From assembly GCA_024137785.1 (NCBI GenBank), contig JAHRHZ010000139.1, positions 35,828,196 to 35,892,195 on the forward strand: a stretch of DNA of 64,000 bases. Direction: 5' to 3'. The notes under the pieces are model-generated. The model was not told the DNA's origin. It saw only the letters and a program-made list of their open reading frames with translations, and ran no database searches. The stretch comes from Ginglymostoma cirratum. Its lineage: Eukaryota. Position 1 is the stretch's first letter. Every line of letters begins with the position of its first letter. The position numbers and the translations under genes were made by a program. Shown piece after piece: positions 1 to 64,000 of this stretch.

Positions 1-1020
1 TGAAATAAATGTTGCATATATACACAAACAGGAATTCTAGCACAAAATAGTTGTCATTTTACATGCCAGTTTGGCTTATACACAATAAGCTATGGTACTG
101 GTTGAGAGAAACAACCACTTTTCAGTACCAATGTTTCCATACTGAAAAATGTCCATTGCTCTATAAAATTGTTCTTTTTTTGCCCCTGGGAACTGTGTTC
201 CAATCTACTCTGAGCTCAGGCAATAATATCCTCCTTTTTCTGACAACTATAAAGGTCCCCTAGTGAAATCAGTTTGAAAAGTCTACATCTATTTCTTAAC
301 GGGTATGAATTCACTTCAGAAAGCTGCCTATATTTCAGCACTAATTGGCCATCTTATTCAGAAAGCATGCAAAGATGCCTCGCCTGGGAAATGGAAATGA
401 AAGCGGTTATCCTTTACATTGATAAGCAGAAAGTTTCACCCAAAATTTAAAGTCCAGAGAACATCAGATCAGTTCTGGCTGAGAAGCCTCTCTGATACTT
501 TAATATTGCAGCTCCAGCATCAATACACAGTGCACTGTCACAGATGTGAAAATTAGATTAGGAGCCTGATTTGACTCCTGCAGAGACTGCATGAGATTCC
601 AAGAGTGAATAGTCTCAGTGAGTGGAATCCTAGAGGGCTCTGAATGACGTGGGCTATGGCAAAAATCCGGAAGCATCGCATGAGAGGTCACTTGAGGCCT
701 TTCCCAACATTGGGAACAACAAATCACATTTTCCAACAGAGCTCCAGGCTTCAAGACGAGATTGTTGCTAGTAAGTAGTGTGATGCCTATTAACAGGAAT
801 TATCGCTCATTATCACCTACAGTACTAATCAAATCCTCCGCTGGAGAGAAACTAGATACTGAGAATTCCTAATATCAGAGTCGGAGTGGGCACTTTAAAA
901 CTCTGCAGCTCACTCTGCTCCTTTGGACCTCTATCCTGGGCACCTGGCACAAACACCTCAGAGCATGCTCCAAACCAGCAAACTCTTCAAACCCACTTAC
1001 AGTCCATTTCTTTATTCTTT

Positions 1021-1367
1021 TTCAGTCATTCACAGAATGACGGTGTCGCTGACTAGGCCAGCATTTATTGTCCACCTCTAATTGCCCAGAGAGCAGTTAT
1101 CGGTCAACCGCATTGCTGTGGGTTTGGAGTCACATGTATGCTGGATCAGGTAAAGATGGCAGTTTCCTTCCCCAAAGGTGCACCAGATGGGATTTGCTGA
1201 CAATTCGCAATGGAGTCACAGTCAACATTAGTCTCTTAATTCTAGATATCTATTGAATTCAAATTCCATCATGTGCCATGGCAGGATTTGAACCCAGGTC
1301 CCTAGAACATTACCTGGGTCTCTGGATTTACAGTCCAGTGATTATACCACTAGACCATTGCCTCCCC
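1021..1367 (-). mobile_element. tRNA-derived Deu-type SINE (SacSINE1-like)
   Basis: Minus strand reads box A (tggtctagtgg) and box B (ggttcaaatcc), then a body and the gggcaattag...aataaatgctggcctag tail shared with 8370-8700 and with the LINE at 43259-46530. Confidence 0.75.
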
Positions 1368-2199
1368 TTCAATGCTGCATTATGGAATGCAACTAATGGC
1401 ACATCCCCTTGCAAAGCTGCTGCACGAGTACTCTGCAAGTAGGGACAGGCACCCAAGCTCCCAGGCTGGCCCATACAGCACCTCAGGGTTTCTTCTTTTC
1501 TTTGTGCTCATTGACTTTATGCCCTCCTGGATGCTCACAGTCTGGTCTTTCCATGTAACACTTTGCCCCCTCAGCCAGAGCTAACAGGCACCCGGTACAT
1601 CTTTCTTGATTTGCCTTTTAACACAGACACAAAGCCAAAGAGCATGATGGTTGTATACAGTCGTCAGTTAAGTGAGTGATCACATTGCTATAGGACACCA
1701 TGTTACGGTGATCTCACACCTGCACCACATGGCTGCAGCTCACGCAGCAAATACACTGCATGAGCTTCAAGAAAATGGCCACATCTCAAAGTCTGAGAGT
1801 CCTCAGTCATGTTAAAGGAAGGCCTGGCACAATAAGTCAAGGGCAGCCACTGACTCATCTGCAGGTCTTGAGCAGTCATTTGGTCAGGATAATCTCCTTG
1901 TAGGGGATGAGGAACCAGATGTCCACCACCCCATCACCTGTTTCGGCTCTTTCTACCCTATTGTGCGTTGCTTACACCTTGGTTGACACAAAGGGAAGGA
2001 GGGAGTGAAATGAAAGTGAATGGCATAGCTGTTACTGCTGGTGCCTATGGGAGACAGGTTGTGAGGTATTCTGAGTGAGTGAGCAGGCAGCTCAATGGTC
2101 ACACAGGGTTAGTGTTCTGAGGGAATTGGGAGGGTGAGAACAAATGAGAGATGTTGCAGGCAACAGTGAGAGTGGTAGAGCAGGAGGCTCTGGGGGATT

Positions 2200-2480
2200 G
2201 GGTTCAGTAACTGAGATAGAGTGAGTGCATTATAGCAGGGAGAAGATGGTGGCGCTTATCCTGGTGGCACAGAGAAGATCAATGATCTTCATACACTGCT
2301 GGGCTTCCATTCGGATGACCAACATGGCACTGATCTAGGTGGCAACCTTTGACCAGGCTGGCAGCATCTGATCTTGTGGGAAGAGGACATTCTTCCTCTG
2401 TCCACTAGGATCTTGAGGTCCCTGCCTACAAAATCGAGTGCCAACTGCCTCTTGTCCCCCATGACTGAGGCAAGTATCAC
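2200..2480 (-). mobile_element. Decayed Harbinger-like Myb/SANT ORF remnant
   Basis: MGDKRQLALDFVGRDLKILVDR aligns with 49940-50150 (MEDKGKLALHNVDRDLEVLVERVVQRR) and 59460-59680. Resembles NAIF1/MSANTD-type Harbinger proteins. Confidence 0.5.
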
Positions 2481-3589
2481 AAATCACGCAGGCCAGCTCT
2501 GGACCGATGGTGCTTCACCAGATGCATAATGGCCCTTTTAAAATGGTGTTACCACCAGGGAATAGTCTATTTTGGAACAACCCAACTGTGGCAAATACTT
2601 CCAGGTATGGTGAGTGAGTGAATCGGCTAGCATTGGATGAGAAAGGGAGGATAGATAGTTAACGAGGCAGGTTTGGGATGGTAATGCAAGAAAACTCACT
2701 AGGCCTCAAGGGCAGAATCCCTCCATGGAATTCAACAAAAATAACACCATCAAAATGTTATTTGATTCAGCTCACAGTTTTAGGATTAATACCATGTGAA
2801 TAAGTCTAATTTCAATGCAATATCCAAATAGTTCCACAACTTACTTCAAGCATATTGGCTTTAGCCTTCTTGTATATTTTGCAAACAAACCGGTAGTTTC
2901 GTAAAGTATACGGAGATTGGAGCTGCTCCTGTTCTTAATCTCAAATGAATATTAAAGCAAATGGTCTGAGGTATGCATTATCCTACTCAATACAAGAAAT
3001 GTAGCGGCTGTTTCACTCTTTTCTGTGCCCAGCTACACAACACAAATGAAAAATGGTTGCAGGTCCTTTGTATTGAATATCTATGATGAAACTGCATCCC
3101 AAATTCCTATCGAGTTTTGAACGGTACGCACCTCACTAAGAAAAAGGAAGCACAATAAAAGTTAATGGGGACAGCGTAACTTTAGCAGGAAAGAAACGGA
3201 TAATAATGACTCAACCAACCATTTTACATCACTCGCAATTTCCCTTCCATTGACTTCACCCACAATCTAAGACTGACAAGCAGACTTTCCTGAGCAAAGT
3301 ACATCAACTATAAAGCTAGGCAGCAAGTGTCAGCTTGAAAACGTTTATCCTGTTGGAGACACTACCAGAACTAAAATTACAAACAAAGCATTAAAAATGT
3401 TTTCTGTACCTCAATGCACTATTCCAAATTAGGTTTTGATATTAACTAATCTTGACACTAAGTAAGACATGAGAACAAATATTTATATTTTGCAGACTAC
3501 TGAGGCAAGAACTGAAGCTGTGCTGCATGACCACAGTTTCTGAGATACTTGTTCAAAAATAAAACTGTGACATGGATCATTAAGCATTA

Positions 3590-4140
3590 AATGCTCCCTA
3601 CATCACATGAAACAGAAAGTATTAGCATGCAGGTACAGCAGGCAATTAGGATGGCAAATAGAAAGATGGCTTTTACTGCGAGGGCATGTAGTGTAAATGT
3701 AGAGAAGATTTGCTGTGAGTGTACAGGATGTTGGTGAGACTGCATCTAGAGTACTGTAGACACTTCTTGTCTCTCTATTTAAAGTGAAGTGAGTTATTTT
3801 TAAATCGGACTGTTCAGGCATGTTACAGCACATATCTGGGGAAGGTAAAACATGAACCCAGGCCTTAAAGCTCAGAAGAAGGGACACTACCATTGCACCA
3901 CACTAACCCACCTTAATATAATTGTACGAGGGGTTATTTAGATAAGGTCATTAGCTTGATTTCTGAGATTAAGTCATTATCTTTATGAGGAAATGTAGAC
4001 CAGGTTTGACCTGTATTGTTTGGGTAATAGGAACAGGCAGGAAAGTGGAGTGGAGGATGAAAATTTAATTAGCTATGATATTACTGAATGGCAGAACAAG
4101 TTTAAGGGGCCTACTCCTGCTCCTATTCTTTATGTTCTTA
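3590..4140 (+). mobile_element. Decayed CR1 LINE 3' fragment with a short tRNA-like insert (about 3795-3900)
   Basis: Typical CR1 RT C-terminal nucleotides (agcatgcaggtacagcaggcaattag..., ttggtgagactgcatctagagtactg) and 3' tail cctactcctgctcctattctttatgttctta. Confidence 0.65.
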
Positions 4141-4380
4141 TTGCACATATTTGATCTACCTTATAGTGCGAGTGTCAAATACCAGAGGTAATAGTTTTGT
4201 TGTGTGCTCAGGAAAATCAGTGGCCTGGGCATTCCAATTACTGGTGATTCTATTGCTTCATTCATTGGTGTCATTCATTTCCCAGAAGATTGACTGCTAT
4301 CGTTCTCTATCTCTATCTGTCCTGTGTTGACCTTATGCATTCAATGTGACTCAACCACAACCAATTCATTTTATGTCTCA

Positions 4381-6723
4381 GAGATAATAGGTACTGCAGA
4401 CGCTGGAGAATCCGAGATAACAAGGTGTGGAGCTGGATGAACACAGCAGGCCAAGCAACATCATAGGAGCAGGAAAGCTTGACATTTTGGGCCCAGACCC
4501 TTCATCAGAAATGGGGGAGGGGAAGAGGGTTCTGAACTAAATAGGGAGAGAGGGGGAGGCGGATAGAAGATGGATAGAGGAGAGGATAGGTGGAGAGGAG
4601 ACAGACAAGTCAAAGAGGCGGGGATAGAGCCAGTAGAGGTGAGTGTAGGTGGGGAGGTAGGGAGGAGATAGGTCAGTCCAGGGAGGACAGACAGGTCAAG
4701 GGGGTGGGATGAGGTTAGTAGATAGGAGATGGGTGTGCGGCTTGAGGTGGGAGGAGGGGATAGGTGACAGGAAGAACAGGTTAGGGAAGCAGGGACTAGC
4801 TGGGCTGGTTTTGGGATGTTGTTGGGGGAGGGGAGATTTTGAAGTTTGTGAAATCCACATTGATACCATTGGGCTGCAGGGTTCCCAGGCTGAATATGAT
4901 TTGCTGTTCCTGCAGCCTTTGGATGGCATCACTGTGGCACTGCAAGAGGCCCAGGATGGACATGTCGTCTGAGGAATGGGAGGGGGAGTTGAAATGGTTA
5001 GCGACTGGGAGGTGCAATTGTTTGTTGCGAACTGAGCGCAGGTGTTCTGCAAAGCAGTCCCCAAGCCTCCAGTTGGTTTCCCCGATGTAGAGGAGGCCAC
5101 AACGGGTACAGCGGATGCAGTATACCACATTGGCAGATGTGCAGGTGAACATCTGCTTGATGTGGAAAGTCTTCTTGGGGCCTGGGATTGGGGTGAGGGA
5201 GGAGGTGTGGGGGCAGGTGTAGCACTTCCTGCGGTTGCAGGGAAAAGTGCCGGGTGTGGTGGGGCTGGAGGGGAGTGTGGAGCGGACAAGGGAGTCACGG
5301 AGAGAGTGGTCCCTCCGGAAAGCAGACAAGGGTAGGGAGTGAAAAATGTCTATGTTGGTGGGGTCAGATTGCAGATGGCAGAAGTGTCGGAGGATGATGT
5401 GTTGGATCCGGAGGTTGGTGGGGTGGTACGTGAGGACAAGGGGGATTCCTTTTTGGTTGTTATTGTGGGGACGGGTTGTGACGGATGAGTTGCGGGAAAT
5501 CCGGGAGACACGGTCAAGGGCGTTCTCGACCACTGCGGGGTTAAGTTGTGGTCCTTGAAGAACGAGGATATCTGAGATGTACGGGAGTGGAATGCCTCAA
5601 CTTGGGAGCAGATGCGGCAGAGGTGAAGGAATTGGGGATAGGGGATGGCATTTTTGCAGGAAGGTGGGTGGGAGGAGGTGTATTCTAGGTAGCTGTGGGA
5701 GTCGGTGGGCTTGAAATGGATATCGGTTTCTAGGTGGTTACCCGAGATGGAGTCAGAGAGGTCCAAGAAGGAGAAAGAGGCGTTAGAGATGGTCCAGGTG
5801 AACTTAAAGTTGGGGTGGAAGGTGTTGGTGAAGTGGATGAACTGTTCGAGCTCCTCCTGGGAGCATGAGACAGCGCTGATACAGTCATCAATGTAACGGA
5901 GGAAGAGGCGGGGTTTAGGGCCAGTGTAGGTACGGAAGAGAGATTGTTCCACGTAACCCACAAAGAGGCAGGCATAGCTTGGGCCCATGCGGGTACCCAT
6001 GGCCACCCCTTTTGTCTGTAGCAAGTGGGAGGAATTGAAAAAGAAGTTGTTGAGGGTGAGGACGAGTTCGGCTAAGCGGATGAGGGTGTCAGTAGAGGGA
6101 GATTGGTCAGGTCTGCGGGACAGGAAGATGCGGAGGGCCTTCAGGCCATCTGCATGGGGAATACAGGTATATAGGGACTGGACGTCCATGGTAAAAATGA
6201 GGTGTTGGGGACCGGGGAATTGGAAGTTCTGGAGGAGGTGGAGGGCGTGGGTGGTGTCATGGACGTAGGTAGGGAGTTCCTGGAGCAAGGGCGAGAAAAT
6301 GGAGTCAAGGTAGGTGGAGATAAGTTCGATGGGGCAGGAGCAGGCGGAGACAATGGGTCGATGAGGGCATTCAGGTTTATGGATTTTGGGAAAGAGATAG
6401 AAGCGGGCGGTGCGGGGTTGGGGAAAGATGAGGTTGGAGGCTGTCGGTGGGAGGTCACCTGAGGTGATGAGGTTGTGGATGGTTTGGGAGATGATGGTTT
6501 GGTGCTCGGGGGTGGGGTCATGATCCAGGGGGTGGTAGGAGGAAGTGTCGGAGAGTTGGCGCCTGGCCTCAGCGATGAAGAGGTCAGTGTGCCATACTAC
6601 AACTGCGCCTCCCTTGTCTGCGGGTTTTATGGTGCGGTTGGGATTGGAGCGGAGGGAGCAGAGGGCTGCGCGTTCTGTGGGGGAGAGGTTGGAGTGGGTG
6701 AGAGGGGTGGAGAGGTTGAGGCA
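4381..6723 (-). mobile_element. Penelope-like retroelement, family 1 (Neptune-type: RT + Cys-rich linker + GIY-YIG), 5'-truncated, one frameshift near 5540
   Basis: ORF 5350-6774 has PADKGGAVVVW, DVQSLYTCIPH, QTKGVAMGTRMGPSYA and RYIDD. ORF 4796-5533 has the CNRRKCYTCPH linker and the VVYCIRC..CGLLYIGET..R...EH GIY-YIG motif. TSD attttatgtctca (4368-4380) / attgtatgtctca (6724-6736). Confidence 0.93.
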
Positions 6724-6789
6724 ATTGTATGTCTCATCCATTTTTATCTCACTTTCTTCTGTTAAATTTTCCACTAATCTCTTCCTGCA

Positions 6790-7620
6790 TAATTGTTTCT
6801 GTTATTAGCCTCCTGTATTGACATTCCCAACATTTATTTTCTTGTTCTTAGATGTTTTCCACTTGGTTCCCTCCCTTCTCTAGCCATTTCCAGTATCTCT
6901 TCATTAGTTTGTCTCTCTGTGTAAAATAAGCAGAACATTCTCCAAGATGTTACAACTCAATCGCATTCGTTTTATGAACTCTGTTTGTTGTTCATGTCTC
7001 TTAGACCTACAACACAATGACAAAGTGTAGCACTTTGGCAGTTTTTTTTATAAGATTCAACTTGGGTATTCTCGATGTTTAAGTACCTTTCATTTAAAAA
7101 CTGGCATTGGCTATTTTAATTTTCCTTCGGTTTTGCAATTATATCTCCCATGATGTGAGATGATCTGCACAAGATACACAAAACTTTGCATTTATTCCAG
7201 GACTTGGCAGTTCACTTCAATTTGTCCTTTTAGAGTTAGGTCTTGATTTAATCAACATTATCTCAGTCTTCTTCACATTCGTTCTTAACCTATGTTCCAC
7301 ACTCATTAGTTCATAATTTCCTGTAGATCCTGTTCTGAGTCAACAATCGCTGTGAATCTCAAGTAGTTGATGTTCAATCTTCCCAATGTTGCAATCAAGT
7401 AGATGTTCTAGGTCCCTGCAGATAGCTACAGTAAACAAGGTGAACAGTTTTGAGGACTTATCACATTCCTGGTGAAGTCCTCTTTTGTTTGTGAAGCAGT
7501 CTGACAAGCTATCATCATGTCTCATCACTCCTGATTGAATCCAGTATTGACTCAGGATTGTTCATTTAATCAAATGGTGCTGCTGTCATACAAAATTTGA
7601 ATATTGCTGAAAAGGAAGAT
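6790..7620 (-). mobile_element. Decayed RTE-like LINE RT fragment
   Basis: ORF 7340-7528 LSDCFTNKRGLHQECDKSSKLFTLF resembles the non-LTR RT motif (F...RG+RQGC.LSP.LF). Heavily degraded. Confidence 0.5.
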
Positions 7621-8369
7621 ATTCTGCTGCACCATTGGAACTTCCTCACTTACTTCAATGGGTGTCTGTACAGGATGGAAATACTTCTAGGAGCATGCAG
7701 AAAGTCAGTGATGAGAAATATTGCCCTCAAACAATGACAAACACACACTTATGAGTGAACTGGCGGTGCTTCTAAATCATAAGTCACAGAAAAAGTGGGA
7801 TATGCATGAAAACTCCTGGGACATTGGAAGTTTGAAGCAAAATGGGAGCAGAAGATTGATTTTTACAAAGTACAAAATGGTCATTATTGCTAGTTTCAGC
7901 TTTGTTTGCTTTGCACACGGCATGGTAATGCTATTACAATCAGCATCTAACTCCTGGATGCTACTGGACACACAGCTAAGCAACCTCCTCTGCATTTCAC
8001 ATCGCATGGGTTACCACGCAGGAAAAGGTTGGCCACAGTGTTAATCCCTCGGCATTTCAACTGGGGAAGTTGCTGCCAGAAACATGACTTCAACCATTGT
8101 CACTTCCTAACGCATTGTGGCACCTCACTAGAACAAGTACCTGTGTAGAATCACTGCAAGTAATTGAGAATGGCATTTGCAGATGACATGCTGGTGAGTA
8201 AGGGGATTTGGGATCAGAAGGGATTTGGCATACACTCATTATGCCAATGAGTGTAAATAAGTCACCATATATGGCTCAGGAATATAGAAATCTAAATAAT
8301 GGGACCCAAACTTCAAAAGAACAATGATTATGGAGAATGTAGGAATATATGAACCAGGATTAGGTTAAG

Positions 8370-8700
8370 GTGAGGTAATGGTCTCGTGGTATTATCGTTA
8401 GACTATTAATACATAAACCGAGGAAACGTTCAATGGAACTACATTCAATCCTTGTGATGACAGATGGTGGAATTTGAATTCAATTTTTAAAAAGTTGGAA
8501 CTAAAAAGTCTAGCAATGACCATGAAACCATTGTTAATTGTCAGGAAAATCTGATCTGGCTCACTAATACCCTTTAGGGAAGAAAGCTGCTGCCCTACAT
8601 GTGACTATAGACCCACAACAATGTGATTGATTCTTGACTGTTCTCTGGGCAATTGGGTTTCACTGGCCTAATCAGAAATGCCCATATCCCGTTCATGAAT
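8370..8700 (+). mobile_element. Deu-type SINE (SacSINE1-like)
   Basis: Colinear with 43259-43565 (gatggtggaatttgaattcaa, ccatgaaaccattgt, ctcactaataccctttagggaag, ctacatgtgac), then jumps to the LINE 3' tail. Confidence 0.75.
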
Positions 8701-8704
8701 TTTA

Positions 8705-8998
8705 AAAAAGGATTAGGAGTAGGCCTTTCAGCCCATTGGGTATACAACTCCATCTTTTTTCTCCTGTATGGATCAAAAATCTGTCTAATATTGCCTTCAA
8801 TATAGTCAATGATCCAGCCTCCTCTCCTGTCTGCAGTGGGAAATTTCCAAAGATTAACAACCCTCTGAGAGAAGAAATTTCTCTACATATCCGTCTTAAA
8901 GGTGGCACCCTTTATTATGAACAGTAGCTCTAATTCTAAATTCCCCACAAGAGGAAACATCCTCAAGCATCCACTCTGCCAAGATCTTTCAGAATGTT
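8705..8998 (-). mobile_element. CR1 LINE 3' fragment
   Basis: Reverse complement of the CR1 3' end (aggagtaggcc.ttcagccc; accctctgagagaagaaatttctc). Confidence 0.65.
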
Positions 8999-9263
8999 AT
9001 TATTTTTTATTCATTCTTTGGATGTGAGTGTCACTGTCTAGACCACCATTGATTTCCAATTCCACATTTCACTGGAGAAGGTAGTTGTGAATTGCCTTCT
9101 TGAATTTCTGCATGGGGTGTACAGAAACCCACATTGCTTCGAGGAAGGTTCAATAAGGTTATCCTTGTGGCAGTGAAGCAATGGTGATATACCTCCAAGT
9201 CATGATCGTGAGTAGATTGGAGGGGTGCTGTTCCTATCCTCCTGCTGCCCTCATGCTCCTAGG

Positions 9264-9693
9264 TGTAATGATTGTAATGAGGTTAGCTAGGTAGACCTAA
9301 CAGAATATGAGATAACGAGGTGTGGAGCTGGATGAACACAGCAGGCCAGGCAGTGTCAGAGGAGCAGGAAAGCTGACGTTTCGGGTCAGGACCCTTCTTC
9401 TGAAGACGGGTCCCGACCTGAAACATCAGCTTTCCTGCTCCTCCGATGCTGCCTGGCCTGCTGTGTTCATCCAGCTCCACACCTTGTTATCTCATAGAAT
9501 ATGAGTTTCCTGATTGGACCAAATTAACAGCCCCAGTCAGGGAGTCCTGGCTGACAGATACATACAGGAGAATCAGAGGTTCTGTTCACTTGGAGCTGGC
9601 TCTAAGGGAGCTAGATCAGTATCAAGGATTCTCCACGTGTAAATAAACGGTGACTTGGTGACTAGGGATATTGGCCTCTGTGGAGTTATTTCA
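9264..9693 (+). mobile_element. Solo Gypsy LTR (same family as 37111-41882), interrupted by a palindromic PLE insert
   Basis: TG...CA ends. 5-bp TSD ctagg (9259-9263 / 9694-9698). Homologous to the LTRs at 37111-37319 and 41666-41882. Confidence 0.85.
9309..9493. mobile_element. Palindromic PLE-end element (two inverted family-1 3' termini)
   Basis: Arms of about 90 bp, gagataac...acccttc / gaagacgggt...gttatctc. Duplicated target ctaacagaatatgag / ctcatagaatatgag. Confidence 0.9.
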
Positions 9694-10006
9694 CTAGGTG
9701 GTTGAGGTTTCAAGATAGGAAGATAGGAAGATGCTGTCCAAGGGATCTTAGCAAATGTTTGCTCTCCAACTTGTTGATAGTGCCTATTATTGCTGTTGTG
9801 CATCATGGTGAAGGGCGTGAATGTTAATGATAGTGTTAATGAAACAGGTTGTTTTTCAGGGTGATATCAGGCTTTTTCAGTGTTGTCGAAGCTACACTCA
9901 TCCAGGCAAATGCAGAATATTCCAACACACTGCTGACAAGTGCCTTCTAGATGGTGGGCAGCAAATGGGGAGACAGGAAGTGAATAACTCGCTGTGCAAT
10001 TCCTAG

Positions 10007-11040
10007 CCATATCTAAACTCCAGTGAATACAGGTCTAAGTTTTCAACCTATCCCGTAAGATAATCCCTTCATCCTAGGAATCAACCAAGTGAAACTTCTG
10101 TGAACTGCTTCCAATTGAAGTGCATCCCTCCTTAAGAAAGGAGGCCAAACTTTGTGCCTGGAATACTGCATAATATCCCAATATCCTCTACTGTTGTAGC
10201 AAGACTTTCCCATCAGAACCTTCCTACATGCCCAAAGTGTCATCCCTCTCTTCACATTCCCCTCAAGGTGGGCAGTGGTAGGGAACAGCCTGCTATCCAC
10301 TTCATTGTGCATACCTGACATGCCAAATATAAAGACTGCTATAATTGTACAGATTTTCTTGTAAGTCCTGTAATGTTTATATATTTTTTGTAATTTATTT
10401 TCAAATTTTATGAATGAAGTATATTTTTGGAAAATTAATTAATTCTTTGATAGGGGATGAACAAAGAACACACTAGAATCATAGACCTGTACAGTGTGGA
10501 AACCGACCCTTCGGTCCAACTCGTCCATGATGACCAGGTATCCTAAATTGATCTAGACCCATTTGCCAGCATTTGGCCCATATCCCTCAAAAACCTCCCT
10601 ATTCATGTACCCCTCCAGATTCCTTTTAAATGTTGTAATTGCACCCACCTCCACCATTTCCTCTGGCAGCTCATTCCATACACACACCACCCTCTGTATG
10701 AAAATGTTACCCCTGAGGTTCCTTTTAAATCTTTCCATTCTCACCTCAAACCCATACCGTCTAGTTTTGGACTCCTCTATCCTGGGGAAAAGACCTTGTC
10801 TATTTACCCTATTTATCCATGCCCCTCATGATTTTATAAACGTCTATAAGGTCACCCTTCAGTCTCCGACTCTCCAGGGAAAATAGCCCCAACCTTTTCA
10901 GCCTCTCCCTATAGGCAAACCCTCCAACCCTGGTAAAACCATTGTAAATCTTTTCCGAACTCTTTCGCGTTTCACAACATCTTTTCTATAGCAGGGAGAC
11001 CAGAATTGAACATATTATTCTGTAAGTGGCCTAAATGCTA
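10007..11040 (-). mobile_element. Two CR1 (HER1-like) LINE 3' fragments (about 10007-10230 and 10470-11040)
   Basis: ORFs DALQLEAVHRSFTWLIPRMKGLSY and FKRNLRGNIFIQRVVCVWNELPEE..GYGPNAGKW are standard CR1 ORF2 C-termini. Confidence 0.8.
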
Positions 11041-12181
11041 GGGTGGAGCTTTAACTCTCCATGCCACCCAAGAGTCAGCTAGGAGGCAGAAGGACATTCA
11101 AATTAGGCTGTAAGGCATGGGATGGTATGACCTTCACCGTCCTGATAATCCCCCAATTAATTCAGGGGTATGGAAGTTTGAAGTCAGTCTTCCCAACACC
11201 AAGCCAAGTGAGGCCTTTGAAGGTTAATTATTGGGGAGGTGGGGTTAGGATGGGCAGAGTCCAGCTGGCAGCAAAAGCAGCCTTTACTGAAAGCCCCCAC
11301 CTGTGCTCTCCAAATCAACCCCTCCTCCTCCACCTGCTTCCCATCTACCTGACTGGCCTTGGTAGTCTGCATCTCTTACCACTCCTCTGCCTTCCAGCGC
11401 TACTCTTGGTCCCTGGGGTCCAGTGCACTTTCAAAATTGGATACATTCCCACTGGTGCTTCTGCGACTGAAGAGCTTCCAAACCCCAAAACGGCCAGCAG
11501 GACTTGGAGGTCAGGCTTTTGCTTCAGAAAGCCAAGGAATCTCGACAACAGGCTGTGAGTAGGTTATTGGATTTGAATTCTATTATGGTTCCAAGAAATG
11601 GTGCAATGGGTTATCACTGCTTTTCTGGCCATTAGCTGGGCCACTGCCAAAGCCATTAAATTCAGCCACTACTTGCGACTTCCGCCAGCACCACAGGTGG
11701 CCCTTTCAAAGCCACTATGCCAACAGTATTTTCAGACTCTGATTCCATTACTCATTAATCCATATGATGTACAACACTACCCTCAATTGAGTTAATGGAA
11801 GCTACCTTTCATTCTTTTAAAAAAAATCTATTGAATTTATTTTGTCATCAGGCTAGAAGGCAAAATAAATGGCTCCACCTCACAGGACTACACTGTGTGA
11901 AATCAAAGCGATTTCTGCCTAAAATAGATGAGAAATAAACTCACAGACCGCACATTTGTTGGTACTAAAAATGCATCTTTGTTAAATTAATGCCTTAGCC
12001 CATTCGACAGGAGCCATGTGGATATCCTGATAACACCATCTGTGTTGCCAGTAATGTAGTGGACTCTATTTTGAGGCTCACTGTTAGTGACTGATATTAT
12101 GAACAGCAAGATGGTGATTAAAAGGAGTGGAAATTACTCACTTATAAAGTCAGAACTGCTAGACCCACGGAATTTTAAAGG

Positions 12182-12273
12182 GAGATAGTAGGAACTGCAG
12201 ATGCTGGAGAATCTGAGATAACAAGGTGTAGAGCTGGATGAACACAGCAGGCCAAGCAGCATCAGAGGAGCAG
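12182..12273 (-). mobile_element. Isolated PLE family-1 3' terminus
   Basis: Near-identical to 4381-4472. Confidence 0.85.
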
Positions 12274-15200
12274 CGAATTGGGTTGAAATAAAACAAACAG
12301 AATTTACAGGAAATATTCTGAAAGTCGCTTTTCTGGAAACAAGGACAGCTGGATGGTAAAATAAAGGGAACAAGCCTAAGGTGAATGTAATACTGGCAGC
12401 CACAGAATTCTAACTTAGAAGTTAAAATATCAGATGAAATATATTGAAGTCATTTGTCTTTATTTTGTGCCAAATTTATATCCTCCTCTCTGCTGTATTT
12501 TTTGCTGATGTTAGAGTCCAAGGAGCGGATTTGGCTTTGCATCTGGTGAGTTTACACTTAATGATGATACGGGCAAGACATTAAATGGCTCTTGATTAAA
12601 ACAAAAGGTGTCAACATTCCAGGACATTTTTTTACATGGTACCAAGTATCCCATTCTTTTTGATAGAGAGCCTGGAAACTCATGAATTTGGAAAAGGAAA
12701 TCCAACAGGCAGCGGTAAAGCATGGGTCAGGATAGAGTTACATCAACCATTCTGTCTATTCCTCTGGCACTTTCAACTCTGATGGAAAGGGCCACTTCTG
12801 CCTTCTTACATCAAATGGTGATGTTTCCATGCTACCCCGGGGTTTCCACCCTTTATACTCTCCACACTTTTGTGTGGAATATATGATACAAAACTTTATA
12901 AAGAAAAGATAATCAATTCTCAAAAGAGAATCCATTGACCTCCAGAGAAACCTACTTGCTCTTCCAGGAGCAGGGGAGGTGATACACTAAATGTTCTCCC
13001 AGAGGTTCGCCCAACCTCCTCTCTGCCAATCTGACTTTCCAGTTAACAGTTGAGAGAGATACAACTGAGTTATCCTGCTGGCCTGTCACATAGATCCTGG
13101 CAGAGCAGAAACAAATTTGTATGCCATGCAGGTTTCCTTAAACCTATGAAGAAAATGAACTAACCATGGAAACGACCTATTTGTGCCTGACCTGTGTATG
13201 CTGCATCCATAATAAGATCGCCCCAAAAAGGAATGGGAAAAATTGGCATCAATATACAACCTAATGCAAACATGAATGCTGTGGTTCTTTGCTGCAGATT
13301 AGAAGTAAAGACTAGCTCCTGACTACCACGTACAAATTCCCAGCTGCCACTCACTCGAATCCTACCAACAACATTCCTTGAGTTTCAATTTATTCTGCTG
13401 ACTCATGAGAGTTTCACCAGTATTTAATCAAAGCAATAGGTGGAAGCAAACTGGGAAAAGAATCATGTTGTAACAAACTCTTTTTTTAGATGTAGCTGAT
13501 CAAATAGATTATGCCACCCTCCACAAGCAGATCAATCTTGAACCCGGACCTTCGACCCAGAGAAAGGGTCTTTGCCGCTGGATCTCTTAGTGACCAACTC
13601 ATTGAGCAATATGCCTCATTAGTCTTGCCAAGTGTGCAGTATGAACAAAATTGAGAAGGAAATGAAGAAAAATAACCTAGGTATGTGGTCAATCTACAAT
13701 AGAAGGAAATTTAAGAATGCAGAAAGATCCCAGGTTCAATTATAAACTCAATGCCAGAGAGTTTATGTTTTGCTGCAATTGGCAAGCTAGATACAATTGT
13801 CCTTCACAGTTTTCAGAAGTTAAGTTATTGTTGCTTATATAGTCTCAAATTTAAAAATATTCTACCAGTTAAAAGCTAGTGTGATTGTTTACATTTTCCC
13901 CCTGCACTGAAAGATATACCTTGATATATTGAAGAGCAACAACAGAGCGCAGTTTTATTAACGCTGCTAATAATGTGTTACATCCAGAAAAGAAGCAGTT
14001 TAATAGCATTAACCTGTCTGCTACTTGTGAATAACCTGATTATAAATAACTGAAAAGGACTTTTAAAAGTGACACTGGACAGTAGTTTTATTGTTGTGCA
14101 AAAATCTTTTTAAGACTTTGCATCTGAAACAAAGCTAAGAGCCTCCTTTTTTGGTTGCACTTCATGAACACTAACAACAGAAGTCAATGTGGTCAGTATT
14201 CTACATGGGTGGTCGGTTCTGTGGGTGAAGCCAGTTCCCAGCATAGGATTTTTTTTAACCAGTCTGAAAGATCGTGAAACTCAGTTTACAATATATGCTT
14301 AAAATTCCTGTTTTTTTTTTAAAATGCTGGTAAACTAACCACAGGTGAATAGCAGAAACCTTAAGCTAATATGTGTGTCTTTGTCCACATCAGTCCTTAA
14401 AGTAAATGTTTGAGAATTGCCATATATGTTGTTTTCATATTTTAACTCCCCATAATTTGTATTGAGCAGAATATAACGAGAAATTTTGGTCTCTATTTGA
14501 TAATGGGGATCATCTCTGTCTTGATGCCGGATCAGATTTCAAGCACAATATTGATCTGTCATTTCGTTTGTTTTAAATCACAAACTTAATCAGGCACCAC
14601 TTCTATTTTTACTTCAGGAAGAAATCTGCAATAAATCATTGTTGATTTGTAATGTCCAAGATCTCCAGTTTCAGGATAATTAACAAGCCTAGCAAGTTCA
14701 TTGCTTCTGTTTTACTTCCTGAAATTTGGGACTACTCATCATATCAGAAACAGCCATGTCCTCCAAGCATAAAGTTTCAGAATAATATTATTTATAACAT
14801 AATTCACACTAATTAAAAAGTTTGTATGATAGCAGATGGATCTGTTAAAGATAATGCACTAATGAAAGAGCTCCATCTGCTACAGTAGACACCTTTACAC
14901 AAGAAGCAAATATGTAAGCAATGGTGCATTGACAATTATCTTACATAATGTGAAAAGGTCATTTTTGCCTGTTCATGTGAAGCACATTTTTGTAGCAATG
15001 GGAGAATTTGTAATCCATCACTTTTACTTCCAAACAAATTTCTGATAACAAGCCTCGTGAGAAGAAAAAACTAAAAATAGATACCGCGTTAACGTCAAAG
15101 AAAACAGAAGGTAGTGAAATGTGGGCGAGAAATGATAAATTCAACAAATTAAAATTAAAATTAACAGGTATGGGAGAGAAGCAAAGAAGGAAGCTGAAAT

Positions 15201-15274
15201 AATGAGAAAATGGATCCAGCCTGTCGATCAAATAGCAAACATACATGAATAATTGGTAAAGTAAATGTAAGATC

Positions 15275-15487
15275 TCAGTAGTCTTACTAGACCATTGAGC
15301 TGCTGTCTCATTAGAGAGACAGCTGGTGGTGGTTTAACCTAAGGGTCATCACATCTCACGCAAAGGAAGAGGTCAAGAAGGAGAATCCTTCTTGGTAACC
15401 TCAGCTGATGCTGCAATGAAACCCACACTGTTGACATGACTCTGAATTGCAAGCCAGCCATCCAGTCTACTGAGTTAACTGACCCCA
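15275..15487 (-). mobile_element. tRNA-derived SINE (different family)
   Basis: Minus strand begins ggggtcagttaactcagtagactgg... with a degenerate B box (gtgggtttcatt). About 210 bp. Confidence 0.5.
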
Positions 15488-16889
15488 GCAGACCTAGGTA
15501 TACCTGCCATTGATATAAACTTACCCATGATGCAAAATAATCTCACATTGACATACTGATTGTCACATTTTTATATGTTGTCTTTCAATTATAAAGTATC
15601 CATATTTATTATGGAAATATCTATATAAATTCAAATCTCTTTGCGCAATCTGGCCTAAAGGGCCTTGGCAGCTCTCTTTTCTCAGAGTACTTCCCAAAAA
15701 TTGATTTGATCCAACAACTTTTCCTGAGTAATTGAAATTTCTAATGTCCAAAATAAGCATTTAACCAAAATCAAATATTACATGTTTTACAATAATATCA
15801 TTAAAGTTATCTATTAAATTATCTGTTGTGTTCCTCACATTATTTTGTTTCATGGCCTCTCATTCACCAAAAGCTTGGGAATAGAGTTGATGGTCTTGAA
15901 ATTTCACAGTGTTAGAAGTGCAACATATGCAGAAATTCTAGAAAAACTAAGAAGAACTGAAGCAAAACCAATTTCAGCCTTCACAAATGGCTTCTATTCA
16001 ATTTCAAACCGACATAATGGGTGAAAATTGGGAAACTCCCACAGAACAATTGGGTCAATATTTTGGCTCAGGGCTGCTCAGTTATATAGTTTGGGTATGT
16101 GCAGTCTGCCTAATTTTATGGATTGCAAAACTTTAGTTCAAGGAACTATACTAAGGAATCTTTATTTTCTTTAGCTTCAAAAGCTTTCAAAATTATTTAA
16201 AAAGAAAAGTTAAAGGCTAAATTTCAAGAACAAGTCTGGTTGAAGTAAAAAAAAAGGGACATTTTAATCTGTGTGTGACAGAGCAAGAGGGAAAACATGA
16301 CAGTGATTGCAAGCCTCTGGAACCTTCACTGCATGTGTTAAAAACAGTGAAATGAATGAGTGGTTAGCATCAAAGGCAAAGACAGGAAGGTCATGGTTGG
16401 GGTGGGCCGCAAACAAATAAATATGAGAGAGAAGCATTTCTCTTCATGTAGTGTTGCTTCAATTGTCACAAACAAAAAACTAAAATTTGAAGCCAACTAA
16501 TTACCTACCACATGCTTTATTGACAGTAATATCTGTGCTAATGGATTCTAACTATGAGACAAAGAAGCTAATTTAAACATTTACAAAATACAAATCAAAA
16601 AAAAACATTATTTCACCATTTTAACATATATTAATGCTTGCTTTTGAAAATAAAGTGACTTTCAGGAAAGGAAACAGGGAGGAAGGATTGGAAGGGTGGA
16701 GGTGTGGATGAGGCGGCTTGAAATTGAGGAAGTCCTTCACTTTGCCAACAGAAGTATTGAGTACAACCGGCACTGCAAACAATGGCATGGTCACCGTCAA
16801 ATTAGCAGTGGTTCGTTGAAGGCTGCAATGGGTGACGTCAACTGTATGTCAGTTAACACCACAATGATATATCAAGGAAGTCATCAGGG

Positions 16890-17490
16890 ATCTCCATGTC
16901 TTGTTAAAAATAATGGGCTCATAATCAATCGGGAACTGGTGACCTGGCAATATCTGTGGAGAGAAATTGGGGAGATCATGCCTGACAAGTCTCTTAGAAT
17001 TCTTTGAGGATGTAACAAGCAAGTTAGACAAAGCAGAGGCAGTGGACATGATCTATTTCCAGAAGGCCTTTGATAAGGTGCCGCACAGGAATCTGCTAAA
17101 TAAGAGCCCGTGGTGTTTAGGGCAAGGCAGTGGCATGGGTAGAGAATTGGCTGACTGGCAGAAGGCAGAAACTAGTGATAAAGGGGTCTTTTCCAGGATG
17201 GCAGCAGGTGACTAGTGGACTTCCAGAGGGGTCAGTGTTGGGATGACAACCTTTTACATTATACATTAATGATCTGGATGAAGGAACTGAGGGCATTGAA
17301 CTCATTGCCATGGAAGGCTGTGGAGACCAAGTTATTGAATGTATTTAGGATAGAGATAGATTTTTAGTGAGGGGATCAAGTGTTATTATGAAAAGGCAGA
17401 AAAATGAGATTGAGAAACATATCAGCATTATCGAAAGGTGGAGAAGACTCAATGGGCTGCATGGTCTATTTCTTCTCCTACATCTTATCG
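16890..17490 (+). mobile_element. CR1 LINE RT/3' fragments
   Basis: GRSCLTSLLEFFEDVTSKLDKAEAVDMIYFQKAFDKVPH. Confidence 0.8.
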
Positions 17491-17677
17491 TCTGTGGGTC
17501 ACCAAATCACAGTAAAAAAACTTTGTTGCCTTTAAAAGAGATTTCAATTCTTCACTTTTAAAGGACTAAATTTGGAACTTCCTCATAAGTTGCTCCATCA
17601 TAGACTGCCTTAAAGACTGGACCTGCACTACCCTAGAATCTTGAGGCTGTACTTCAGCTTATACTCATGGTACAATC

Positions 17678-18276
17678 TGCTATGGACCAGACAAAACACC
17701 ATCAAAGTATATTCAGAAGATTGCTTAGACCCCAACTTTTTCTTATTTTTAAAGGCAAGTGTAATGTGTTGTGTTCCAGATGCAATTCGATTAATCAAAC
17801 TAAGATGCTTGGAGCAAAACACACTTTATTATTGCACTATAGTTAAAACAAACAAAAGAAAGAAGAATTGGAATAACATAACTCTATTGCAAAACTTAAC
17901 AGAATAATTGATAATTGAACTACTAAACAGCAACTGTTCTGATACAGTAATATCCCGTAAACACACCCTTGGTAAAGGCAGATTCTGTAAACTAGATTAT
18001 CTCACATGCAAGGATGACGAGTATAGTCAGGAGAGATATATAGCAGCTTCCAAACCACAACAGCAACTGAAAGTTAAGCTAAAATGCTGGCTCTGTGGGA
18101 GCTTGACTCCATCCATTCATGCTGCTTCTATTGTTCCAACTTTTAAAAAAAACCCGATGCCTCACAAGCTGTTTACTTTATTGGCTTAGAGCAGACCACT
18201 TATTACCTCTGTCTCAAGTTTTCTCCATTAAAAAAAACAGGTCAAAACACATCTCTTAAAGAACAGTATTATTGCA
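17678..18276 (-). mobile_element. Solo LTR (599 bp)
   Basis: TG...CA termini with 4-bp TSD aatc (17674-17677 / 18277-18280). tttatt near 17825 gives a minus-strand AATAAA. Confidence 0.65.
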
Positions 18277-18869
18277 AATCCTAGCTGGTTGCCTACAGAC
18301 ACCTACCTTTACTAAACCAGCACTGCCAGTGTGTTTCTTTGAGCTTCAATCTTGCTCAGTTATACAAAGCACATACCACACGTGGACTTCCTTCACTACA
18401 CTCTCAGCCGTATTGAACTATTACTGGCATTTGGGGTTTCATCTCAACTCCCACTTGTCCTGTCACTTCTCAGAGCATTTTCCCGAGACCTAACTCCAAC
18501 TCTTAGCTGCACCTACCACCTCCCAGACTTTTTCGGTGCCCCAACTGCCCTGAGCCTGCTAGAGCAGCAAACCTTTCAGGCTGGAGCTCCTCCTGCCTGG
18601 TGTCTGACTTCCTGACCCATCACCTGGCTTCCCTGCCTTGTGGTCTGATTTGCCTGTCTGTCCCAGGTCTCCCTTCTCAAGTTCCTGAAGCCCATAGGTG
18701 TGCACTCCTGATGTCTCAGATGGCCAGGCTGTTTAACTGCAAAACACGGTAAAGGTCAGGCACAGCTTCCCCTGCAGCTGCTCTGAGCATGCAGCAGACA
18801 TTGTAGTCTACCAGAAAATGGAATCCTTGCTGGAGCCCAAAACAAGATAAATTCAGGGTTCATAACAAC

Positions 18870-19060
18870 ACAGAGTCATTGAGTCATAGAGATGTGCAGC
18901 ACGAAAAGAGACTCTTCGGTCCAACTTGTCCATGCTGACCAGCTATCCTAAATTAATCTATTCCCATTTGGCAGCATTTGGCCCGTATCCCTCTAAACCC
19001 TTTGTATTCATATACCCATGCAGATGCCTTTTAAATGTCGTAATCGTACCAGCCTCCACC
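18870..19060 (-). mobile_element. CR1 (HER1-like) 3' end
   Basis: VEAGTITTFKRHLHGYMNTKGLEGYGPNAAKW; homologous to about 10470-10660. Confidence 0.8.
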
Positions 19061-21382
19061 CACACTCTGCCTTGTCTCCTCCACATCAGTAGGCTGGAAT
19101 ATTTCTCCATCACAAGGGATTCCATTCCCTCAATCGACAACTGGTTTAGAATGACAGACTGTGCATCATGAAGATCAATGCTCATTATCCTGACAGCAGT
19201 CACAAGTATGTCGATGTGTGCCGGGCATCTCTGCTGCCTTTATATGAAATATAGATTTTAGATCTCCAGCTGGCTATTGGACAAGTCTCCCTTCTATGCG
19301 TTGGTTCTTGATTCCTTTTAACAGCCTGTGCATTGCTGCACTGGAGGGAAAGAGTGCTACATGGAGCATTAACAAGCCAGTAGGTGGATTACTCAAGCAT
19401 TGCTTCTAATACCCAGATTGTTTGGAGGAGCTTTGCAGCAAACACTGCAGCAGGCTTTCAAAAATGTGGAAAATCATCCTATCATGTACCCATTTTCAAT
19501 GAGTGGCCACTAGCCACCCAATTTTCCACCATTTCCTGCTGCAGTAACTCTTTAGTATTAAAATCTGACAGAAAGCCCCAGGAAGTTAAAATCCAGCCCT
19601 GAGACTTGCTCTGATCTGCTGGTTATGGAATTATTTTCTTCTAACTGAAACTTACTGATTTAGGTGATCAGTTCAGATCTGTTACATATTTACACCATTA
19701 GATTGAGGATATGAATCTCAATGATTCTATAAATCAACAGTTATTACTTAGGACAGGTTGAATAAGTAACCTGGCAGTACCATTTCAAAATAAACTTGTT
19801 TATTTTGACAGTTGTTAAGAAGGTTGCAGAGAAACCTAACAATGGCTCTCCCTCAAGAGGCACACAAGAAACAGATGTCAGTGAAAAGAATGGCATTGAC
19901 TTCGAGACTTTCAGTAACGGTTCATCAAAACAGTGACAATAATGGGAGAAGTAAATTGTATACCAAGGAAAGGTGCAAGGAGTGCGAGAGAGCGTAGGGC
20001 AGAGACAAAACACAGCATGGATATAATTCACAATAGCAAAAATAAAGTCTGTGCCAGTCAGCAGAAAGAGATGAAAGGATATGTAAATTGGGCAGGGATC
20101 ATTATTTAACACAATAATAGTAAGAAATGTGTAGATATTAATTGGACTCAAAGGATCCTCTTTCCATTTATTGCCAGTTTTGTGGCAGATTTTTGGAGAA
20201 TGGTGGGAAAGTAAAAAAATGGGACAGAGGCTAATTATTGATGGAACGGCAAATCTCTACAGCAATATTGTGTTGTCCTTGATGGCATTCACAAGAACTG
20301 CCACAATTGAACTTACAAATTTGATAAAACTGATAATTCAATGCCAGTCAACGATATTTGTCCTTGAAGGTGAACTATTGAAATTCATTAACTGAAGGTA
20401 GTAAATTGTTCTGAGACATTTTAAAAGTTTAAACTTGATTTTTTTCTTTTACTTTTTCTTTCTTATTAAGGGCCTATACCTAGGGTTTTAAAGGATGTGG
20501 CTACAGAGATGGTGGGGACATTAGTCGAAATATTCAGGAACTGCATGGATTCTGGGAGGGTTCCAATGATTTGGAAAAACTTATATAAAGACACCCTTGT
20601 TCAAGGAGAGTGGGAGACAGAAAGCAGGAAATTATAGGTCAATTAGCATTTCCCCAATGATAGATATATGGTTAAAGTCCACTATTCAAGAAGAAACAGG
20701 GAATTTAGAAAAAGGTTTATGTAATCAAACAAATTCAACATGGTTTTGAGAAAGGGAAATCATGGTTGACAAATTTGAGGATATAATAAGCAGAGCTGAT
20801 AATGGGAACTGGTAGATATAGAGGATTTCAATTTCGAGAAGGCATTTAATAAGGTGCCTCATAAAAGACGATTGCACAAGATTGGAGCTCCCGCTACTGG
20901 GGATACTGTATTAACATGTATCGAGGATTGGTTAACACAGATGACAGCAAGAGTTTGTATTAATGGGTCTGTTTCAGTTTTAGAAAGGCATAACGAGTGG
21001 AAGGCACATGGATTAGTTCTAAGGCCTTAAATATTTACTATCTTTATTAGTATGTTGGAGGAGGGGGCAGACTGTGATGTATCCAGATTTGCTGATAATC
21101 CAAAATTATGTGGGAGGGCATGTTGTGATGAGGACATAAAGAATCTGTAAGGGGATATAGACAGGGTGAGTGAGTGGGCAAAAACCTGGGAAATGAAGAT
21201 TTCTGTAAGAAAGTGCGAGGTCTTGCACTTTGGTAGGAAGGCAAAAAAGGCACACCACTATTTAAATGGAGAGAAATATCAAGAAAATGCTGCACAGAAC
21301 GATTTGGATGCTCTTGTGCATGAAACACAAAACATTAGCAAGCAAGTGCCGCAAGTAATTAAGACAACAAATTGAATTTTGG

Positions 21383-21633
21383 ATAACAAGGTGTAGAGCT
21401 GGATGAACACAGCAGGCCAAGTAGCATCAGAGGAGCAGGAAAGCTGACGTTTCGGGTCTCGACCCTTCTTCAGAAAAAAAAGAACAAGTCACTGCACAGT
21501 TCATTCCGAAGAAGGGTCTAGATCCGAAACGTCAGCTTTCCTGCTCCGCTGATGCTGCTTGGCCTGCTGTGTTCAGCCAGCTCTACACCTTGTTATCTCA
21601 GATTCTCCAGCATCGGCAGTTCCTACTATCTCT
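21383..21633. mobile_element. Palindromic PLE-end element
   Basis: Inverted arms around a spacer of about 28 bp. TSD aaattgaattttgg (21369-21382) / aaattgaagtttgg (21634-21647). Confidence 0.9.
21446..21473 (-). ncRNA. Minimal type-I hammerhead ribozyme motif, core intact
   Basis: CUGAAGA-A-GGGUC-GA-GACCC-GAAA-CG-UC: CUGANGA and GAAA boxes, helix II, palindromic ACGU helix III and GUC cleavage triplet. Helix I is very short. Confidence 0.6.
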
Positions 21634-22949
21634 AAATTGAAGTTTGGCCTCTGTTGATAGTGGCTGGAGTTTAACAGGCAAGTTTTATTGTCCCTGTAAT
21701 GGGTATTGGTGAGGCTGCACCTGAAATAATTTGCACAGTTTTGTTCCCTTTATTTAAGAAAGAATAGTGGTATTGGAAACCGTTCAAAGGAGATTCACCA
21801 GACTGATTTTGGAATGAAGCAGTTGACTTACCAAGAATGGATAAGCAGGTTAGGCCTTTATTCATTAGAGTTTAGAAGAATGAGGAGTGATCTTATTGAA
21901 ACATATGAGATTCTAAGGAGGCTCGACGAGGGTAGACATTGAGAAGATATTTCCACTAGTGGGGGGAGTCTTGAACTAGGATAGCTACAGATTAAATTGA
22001 CTTCATTTAAAACAGACATGTGCAGAATTTCTTTTCCCAGATGGCAGTAGATGTTTGGAATTTTCTACCCCAGACAGTTACAGAGGCTCTCTAAAAGTAT
22101 TGTGAAAGATCAAGGAGTTGACATCCATACTGAGTTGGCATTAAAGAGGACTTGAAGCTTGGGGCAGATCAACCATCATCTTTTTAAAGAGCAGGACAGG
22201 CTTGAGGGGCTGAATGGACTATTCCAGCTCCTGTTTATGTTCTTATGGCTCTTCTTTTTCTCTCTCAATCCAAATGGCTCCAACCTTAATTCTCCTTCTG
22301 TCATCCCTCTTTTAAACCTCTTTCTAAAATTGTTAAATCTCATTGGTTAAGATGAATGTTGGTTCTATCATAAAGTCCGAGATGCATTAAATCACACCAT
22401 TATCAGCTTACATTTCCAGGAAGTTAGAATATAAATTATATTTGAGCTGAAGGCTGTAAGGAAAGCTGACATTATGTGACTAAACTTCACTCCAGCAAGA
22501 TCTGGCCATCACGTTCTGCTTTGGCAATTATGCCAACTCAAATATTTTGCAAGCATGCCCTCACTTAACTTTCCAAATCATTCTCTCTGTGGGCCATCAG
22601 TGCTAACAAAAAGTCACGAGACCAACAAGTCTGTCGACTTTCCTATTGTTCTTTTCATGACTCTGTCACACCTTAGTACCTACTATTGTCGTTTAATCTT
22701 AATTTCTTGTTCTCCTTGATATTGTATCCAATACAGTGGAGTCAAATGTCCAAAGCTTTCCTGCAGGTTTCACAAAGACACTAATATGGCAGTTCTGTGT
22801 CATAATCTGTGCTTTGATTTCCTCTTACACAAGGTAAAGGATTAGAAGGTAATCTGCTTCTCGTGCAGGACATAACACAAGTCAAAAAGCATTCCTTTGT
22901 GGAACAATGACACATGTAGGAAACGAAATAACAGATATTAATATCCCAC

Positions 22950-23340
22950 TTATTGGCACCCCATTCAGAAACTTAAACAATCATTCCCTCCGCTACAGGT
23001 ACACAATGACAGTACTATGTAGTATTTACAGGGTGCACTGCAGCATTTCACCAAAGCCTCTCCAGCAACATCTTCCATGTGACCTCGAACACCTAAGACA
23101 AGAACAGTTTACAGATGGAACACCAGCACCTGCAAGTTCCCTACGAAGCTAAACATCTTATTTGGAATAATTTCATCATTTCTTCACTGTCACTGGGTCA
23201 TAAAACCTGAATCATTCTATCCAACACACTTATATCACAGGCACTGCAGCAGTTCAAGAAGGTGACTTACTACCAACTTCTCATTGGCTATTAGGGATGG
23301 CAACAAATGGTGAACTTATTAGTAATGAACACATCCTCCT
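22950..23340 (+). mobile_element. 3' fragment of the SINE-headed LINE family
   Basis: Matches about 46120-46520 (tgcactgcagc, caagttccc, cttcactgtcactgggtc, gcagttcaagaagg). Confidence 0.7.
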
Positions 23341-23797
23341 GGAAGTATATAAAAACATCATCTAAGTCTTATACTGTGTTCCTGCAATGTACACCTGTGA
23401 CCAAAGAAACATTTTCTGATGAAGGAAGACAGTTTGAAGGGTACCAAAGCATTTCCAGTGCATTGGTGGTAAGTTGTAGATGGTAATCAATGGATCGAGA
23501 GAGAGGTGACTGCAAGTGGAAAACATGCTTAAGACAGCACACAGTTACAAGGTAAGTCTACTTCATATTTCCTTGGCTGACTTGTAAGCTAACTGAACAA
23601 TTACCAACATTGAACAAAAAAGTTTGTGGAAGCCACAATTTTTCATTTGGATCATACCTTCTTTTTTTGAGCCTTGTTTACTCAGGGTGAAGAGAAAGAG
23701 GCTCCTTTGCTGGACATCTTGACCACATTTCAAATCAAGAGTAAATTAGGGTTCAGTGACCTAAAGAACCACAGAACTCAGACATTGCATTAAACTT

Positions 23798-23900
23798 AGA
23801 TAACAAGGTGTGGTCCTGGATGAACAAAGCAGGCCAAGCAGCATCAGAGGAGCAGGAAAGCTAATGTTTTGGGCCTAGACCCTTCTTCAGAAATGGGGGA
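23798..23900 (-). mobile_element. Isolated PLE family-1 3' terminus with decayed hammerhead
   Basis: Matches about 4415-4518. Confidence 0.85.
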
Positions 23901-25989
23901 TTTTTAATACAGAAAAGTTGCCTTTGCCCTTCCAGCTTCTCCCAACCAGAAACACCCAACTTCACAGTGAATTCCCTACAGAGTATAAATTGCAATCAGA
24001 ACCTATCCTAAATATTTAATCAGAACCACCAAGTAAAATTCAGCTGTCAATATGGGATCATACCAGTGATCAGAAGTATAAACTGTGTGTTCTGTTGTAA
24101 GAACTCACTAACATAGACCACCTATTCCAATATCATCATATGTTTTGCAGAGTTTTATAATGAGACATCTTTCCCCTTTAAGGTCACCATGCTACTTCAT
24201 TTTATGGATTTTTTTTCCCTCAAACTTCCACTTTCAGTGACCACATTCTCAAGCCATTTTCTATGAATAAACTATTTCACCACACTCCCTGAAACAGCAC
24301 TTGCATTTTGATGGAGTTTCTTCATGTCAGTTGGTTTGTTTCAATCAGTGGAAGATAATTTGGACTTATTGAAAGTAAAATGGTTAATGTTTGATTGATA
24401 ATCCATTTAATTTGCATGATTCCAAGTAATGTCCAATTGAATGGATTCACTTGCTCCTAGCAGTCAATAAAAAGCTAAAAAGAGTCAGTAAATCAATCAA
24501 CACCTGAACAGAATCTGCATAATTGATCTGTAATTACTTTTCCAATACCTTCAATAACAACAAGTTAATTATCAGCTTATCAAGTTGAGTTAAATACTTT
24601 TATGTTATAGCAATACAATAAATGTTCAAATCATGATATAGATCTTAACACCATATTCTTTTGATATTTTCAATATTCACTTTGTGAGGTGAAAAATCCA
24701 TATGTGGCTTCAAACTAGAGTGACTTTCCCTCCTTTCTATAAAGTGACTGTTTGGCCTCTTAATTAACCAATTATCCCTGGCTGCAATGCTGAGAACTGG
24801 AGGCGGTATTTTCCCAGATGACCACCCCTGGTACCTTGTGGTATTTGCCTTCACCCCATTTCCATCTCAAGCTTTTATAAATCTGGGTAAAGATTATTTG
24901 AGGTAGTTCATTAGCACCAAATCACCTTTGTCTTTGGCATATCTAGTGATTAGCAGTAAATATCTCACCACAGAGCATCCATAAAGGAAGCACTATCCTT
25001 AGATAACAAAAAGATTTATGGTACGATAAAAATAAATAAAATTACATTTGGTTAGGCATAATCACTGGAATCTTAGGGAGCTGGTTTAGATATATGTCGT
25101 CCCTTGAAAAACTAGAATGGGTGGAGACAAGGAGTTCTACACATTGTGACATCATAGAATGAGTGGAGCCAATGCAAAATGAACATTAACCCTTTCAGAC
25201 TTGTATATAACACCAGACCTATGCAAGAGATTCAAGCCTCCAAACTTGAATTCTACTGCCCTTCTGCCATGAGATGTTTAAAAACATTTCATTAAATGCT
25301 ATTGCAATCTAAAGTTCAGGATGTTTTCTCATAATAAATACACTTTTAAGGAGAGAGAGCCATTCTATAATTCACATCACCACTGACTTTGTTGCCTGCA
25401 CAGCATAATATAATCCCTGCTGTCCCTATCATGAATTCAGGAAGGTAACAAATATTTCAGATTGCCTTTGATGCTGTGCTTGCAAATGAAGCTTGTGTTT
25501 CTCATCACTCCATTTGAAAATTCTGACAACTGGCTGCGTAAATTAGTTCTATTTTTGCTGTCATGCAAACGTAAATAAAATACTGAATTCATTTTCCAGA
25601 AGTTGCATGAAAGAATCAAAACCAATCCTTTTGCCATGATCCTATTAAATCGCAGAGCAGGCTCTGGAGGTGCTGAATGGTTTTCTCCAGATTCTAATTC
25701 TTCTTGTCTTATGAGCTTTTCTTCAAGATTGACGATTTTCGATTTTACGCTGGCAAACGAACAGTTTCAGCACACGATGAATTTTTGCTTTCTTTCTGTT
25801 AGCTCTGTGACAAAATAATCTTGTATTATGTCAAAGGCTTTCCACTACAGCAATTCACCTTAGCAGGATTTTGTGTTTGTTATGTCAGTGCATCCCGCAA
25901 ACTATTAGTAATTACAAGCTGTTTGAGTATTGGTAAAGTTTACTGGCAATGCAAAATAAACTGGGAGATGAAGCTTTAATTTAAAGTTA

Positions 25990-28255
25990 TGAATTAATTA
26001 ACAAAGATATCAAGGCATGTAATGAACTGCACACGCAAGATGTGGGAGCTTCTGAATGCCACTGTGATTCAGAACGAACACATCTGCAGTTGCAGGAACT
26101 TCTGCTCAGAGTCAATGGGCTGGAGGCCAAGCTACAGGTGCTGCAGGAGGGGGCAGGTTGCCTGGACACCTGGTTCCAGAAGGTGATCATACCCTTTAAT
26201 CTACAGTCATCTGATTTGGCCAGTGCTCAGGAACGGGCGGGCAGTGAAGGCTGGGAGGGGAGGTGTGACTGCAAGTGTGGCAGGAGTACAAGAGCCACAT
26301 TGTTCAACTGGTTTGAAGTCCTTTCAGCTTGCAGTGAGTGCTGCAGGATGAATAAGCTAACTGATCATGACACCATGCTTCAGGAAGCCTTTCAAGCTGA
26401 GGAGCTAACAGGAACAAACTGGTAATCGGGTGCAGAATAGTGAAGGGACTGACATTGTTCTCTGCAGCAAACAGCATTCATCCAAGGGGCTCTGTTGTTT
26501 GCCTAGTGTGTGGGATGTCTGCTCTAAACTGGAGAAGAAATCGCTGAGGAAGTGGACAGGTCCAGTGAACATGTTGCAGGTAGGTACCAATGATACAGAT
26601 AGAACTAGGAAAGAGGTCCTGCTGAGTGTTATCAGAAGTTAGGGTCTGAATTAGAAAGCAGAGCCTCTAAATTAATAATCTCCAGGATTATGATTTGAGC
26701 CACATACAAATTATCATAGGGCAATTAACATTAGAGAAATTGATGCATGGCTCAAAGACTGGTGTGGTAGAAGTGGGATCCAGTTCATAGGGCACTGGCA
26801 CCCGAACTGGGGGAGGTGGGATCTGTACTGTTGTGATGGTCTATACCTGAATGTTCTGAGACTGGTTTTGTGACAAGCTGTATGACTGGGAAAATAGAAA
26901 GGCCTTCAAACTAATCAAGGGGCAAGGGATCAAGCTCCGATTGATGCTGCAAATAAAGAGGTAGAGTCGAGACAGGGAAGCAAAACAATAATGTGGGAAA
27001 TGAAGGTTAGAGAATTTCCGGATGGGACAGAGAAGAAAACCCTAGGAATACACCCAACAGTCAATACTAAGTGTTGCAAAGATAACTGGAAGGCAAAACC
27101 AAACAATCTGTATCTGAATGCACATAGCATGCATAATAAAAGTTTTAAAAAAATGATAGGTACACACCAAAGGAAATAAATGTGATCTAATCACCATTAT
27201 AGGCACAGGGCTGCAGTTGATCAAGATTATGCCCTGAATATTAGCAAGTAAATGACATTCAAGAACAGGAAGCTTCCTCAACTTGGAGGGGTTAGCACTC
27301 TTAATCAACCATGACATTCATGCAATAGTTAGAGATGACCTTGGTTCGAGAGATCAGATGTAGAATCGATTTGAGTGGGTATCGGGAATAGTGGAAAGAA
27401 GTCACTAGAGGGGAGTGATCTACACTATCCTTAACAATGACCACAATGTTGGGCAAAGTAAGCAAGAAGCAACATTGTTTGTGATGAAGGGATGAAAATC
27501 ACCAGGTGACTTTAATTTGAGGAAAACATCACATAAAGAAAAAGCCTTTAATTGTGCAAAGATGAATCAAAAGTCAGATGATTATCCAGAATATAAAGAA
27601 CAAGACACTCTGTGAAAGGTTAATCATGCAAAAAAACAGAGTAAGAGGAAGCCAGAAGTTTAAAATTGGATTTAAAAAAAGAGGTTTTTTGCAGATAGCC
27701 ATAATAGAAAAGAATATAGAGTAACTGTTGGGTGTCTAGAGAGTCAGAATGGGGAGTTAGTCGTAAGAAAGAAATACTGGATGAATTGAACAAATATTTT
27801 GCTTAGAAATAAAGAATGAATATAATCTGTTTATTCAAGGGAGGGAGGCAGAAAACAGGACATTGTAGGGTATTTAGCATGATGTTTGTCACGGAGCAGA
27901 TTTTAAAATTAAATATTTAAGGAGACTATAGTTGAGCACTTTGGAAAAATTCATGATAGTTGAGATTAGTCAACATGGTTTTGAGAAATGAAAATCCTAT
28001 TTAACTGCCTGGATATCTTTGCAGGAGTAAAATGGACTGTACTTGGATTTCCAAAAGGCATTTGACAAGGTGCCACATCAAAGGTTATTGCATGAAGTAA
28101 AAGCACAGACGGTACTCACAGATAGTAAATTGGCTGGCTAACAGAAAACAAATGTTCTGTTTTATAAATGGGTCACATTGACAGGATGTGACAAGTGACG
28201 TCTCATGTAGGTCTACATTGGGGCCTCAAAATTTCACAATTTACGTTAATGTAAT
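25990..28255 (+). mobile_element. Decayed near-full CR1 LINE (ORF1 with leucine zipper + SGNH esterase, ORF2 APE/RT remnants)
   Basis: LQLQELLLRVNGLEAKL, CCLPS, QVGTNDTDR..KEVLL, LYLNAHS (APE start), RT ttccaaaaggcatttgacaaggtgccac. Confidence 0.75.
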
Positions 28256-29040
28256 TTAAATAAATGTGAGGTGTTGCATTTTGGTGAAGTAAACCAGGGC
28301 AGGACTTGTACAGTTAATGGTAGGGCCCTGGGGAGTGTTGCTGAACAAAGAGACTTAGGGGTTCAGGTGCATAGTTCCTGGAAAGTGGAGTTGCAGGTAG
28401 ACAGGGTGGTGAAGAAGGCATTTGGCATGCTTGCCTTCATTGGTCAGTGATATAGGAGTTGGGACATCATGTTGTGGTTGTGCAGGACATTGGTGAGGCC
28501 ACTTTTAAAATACTGCATTTAACGCTGGTCTCCGTGCTATAGGAAAGATGTTGTTGTTAAACTTGAAAGGGTTCAGAAGAGACTTACAAAGATGTTTCTG
28601 GGATTGGAGAGTTTGAGCTATAGGAAGAAGCTAAATAAGCTGGGTTTTTTCCCCCGGAGCATCGGAGGCTGAAGGGTGATCTTATAGGGGTTTATAAAAC
28701 CGAGAGGCATGGAGAGGGTGATTAGCAAGGTCTTTTCCCCTGGGTAGGGGAGTCCAACACTGGAGGGTAAAGGTTTAAAGTGAGATAGGAAAGATTTAAA
28801 TGGGACCTGAGGCGCAACATTCCCTCAGAGGGTAATGCATGTATGGAATGAGCTACCAGAAGAGGTGGTGGAGGTAGGTACGATTACAACACTTAAAGGC
28901 ATCTGGATGTGTATATGAATAAGGAGGATTTAGGCAGATATAGGCAATTCCTGGCAAATGGGACTTGATCAGTTTAGGATATCTGGTTGGTGCAAGAGTT
29001 GGGCCAAAGGGCATGATTCTGTACTGTATAATTCTGACTG
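28256..29040 (+). mobile_element. CR1 (HER1-like) 3' fragment
   Basis: aaatgtgaggtgttgcattttgg...tggaatgagctaccagaagaggtggtggagg...gggccaaagggc tail. Confidence 0.8.
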
Positions 29041-29309
29041 TAATATTCTAGGAAACCAAACTGAAAACCCACCCAACTTCATGAAGATGTAGCACATTAA
29101 TACGCTTATCGCAGTTGGTGTTTAGTATACAGGCATACTAACATTTCTAGTCAATTGTTTTTGACCTTTAAAGGATAATATTATGTTTTCCTACTGCAAA
29201 ATCATAGTATTCAAAATTTACAATGAAGCCTTTTGCCCTATGAGCAATATTTAAGTCTCAATTGTTTAATAACTTCCACTAATATTATTGCACTAATATT
29301 TCTGTAAAT

Positions 29310-29520
29310 CAGAAACAAACCTGGGAAGTACTCAGCAAGGTCAAGCAGCATCTGTGGGCGACAAAACTGTTAATGTTTCGGGTGAATTGTCTTTTGTAAG
29401 AACTAGAAAATATACAATGCGCTTTTAGTTCCTGAACCATCATGTGGTTATAACGAAATGTGATCAACCTAAAGTACAAATTGTTTCTCTCCATTAATGC
29501 TGCCTGAGTTTCTGTGGCTT
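29310..29520. mobile_element. Old, degenerate palindromic PLE-end element
   Basis: Left arm tactcagcaaggtcaagcagcatctgtgg...tgtttcgggt; right arm ...tttctctccattaatgctgcctgagttt. Confidence 0.45.
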
Positions 29521-29633
29521 TTAAAGCTCTTTATAATACTATTCCAGATCTTGGACTGTATTTTTCACTTAAATCATGAAGATGAACACTTTTTTTTAAT
29601 CCTAATGTGAAATTGAAGCAACTTGGATTTGAA

Positions 29634-29770
29634 GTAAAAATCGAAAGAATTGCGGACGCTGGAAATCAGCAACAAAAACAAAAATTGCTGGAAAAGCTCA
29701 GCAGGTCTGGCAGCATCTGTGGACAGAAATCAGAATTAAAGTTTCGGGTCCAATGACCCTTCCTCAGAAC
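29634..29770 (-). mobile_element. PLE family-3 3' terminus with hammerhead motif (about 29738-29767)
   Basis: Minus strand gtt-CUGAGGA-A-GGGUC-auug-GACCC-GAAA-C-UUUA followed by gatgctgccagacctgctgagcttttccagca..., the same architecture as family 1. Confidence 0.7.
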
Positions 29771-29919
29771 TGGATACGAATGAGTTTAGATTCATTTGCC
29801 TATCACCACAATTTAACTGCCTTTTAAGAAGGTGGTACTCTAAAAACACAGGGACAAAATGTCCTTATCTGCACACGTGGAGACAGTTGTAATCAACTCA
29901 GGAATGGCTGCAGGAAATC

Positions 29920-30070
29920 TGCTGGCCTTACCTGATATGACTCGACAGACCCTCAGTGGTAAACACTCAGCTGCCCTCTGAAGTGGTCTAGCAAGTCACT
30001 CAGTTCAAGGGTAGACCACAAAGGCTAGTCTTGCTGGCAACATACACATCCCTTGAAAGACTAAATAAAT
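29920..30070 (+). mobile_element. Deu-type SINE 3' half
   Basis: ctgccctctgaagtggtctagcaagtcactcagtt|caaggg joins LINE 5' sequence (43557-43590) to the LINE 3' tail (46453 onward). Confidence 0.6.
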
Positions 30071-31650
30071 GATATGGGTGAAATCAAACATTTAACAAAA
30101 TGTTTTGTTTCAAAAAAAATCCAGTGAAGACATCTGCTACTGATTATTTGTCAGTTTTATGACAGATGTTCATTTACACATTACAGCCAGTCCCTAATGA
30201 TTCAAAAGTGAGTAGCTTTCTGTATTAGCTAACCATCTGGATTAATGTCTGTGTTTCACGCAATCTATCAAGACTTTCCTACTAGCAGCTATTGGAACTG
30301 ATACTGAATTTGGACTTTGGTAATAAAATCACAAATCAGTTGAAGACTGAGGCCAGATTTTCACATTTAGGACAGGTGATATGAGGTTGTTGGCTTGCTC
30401 GCCGAGCTGGCTGGTTAGCGTGTAGGTGTTTCGTCACCATGCTAGGTGCCATCGGTGCAGCCTCCGATGAAGCAATGTAGTTCTACTCCACTTGGTATTT
30501 ATATAATCCGGTCTGTTTAGTTGGATTGTCATTTCTGGTTCTGTTCTGCATGGGTTTGCATATGGGGTCTGATTCCACATGTTTGTTAAGTCCATTACAG
30601 ATTGAAAACCAGGCCTCTAGGAATTCCTGTGCCTGTCTGTAGTTGGCTTGAGCTCGGCTGGTCAAATTGTCCCAGTTAAATTGATGGCCTGCATTGTCCA
30701 AGTGCACTGAGACGAGGGTAAGTTCATCATATTGTTTTGTTGCTAGCTGGTATGTGTGTAGCCTGATGGCTATTTCCTTCCAGTCTGGCTGATGTAATGT
30801 TTGCTGCAGTCAGTGAAAGGTATCTTGTAAACTACGTTGATCCTGCATGTTGGGTATGGGGTCTTTGGTCCTTGTGAGTGTTTGTCATAGAGCGGCTGTG
30901 GGTTTGTGTGCCTCCATGATTCCTAGTGGTCATAGGAGTGTCGTTGATATAGGGTAGTGTGGCCAGTGTATTGGGCCGTACTGTCTCCCCTTGGCATTGT
31001 CTATCTACTAGGCCATTGCGGATGAAGTCATTGGGATATCGTTGTTAGCAAAGACCTTGTATAGGTGCTCTTCCTCCTTCATGCATAGTTCTGGCATGTT
31101 GCAGTTAGGTGTGGCCCAATGGAATAGTGTCCCAACACAGCTTTGTTTGTAGACATTGCCGTGGAAATTGGGGATTTGGTCAGTGTGGGTTGTCTTCCTA
31201 TATACTGTGGTTTGGAACTCGCCGTTCATCATTCGTTCTACCCCAACGTCTAGAAATAGAAGTTGATTGTTGTCTTCATCATCTTCCGTAAATTTGATCC
31301 TGGTGAAAACATTGTTGATGAGATGGCGTGTATTTTCTAACTTGGCACATTTAATGATGACAAATATGTCGTCCACGTATCAGATCCACAGTTTTGGCTG
31401 TATAAGGGGGAGGGTAGTGCATTCCAGTCTTTGCATGACTGCCTCTGCAATATGTCCTGAGATAGGTTACCCCATAGGTATGCCATTGCTTTGTTTGTAT
31501 ATTTTGCTGCTAAAGATGAAGTGTGTGGTAAGGCATAGATCCAGGAATCAGAGTATGTAGTCCTTGCTGATGGAACTAGTTGGGCTTGGCGGTTCTGCCA
31601 TATGCAGTAATTTGGCAAGTGTATCTCTTAGCTAGCGGTACGCTAGTTTA

Positions 31651-31858
31651 CCAAGCAGCATCATAGGAGCAGGACAACTTGACGTTTCGGGCCTAGACCC
31701 TTCATCAGAAGGGTCCTTCACCAGTTTTTCTGATGAAGGGTCTAGGCCCGAAACATCAAGTTGTCCTGCTCCTATGATGCTGCTTGGCCTGCTGCGTTCA
31801 TCCAGCCCCACGCCTTGTTATCTCGGATTCTCCAGCATCTGCAGTACCTTTTATCTCT
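31651..31858. mobile_element. Palindromic PLE-end element
   Basis: Perfect 14-bp TSD ggtacgctagttta (31637-31650 / 31859-31872). Both arms share the variant ggacaactt/aagttgtcc, not seen in the other copies here. Confidence 0.92.
31681..31708 (-). ncRNA. Minimal type-I hammerhead ribozyme motif, core intact (mirror copy on + at 31730-31757)
   Basis: CUGAUGA-A-GGGUCUAGGCCC-GAAA-CG-UC; uu/aa mini helix I. Confidence 0.62.
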
Positions 31859-32297
31859 GGTACGCTAGTTTAGCTAGTTCAATGGACGTGAATAACGCTG
31901 TGACATCAAAGGATACCTTTGATCTCGTCATTGTTGATTTTTAATGTTCTTAAGGTTGTTACGGAATTCCTGGGTTGAGTGGATGGAGTTGGATGGTCTG
32001 TTGACCGGGTGTTTCAGTCTCTGTTGTAGGTCCTTGGCCAGTTTGTGTGAAGGTGTGCCCAGTAGAGAGACAATGGGTCTGAGGGAGATGTCTGGCTCAA
32101 GTACTTTGGGTAGACCGTAGAAGCAGGGGATGTTCAAGACTTCTGGTTTCATCTTCATGTAGTCTATCTTAGTTTATTTGTCCTGCATTTTTCAGTCTCC
32201 TCAACGTTTAAGTGATCCTGGTTGCTAGCTGCAGTGTTGTCTATCCCCACCTGTTGGTAAGCGTGTGTATCTACAAGCAGTGCCTCTGCTTTCTCAA

Positions 32298-33490
32298 AGA
32301 TAGTAAGAATTGCCGATGCAGGAGTCAGAGATAAGTGTGGAGCTGCATGAACACAGCGGGCCAGGCAGCATCAGAGGAGCAGGAAAGCTGACATTTTGGG
32401 TCGGGAGAAATTTTCTGAAGGGTCCCGACCCGAAACGTCAGCTTTCCTTACCACCCCACCAACCTCCGGATCCAACGCATCATCCTCCGATACTTCCGCC
32501 ATCTGCAATCCGACCCCACCACCAAAGATATTTTTCCCTCCCCACCCTTGTCTGCTTTCCGGAGGGACCACTCTCTCAGTGACTCCCTTGTCCGCTCCAC
32601 ATTCCCCTCCAGTCCCACCACACCCAGCACTTTTCCCTGCAACAGCAGGAAGTGCTACACTTGCCCCTACACCTCCCCCCTCAAACCCATCCCAGGCCCC
32701 AAGAAGACTTTCCACATCAAGCAGATGTTCACCTGCACATCTGCTAATGTGGTATATTGTATCCGCTGTTCCCGTTGTGGCCTCCTCTACATCGGGGAAA
32801 CCAAGCGGAGTCTCAGGGACCGCTTTGCAGAACACCTACGCTCGGTTCGCACTAAACAACTGGACCTCCCAGTTACGAACCATTTCAACTCCCCCTCCCA
32901 TTCTTCAGACGACATGTCCATCCTGGGCCTCCTGCAGTGCCACAACAATGCCACCCGAAGGTTGCAGGAACAGCAACTCACATTCCGCTTGGGAACCCTG
33001 CAGCCCAATGATATCAATGTGGACTTCACAAGCTTCAAAATCTCCCCTCCCCCAACCGCATTCCAAAACCAGCCCAGCTCATCCCCACCTCCCTAACCTG
33101 TCCTTCCCCTCACCTATCCCCTCCACTCACCTCAAGCCCCACCCCCATCTCCTACCTACTAACCTCATCCTGCCCCCTTGACCTGTCCGTCCTCCCTGGA
33201 CTGACCTATCTCCTCCCTACCTCCCCACCTACACTCACCTTTACTGGTTCCATCCCCGCCTCTTTGACCTATCTTCTCCTCTATCCATCTTCTATCCGCC
33301 TCCCCAGCCCCCCCCTTATTTATTTCAGAACCCCCTTCCCCTCCCCCATTTCTGAAGAAGGGTCTAGGCCCAAAACATCAGCCTTCCTGCTCCTCTGATG
33401 CTGCTTGGCCTGCTGTGTTCATCCAGCTCTACACTTTGTTATCTCTCCTCTGATGCCTGCTGTGTCCCTCCAGCTCCACACTGTTATCTC
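32298..33490. mobile_element. Palindromic PLE-end element whose right arm is split by a family-1 PLE fragment
   Basis: TSD ctctgctttctcaa (32284-32297 / 33488-33501). Confidence 0.8.
32449..33445 (+). mobile_element. PLE family-1 3' fragment (Cys linker + GIY-YIG + 3' terminus)
   Basis: ORF 32548-33096 has CNSRKCYTC and VVYCIRCSRCGLLYIGETKRSLRDRFAEH. Near-identical to about 4415-5430 in the opposite orientation. Confidence 0.92.
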
Positions 33491-34046
33491 TGCTTTCTCA
33501 ATGTAGTCTGGTTTATTCATAATGACAGCCATGCGCCCTTTGTCTGCTGGTAGGATTATGAAGTTCCTGTCTTGAGTCCTTCGAGTGCTTTTCTCTCTGA
33601 ATTGAGGGTTTCCCATTTATTCCTCTGGTTCAGTGTAGGGATTATAGTTTGTCAGATGGCTTGTTGTGATTTGTCCGAGTTCATTACCTATTAGTGTAGC
33701 TTCCAGAGCGGCCATGAAGTCTGTTCTGTTTGTGTCTCCGTGGTTATAGTTTAGTCCACGTATTAGGACAGCTTTCTGTTTCTGTAAGTGGCCTACGGGA
33801 TAGGCTTCTTATCCCTGATTCTGGTTTGTTGTTGTCCTCGTCTTTAGGTTCTCCTATAGCATGTGTTTCTTCTTTGTTCTGGTCCTGTGTTGCTTGCTGG
33901 TGATGGCCAGTTCCAGGATTGTAGTCCATTAGTGGTCAGTAGTGTTTTGGTACAATGATTTTTGGCATGAAGTTTCTCATTCATACTTGTAGAGCCAATT
34001 ATGGGCATTGTTGATCATTACCCGTAGCATTCTCCAGCCAGTTTGT

Positions 34047-34350
34047 TCAAATTCGAGAGACGAGGAAGAAAACAAGCCTCTTCCGTTTCTAGACCTCAGG
34101 GCAGAACATATGACCAACAGGGAGTTCCAAACCACAGAATATAGGAAGGCAACCCACACCTGACCAAATCCTCAATTTCCACCGCAATCAACCCAATGCC
34201 CACAAACAAAGTTGTGTCAGGGCACTATTCAAATTGGACCACAACTCACTGCAACATGCCAGGAAGGAGGAAGGGCACCTACACAAGGTCTTTGCTAACA
34301 ATGGATATCCCAACAACTTCATCCGCAAGTGCCTATTAGATAGCAATAAA
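34047..34350 (+). mobile_element. PLE family-2 RT-thumb fragment, inverted relative to the adjacent copy
   Basis: Reverse-complement match to about 31010-31290 (DEEENKPLPFLDL...EFQTTEYRKATHT). Confidence 0.75.
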
Positions 34351-37110
34351 AGGTGAGACCTGTTGGTTAGAAGACACTTCTGCATTTTCCTGGACATCAA
34401 CATGGTTCTAGTCATGGTTTTTAAGCCGTTCAACTTTTACCTCTCCACCATATGTACCCCATTTTTCCTACAACCCGCATTATTCCTCACTTTTCCCATG
34501 CCTTCTCCATAGCATTTCATCTATCCCATACCTTCGTTATGCCCCCATGTATTATCCATGCTCTTTATGCATCATCTATGCTCACCTAGGTACAGAATAA
34601 TGACACTGGCAGCTCTTTAAAATACACACTAAATAAAAAATAAATCAGGCATTCAACGTTCCTTTGGAGAGAACTTATCCTTTGCAACCTCTTAAAACTG
34701 TTAATCAAACACGGCAAATGAAAATCCCATTGAAGAAGCCTTTCATCTGGTCCAAATAAACTCACAGACATTGCAAAAGACCACTGTGAAAACAGCTGTT
34801 TAACCATTAGTTCAGCCTGCCCATGTTCGACAGAGACGCTGTATTATGAATGCTAAGAATGATTGAATCAGTCAGTCTTTTGTGGGACTGACTACACAGT
34901 TGTAACGGAAACTGCAAACTTTGATTGATAGTTTTATTTCGTTGGAAAAGTTTGATCTTTCCTTCCAGCTCTGGACTCAAGAGTCAACCGTGTTGCTGTG
35001 GATATCAATAGTTTTCTAAAAAAGCCTCGTCAGCCATTCAGTTCAGGAGCAATTAGGGGTCAGTAACTAGGGCCGACCTGGCCAGTGACTCCCACATTCT
35101 ATCTAAAAGAAAGAAATAAAGATAGGGTCTGGTTTTAATTCTGTGTCAATGGATGGGTTTTGAATTATTTAAAATCTTGATACAATCAAAAGTGACAAGT
35201 GACTTTTAGTGAAATTTGGTGTCCGTTAACTCTCTGGGTTTTACTTTCCGAGCATCAACAAAAAAAAACCTACAAATTTTGAACATAGAACATAGAACAG
35301 TACAGCACAGTACAGGCCTTTTGGCCCACGATGCCGTGCTGACCTATGGTCCTACTAAGATCAAACTACCCTGTATACCCTACATTTTAATAGAACATTA
35401 ACTCAGTGATATTTCTCACAATAATAAACTTTTCAGCATTTCTTGTATTTGTTTATGATACAAAAGCAAATTGTAAAGCACTTGCATCAATTCATCATTT
35501 GTCTGAAATAGAAAGCTTTGAAAATTCCATCTTTGTTTCTTTCAAAGAATTTTGGAAAAAGGCGAGGGAACAGCCAACTCCTTACAGCATGAGGACCCAC
35601 CAAGATTCCCACACACTCCAGTTGATGCAAACATTACACGCAGGGGCATTCTAAAAAAGACCCATTCACAATGCAATAATATGATAGCATACTAAGACTT
35701 TCAATTACAATCTATAATGTAAGCATTCGAAACAGATGGACAAAACAATGGATAAAATTCATTTAACACATATTGACAAAATTGTTTAAGTGCTGAACTT
35801 TATTTTATTCAATTGTCTGATCATTGAAACTTAGTTGGGACAACATCCAAATCATTAGAAATTTTTGACACAAAAATAAAAGCTGTACAATTCTCAAATG
35901 ATGAGATTGCCCACAAATTGCTTTTTAAAAAAAACATTAGTAATGTCTGCAGCTGCCTGCCTTACTGCTGAAGGGTAAGCTATGAGTTAAATCTTCCACT
36001 TGACCTTAATTGTTGGAAAGTCTTTACTGCTGTTGATAAATTCTGTGTGCACATAGAATACCACGCATGCAATAAATCAGATATCCTGTGTCATGTGGCA
36101 AGGTAAAAAGGACAAGAGATCGCCAGTACCTACGGACAAATTGTATGTGTGTCCGAAAGAGAGGAGACTCTGGGAAGTTACAATTTTCAACCTGCTCCAG
36201 TGAGCCACAATGTTCGAAACACTCAAGCTACATGTTTGCAAATAACAATGGTCAGGTAGGAGTAGAAACAATTCTGATTCTAAAACAAAATTAACTATTT
36301 CTTTCATGGTGAAAGCTACAAGGCAAAAGAGGTGTTTGAGATGGGCTTCTTCTCATGTTTCACTAATGTTTGCACCTTGTGGTTGGCAGTGAATATTAGT
36401 TACAGATTGGTTTAGGTTGTGTGCAATCAGCAGATTAATGGTGCGGATCTGTAAGATAAAGGAAGTGCCTATGTAACTTTACAGCTTGTGTTTGGGGAAT
36501 AGTGTTTTCACTTACTTTGGTCAATATTGCAGGGCATTAAAACTGTGTGGCAGTCTCTAGGGCATCATGATACGTACTTATTGCCTAGGCAACCCAGTTC
36601 CATCATGTTTGCATCACCTTCTTAGGGGTCTTCCTATTCTCAGTTGGCAAGGAGTAATTTTTCTCCATAGCCCTCACTTCCATAGATGCCAAAGAAAGCC
36701 TGGGAGACCGACTACCGCTGAACTCATCCCCTCATGAGGCGACTACTACTTCACAGAATCTGGCTGATTGTACATTTCCAGAGTCCCACGAGTGCATGCT
36801 GCTTTATCCAGCTGCAGCAATTTTAATTAGTTAATTTTCTTCAGTCCCAGTGGTGATAATGTAATGAGCAACTGTTTTACCACTGTAAACCCATCATGAA
36901 TATTTAATGAGAGCCCAGGAAAAAGCAGCAGTTCAGGAACTAGTCCACAAAGGCATTCACTTGAATTACACCCTGCTCCCCCTTTTAATAGAGACATAGA
37001 GATGATGGAAATGATAGCGTGCTGATGAGACTGAGGGTGTTGACAGCCTGATCAGCTCTTGTTTCTTCATGGACCCGATTCCTCAACCTCACTGGGGTTG
37101 GGAGCACAAG

Positions 37111-40100
37111 TGACATAACTCCACAGAGTCCAGTATCCTGTCACTAAGTCACCCTTTACTTACATGTGGAAAGTCCTTGACACTGGTCCAGCTCACTCAG
37201 AGCCAGCCCTCAGTGTCAATGTTTTTATCTGTCAGCTAGGGTGCCCTAAGTAGGCCAGATTAACAGCCCCAGTCAGGGAACTCATATTCTATGAGGTCCA
37301 CCTTGCTGAACTTGTTACAGTCCCTACATCCCACCTTCTGAGTCCGAACACATAGTCGGCTCCTTTTGCTTGAAGTGCCTCCTGGGGTGTTTTAGCACCA
37401 GGTCAGGTTCCTCCAACTCTGTCGGATACAGGTGGCATGTAATGCACAGAAACTCTCCCCTTGCACCCAGAGGGTCTCGGGAGAAATTCACTCTCTTCTT
37501 CCGATGGCAAATGTGTCGATGCAGCAAGATCTGCCATGTCCATTTCAGATTCAGCGGTCTTTTCAACGCTTGACGGAGATGGAAAACCCACAGGTTCCAA
37601 TAACCTTTCTGACTGTTCTGGGGAGCAGGGCATATTTTGCTCCCGCACCGTGTGCATGTTCGTGGCTTTCAGATAGTCCACTGGCTTGTTCAGGACCATG
37701 ACTCCTATCCAAACTTTATACGTGACTGCCTGACATTGCAGCGACCATATCTCTTACACATGCACGGCCATTTCCGTGGTTCCTACAGCCGACTTTGTCC
37801 CCTGTACTAAACTGTCTCACTTGACAGAGTCTGTCTTCTGGCACTGGTGTTCCTGATGCCATTTCACCTCCCCAACACCCAGGTCCAGGAAGATCAGATT
37901 TAACCTGGTGCAGAGTCTTCTCCCCATTAACAATTCTGCTGGAGCTATCCCTGTAGTTGCAGGAGGAGTGGTCCTGTAACCAAACAGGAACCAGGACAGT
38001 TTGCTATGTAGTGAGGCTGTAGGCTGTTTCTTCAAACGTGCCTTCAAAATTTGGACTGCTCTTTCAGCTAGGCCATTAGGTGATGGATGGTTTGGAGTTG
38101 TCTTTATATGTCGAATCCCATTAGACGTTGGGAAATACTCAAATCCCCTGCTGGTAAATGATGAGTCACTAGCTAGACAAACACTTCCGAGAGTCCGTGT
38201 ATTGCAAAGATGCGCACAGTTTTTCTATTGTCAGTCCCATGTTTGACGAATGAACTTCATTCATGTTCGGCCACTTTGAGTGGGTGTCCACAATGACTAA
38301 GAACATTGAGCCTATCAAACAGCCTGCAAAGTGAATGTGTCACCAAGTCCAGGATTTGCCAGGCCATTCCCAGTTGTGGGCGAATTGCTGGCAGTACTTT
38401 TTGTCCTTGTTGGCACTCTGGGAACTGCCGCACCAATGCAGCAATGTCTTCATCCAAACCTGGCCACTGGACATAATTTCTTGCCAACATTTTCATTTTG
38501 GAAACCCAGCCATTATCTGGCAGCAACATTTGCTCAGGAAAATTACTCTTGCTCCCCATAATGACATGCTGCTCTCTCCTGTGATCTGGTCTCTCTGAGT
38601 CTGAAAAGCTTTTAATTCTGGTTGTGCTGGCCCTTTGGTTTCCCCACTCACCACCTGCTGTTTCAGTTTTGCCAGGACCGGATCTTTCTTCTAAAGTCGA
38701 ATATTATCAGCTGGGACTGGAAGTGTATCCACAAAATTTAAAACCATTACAGACTCTTCCAGTGGTGGTACCACCGGTTGTGTATCCACCAGCGTGAGGC
38801 AGCTCAATGCTTCCACATTTGCTACTTGACCTCCGGACAGTATTCCAACCTGTAATTATACACACTTAGTATTAGAGCCCACTGCTGATATCAACCTGAG
38901 GCTATGGACAGCATTGCCTTGTCCTCTTTAAGTAGACCCAGCAGGGGGTTGTGGTCCATCATTATTACAAATTCATATCTGGGTATATTTATCTCTGCAT
39001 TAGCCAAAGTCCTGGATACATACACTATTGGGCGTTCCTCTCCATTGGGCTGCCAATGAGCTAATGCTACCCCATTGCCATATGGGAGTCATCGCATGTC
39101 AATACCAGATCTCGCTTGGGATCATACTGTGCCAAACCTTGGAGGATGATAACTGTTTCTTCACTTCCCTTGAAGCTATGGCTTGGCTACGTGACTATTT
39201 CCAAGGGTGACCTTTTTTTAGTTGATATAAAGGTGCCAGGATGGAGCCCAGGTTATGTATGAACTTTGCATCATAATTCACCAGCTCAAGGAAAGATCTA
39301 AGCCCTGGTAAAGATGTAGGAGCTGAGTCACCATTGATCGCCCTCACTTTATCTTCCAACAGGCTGTAACCCAGTCTTGTCAATTCTGCAGCCCAAGTAG
39401 GTCACTTGAGGTGCCTGGAACACATTCTTGCCTCCTTAGGTGTATGCCTGCCTGGGAGAACCCTTTAGCACTATGTCCAAGTTTTATAAGTGCTCCTTAT
39501 TGGTCTTCCCTGTTATTAGCATACCATTGAGATAAATGGCAACCTGGTGTAAACCTTGTAAAATGTTCTCCATCTGCTGAAAAATTGCACAGGGTGACAA
39601 TACCCTAAATGGCAGTCTCGTATGTTGGTACAAACTCTTAGGGTATTAATTGTAGCATACTTCTGGGAATCCTCATCTAACCGTAACTGCAAGCACGCAT
39701 GACTAATATCCACCTTTGTGAAGCACAGCCCCCCTGCCAGCTTTGTGTATTAATCTTCTATGCAAGGGATTCTGCATTTATCCAGCTGCAAATAGCGAGT
39801 TACAGTTTGTTTAAAATCCCCACATAGGTGAACCGACCTGATTTGCTTCCCATTGCATAAACTGGGCTGGTTTGATGATTCCTTCATTTTCCAAGCTTCT
39901 GATTAAAGCAAATAACTCTGGGCAGGTCTTGCAGAATCATGGAATTGCTTTCTGGTCAACATGCAAGGTGGCCTGGGCTCCTTCAATAGTCTCTAGACCT
40001 TCCTGAAAGACTTTTAGGTGTTTACTTAGGACTTCATTCAGGCAGCTATTTTCTAATCAAAAAAATATTGAGCCAATCTGGGTGACTCTCTCTCATCTAA

Positions 40101-41882
40101 TTTCACCCCATCCAGCTTGGCCCTGAGCCTTTTACTACAATCACTGGTAACTGAACCTTCTGCTTCTCACATGAGACTGGAACTGAAGTTGTACCCTTAA
40201 TCTATAAAGGTTCCCTGGAATAGAGTCTCAGTCTAGCTGAGGTCTTGCGCAATCATTAGAGTCCAGAGCGAACTTTGTAAAAGACTGGCTCTGCAATTAC
40301 CGTTATGGCCACACCACTATTGACCTCCATTACAACTGGATGACCATTTAACCAGATATTTATTTTGATTGGTTCTGATTTGGATGTTGCTAAGCAATTT
40401 AACCGTTCCAAACCAGATATAGGTGGGTTTTCCAAGGTGTGCGCTCTCCTGAATACCAGCCTATGAGGTCTCTTAGTCAATTTAGGTCTAGTGGGACTCC
40501 TTTGCTGTCTCAAGTCAGCAATAGCGGCAGCAACTATAAATGGCTTGCCGGCCCGAACCCCGAAGAAAAAAATTTAACTGTTATGCAGTTATAGAGTCTC
40601 TCCACCACTTCAACTGGGACAACACCAAAATCCTGGGACAGGCTCGGCAGAGACAGGCACGAGAAGTCCTAGAAGCATGGCACTCCACGGAGCATGCTAT
40701 TAATAAACGCATTGAACTCGACCCCATATACATTCCACTACGAAGGAAAACCGGAAGTGAGGCAATCCATCTCAAGGGACCCCAGAGTTTCAAAATCAGG
40801 TGGGAAAACACACCGACGCTTCAGAGGCTGCACTGAGGATGTTACCAAGCATGGTAACAAAATGTCTGCCAAACAACAAACCAGCTCAGTGAGCCAACCA
40901 ACCTTAACACCCACAACCCGAGCTACAGATCTACTCCAAAAACCTTACAGAGTCTCTCTGTTCAGGATACGTCCTGAGTGAAGCTATGCAATTCCCTTCA
41001 CTCACATGGAGTTCCCCAAGCTCTGTCGGACTGGCGAGGGGTGTCCATTTCCATCGGAATGCCCTGTACTCCTATGCTCCACTTGCTACATTTTCCCTAC
41101 GATAAAGCCAGTTGTAGTGCCTGGTTGAGGTCCAGTTGGGCTTCAGCCACTAGGCGCTTTTGCATGATTACATCATTATTCCTGCATACTAAACGGTCTC
41201 TCAACATCTCACTAAGGGTTAAACCAAAGTCACATGCCCCTGCCAGTCATCTTAACTATGTCAAAAATTCCAATACGGATTCACCTGGCTCTCGAAATGC
41301 CATGTAAAACTATCAGCATCTCAGAATTAGGGGAGACTTGGGGTCACAATATTCCTTAACTAAATCCGTCAACTCTTGAAAGGTTTTAGTATCTGGCGCC
41401 TCAGGAAAAGTTAAGCTCCTAATAAATGAAAAAGCTGTAGGTCCACAAGCTGTCAGGAGAATTACTTGTTGCTTTCCATCTGCCCCAATGTCATTTTCCT
41501 GGGAGAAATAATGCATTCTTTCCACATACTGGGCCCAGTCTTTGGCAGAATTGAATGAATCAAGCTTCCCAAATAATGGCCTGATGCCAGAAATGCTTAC
41601 CCCCAATGCAAAGCCAACTGTTGCAAGCAGGTTTCTTCAGAAACATGCTTTATTCTTGTCACCACTGAAATAACTCCACAAAGGCCAGTATCCCATCACC
41701 AAGTCACTTTATTTACACTTGGAAAGTCCTTGACACTGGACCAGTTCCCTCAGAGCCAACTCGGAGTGTCAGAAAGTCTGACAGTCTACTTTTTATCTGT
41801 CAGCCATGGCTCCCTGATTGGACCAGATTAACGGCCCCAATCTGGGAACTCCTATGTGGTTCACCTGGCTGACGTCATTACA
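37111..41882 (-). mobile_element. Decayed full-length Ty3/Gypsy LTR retrotransposon (Mag/K02A2.6-like)
   Basis: LTRs 41666-41882 and 37111-37319 (TG..CA). PBS tggtgacaagaat resembles TGGCGACGAGGAT (tRNA-Ser GCU). PPT gaaggtgggatgtaggga. Gag (LFGKLDSF..DWAQYVERM), protease (LNGHPVVMEVNSGVAITVI), RT/RNase H fragments, integrase (KMKMLARNYVQWPGLD..CQQ; YRTTPPATTGIAPAELLMGRRL). No clear TSD. Confidence 0.9.
40603..40944 (+). mobile_element. PLE family-2 3' fragment inserted in Gypsy gag, with decayed hammerhead (40833-40866)
   Basis: HHFNWDNTKILGQARQRQAREVLEAWHS. Motif CUGAGGA-U-GUUACC-aagcau-GGUAAC-AAAA-UG-UC. TSD ttatagagtctctc (40589-40602) / ttacagagtctctc (40945-40958). Confidence 0.85.
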
Positions 41883-43258
41883 ATCACTACAATTCGCACT
41901 CCACAGCCATTTTCCCAGATGTGGGAGAGGATGCAGGGGTAGAATTTATTCCATACATTGGGGGTCTTACTATCAATACTACCAACACTAAACGACAAGC
42001 CACCCCCACCTCACTCCTGCCACCTGTGGAGAAATAGTGGGAGCCCCTTTTTTTGCCAGTTGCATGGAAATCTTGCCCCAAGAGTTAGCAGTTAAATGGA
42101 GGCTGGTCGCTCTCCAGTACCAGCAGCATTACTGGAACAATGTTTATGCTTTTAGTCATACTCTGAGATTTTATGGACCATCGGTGGCTTTCTGGAGGTT
42201 GAACAGGATGGTGATTGCATGTAGTGGATGGCTTATGAGGGAGATCAAATGCAAGGACAGGGTAAACACTAGTGATAGGAAATTTAAACTGTTGCAATCA
42301 CTAAGGAATGAGTACTGGGGGAAACTATTATAACTAAAGGCTGACAGTGCCCTAGAACTGATGGCCTGCATTCTATTGTCTTTTAAGAAGTGGCTGCAAA
42401 GTGAGTAGATACATTGGTTATGATCTCCCAAATTTCCCTAAATTCTGGAAAGATCCTGGCAAATTGGAAGATCACAGGGATCACATCTCTAATCGAGAAA
42501 AGAGGGTGACAGAACTCAAGATCCTACATTGCCAGACAGCACAGCTTTTGTCAAAAGGAAAATGCTCAAATCCGTTATAAATTCCGACAGAGCCAACCTA
42601 GTTTTGTGCAAGAGGAATCATGTTTAACTAACTTATTGGCATCCTTTAAAAAGGGAACACACAAGGTGGATAAAGGACAGCCTGTAGATGTGGTGTATTT
42701 TCAAAAGGCACTTGACAATGTGCCACATCAAAGGTTATTGCACAAAATAAGAATTCATGGTATAGAAGAATGGTTGGGAAAGAGGGAGATAAGAGTTGGG
42801 TGGCAAGCTGTAACTAGTACAGTGTTACAGAGATTAGTGTTGGGCTTCACTATTTATGGTGTATATTAATGGCTTTGATGAAGGGACCAAATGTGCAGTG
42901 GCTAATTTCACTGATGACAGACTGACAGGCAGAAAAGTAGGGTAAGCAGTCAAAATGAGACAAAGAGTGTACAAGACGATCCAATAGATTAATTGTGTGG
43001 ATAAAAATTTGGCAGATGAAGTAACATGAGTGTTAATGTGAACTTGTCGACTTTTGCAGGAAGGATAAATTAGCATTTTATATATTTAAATGAAGAGAGA
43101 TTGCAAACCACTATGGTGCAAAGAGATTGGGTGTCCTGGTACAGAAATCACAAGATGATAACATGAAGGTGCAGCAAGTTGATAAAGACAACAAGTGGAA
43201 TGTTGATGTTCATGAAAAGGGTATCAAGTTTAAATGTAGAGACGTGTTGCTATAATTT

Positions 43259-46200
43259 GTGGGTAGGCGATGGCCTAGTGATATGTACTAGTGGTATTAT
43301 TGCTAGACTATAATCCAGAAACCCAATTAATGTTCTGGGGACTGGGGTTCAAATCCCACCACGGCAGAGTTGGAATTTGAATTCAATAAAAAAAAGTCTG
43401 GAATTAAGAATCTACTGATTACCATGAAACCATTGTCGATTTTCAGGAAAAACCCATGTGGCCCACTAATGTCCTTCAGGGAAGGAAATCTGCCATCCTC
43501 ACGTGGTGTGGCCTACATGTGACTCCAGACCCACAGCAATGTGCTTGACCCTCAATTGCCCTCTGAAATGGCCTAGCAAGCCATTCAATTGTAACAATCA
43601 CTACAAATTCTCAGAGAAATGAAGCTGGACATGTCATGTGGCATCAAGTGAAGCACCGGAAAAGACAATGGCAGAAACAGCCCGGTTGACCCTGCAAAGT
43701 CCTCCTCACTAACATCCGGGGGCTAGTGCCAAAATTGGGACAGCTGTCTCACAGACTCTTCAAGCAACTGCCTGATGTAGTGATAGTCACAGAATCATAC
43801 CTTACAATTTCCCAGACACCACCATCACCATCCCTGGATATGTCCTGTGCTGCCAGCAGGACAGACCCAGCAGAGTTGGCACACAGTGGTATACAGTTGG
43901 GATGGTGTTGTCCTGGGATTCCTCAACATTGACTCCAGACCCCATGAAGTCTCATGGCTTCAGGTTAAGCATGGGCAAGGAAACATGTTGCTGAATATCA
44001 GATACCTTCCTCCCTCAGCTGATGAATCCGTACTCCTCCAGGATGAATAACACTTAGAGGAAGCACTGAGGATGGCAAGGGCACAAAATGTACTCTGGGT
44101 GGGGAATTTCAATGCCCACCACCAAGAGTGGCTCAACAGCAGTACTACTGATCGAGCTGGTCGGGTCCTAAAGGACATAGCTGTTAGACTGGGTCTGCAG
44201 CAGGTGATGAGAGAACCAACAAGAGAGAAAAACATACTTGACCTCATTCTTACTAATCTGTCAGCTGCAGAAGCATCTGTCCATGACCGTATCGGTAAGA
44301 GTGACCATCGCACAGTCCTTGTGGAGACAAAGTCCCACATTCACATTGAGAACAGCCTCCATCATGTTGTGTGGCACTATCACCGTGCTAAATGCGACAG
44401 ACTTCACGCAGATCTAGCAACTCAAGACTGGGCATCCATGAGGTGCTGTGGGCCATCAACAGCGCAGAATTATACCCCAGCACAATCTGTAACATCATGG
44501 CCCGGCATATCACCCACTCAACCATTACCATCAAGCCAGGGGATCAAACCCAGGCAGTTCAATTGAGAGTGCAGGAGGGCATGCCAGGATCAGCATGAGG
44601 CATATCTAAAATTGAGGTCTCAAGCTGGTGAAGCGACCAAAGAGGACTACTTCCATGCCAAACAGCAAATGCAGCAAGTGATAGACAGAGCTAAGTGATC
44701 CCACAACCAATGGATCAGATCTAAGCTCTGCAATCCTGCCACATCCAGTCATGAATGGTGGTGGACAATTAAACAACTCACTGGAGGAGGAGGATCCACA
44801 AATATCCCCATCCCCACTGATGGAAGAGCCCAGCACATCAGTGCAAAAGGTAAAGCTGAAGCATTTGCAGCAATCTTCAGCCAGAAGTGCCAAGTGGATG
44901 ATCCATCTCGGTCTCCTCCAATGGTCTCCAGCATTACAAATACCAGTCTTCAGCCAATTCAATTCACTCCACGTGTTATCCAGAAACGGTTAGAGACATT
45001 GGATACTGCAAAGGCTACAGGCCTTGACAAAATTCCGGCAATAGTACTGAAGACTTGTGCTTCAGAACTTTCTGCTCCCCTAGCCATACTGTTCCAGTAC
45101 AGTTACAACAATGGTATCGACTCAACAATGTGGAAAATTGCCCAAGTATGTTCTCTACACAAAAAGCAGGACAAGTCCAACCTGGCCAATTACCACCCCA
45201 TCGGTCTACTGTCGATCATCAGTAAAGTGATGGAAGTTGTCATCAAACAGTGCTGTTGAGTTTCCCCTACTCGGCAATAACCTGCTCAGTGATGCCTAGT
45301 TTGGGTTCCGCCAGGGCCGCTCAGCTCCTGACCTCATGACAATGTTGGTTCAAACATGGACAAAAGAGCTGAATTCCAGACTGAGGTGAGAGTGACAGTC
45401 CTTAACATCAAGGTTGCATTCGACCAAGTGTGGCATCAAGGAACCCTGGCGAAACTGGAATTGATGAGTATCAGAGGGAAAACTCTCCACCAGTTGGAGT
45501 CATAGCTGACACATAGGAAGATGGTCATGGTTGTTGGAGGTCCGTCATCTCAGCTCCAGGACAGCTCTTCAAGAGTTCCTCAGGGTAATGTCCTCAGCCC
45601 AACCATCTTCAGCTGCTTCATCAATGACCTTCCCTCCATCACAAGGTCAGAGGTGGGGATGTTCAGCGCCATTCATGTCTCCTCAGATACTGAAGCAGTC
45701 CATGTTCAAATGCAACAAGTTCAGGAAAATATCCAGGCTTGGGCTGACAAGTGGCAAGTGACATTTGCACCACACAAATGCCAGGCTATGACCATTACAA
45801 ACAAGAGACAATCTATCTATCACCCCTTGACATTCAATGGTGTTACTGTCACTGAATCCCTCACCATTGACATCCTGGGGGTTATCATTGCCAGAAACTC
45901 AGTTGGACTCACCACATAAACACAATGACTACAAGAGCAGGCCAGAAGCTAGAAATACTGCGGGAAGGAAATCACCTCCTGTCTCCTCAAAGCCTCTCCA
46001 CCATCTACAGGGCACATGTCAGGAGTGTGATGGTATACTCCCCATATGCCTGGATGGGTGCAGCCCCAACAACACTCAAGAAGCTTGACACCATCCAGGA
46101 CAAAGCAGCCCTCTTGATTGGTACTGCATCCACTCTCTCCACCATCGATGCTCAGTAGCAGCAGTGTGTACTATCTGCAAGATGCACTGCAGAAATTCAC

Positions 46201-46530
46201 CAAAGAACCTCAGACAGCACCTTCCAAACCCATGACCACTTACATCTAGAAGGACAAGGGCAGCAGGTACATGGGAACACCATCACCTTCAAGTTCCCCT
46301 CCAAGCCACTCACCATCCTGACTTGGAAACATATCTCCATTCCTTCACTGTCACTGGGTCAAAATCCTGGAATTTCCTCGCTAATAGCATTGTGGGTCAA
46401 CCCACAGCAGGAGGAATGCAGTGGTTCAAGAAGGCAGCTCACCACCGCCTTCTCAAGGGCAACTAGGCATGGGCAAGAAATGCTGGCCAGCCAGCAACAC
46501 CCACATCCCACAAATGAATGTTTAAAAAAA
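43259..46530 (+). mobile_element. Full-length 3.3 kb CR1-group LINE with tRNA/Deu-SINE-like 5' end and a single APE-RT ORF (decayed)
   Basis: Box A 43271-43280 and box B 43346-43356. APE KVLLTNIRGL..PDVVIVTESYL from about 43696, plus VGNFNAHH and GKSDH. RT KATGLDKIP, VPQGNVLSPTIFSCFINDLP, WADKWQVTFAPHKC. SINE-like 3' tail and A-rich end. Confidence 0.88.
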
Positions 46531-46839
46531 ATTATACAGTATCATCATGAGACAGCTTCTGGAGTACTGAGTACAGTTTTAGTCTCCGGACGTAAGAAAT
46601 GTTGAAAATGGGAATGAAGCTGTTCAAAGAAGTTTCATACAACTCATTCCCAGGACGATGGGGTTGCTTATGAGGGCAGATTATACAATTTTCTTGTATC
46701 CATTAGAGTTTAGGAGAATGAGAGTTTATTTTATTGAAAAATATCTGATTCTGAGGAGACAGGGTGGATGTTAAGACGATGCTACTCTTGTACCCAACTC
46801 TGGAACTTAGGGACGTTGTTTAAAATTGAGGAGTTTCCC

Positions 46840-47725
46840 ATTGGTTACAAGAGCGGGACAGAGGTCAGGAACACTGACGCAAGTAACCCACCCCCCTGAG
46901 ACGCCACAGCCTGTCCACCATCAACAAGGAGTGTTGGAATATTCCCCACTTGCCTGCATGAGTTCACCTCCATCAACACTCAAGAAGCTTGACACCATTC
47001 AGGACAAATCAGCCTGCTTGAATGGCACCTTAGAATCATAGAATCCCTCTACAGCGGAAGCATGCCATTCAGTCCATCAAGTCCATACTGACCCTCCAAA
47101 GAGCATCCCACCTAGACCCATCCCCCTACTCAATCCCTGTAACCTTGCTTTTCCCACAGTCAATCAACATAACCTCCACATCTTTGGACTGTGGGAAGAA
47201 ACCATAAAACTCCGAGGAAACCAAAACAGACACAGGGAGAACATGCAAACTCCACACAGACAATCACCTAGGTCCCTAGCACTATGAGGCAGCAGTGCTA
47301 ACCACTCTGCCACTGTGACCCTCATTGACCACATTCACAAGCATCCATTCACTCCACCACTGACACTCAGTAGCTGCATTGTGTACAATCTATAAAATGC
47401 ACTGCAGAAATTTATCAAAGGTCTTTGGACAGCACCTTCCAAACCCACAATCATCTCCATCTCGAAGGACAATGGCAGAAGAAACACCAGAATCTGCAAG
47501 TTCCTCTCCAAGCCACTCACAATTCTGGCTTGGAAATATGTCACCATTCCTTCACTGTCACTGCGTCAAAATCCTAGAATTCCCTCCCTAAGGGCATTGT
47601 GGGTCAACCTACATCACATGCACTGCTGCAGTTCAAGAAGGCAGCTCACCGCCATCTTCTCTAGGATAAATAGTGACAGACAATAAATGCTGGCCAGCCA
47701 GCAACACCCATGACCCACAAGTGAA
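46840..47725 (+). mobile_element. 3' fragment of the same LINE family, split by an HE1 SINE
   Basis: LEYSPLACMSSPPSTLKKLDTIQDKSACL; tail matches about 46150-46520. Confidence 0.8.
47031..47320 (-). mobile_element. HE1-type V-SINE
   Basis: Minus strand gtggcagagtggttagcactgctgcctca...gagtttgcatgttctccc...cccacagtccaaagatgtg. Confidence 0.8.
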
Positions 47726-49246
47726 TTAGAAAAAAGGCAGAGATGAGGGTGATTTTGTTTTTCTCTTAGAGTCACTAGTCTATTGAATTCTCCTCCCCAG
47801 AGACCACCGGAGGCTGAGTCATTGAACCCATTCAATGCTGAGTTTGAAGAGTTCTCGATCGACAGGGGCGTCAAGAGTTAAAGGGGCAGGCTGGAAAGTA
47901 GAGTTTTATTAACAATCAGTCTAGTCATGATTGTATAGTATAGCCAAGTTGGCTCAGAAGTCTCAATGACCTACTCCAGATACTAATTCTTATGTTCTTA
48001 AGTGTTTCTTTTCAGCAGCTTAAAGCTTCCTCATGGTGGCTCTCTCAGTTGGGCACTGAATGCCTGATATTGACAGAATTCCCCACATTGAGGCCACGGG
48101 AAAACTCAACAGGGTTTGCTGCACAGCTTTCAGGAGGCACAGCAGACTCGTATGAGACCCAAAAAAAACCCCCAAGCCTTCATTGAACGCCAGTGGGTTC
48201 AGGGATAATTGGCTTTAAGTGGTCATTAATGAACGATTAACTGACAGTCTTCCATCAATTTGTGGGATTCCCACATCGAGACTTGGCTGAAATTCAGTAC
48301 AGCTTTCCTGCTGCCCAGGATCACGTGCCGATATTCCCACCAGATTTTCCTAGCACCCACCATCGTGCCTGCTCCAGTGGGCTCTACTAAACCTGTCCCC
48401 AGGTCTTTGAAGAGCAAAGTTGTCTATCATGCAGAAATAATGATAGTCCTGGAAATCTGTGCTATAACGTGTCCCTAATGGTCTCAACTCTATGAAATAT
48501 TGGCAAACACAATAATGATCCTGGTAGTTCTACAGGCCTTTCAGAAACTGCCATACCTGCCTCTGTTTGTTGTTCCTGCCAGACAAAATTAGCTCGGAAT
48601 GACCAGCTTATTTTGACGTCCACTATTTGTGTTGAACTGCTTAAAATTATCTGCAGAAAAACTGTGTACATCCAACATTCTGAAATCAGCATCAATAGCC
48701 TTTTTATTATCAGGAAGAAAATATGTCTATAAATTTTTAAAGAACGTTGACATCCAATTTAGCAAAATTTTCAAACAGGTTCAGCTGAAACTGAAAACTT
48801 TGCAGGAACAGAATGTTATGTCTGTGAAATCCATTTCTTTTTCAAACTGGTTCTAAGGATATTGACCAGGATTCTGCTAAAAGAATGTGGATCTCATCAT
48901 CAACTGTTCAATGCACAGTGAGGAAGCCTGTCAGTTCTGTGGAGAAGGCAAAATGGAAGTGCCTTTCAGAAAGTGAGTCAACACAGAATGCACAGTGTGG
49001 CTTGTGGGTGGGGTGGGGGAGTTGGAGGCAAGGGTACACAGAGGTGACTTTCAGCAAATTGCCTGATCATAAGGGACATCCCTAGAAATAGGACAGTAAA
49101 TCCAACAAGCCATACGTGACCTCCATTTAATCCCTGAGGTACGACTGAATTGCTTTGGGCCAATGGATGTTAATTAACTCATTAACAAACTAAATCCTGT
49201 TGTCAGCCTCTGAGAACCCCACATCTGCCCCTTTCATTCTTTGACT

Positions 49247-49603
49247 GGTGGTGCAGTGGCTCAGTGGTTAGCACTGCTGCCTCACAATGCCAGGGACCTG
49301 TGTACAATTCCGGCCTTGGGTGACTGTCTGCATGGAGTTTAATGGTTTCTGTGTCCTCGTGGGTTTCCTCCAGGTGCTTCAGTTACCTCCCACAGTCCAA
49401 AAATCTGCACATTAGGTGGATTGGCCATGCTAAATTTCCCATAGAGTCCAGGGATGTGCAGGCTAGGTCAATTAGCGATGGGAAACGCACGGTTACAGTT
49501 ATAGGGTTGAAGGCTAGATTTGGGTGGGATGCTCATCAGAGGGTCAATGCAGACTTGATGGGCCCAATACATCTTTTAACACTGTAGGGGTGCAATGATT
49601 CTA
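49247..49603 (+). mobile_element. HE1-type V-SINE
   Basis: tRNA head gtggctcagtggttagcactgctgcctcac, V-domain cccacagtccaaaa..ttaggtggattggccatgctaaatt, and a CR1-like tail. Confidence 0.85.
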
Positions 49604-49939
49604 CAACTGAATCAAGGAGATTGATGTGGGTCCTTTCGTGATCGATTTATCCCAGCTGCTGTGTTTCCCACTGCAAGTGGGCTGCAATACGTCGGTCCCA
49701 TTGATATGAGTATTAGTTGCTGTGTTTTCAGAAACATATACAATCAATGGCAGATATAGTGACACAAATACACTGTACTTGGCTCGTCCGATTTTCCCAC
49801 TCATGATTGGCAGGAGTACTCATCACTATCAAGATATCCCAGGACCCCTGGGGCCCAATGCTACATCTAAAAGGCTGTTCTGACCCCTAGTAAAGCACTG
49901 GCAGTCTGGAGATGCCCTGCACAATTGGCGACATTTTCC

Positions 49940-50150
49940 CCCGAAATGGAAGATAAGGGGAAATTGGCACTCCACAACGTAGACAGGGACTTAGAGGTCC
50001 TGGTGGAAAGGGTGGTGCAGAGGAGGGAGGCCTCATTGTCCCCACCAGCACAGGATGCCAGATACCAAACACAGCCAGTGGAGACTCAATCATGCAGAGG
50101 AATGCCCAAAAGTGTAGGAAGAATACCAATGATCTTCTCCACTCTGTGGA
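49940..50150 (+). mobile_element. Harbinger-like Myb/SANT remnant
   Basis: MEDKGKLALHNVDRDLEVLVERVVQRREA; homologous to 2200-2480. Confidence 0.5.
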
Positions 50151-51753
50151 TACAAAAAAGTTGTGTTGGGGTTTTAATGAGATGCAACTGCGTGGAAATA
50201 AGCAAATCACCACTCAAGGGCATGATCCTGAAGTCCCATTACAGTAACATTCTCAACATGAAGAATCTAATTTTTCTCATTCTTGCCCTATTTCTCATAT
50301 GTGTCACCAATGCTCAAGCCACACCACGGAAGCAAAAATTCCATCCAATGTAACTAAACAACTGATGTTATGTACAATGTTTTTGTGACCAAGAATAAGT
50401 CATTCGTTTTTATTTGACCCATCTTCTCCCAAAGGAATTTTTTTTCTGGAATAAGCCTAGGAGTGGGCATACTGTCCCTGGGGAGGGAACAGGATGTGGT
50501 TTGTAAGTCACAGAAGTAAACAAAGTTGGAACTTTTATTCAGCTTGTCATATAATTCCGATACGCTAAAAAATGGCAGAATGGAGAAATGAGTTTCCTGA
50601 CGGTTCTTGAATATACATAAATGGCATAGGTCTTCACTCTCCTCACAAGAGAATTGTAGAAAAAAGCTATTTAACTTAATGCTGTCAGCTAATAATTCCC
50701 TTTGGAAATGCCACCATTCCTGGCAGGGTATCTAGTATGTTCCCTTAATATTGGTTCTCTCACTGCATTGCTTATGAGTTATACCGTTGTGTTACCTATG
50801 ATAATAGTGAAAAATTCAGTAACATGCATTAAATAATAATATCTTGGTCAGTTTACATAATGCCACTGTTCAATGCCGCATCAAAATTGTACTGGTTGGC
50901 ATACATCTTTTCAATAATTTACAGTGATATAAACTAGCAACGTAATATTCAATACTGAGTTTCTCAGAGTCTTAAGTGTTGCATTATTCACACTGAAGAA
51001 TTCAATGATTCAATCTGATTTCTTACATCAGCAACCCAGGCAAACTTTGTTCATCAAAAAAAGCAAAGTCCAAAAAAAGTGTCAAAAAATTAACACAATC
51101 CCATGAAATAGGCTCACAATTACACAAATAAACAGATTTCTTATTTCATGAAGTTTTAAAAAACTTGAATATGGATATATTTTAATTGGTGTCAGGGACA
51201 TTATATGAAAGTCTGAATATATTTTACTCCTACACAATATGAAATGTAATCTTGTTATATGCTGTAAATTATACAAGAGCAAATGATTTCTAGTCTAGTT
51301 GTGTTTTCCATGGTTAGTAATATTTGAAACAGAAATATTTACAATATATAAAATCCAGCGTTGCTACGTAATTAAAGCTCTGTGTCTAGTGTTCAGCTAT
51401 TGGTTGCCTTTGAAAATGTCACGTTTATAAAGCGTCTTACAACCAAATGTTGAAAATTGATGATTAGATGAAAACAAGATACCCAGTCCTTAAAGTGACG
51501 ATCAAATATCATTTCAAAACAATATGAGCTGATAGCAAGCAGCTATTTAGTACAATCTGAGCAATAAATTTGTGATTCACAACTAACAGATACAACATCA
51601 GTCCATCAAATTGCTCAGATAACTTTGCACTGCTTTCCGTTGCCCTATTTCTTCTTTTATCAGGTCAATTTCTAGCTAGAAATAATGTTCATAATAGAAT
51701 CACATTGAAAAATAACATGATTGGGACTTGTTAAAATGTGTCCATTTTACTCA

Positions 51754-51915
<162 letters not shown>

Positions 51916-52639
51916 TCATTAAGCACTTCAGTGTGCGGCTGCATCTGAAACATTAAGCCATGGTTAAAGTCAAATAACGTCAACCCTTATGTTTCAGACT
52001 CTCTGTGCCTTTAGTTTACATCACCATAGGAGATGACATCCTCAAGCAGATTAGATTGCATAGAGAAACAGAATTGTGGAATAAATTTGATGGTATTGGT
52101 TTATGATTTGGACAAGGATCCTACAAACTTCTACTGAACGCACAAATCTAGAAATTCATGTCCAGTCATGTTAAAAATCATTCTTGTCTGTCAGCCTTGG
52201 AAGAGATTGTGTTCATGCCAATAATAGATGTAATATATGATGTATTGATTCCAAGAACATAATTGAATTCTAAAATCCTATTTCCAATTCCATACAAAAC
52301 TACGACCCATATTTTTCTAGGCTGCATTTGGCGATATTGCAACTGCAGAGGGCACACTTCCCATGTATGTACTTGCAGTCCCAGCGATGTCAAAGCTGCA
52401 AATGAGAAAAGAGTTCTGATTATTGAAAAGATTTGTCAAAAAGCAGAAGCATTTCTGTGGAATTTTCTATGGATTAGAGTACTTTATTAGACGCAGTAGA
52501 AGTAATCCAAATGGCAGCCAGGAAACTCTGATTACAAGGTTACACTTTGCTGCCTATTATTTCCCTGAGTGCAACATGTGCTTACACTGTATTAGAATTC
52601 TGCCAACACTCATTGTGGTCGGAGAGTTTTTTGACTGAG

Positions 52640-53340
52640 GTGTTATTTAGTTAGCCTGAAATAATTGATCATCTGTACTGTCAGACAGCCTGGCGATCAG
52701 AACAGCCAGACTTTGCAAAACCGTGCAGCAAGGGCTGAAGACAGAACCACAAGAGCTCCGAGCAGAAATTTCAAACGCCTTGAAGGCAAGTTTTGAAACT
52801 AAATTGAACATAGCACATAAATGTTGTGTGTTCAAACTTACAGTGCAGAGTGAAGATGGGCAGATTGATAGATAGGTGACTGCATGGAATAAGGTTGGAG
52901 AATCCTGTGAAGTCAGGCACCTAAAAGGTGATCGAATCAAAGATAGACATAAATGATCCCCTCCTAATGATCCTGCAATGACAATGAGCTTGTGATCAAC
53001 AGCAAATGCACATACTTGAGAGAAGGGTCTGTTTCCATGTTGTATGAATCTATAACAGATGAGTTTGTCCATAATGTGTAAAAGCAGCCCAAATCTGTGT
53101 AATACTTTGATAAGCAGCACAGACCTGTTCACAATCGTGAAAAGCAGTCTAGATCTTTCAAGTGCAAAAATATGAAAAGCAACAACAAGTATCTGTGGAA
53201 AGTTAGCATAACAGATCAAGGTTAGCAGATAACTTATAGATATCGTGGGGGTCATTCAAAAAAGATGTCCAACATGGAGAAAACAGCATTTTAACTGCAA
53301 GAAGCTAAACCACTTTGCACAGAACTGCAAAGGATATAAA
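52640..53340 (+). mobile_element. Highly decayed Gypsy gag
   Basis: ALKASFETKLNIAHK..FKLTVQSEDGQIDR*VT...ESCEV..LKGDRIKDR and zinc-knuckle remnant RCPTWRKQHFNCKKLNHFAQNCK (about 53255-53335). Confidence 0.6.
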
Positions 53341-54870
53341 CAAAGATATAAACAAGGCTACTAAGCCTGTCGAGATGATTACTCCAGAGAGTCTGACAAG
53401 TCAAACACTGGCGCTACAGAGATGTCAGACAACAATTTTGGACAATTCAATATACGCCTTAAAACAGGTTAGCAACCTCAAATTTGAAGCAGAAAAATAG
53501 CCTGTAACTATTGCAATGGAGGACAGCAGAACAAAAGCAACAACAGAAATGAATTGCCAGAGAGACAAAGTTGCTTCCCACAACATTGAGTTTCGTAGAC
53601 GTGTAAAATTATACCAGATGTCAATCTAGAATGAAACTCTGGAAGGTAAAGCTAAAGCTCTGTGAAGGAATGAGGCTTACCGCAAGAGGAAAAATTAGTC
53701 TACAAGCCCAATGCGATGACAAGACGGATGATCTGGAATTCCAGACAAAGCTAAAGTCAATCATTTCAGCAGAAGCAAGTCAAAAAATTGGACGAGCGAC
53801 CCCAAATATGCCAATAGAGATTTATTATTACTAGGTCACTTTAACTGATGAACAGTAAAATAAACTGCAATAGAGAAAGGGTCCAACTGCGAGACCACAA
53901 AGAAACTTGATGTTGTAGTCGAGAAAATCGAAAGGATTGCCTTGGTGGACACAACTAAACATAACAAAAAGAAAGGGATCAAAGACAACAGTGAAAATCA
54001 GCAGGTTCAGCTCAGAAGATTTCCAAACAAAACCAGACAGGACATCATTCCAAATCGCAGAAGTTGGTAAAAAAAAGTTGCCTTTTGACTGATAAAAAAG
54101 GGGTTGACCGGAATAACAAACAGTCTTGCCAATACAATGTGAACAGTTTGCACAGTGAAACACCTGGGTAATTCACAGTGTGAATGGTGATGCATGCAAA
54201 TTTGATTTCTTTTGATGGAAAGGGTTTTTATGGATTGAAATCACATCAATGTGGTTCCTAGTCATGTGACCTCTGCCAAGAGGCTCTCAATACAAGCAGT
54301 CATCTAACAACCATTTCAATAAACTCACAGTACAAACAAGAGTGTTGCCCTGTGAATTTGCAACAACATTAGAGCGTATACCTCCACAGGCAAATTTGAG
54401 ATCATTGTGAACTTATGGCAACTCCTTAGCTCAGCCCCAGTCAGCTTCCCCTTCTCTGGTGAGTGACCAGGACTTAGGGTTTACTCTATTTTTCTCCAGT
54501 TCTTCTTACGCGACAAAAGGCAGTAGTGGTTTTACTAGTTGTTGTGCTGCTTTAAGCTGTGTAATGAGGGATAAAGTGGATTTGACACTTTTGCGGGTTC
54601 AGCCTGTGGAAAGAGCCTTGGGCTGAAAGTTGCCTGGCAACAGCTTTGGGGTTTTGCTTCCTGTTTCCTACAGACCTGGGAGAGGTGAGGCAGTTGTAAA
54701 AAGACCTCAAAGAAGCCTGCAGCAAAAGACAGCTCTCTTTAGCCTGGAAAAGAAAACCTATTGGTTGTTAAAGAAAATCCTCCAAAGGAACCTGCACCAA
54801 AGATACATCTCTGCCCTGTTGTAAGGGGAGAAAAACCCTCACAGTTGTGTAGGAGTTAACTAGGAAACAA

Positions 54871-54892
54871 TCTCTCTCTCTCTCTCTCTCTC
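54871..54892. repeat. (TC)11 microsatellite, within a probable LTR-like segment (about 54480-55400)
   Basis: Repeat seen directly; the LTR context is a guess from composition and an AATAAA at about 55287. Confidence 0.8.
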
Positions 54893-56236
54893 TTTGAGTA
54901 AAGGACAACACTCAAAAAGATTCTGAAGGACGAATGGTAACTTAGTAAAAGACCTGGGGTCTACCTGACTGGTAATTGGACTGCAGATCTGCAATTGCTC
55001 TGCTGCCGTCAGCAACATGATCATAGTCAATGGAAAGCTAACAATTACTGTAAGAACATCACCTCATTCCACCCTCGTGATTTGGAATCTTGATTTACAG
55101 GACTTTTCCTTTTGTCTGCGTTTCTTTTTCCATCCATATCATTTCTGCAGAGTTGTATATCTTGTCTCTTCCTATCTGTGCTCAATGTATGGCTGTTTGC
55201 TTTTAAATGGGATATAGTTTTAAGTTTGTATAGCAATGATTAATAACCATTTTGCCACTTGTCAAAGAATAAGATCATTCGTAATGAATAAATCTTTTTT
55301 GCTCATTCACGAAACCTGATAGGATTGGCTTGGATAGCAATCAAACAAATTAACCACCTTGGTGACTTAATTGTTCAATTACTCTATTTTTAGCACAATT
55401 AGTAATGCCGGTATAATTTAGTGTACTGCTGCGCTGGAAAATACATCAAAATATTACAGGTTCAAAAACAAATTACACAATGAGAAAGTGTAACCACCAT
55501 GTTAATTCAGAGACAAGGAGTAGATTCCCCAATGTTATGGTGAAGTGGGTCTTCTGTTTACATCTCCTACACCACCTCACCCTACGAGTCAATTGCCCAG
55601 GTTGAGGTCATTTTAGAAACAGAACTTGAAACACCACATGAAAGTCCACCAGTTCAATGGAGGAAAATCATGACAGCACTGCAGAGGCTCCACTACAGAG
55701 GAAGCAATAAGGGGCCCAGGGGACAAAATGGAAAATTTATTTGAAGGCTTCTGCTGATACTAAGACTTATAGAGTTAAGGGTTTGGGGCAGAAGCAGAAT
55801 GACCAGAAGCCTGGAGTGGAGCCATATTAATCTTCAGAAGAATCATGAAGCCAGCCAGCACCCCAGCCCACAGCCACCTTCACATGGAATTCATGGAAAA
55901 CTACAGTAACCATGGTCATTGGCAGAGAAATAGTCTTAAATTGAGACTCTTTCAACCTGTATAACTATTGGCAGGGACAGGGGATTGTTCAGCAGTGGTC
56001 CTGCCAGTCGGGGAGGGAAATTGAAGTCAGGCGATGGTAATTTTGGGCAGGATCATGGAAGTCTAGCACAACCTGTGAGTAATGCCCACGAAGATCATGA
56101 TATGAGTGCATCCCCATACAGTTTTGGACACAATTTTATCTTTGCTTCTTAGTTTCACACATGTACAGCATAGAAGCAATAGAGAAGTAGAAGGTAATCA
56201 GAAGTACAATTATGCAGACTTTTTACCATGAAGTTA

Positions 56237-56404
<168 letters not shown>

Positions 56405-57669
56405 CTATAGTAAAATGAATTATGTTAACTGGATATACATACTCTGCTATGCATTATCATTTCACCACATATTCATTACTTTCTTATTGACATTGATTTT
56501 TAACAAATACATCAAACATTGTCGGGGGAAAAATGCTTTGAACAAAATTGCAACCTTTTTCTGACAAGATTTTACTCACTTGAAATAAAACCTCTTATAA
56601 TCCTGTTCATGCTATTTTCTAAATTAAATTCCAAAGTTTTGACTTACATGTAAGTTAACCACAGTGATAAGAAATATTAAATGTTAAAGTCACCCTAATT
56701 TGCTTGCATGTATCCACCTTTATGCTGTAATGGTCTTAATAACAACATAAATGGCTAATGTTAAACACCAAAAAGAAATGGACGAGACTCAAGTGCAATA
56801 TATAAATTTTTAAAACTTCAAACTGGATCCCAAACTTTCCACTTTTCAACAGGTGGCAGGCCCACTACAGGAAGCAGATTAGTCTAATGAGCTTGAATAG
56901 TCTAATGAGTTTAGAGGCTTCACATTTAACTTCTCTTATGTATTCAATCTCAATGAGTTTTTGAGGTTCCCAAATCTTGGTTCTTTACAACTCTGGGGGT
57001 GGGGTAAAGTTGTGGGCCAGAAAGGGCAAGAATGCGTCTTCCTAGTCCACCAAGTCATCCACTTTCCAAACACTGACCCCTCAACCTCATCATTGAGATA
57101 ACACCTTGTCCAAACTCCATTCAAAACTTCCTCATTTCTGGGATCTGGCCATATCCTCCCCTCTGGAATGGAGAATCAAATCACTTTGGTGTTCCCATCA
57201 CCTCCCAATAACAGGACCCCAAAGAACACTTCCACCAAAGAAGCAACAGGTTAATTATCTTTTGCATGCACCTGAAACCTCCTCAAGGCTATTACTGACA
57301 GAAGAGGCTACCAAGCTTGTAAGTCAGGCTACCACCTAGCTGAGAAAATCGTTGGAAAAAATTGCCCATCTTGGAGTCAAACTTCCACAGCAGTTGGGGA
57401 AACCCAGATTCTAATGTCTCCCAACTAAAGCTGCTTCTCCCACCCACCACACAAACCACTCCTGTCATTATCAGATTTAGAGACTACTTTACCCAGGTCT
57501 GTAAGACTCTAAGGCAGAGTTTGTAAAGTTAGAAATAGAGCTGATAATTGTCAAGTCTAACAGACTCGGGAAACAAGTAGCAGGAATTTGGCTACCCATA
57601 TAGCCCTCTGCCTTTTATGTACATTATTAATTATATACTCTCCTGTTATACTCTTCCCCCATTACATAC

Positions 57670-58870
57670 TGTACATAGAACATAGAACAGTACAGTACAG
57701 CACAGCCCTTTGGCCCACCATGTCTGTGCCGACCGTAATGCCACTCTAAATTAATCCCATCTGCTTGTAGATGGTCTGTACCCCTCTACTCCCTGCTTGT
57801 TCATGTATTTGTCTGAATGCTTCTTAAGCATTACTATTTTATCTGCTTCTACCTCCTCCCCTGGCAGCACATTCCAGGCACTTACAACCTTCTGTGTAAA
57901 AAAACCTTCTCCACCTTACTGTAAACCTATGCCCCCTAGCATTTGACACTTCCACCCTGGGAAAAAGACACCAAGTATCCACCCTATCCATGCCTCTCAT
58001 AATTTTATATAGTTCTATCAGTTCACCCCTCAGCCTCCAACGCTCTACTGTAAACAGTCTAGGTTTGTCCTACTTCTCCTTATAGCTAATACTTTCCAAC
58101 CCAGGCAACATCCTGGTTTTGCAAAGTCTCCACATCCTCCAATAGTGTGGTGAACAGAACTGCACACAGTACTCCAAATGTGGTTTAACTGAAGTTTTAT
58201 ACAGCTGCAATGTGACTGTGCCAACTTTTATACTCAATGCCCCGACCGATGAGGGCAAGCATGTCGTATGCCTCCTTCACCACCTTATCTATTTGTGTTG
58301 CCACTTTCAGGGAGCTCTGGACTTGCATCCAAGATCCCTCTGTCTGTCAATGGTCTAACGGTCATGCCATTTATTGTACATTTTCCTCTCGCATTTGACC
58401 TTCCAAAATGCATCATCTCATGTTTGTCCATAGTAAACTGTGGCTCAATGGTAAGCATTGCTGCCTCACAGCGCCAGGAACTTGGGTTCAATTCCACCCT
58501 TGGAAGACTGTCTGTGTGGCGTTTGCACATTCTCCCCTTGTCTCTGTAGGTTTCCTGCGAGTGCTCCGGTTTCCTCCCACAGTGCAAAGATGTGCATGCT
58601 AGGTGGATAGGCCATGCTAAATTGCCCGTAGTGTTCAGGTATGTGTAGATTAGGTGGGTTGTAGGGGGATGGGTCTGGATGGGATGCTCTGAGGGTCAGT
58701 GTGGACTTGTTGGGCCGAAGGGCCTGTTTCCTCTACAAAGATCTCTGTCAAGGCTCCAGGAATCTCCTTCCTTGTCTCCTTCAGTATCCTGGGATAGATC
58801 CCATCAGGCCCTGGGGGCTTATCTACTTTAATGTTTTTCACTGCCTCCTTCTACATATCGATATTGCCCA
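57670..58870 (-). mobile_element. CR1 LINE fragments (57670-58432 and about 58735-58870)
   Basis: LQLYKTSVKPHLEYCVQFCSPHY; KNIKVDKPPGPDGIYPRILKE. Confidence 0.8.
58438..58735 (+). mobile_element. HE1-type V-SINE
   Basis: gtggctcaatggtaagcattgctgcctcacagcgccagg..gggttcaattcc..gtttgcacattctcccc..ccggtttcctcccacagt. Confidence 0.88.
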
Positions 58871-58899
58871 GAATATCAACATTCCCCAACAATCTTACC

Positions 58900-59170
58900 A
58901 TCATCCATGCACTCCTGTAACCATAATACATGGTCATTACACACCTTACCCATTACATACCCCATTCACTACAGATCACATTCATTAAACACTTTGACCA
59001 TTATACATGATGGCCATTACACAACCTGACTGTTACACCCCTTACCCTTTATGTGCTCTAACCAGTACACATTCTGGCCATTACTGTTTTACCTATTATA
59101 TATCCTGTTCAATACACACTGTGGACAATTGTATGTTCTGATCAATAAACACTCTGAATGTTACACACTA
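58900..59170. repeat. Degenerate ~16-bp tandem repeat (ccattacacaccctga-like); continues at about 60520-60870
   Basis: Recurring cattacac / ctgacc units seen directly. Confidence 0.55.
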
Positions 59171-59459
59171 AGCTGAAGCTTACCTCTTTTTGAGTATGTC
59201 TAAATTGTGTCAATCTTTTTGGACAGATTTCCATTATAGGCCTCATTGTATCTTACCAAACTCACCTCATTAATTACCTACCTCACCCCTATGACTTCTC
59301 CTACATCCAATTTCTGCCCACCTTACCTACGCCATTCCCAGAACAACTGGTCATTTGGCAGATATCCCATCATTCCTTTGGCCCACACCATCTTCAAAAG
59401 GCCATAATGAACCCCGACAAGCACTGGTAGTCTGGAGCAACCCTGCACATTTGCCCTGG

Positions 59460-59680
59460 ACAAGGCAGCCAAGGGGGAATCAGTAAGCTGCTTTGTGGGA
59501 AGGGTCACGGAGGTCCTGCTGGGCAGGGTAATGCAGATACTTGATTTCCTTCCACGCCTACACCCAGCAGTGGAAAACATGACACCACTAAGTGGTAGCC
59601 TGAGTCGAGGCTTCCACACAGTTTAAGGCGATTTGCCCAGAACTGTAGAAAGAAGATCGATGTCCTTCTCTACTCTGTCA
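59460..59680 (+). mobile_element. Harbinger-like Myb/SANT remnant
   Basis: AAKGESVSCFVGRVTEVLLGRVMQ, homologous to the 2.3 kb and 50 kb remnants. Confidence 0.4.
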
Positions 59681-60330
59681 GTGTAAGTACCACCATCTTC
59701 TCTCCGATACCTCACACTCACTCTATCTCTGCTACTGTACCCACCTCCCACCAAGGCTCACACCCTACCTCTCTCTCTATTGCCTGCAACATCTCCACAC
59801 TCACCTGAACCACACCAAACCACAGACACCACTAATCCTGTGTGCGCTCTGTGCTGCCTGCTCACTCACTCGGGACACCGGCACAAACAGAAAAAACTGT
59901 GCCCTCTACTTTCATCTTTGTAATACCTGCTTCTCTCATTCCATGAAGCGGTATGCTACCCATCATTCATGTCACCCCTTATGAGAAGAGAACTCTGACT
60001 CTCACCAAGTAGGGCCTGGACTGTTATTGCAGGCTTCCCTTGACATACTGTGCCAGGACTCCCTGAGAGAAGGCTATGCCCCTTGGCTTGACTGAAGCCT
60101 ACTGACAATTATAACAAGTTTCGTGTGCCAGGCTTTGGTTCTGCGTGAAACAACATGTTAAGACAGCAGTAATGTCAGCCTGATATCTCTGACTGAGGGG
60201 GCCAAGCACACAATGTCAATGCAAGGCAGTATTACTCCCCAGCAATTAGCAATTCACCACTGCCAAGCAAGAGATTGTCTTGCCTTTTACAAAAAACATA
60301 AAAGATGGAGCGAGATGGTCCTAACATTGA

Positions 60331-60457
60331 TAAAAGATACTGCAGATGCTGGAGAATCCGAGATAACAAGAAGGGTTTAGGCCCGAAACGTCAAGTTTTC
60401 CTGCTCCTATGATGCTGCTTGACCTGCTGTGTTCATCCAGCCCCATGCTTGTTATCT
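60331..60457. mobile_element. Asymmetric inverted PLE-end element
   Basis: A minus-oriented 3' end of about 40 bp joined to a plus-oriented 3' end that starts at hammerhead helix II. Perfect 15-bp TSD tggtcctaacattga (60316-60330 / 60458-60472). Confidence 0.88.
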
Positions 60458-61002
60458 TGGTCCTAACATTGAGATAGTTGGAATTCTCATCCTATTCTGC
60501 CACACACCTTGACATAGACTACAATGCTCAGACCCTTATAAGATTCCACCAGTCTGACTATTACAAAATTTGTCCATTTAACACTTTTCCTATTCTATTT
60601 CCTATTTGTCCTCTGTATCCACACCCTGACAATAACACAGCCTGACATCTATGCATTCTAAGTTTAACATGCTCTGACCTCTTACACACTCACTACAGAC
60701 TCTGCCTATTACATTTGACTGTTACACATTCTGACAATTACACCCCCAATCCATTACACACACCAGCCATCACAGATGTGGCAATTACACACTCAGTCAC
60801 CCTGACTGTTGAACACACTGACCTTTACACAACATTTTGCAACCCATCCAGTAGACACTTTGACTGATATTACTTTTCCTTGAAATCAACAATAGGCTAG
60901 AGAGCCCTAATTTATCAAAGTTTAAATTTTTTTCCCAATGTATCTGCACTGACTCTAAATGCTTTGGGCTTGAGTGTACTGTCACCTCTTACATCTGCTT
61001 AC

Positions 61003-61074
61003 CTTTCTTGCTTTGTACTTCTCATCACATAGCAAATCGTCGACCTTCGAGCTAACCCCATCTTCCAGTATTTC
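61003..61074 (-). CDS. DNTT: TdT exon (72 nt; exon 5 equivalent)
   Basis: atgtag|GAAATA...AGAAAG|gtaagc. Translates EILEDGVSSKVDDLLCDEKYKARK, in frame with the flanking exons. Confidence 0.93.
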
Positions 61075-61639
61075 CTACATGAAAAGATGAAATACATTTT
61101 GATACACTTTGTAGTTTTCCATACCTTAGCCCATATAACATATCCCACAGAGACTGGGGTTTTGATAAGACAGCTGTCTTAAAGTTTATTAACAATGCTA
61201 ACTACTTGTACTGCTATGATACAGATATACACATATAATCTGGGTACTGTGTTTTCTAATGTTACTGCATATTATACACACACATACAGCTAACTGACTG
61301 AACACACTCCTTTCATGACATTATGTAGGGAAACTGACTTTTGGAACATCACTTTTCATAATGTCACTTACATGTCTTAAAGGCACAAGCCTGTCTGGTC
61401 TGGAATCTATTCCATAAAATAGTTTGAGGTAAGGTAAGAATGACAGCCCTTGACATCAAGGCCACATTCAACATTATGTTGATAAATATAAATGTTTAAA
61501 TTCATGTTCGCGTTTTAACATCTTGTCTTATTTGAAAATTTTGCCAGAGCAAGTGTCGTGGATGCAGAGCAGAGAGAGGTGGGGCAGAATGATTCAACTA
61601 CTAGTGCAAGTTATCCCCACTCTTAACTTCCTATTCCTC

Positions 61640-62150
61640 ACCTTTCACAGGCTCATATAATTATGACCAAATCATACATCGAAATGGTTGCCTACTAATC
61701 ATCATCACCAGGATCGGCAACTTGTTAGCTTTTAGTTGTAATAATTTTCTAAGGACCCTTTCTCTCTGCTTATAATTGTTTTAAGTACATCTCTGCCGTT
61801 CAACTTTTGATTCACAATTATTTCTGGGATGTTATTTATCTCCTGTACAATGAAGACTGACAGAAAATATTTGTGTAATTCATCTGCCATTTCCCAACAT
61901 TTCAAGATTAATTCCTTAGACTTAATCTCTGGAGAACTATTGCTCACTTTACTTATTCTTGCTTTCTTTTTAAATAACTGTAGAAACTCTTCCTCCCTGT
62001 TTTTATATTTCTAGCTTTTATGTTTTTTTTGTACTGTAATTTCTCCTTCCATAGTATTCTTACAGTCATCATTATCTGTCTTTTATGTTTGGTCTAAACT
62101 TGTGCACTTTTTCTTTCAATTTCTTAGTATCTTTTAACTTCCTTACAGGT
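61640..62150 (-). mobile_element. Decayed CR1 ORF2 fragment
   Basis: EMADELHKYFLSVFIVQE motif. Confidence 0.65.
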
Positions 62151-63101
62151 ATATCTGTTTTAAACTAGTGCCTGCTCTCCACCCTCTTTTAAACTCAGAG
62201 TTAAATTTGCTACTTACACAAACAGCAGTTCTTCCCTCACTGAACCAAATTCCTAAGCACATGACTCTGTGTCAAGCTTCACTCGGTGACAGGTTGATCA
62301 CTTTGTGCTTGCTTACTTCACACACATAGCAAGGCTACATTTGTACAAGCTGAAATTCTACAAAGATGAGTCAGTTCCGCTGACTAGAGAAATTTGTTTA
62401 GACTCGCTACTTAATTGATGAATTGCCTGTACAGTAGGAAGTTTGTATATCCCTTACTAAGACTGAAAGAAGCTTAACTTCAGAGGCAAGCTGTAATGAA
62501 ATGCTAAAAGCAAACCAAGTCCAGAAGAGGGGGGGGGCGCGAGGTGGGTGCAGCGGGGTGCGTGCAGAGCCTTAAAACTGCAGCTACACCATGTGAGTAA
62601 TGTTAGCAAGCACTTCATCACACAAATAGTAGTGGAAATCTAGATTTTTTCCCCCACTAAATAAACTATTGAGCCTGGATAAGTAGCAAACTTCTAAACT
62701 GCTAGTTTTTTTTTAATCTATCAAGGGTGCAAAAGCAAGGCATATAGATGGAGTTAGGTGGAGGTCAGCTATAAGCTAAAGGTGGAGCTTAAAGGTCTAA
62801 TTCTGTCACTATACTCAGCCATTGTAACTTCAGCTAAAATCACATTTACGCATATTTTTCCATCAAATCTCTGTTCAAGTTACATCATTGGAGCCTTGAG
62901 GAAATTTTGGCATGCTTTTCATGCTGAACTTGTCGTATCTAATTTTGGAGGGAAAATGCATATTAACAAGGACATTGTAAGGTTATAGGGCCAATCATCT
63001 CCATTTTATGTGCTTGATTTTAAGAAATGCATAATATGTAATAGTTACTCTGACAAAAATTACAGTCACCAATTTGTAATATCCTCCTCACAGGCTTGTA
63101 C

Positions 63102-63272
63102 CTCAATTATGGCTCTTGTCTGGTCTCCGAAACAGGGTAGTCCATCCAGGGCTGCCATTTTACTTATTGTGTATGGAAGGGACTTTAATAAGGAAGTTGC
63201 TCTTGCAAATGCAACATAGGCGCTTTCATTTTCATTAAACTCAAAATTTTCTGCCAAAATTTCCAGTGCGTC
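63102..63272 (-). CDS. DNTT: TdT exon (171 nt; corresponds to mammalian exon 4, 8-kDa domain)
   Basis: ttttctgcag|GACGCA...ATTGAG|gtacaa. Translates DALEILAENFEFNENESAYVAFARATSLLKSLPYTISKMAALDGLPCFGDQTRAIIE, recognisably TdT (AEN.EF.ENE, LKSLP). Phase 0/0. Confidence 0.95.
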
Positions 63273-64000
63273 CTGCAGAAAACAAAAATTATACTTTGTA
63301 CATCGGCAATGCTACCACGCAAAATACAAAGACACAGAGATTATCTGCAGAGTTACAGCATTTTGAAGTGAGCTGACATTGACTATTATGATTTTCCTAA
63401 AAACAGATCCGAGGTTTTAGGGGAGAAATTGGGCCCATCAGCATTCAGTTCTTTGTGTCCTACAAGTTCCACAGAGCCACATAATGGTCCCTGAAGATGC
63501 ACTGTTTTCAGGCAAGTTGTATTAGAACCAATATTGCTGATGGCGTTAGTCCTCATGTGTTGGACACACATTGCATGTACCTGGAGCAGGCAGATCATGA
63601 CAGTAAAGAACACACAATGCTGCTTTGATGTCAGCACGACCATTTTTAAGGTCAGTGCTCCAGCTCTCACCCTCTCGTAGCCCCAAAATGCTGAAAACTA
63701 ATTTAGCCGCAGAAATGATCCCCACAATAGTTCTATTGAAAGGAATCATTAAATAATTTTACATTACAAGCTGGTTGATATGCTGTTGGTTGCTTTGATT
63801 CCAAAGTGTTTGGTGCTTCCCATGTTTTAAGTCGCAAAAGTCCACAAGGGAGTGATGTGGCAGATGTTGAAAGTGTTTCTACTCTGATTTCAAGGCTCCA
63901 ACACCAGTCAGATTCCCCTGCACATATATGCACCAGCAGGTATCCCATTGGATCAATTGTTGGGAAAACCCATCTGGTTCACTAATGTCCTTTAGGAGAG

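Follow-up and report, generated by a model that had tools for sequence, protein, structure and literature searches.

Elasmobranch Zenon retrotransposons carry a tRNA-like head and a sense strand free of T-runs and are likely transcribed by RNA polymerase III

The analyzed window (64,000 nt of Ginglymostoma cirratum contig JAHRHZ010000139.1) contains, from position 43261 to ~46531, a dead, decayed copy of an elasmobranch Zenon LINE (CR1 group, single ORF), which aligns with 90% identity to positions 16-3281 of its family consensus. Fragments of the apurinic endonuclease (APE) and reverse transcriptase (RT) domains were recognized inside it by Pfam (PF14529 and PF00078). The copy is damaged by a 13-nt duplication in the A box, by stops and indels, and by a 21-nt deletion at 45659 that removed the FADD motif of the RT. 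The features of this element, of the CR1 element that hosts it and of related short elements (SINEs) in the window are as follows:

42618..43257, + strand: host CR1 RT, 5' part, ending in AATT
43261..43366, + strand: tRNA-like head (consensus 2-95); A-box region 43271-43294 disturbed by a local 13-nt duplication; 43347-43357 is the B box
43367..43590, + strand: 5' UTR body (consensus 96-318), candidate translation-initiation element
43565 (main) and 43590 (second), + strand: SINE junction sites on the LINE body, from comparison with free SINEs
43567..43698, + strand: AUG-less, Arg-rich N-terminal extension in frame with APE; the +1 frame has a conserved ATG at 43619
43567..46466, + strand: single APE+RT frame, 977 codons in the consensus, interrupted here by stops and indels
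46457..46531, + strand: 3' tail with hairpin and short poly(A) (consensus 3219-3281), common to the free SINEs
46530..46754, + strand: host CR1 RT, 3' part, beginning with AATT; first downstream TTTT at 46577
1021..1367, - strand: free SINE, LINE 2-293 joined to the tail from 3219 (consensus 2-293 = window 1367-1087, 78%)
8370..8700, + strand: another free SINE with this structure, in a more decayed state (consensus 11-293 = window 8378-8647, 73%)
29935-30070, + strand: SINE piece with the 318/3215-type junction
63945-64000, + strand: SINE piece

An earlier note, made from the sequence alone, had proposed that the whole unit interrupts a host CR1 at a single point, and this was borne out. Both flanks are CR1 RT (left, positions 1508-1628, and right, 1707-1905, of a CR1 consensus of the same genome), and their alignments extrapolate to an overlap of 3-4 nt, i.e. 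the AATT at 43254-43257 and 46530-46533. The first APE motif, TNIWG, is found at consensus position 436 (APE region from ~43699 in the window), in agreement with the estimate of ~440 nt from the 5' end, and therefore there is indeed no room for an ORF1.

The family consensus, built from 30 full-length copies and the window copy, is 3,281 nt long and comprises an A box (12-22), a B box (76-86), a body to ~318 and a 977-codon frame that opens at 295; its 3' end has a hairpin and poly(A). All APE and RT motifs are present in this intact frame, so the autonomous, ORF1-less build claimed for the element holds. The 3' ends of most of the 40 full-length copies are A-rich. A query spanning the linker returned 3,786 candidates in the 4.36-Gb genome; the copies analyzed were the best-scoring matches, not a random sample. 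With APE-internal queries, chosen to avoid bias toward the head, 87 loci were collected, of which 71 were kept after a 40-mer duplicate filter had dropped 16 (possibly some distinct copies among them). In 37 of these 71 copies the 5' start lies within 15 nt of the first base of the head; the others start at 16-100 (6 copies), 101-300 (10) or beyond 300 (18). No alternative shared 5' end was found in this set, in which the remaining copies break at scattered points and the upstream flanks have in common only other repeats, at inconsistent places. In the reverse direction, a head-only query found 29 other loci, of which 28 continue into ORF sequence. Similarly, a 21-mer from the end of the body had 496 exact matches, and of the first 30 in genome order 23 reach the APE (among them copies with as little as 68-82% identity to the consensus), while 7 fall short. 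Given an estimated 18% survival of this 21-mer, there are at least ~2,000 head-bearing LINE copies, as a rough lower bound. The head and the ORF have therefore moved as a unit, and the head is a trait of the family.

Linkage between head and ORF variants, tested on 81 copies (a few duplicate loci among them), was weak: one of 36 site pairs survived correction (58 x 648, p 6e-5), five further pairs had p of about 0.002-0.003 and most showed nothing. No overall signal of target-site duplication emerged from 38 full-length copies: the longest match averaged 4.9 nt, against 4.6 nt in mismatched pairs. Queries for a distinct older subfamily, which included the older fragments of the window, returned the same family, and no similarity to the head was found at 80 metagenome loci.

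The RhiTyp, CarCar, ScyCan, SquAca and HypSab Zenon-1 elements (Stuart et al. 2026, PMC13343379) belong to the same family and likewise have no ORF1, a poly(A), and APE and RT. Over the first 400 nt, RhiTyp_Zenon-1 (3,293 characters) is, by eye, nearly identical to our consensus and all 5 published elasmobranch consensi begin with the head; over the same length, coelacanth and hagfish Zenon-1 begin with an unrelated TTTT-rich sequence. Homologous pieces were also found in gene models of Heptranchias, Mobula, Heterodontus, Pristiophorus and Rhincodon, and contigs of three other organisms bridge the body and the N-terminal extension. In our own FastTree phylogeny, which contained no named Zenon references, the element falls among invertebrate proteins at 33-42% identity, far from shark CR1. 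The earlier note had foreseen that a database entry would remove the novelty of the structure. The element, its head sequence and the absence of ORF1, which is ordinary for Zenon, are indeed already known from the published supplement, but the head is unannotated there: in term searches, the main text of PMC13343379 yielded neither tRNA nor promoter nor polymerase III and its supplement no tRNA, and the head, the avoidance of T-runs, the missing AUG and the SINE derivatives described below did not come up.

A and B boxes lie at tRNA-like spacing at the 5' end of the consensus (12-22 and 76-86) and are kept in five species, both sharks and rays, as seen in the first 400 nt of the published Zenon-1 consensi. 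Default ARAGORN on the window and Rfam found no tRNA; the case for a tRNA origin of the head consists of these boxes and of a cloverleaf with a long variable arm, called by ARAGORN only when the threshold was lowered to 70%, a setting that gave two spurious calls as well. In the stem of this arm (consensus 50-70), compensatory changes between the published whale shark and dogfish consensi were noted by eye, and they suggest that the fold may be kept. The head was probably gained once, in the ancestor of sharks and rays. The assignment of the body to Deu, made in the earlier note, was rejected, and an identity of the head with a Deu/SacSINE1 SINE found no support: by eye, the body is unlike the aligned Deu sequences in the supplement of Kojima 2020, and the matches of four motifs (two from Deu, one each from Meta and UCON3) to the first 330 nt stayed at the level of shuffled sequence (P 0.16-0.91). 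DeuSINEs such as SacSINE1/LmeSINE1 are likewise described, in excerpts of PMC5499810, PMC3747384 and PMC7245038, as tRNA-headed shark SINEs; in contrast to them, the Zenon body does not match Deu motifs. The tail reported for SacSINE1 is L2-2_CM or CR1-4_DR-like (excerpts of PMC5499810 and PMC3747384).

RNA polymerase III (Pol III) terminates at oligo-T, and the count of T4 or longer runs on the sense strand of the Zenon consensus is zero in 3,281 nt. TTT runs number 3, as against 47 AAA, 46 CCC and 39 GGG runs, and the phenylalanine codons TTT and TTC are used in a ratio of 1:16. 5-mers with at least four T are absent from the 3,281 nt of the sense strand and occur 80 times on the antisense strand. 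The sense-strand expectation is 22.7 in mononucleotide shuffles (minimum 3 in 3,000), 11.5 in dinucleotide shuffles, none of 2,000 being free of such 5-mers, and 9.8 when synonymous codons are permuted, with 1 of 3,000 permutations free of them. A, C and G 5-mers and pyrimidine runs are not depleted, being at or above expectation. The strong result rests on the TTT and four-of-five-T counts, and TTT is not itself a Pol III terminator; for the absence of T4 alone, P is 0.0055 in base shuffles, but the stricter nulls give non-significant values of 0.15 (dinucleotide) and 0.16 (codon permutation). In its 2,269 nt, a CR1 consensus built from this genome contains 29 TTT runs, 9 T4 runs and 47 5-mers with at least four T, and its TTT:TTC ratio is 16:10; a younger CR1 family was taken for this control because matches to the direct relatives of the host CR1 were too heterogeneous for a consensus. 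The observed/expected ratio has a median of 1.08 (lowest 0.45) in 36 metagenome relatives (those with an ORF of at least 1.5 kb among the 80 loci) vs 0.23 in 56 decayed shark copies, in a comparison whose controls are one CR1 family and relatives at no more than 41% identity. None of 31 T-gaining subfamily variants creates a T signal, with only ~2 expected to do so. Past the 3' end, the first T4 occurs at a median of ~100 nt and was found in 58 of 59 copies (at 46577 in this locus), and the consensus body has no AATAAA. As there are no sense-strand T-runs and the head is tRNA-like, Pol III transcription, which the earlier note had raised as a possibility, can be rated likely, and we consider it quite probable, on these sequence grounds, that the full-length LINE RNA is made by Pol III.

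The alternative that fares best is that the head is a fossil, or a 5' UTR that recruits RNA polymerase II (Pol II), derived from a SINE that the LINE picked up in the past, with the RNA made by Pol II from its own or a read-in promoter, and with T-avoidance due to another cause, such as a compositional bias of Zenon as a whole or U-rich signals for decay or termination. It agrees with the standard view that LINEs are Pol II elements and that Pol III processivity limits length (excerpts of PMC10886601), with the degenerate cloverleaf and with the T4-only tests, and a conserved out-of-frame ATG could serve capped scanning. Set against this are the A and B boxes kept in five shark and ray species (first 400 nt of the published consensi), the sharp 5' end at the head, a consensus body with no AATAAA, and a depletion that is specific to T and to one strand and is absent from the controls. 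We therefore regard Pol II transcription as unlikely.

If the RNA is a Pol III product, it would be uncapped, and the translation problem raised in the earlier note is real. There is no in-frame ATG ahead of the APE, either in this copy or in the family consensus, where the first in-frame Met of the 977-codon frame is residue 171, within the endonuclease and past the APE motifs TNIWG, LTESY and TYRPP. Among 68 non-CpG, subfamily-level ORF variants, 42 are synonymous when read in the APE frame and 8 when read in the +1 frame. Hence more than one coding master has been under selection, and the APE+RT frame is under purifying selection. By eye, the frame in the five published consensi is kept from the Asn-Glu codons onward, with frame-changing length differences just upstream, and within their first 400 nt no ATG was seen that stays in frame without interruption; just two of the five extend as far as the APE there or via the family consensus. 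A possible in-frame ATG at codon 16 was seen in one other organism, on 1-2 contigs, at an indel-rich spot. Two invertebrate relatives (P0017 and P0018, 39-40% identity) have a Met and a basic stretch 25-30 residues before the first APE motif; in the shark frame the basic stretch is present and the Met is absent.

The body is nearly invariant at 43452-43590 in the first 400 nt of the five published elasmobranch consensi and at consensus 180-318 between sharks and ray, and its predicted fold, computed with no shuffle control, is a series of stacked hairpins. Because no AUG precedes residue 171, initiation is probably non-AUG and cap-independent; that it occurs through the body has, in our judgment, about an even chance. 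R2 and L1Tc offer the analogy on which the body (180-318) is proposed to be an IRES-like element: excerpts of a review (PMC6765202) describe their uncapped RNA as presumably translated via an IRES-like 5' structure, and R2 as also yielding short internally deleted elements (SIDEs). Unlike the shark Zenon, R2 and L1Tc have an HDV-like ribozyme that releases them from Pol I or Pol II co-transcripts (same review); in the Zenon 5' UTR no such ribozyme was found by Rfam, and a simple double-pseudoknot descriptor gave 0 matches. A purine-rich stretch at consensus 205-222 (43477-43494) resembles, by eye, an RTE/Ingi 5' UTR motif in the Kojima 2018 supplement.

Pol III RNAs are normally not translated. 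It could be argued on this ground that Pol III makes only the template RNA and that the protein is translated from another RNA, a capped one made by Pol II through read-in from host promoters, or arises by a -1 frameshift from the +1-frame ATG at consensus 347 (window 43619). This ATG is present in all five published elasmobranch consensi (first 400 nt), and the family occurs in probable RNA runs, their RNA status being guessed. Yet even a capped RNA would have no in-frame AUG before APE residue 171, no canonical slippery site was seen by eye, and most changes in the N-terminal extension are silent when read in the APE frame, which does not hold for the +1 frame (substitutions, 2 of 3 vs 0 of 3; codons, 5 of 8 vs 0 of 8). 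Such a division of labor appears quite improbable.

The free SINEs are built from the two ends of the LINE. The consensus of the main SINE (30 free loci) corresponds to LINE 2-293 (89% identity) joined to 3219-3281 (86%), both parts being visible at 26 of the 30 loci. A second subfamily (5 of 30 loci) has its junction at 318/~3215, and single-copy junctions were found at 356/3141, 382/3104 and 347/3150. The colinearity of the LINE head with the free SINEs was thus described correctly, but for the main SINE it extends over ~293 nt and not ~330 nt. Since there are several junctions, some of them within coding sequence, the direction appears to be from LINE to SINE, and the SINEs of this genome, which the term SINE-LINE chimera had implied to be donors of the head, are most readily understood as having arisen from the headed LINE by deletion. 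Their structure is consistent with internal deletion that left the first ~293-318 nt and the last ~65 nt of the LINE. SINE and LINE heads differ by 11%, so exchange of modules may also have occurred in the main SINE. At the main junction, complementary stretches (consensus 284-289 and 3219-3226; window 43556-43561 and 46457-46464) could pair in the LINE RNA; this pairing of only 5-6 bp may be due to chance. The idea of a locus-specific accident, in which a SINE inserted beside, or was template-switched onto, a truncated LINE, could appeal to free SINEs being far commoner than the LINE 5' region, but it is refuted by the same junction in dozens of copies, in contigs of three other organisms, in whale shark and horn shark gene models and in the published consensi (first 400 nt).

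The most probable reading overall, and one that we consider to have good odds, is that elasmobranch Zenon, with its tRNA-like head and T-run-free sense strand, has an RNA that is likely made by Pol III and whose translation likely requires neither cap nor AUG. In such a cycle, TFIIIC would bind the internal A and B boxes and Pol III would start at the head, read 3.3 kb and stop at the first T-run of the flank, a median of ~100 nt downstream. The structured, conserved body (consensus ~180-318) would recruit ribosomes, which would start at a non-AUG codon between the body and the Arg-rich stretch, and the LINE protein would bind the 3' hairpin/poly(A) and insert the element by target-primed reverse transcription. 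As promoter and tail sit at the two ends of the LINE, an internal deletion would turn it into a ready-made SINE, and more than one such event would have occurred. The full evolutionary proposal, i.e. that an autonomous coding retrotransposon of sharks and rays switched to Pol III, purged T-runs over 3.3 kb, acquired uncapped, AUG-less translation via a conserved structured 5' element and gave rise to SINEs by simple internal deletion, is put forward tentatively, at slightly less than an even chance.

To our knowledge, protein-coding jumping genes are not thought to use Pol III. The division into Pol II-transcribed LINEs and Pol III-transcribed SINEs is stated as general in excerpts of PMC10886601. 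This division would no longer hold if Pol III naturally made a coding transcript of 3.3 kb, which would also offer a natural case of translation of an uncapped Pol III RNA, with a short, conserved and directly testable candidate initiation element. The shark element would further provide a one-step route to a SINE whose parent LINE is still in the genome, which bears on the origin of SINE bodies. In a non-exhaustive literature search, no description of a Pol III-driven LINE was found, nor were the Pol III reading of Zenon, the purge of T-runs, the missing AUG or this route of SINE birth found in print.

Several known systems are partly similar. The lepidopteran Zenon and its SIDE Persaeus are, according to excerpts of PMC6740152, likewise a CR1-group element of 3.1-3.7 kb and its derivative of 5' and 3' parts formed by internal deletion; Persaeus has no tRNA homology or Pol III promoter, whereas the shark deletion product is a true SINE with A and B boxes. 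Published SINEs with a body from a LINE 5' UTR and a tail from the LINE 3' end follow the same plan as the shark SINEs, but their head was added after the deletion and their donors are only RTE and Vingi elements, whereas in sharks the autonomous LINE itself bears the head; the same account mentions once, in passing, an RTE with a tRNA-like sequence. TRIMp3 elements (Cassandra, Helenus and Ajax) are also retroelements with Pol III promoters derived from small RNAs, but unlike Zenon they are non-coding, of LTR type and at most ~1.3 kb long (excerpts of PMC10886601).

Related copies were also observed in unusual contexts. LINE fragments are fused into shark gene models P0002, P0007, P0009, P0013 and P0195 (aldo-keto reductase, SVEP1-like, GPR139 and RIMS1-like), which are probably annotation artefacts, and two full-length copies (L093 and L103) sit inside antisense copies of their own SINE. 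Directly downstream of the insert, the window holds a second, 5'-truncated copy of the same LINE (46839-47726, 79-82% to consensus), split by a reverse-strand SINE-like insert at ~47030-47330, which we take to be HE1/V-SINE-like. Older 3' fragments of the LINE, with 68-72% identity to the consensus, lie at 9009-10007 (- strand), 22975-23312 (+ strand) and 61426-61472.
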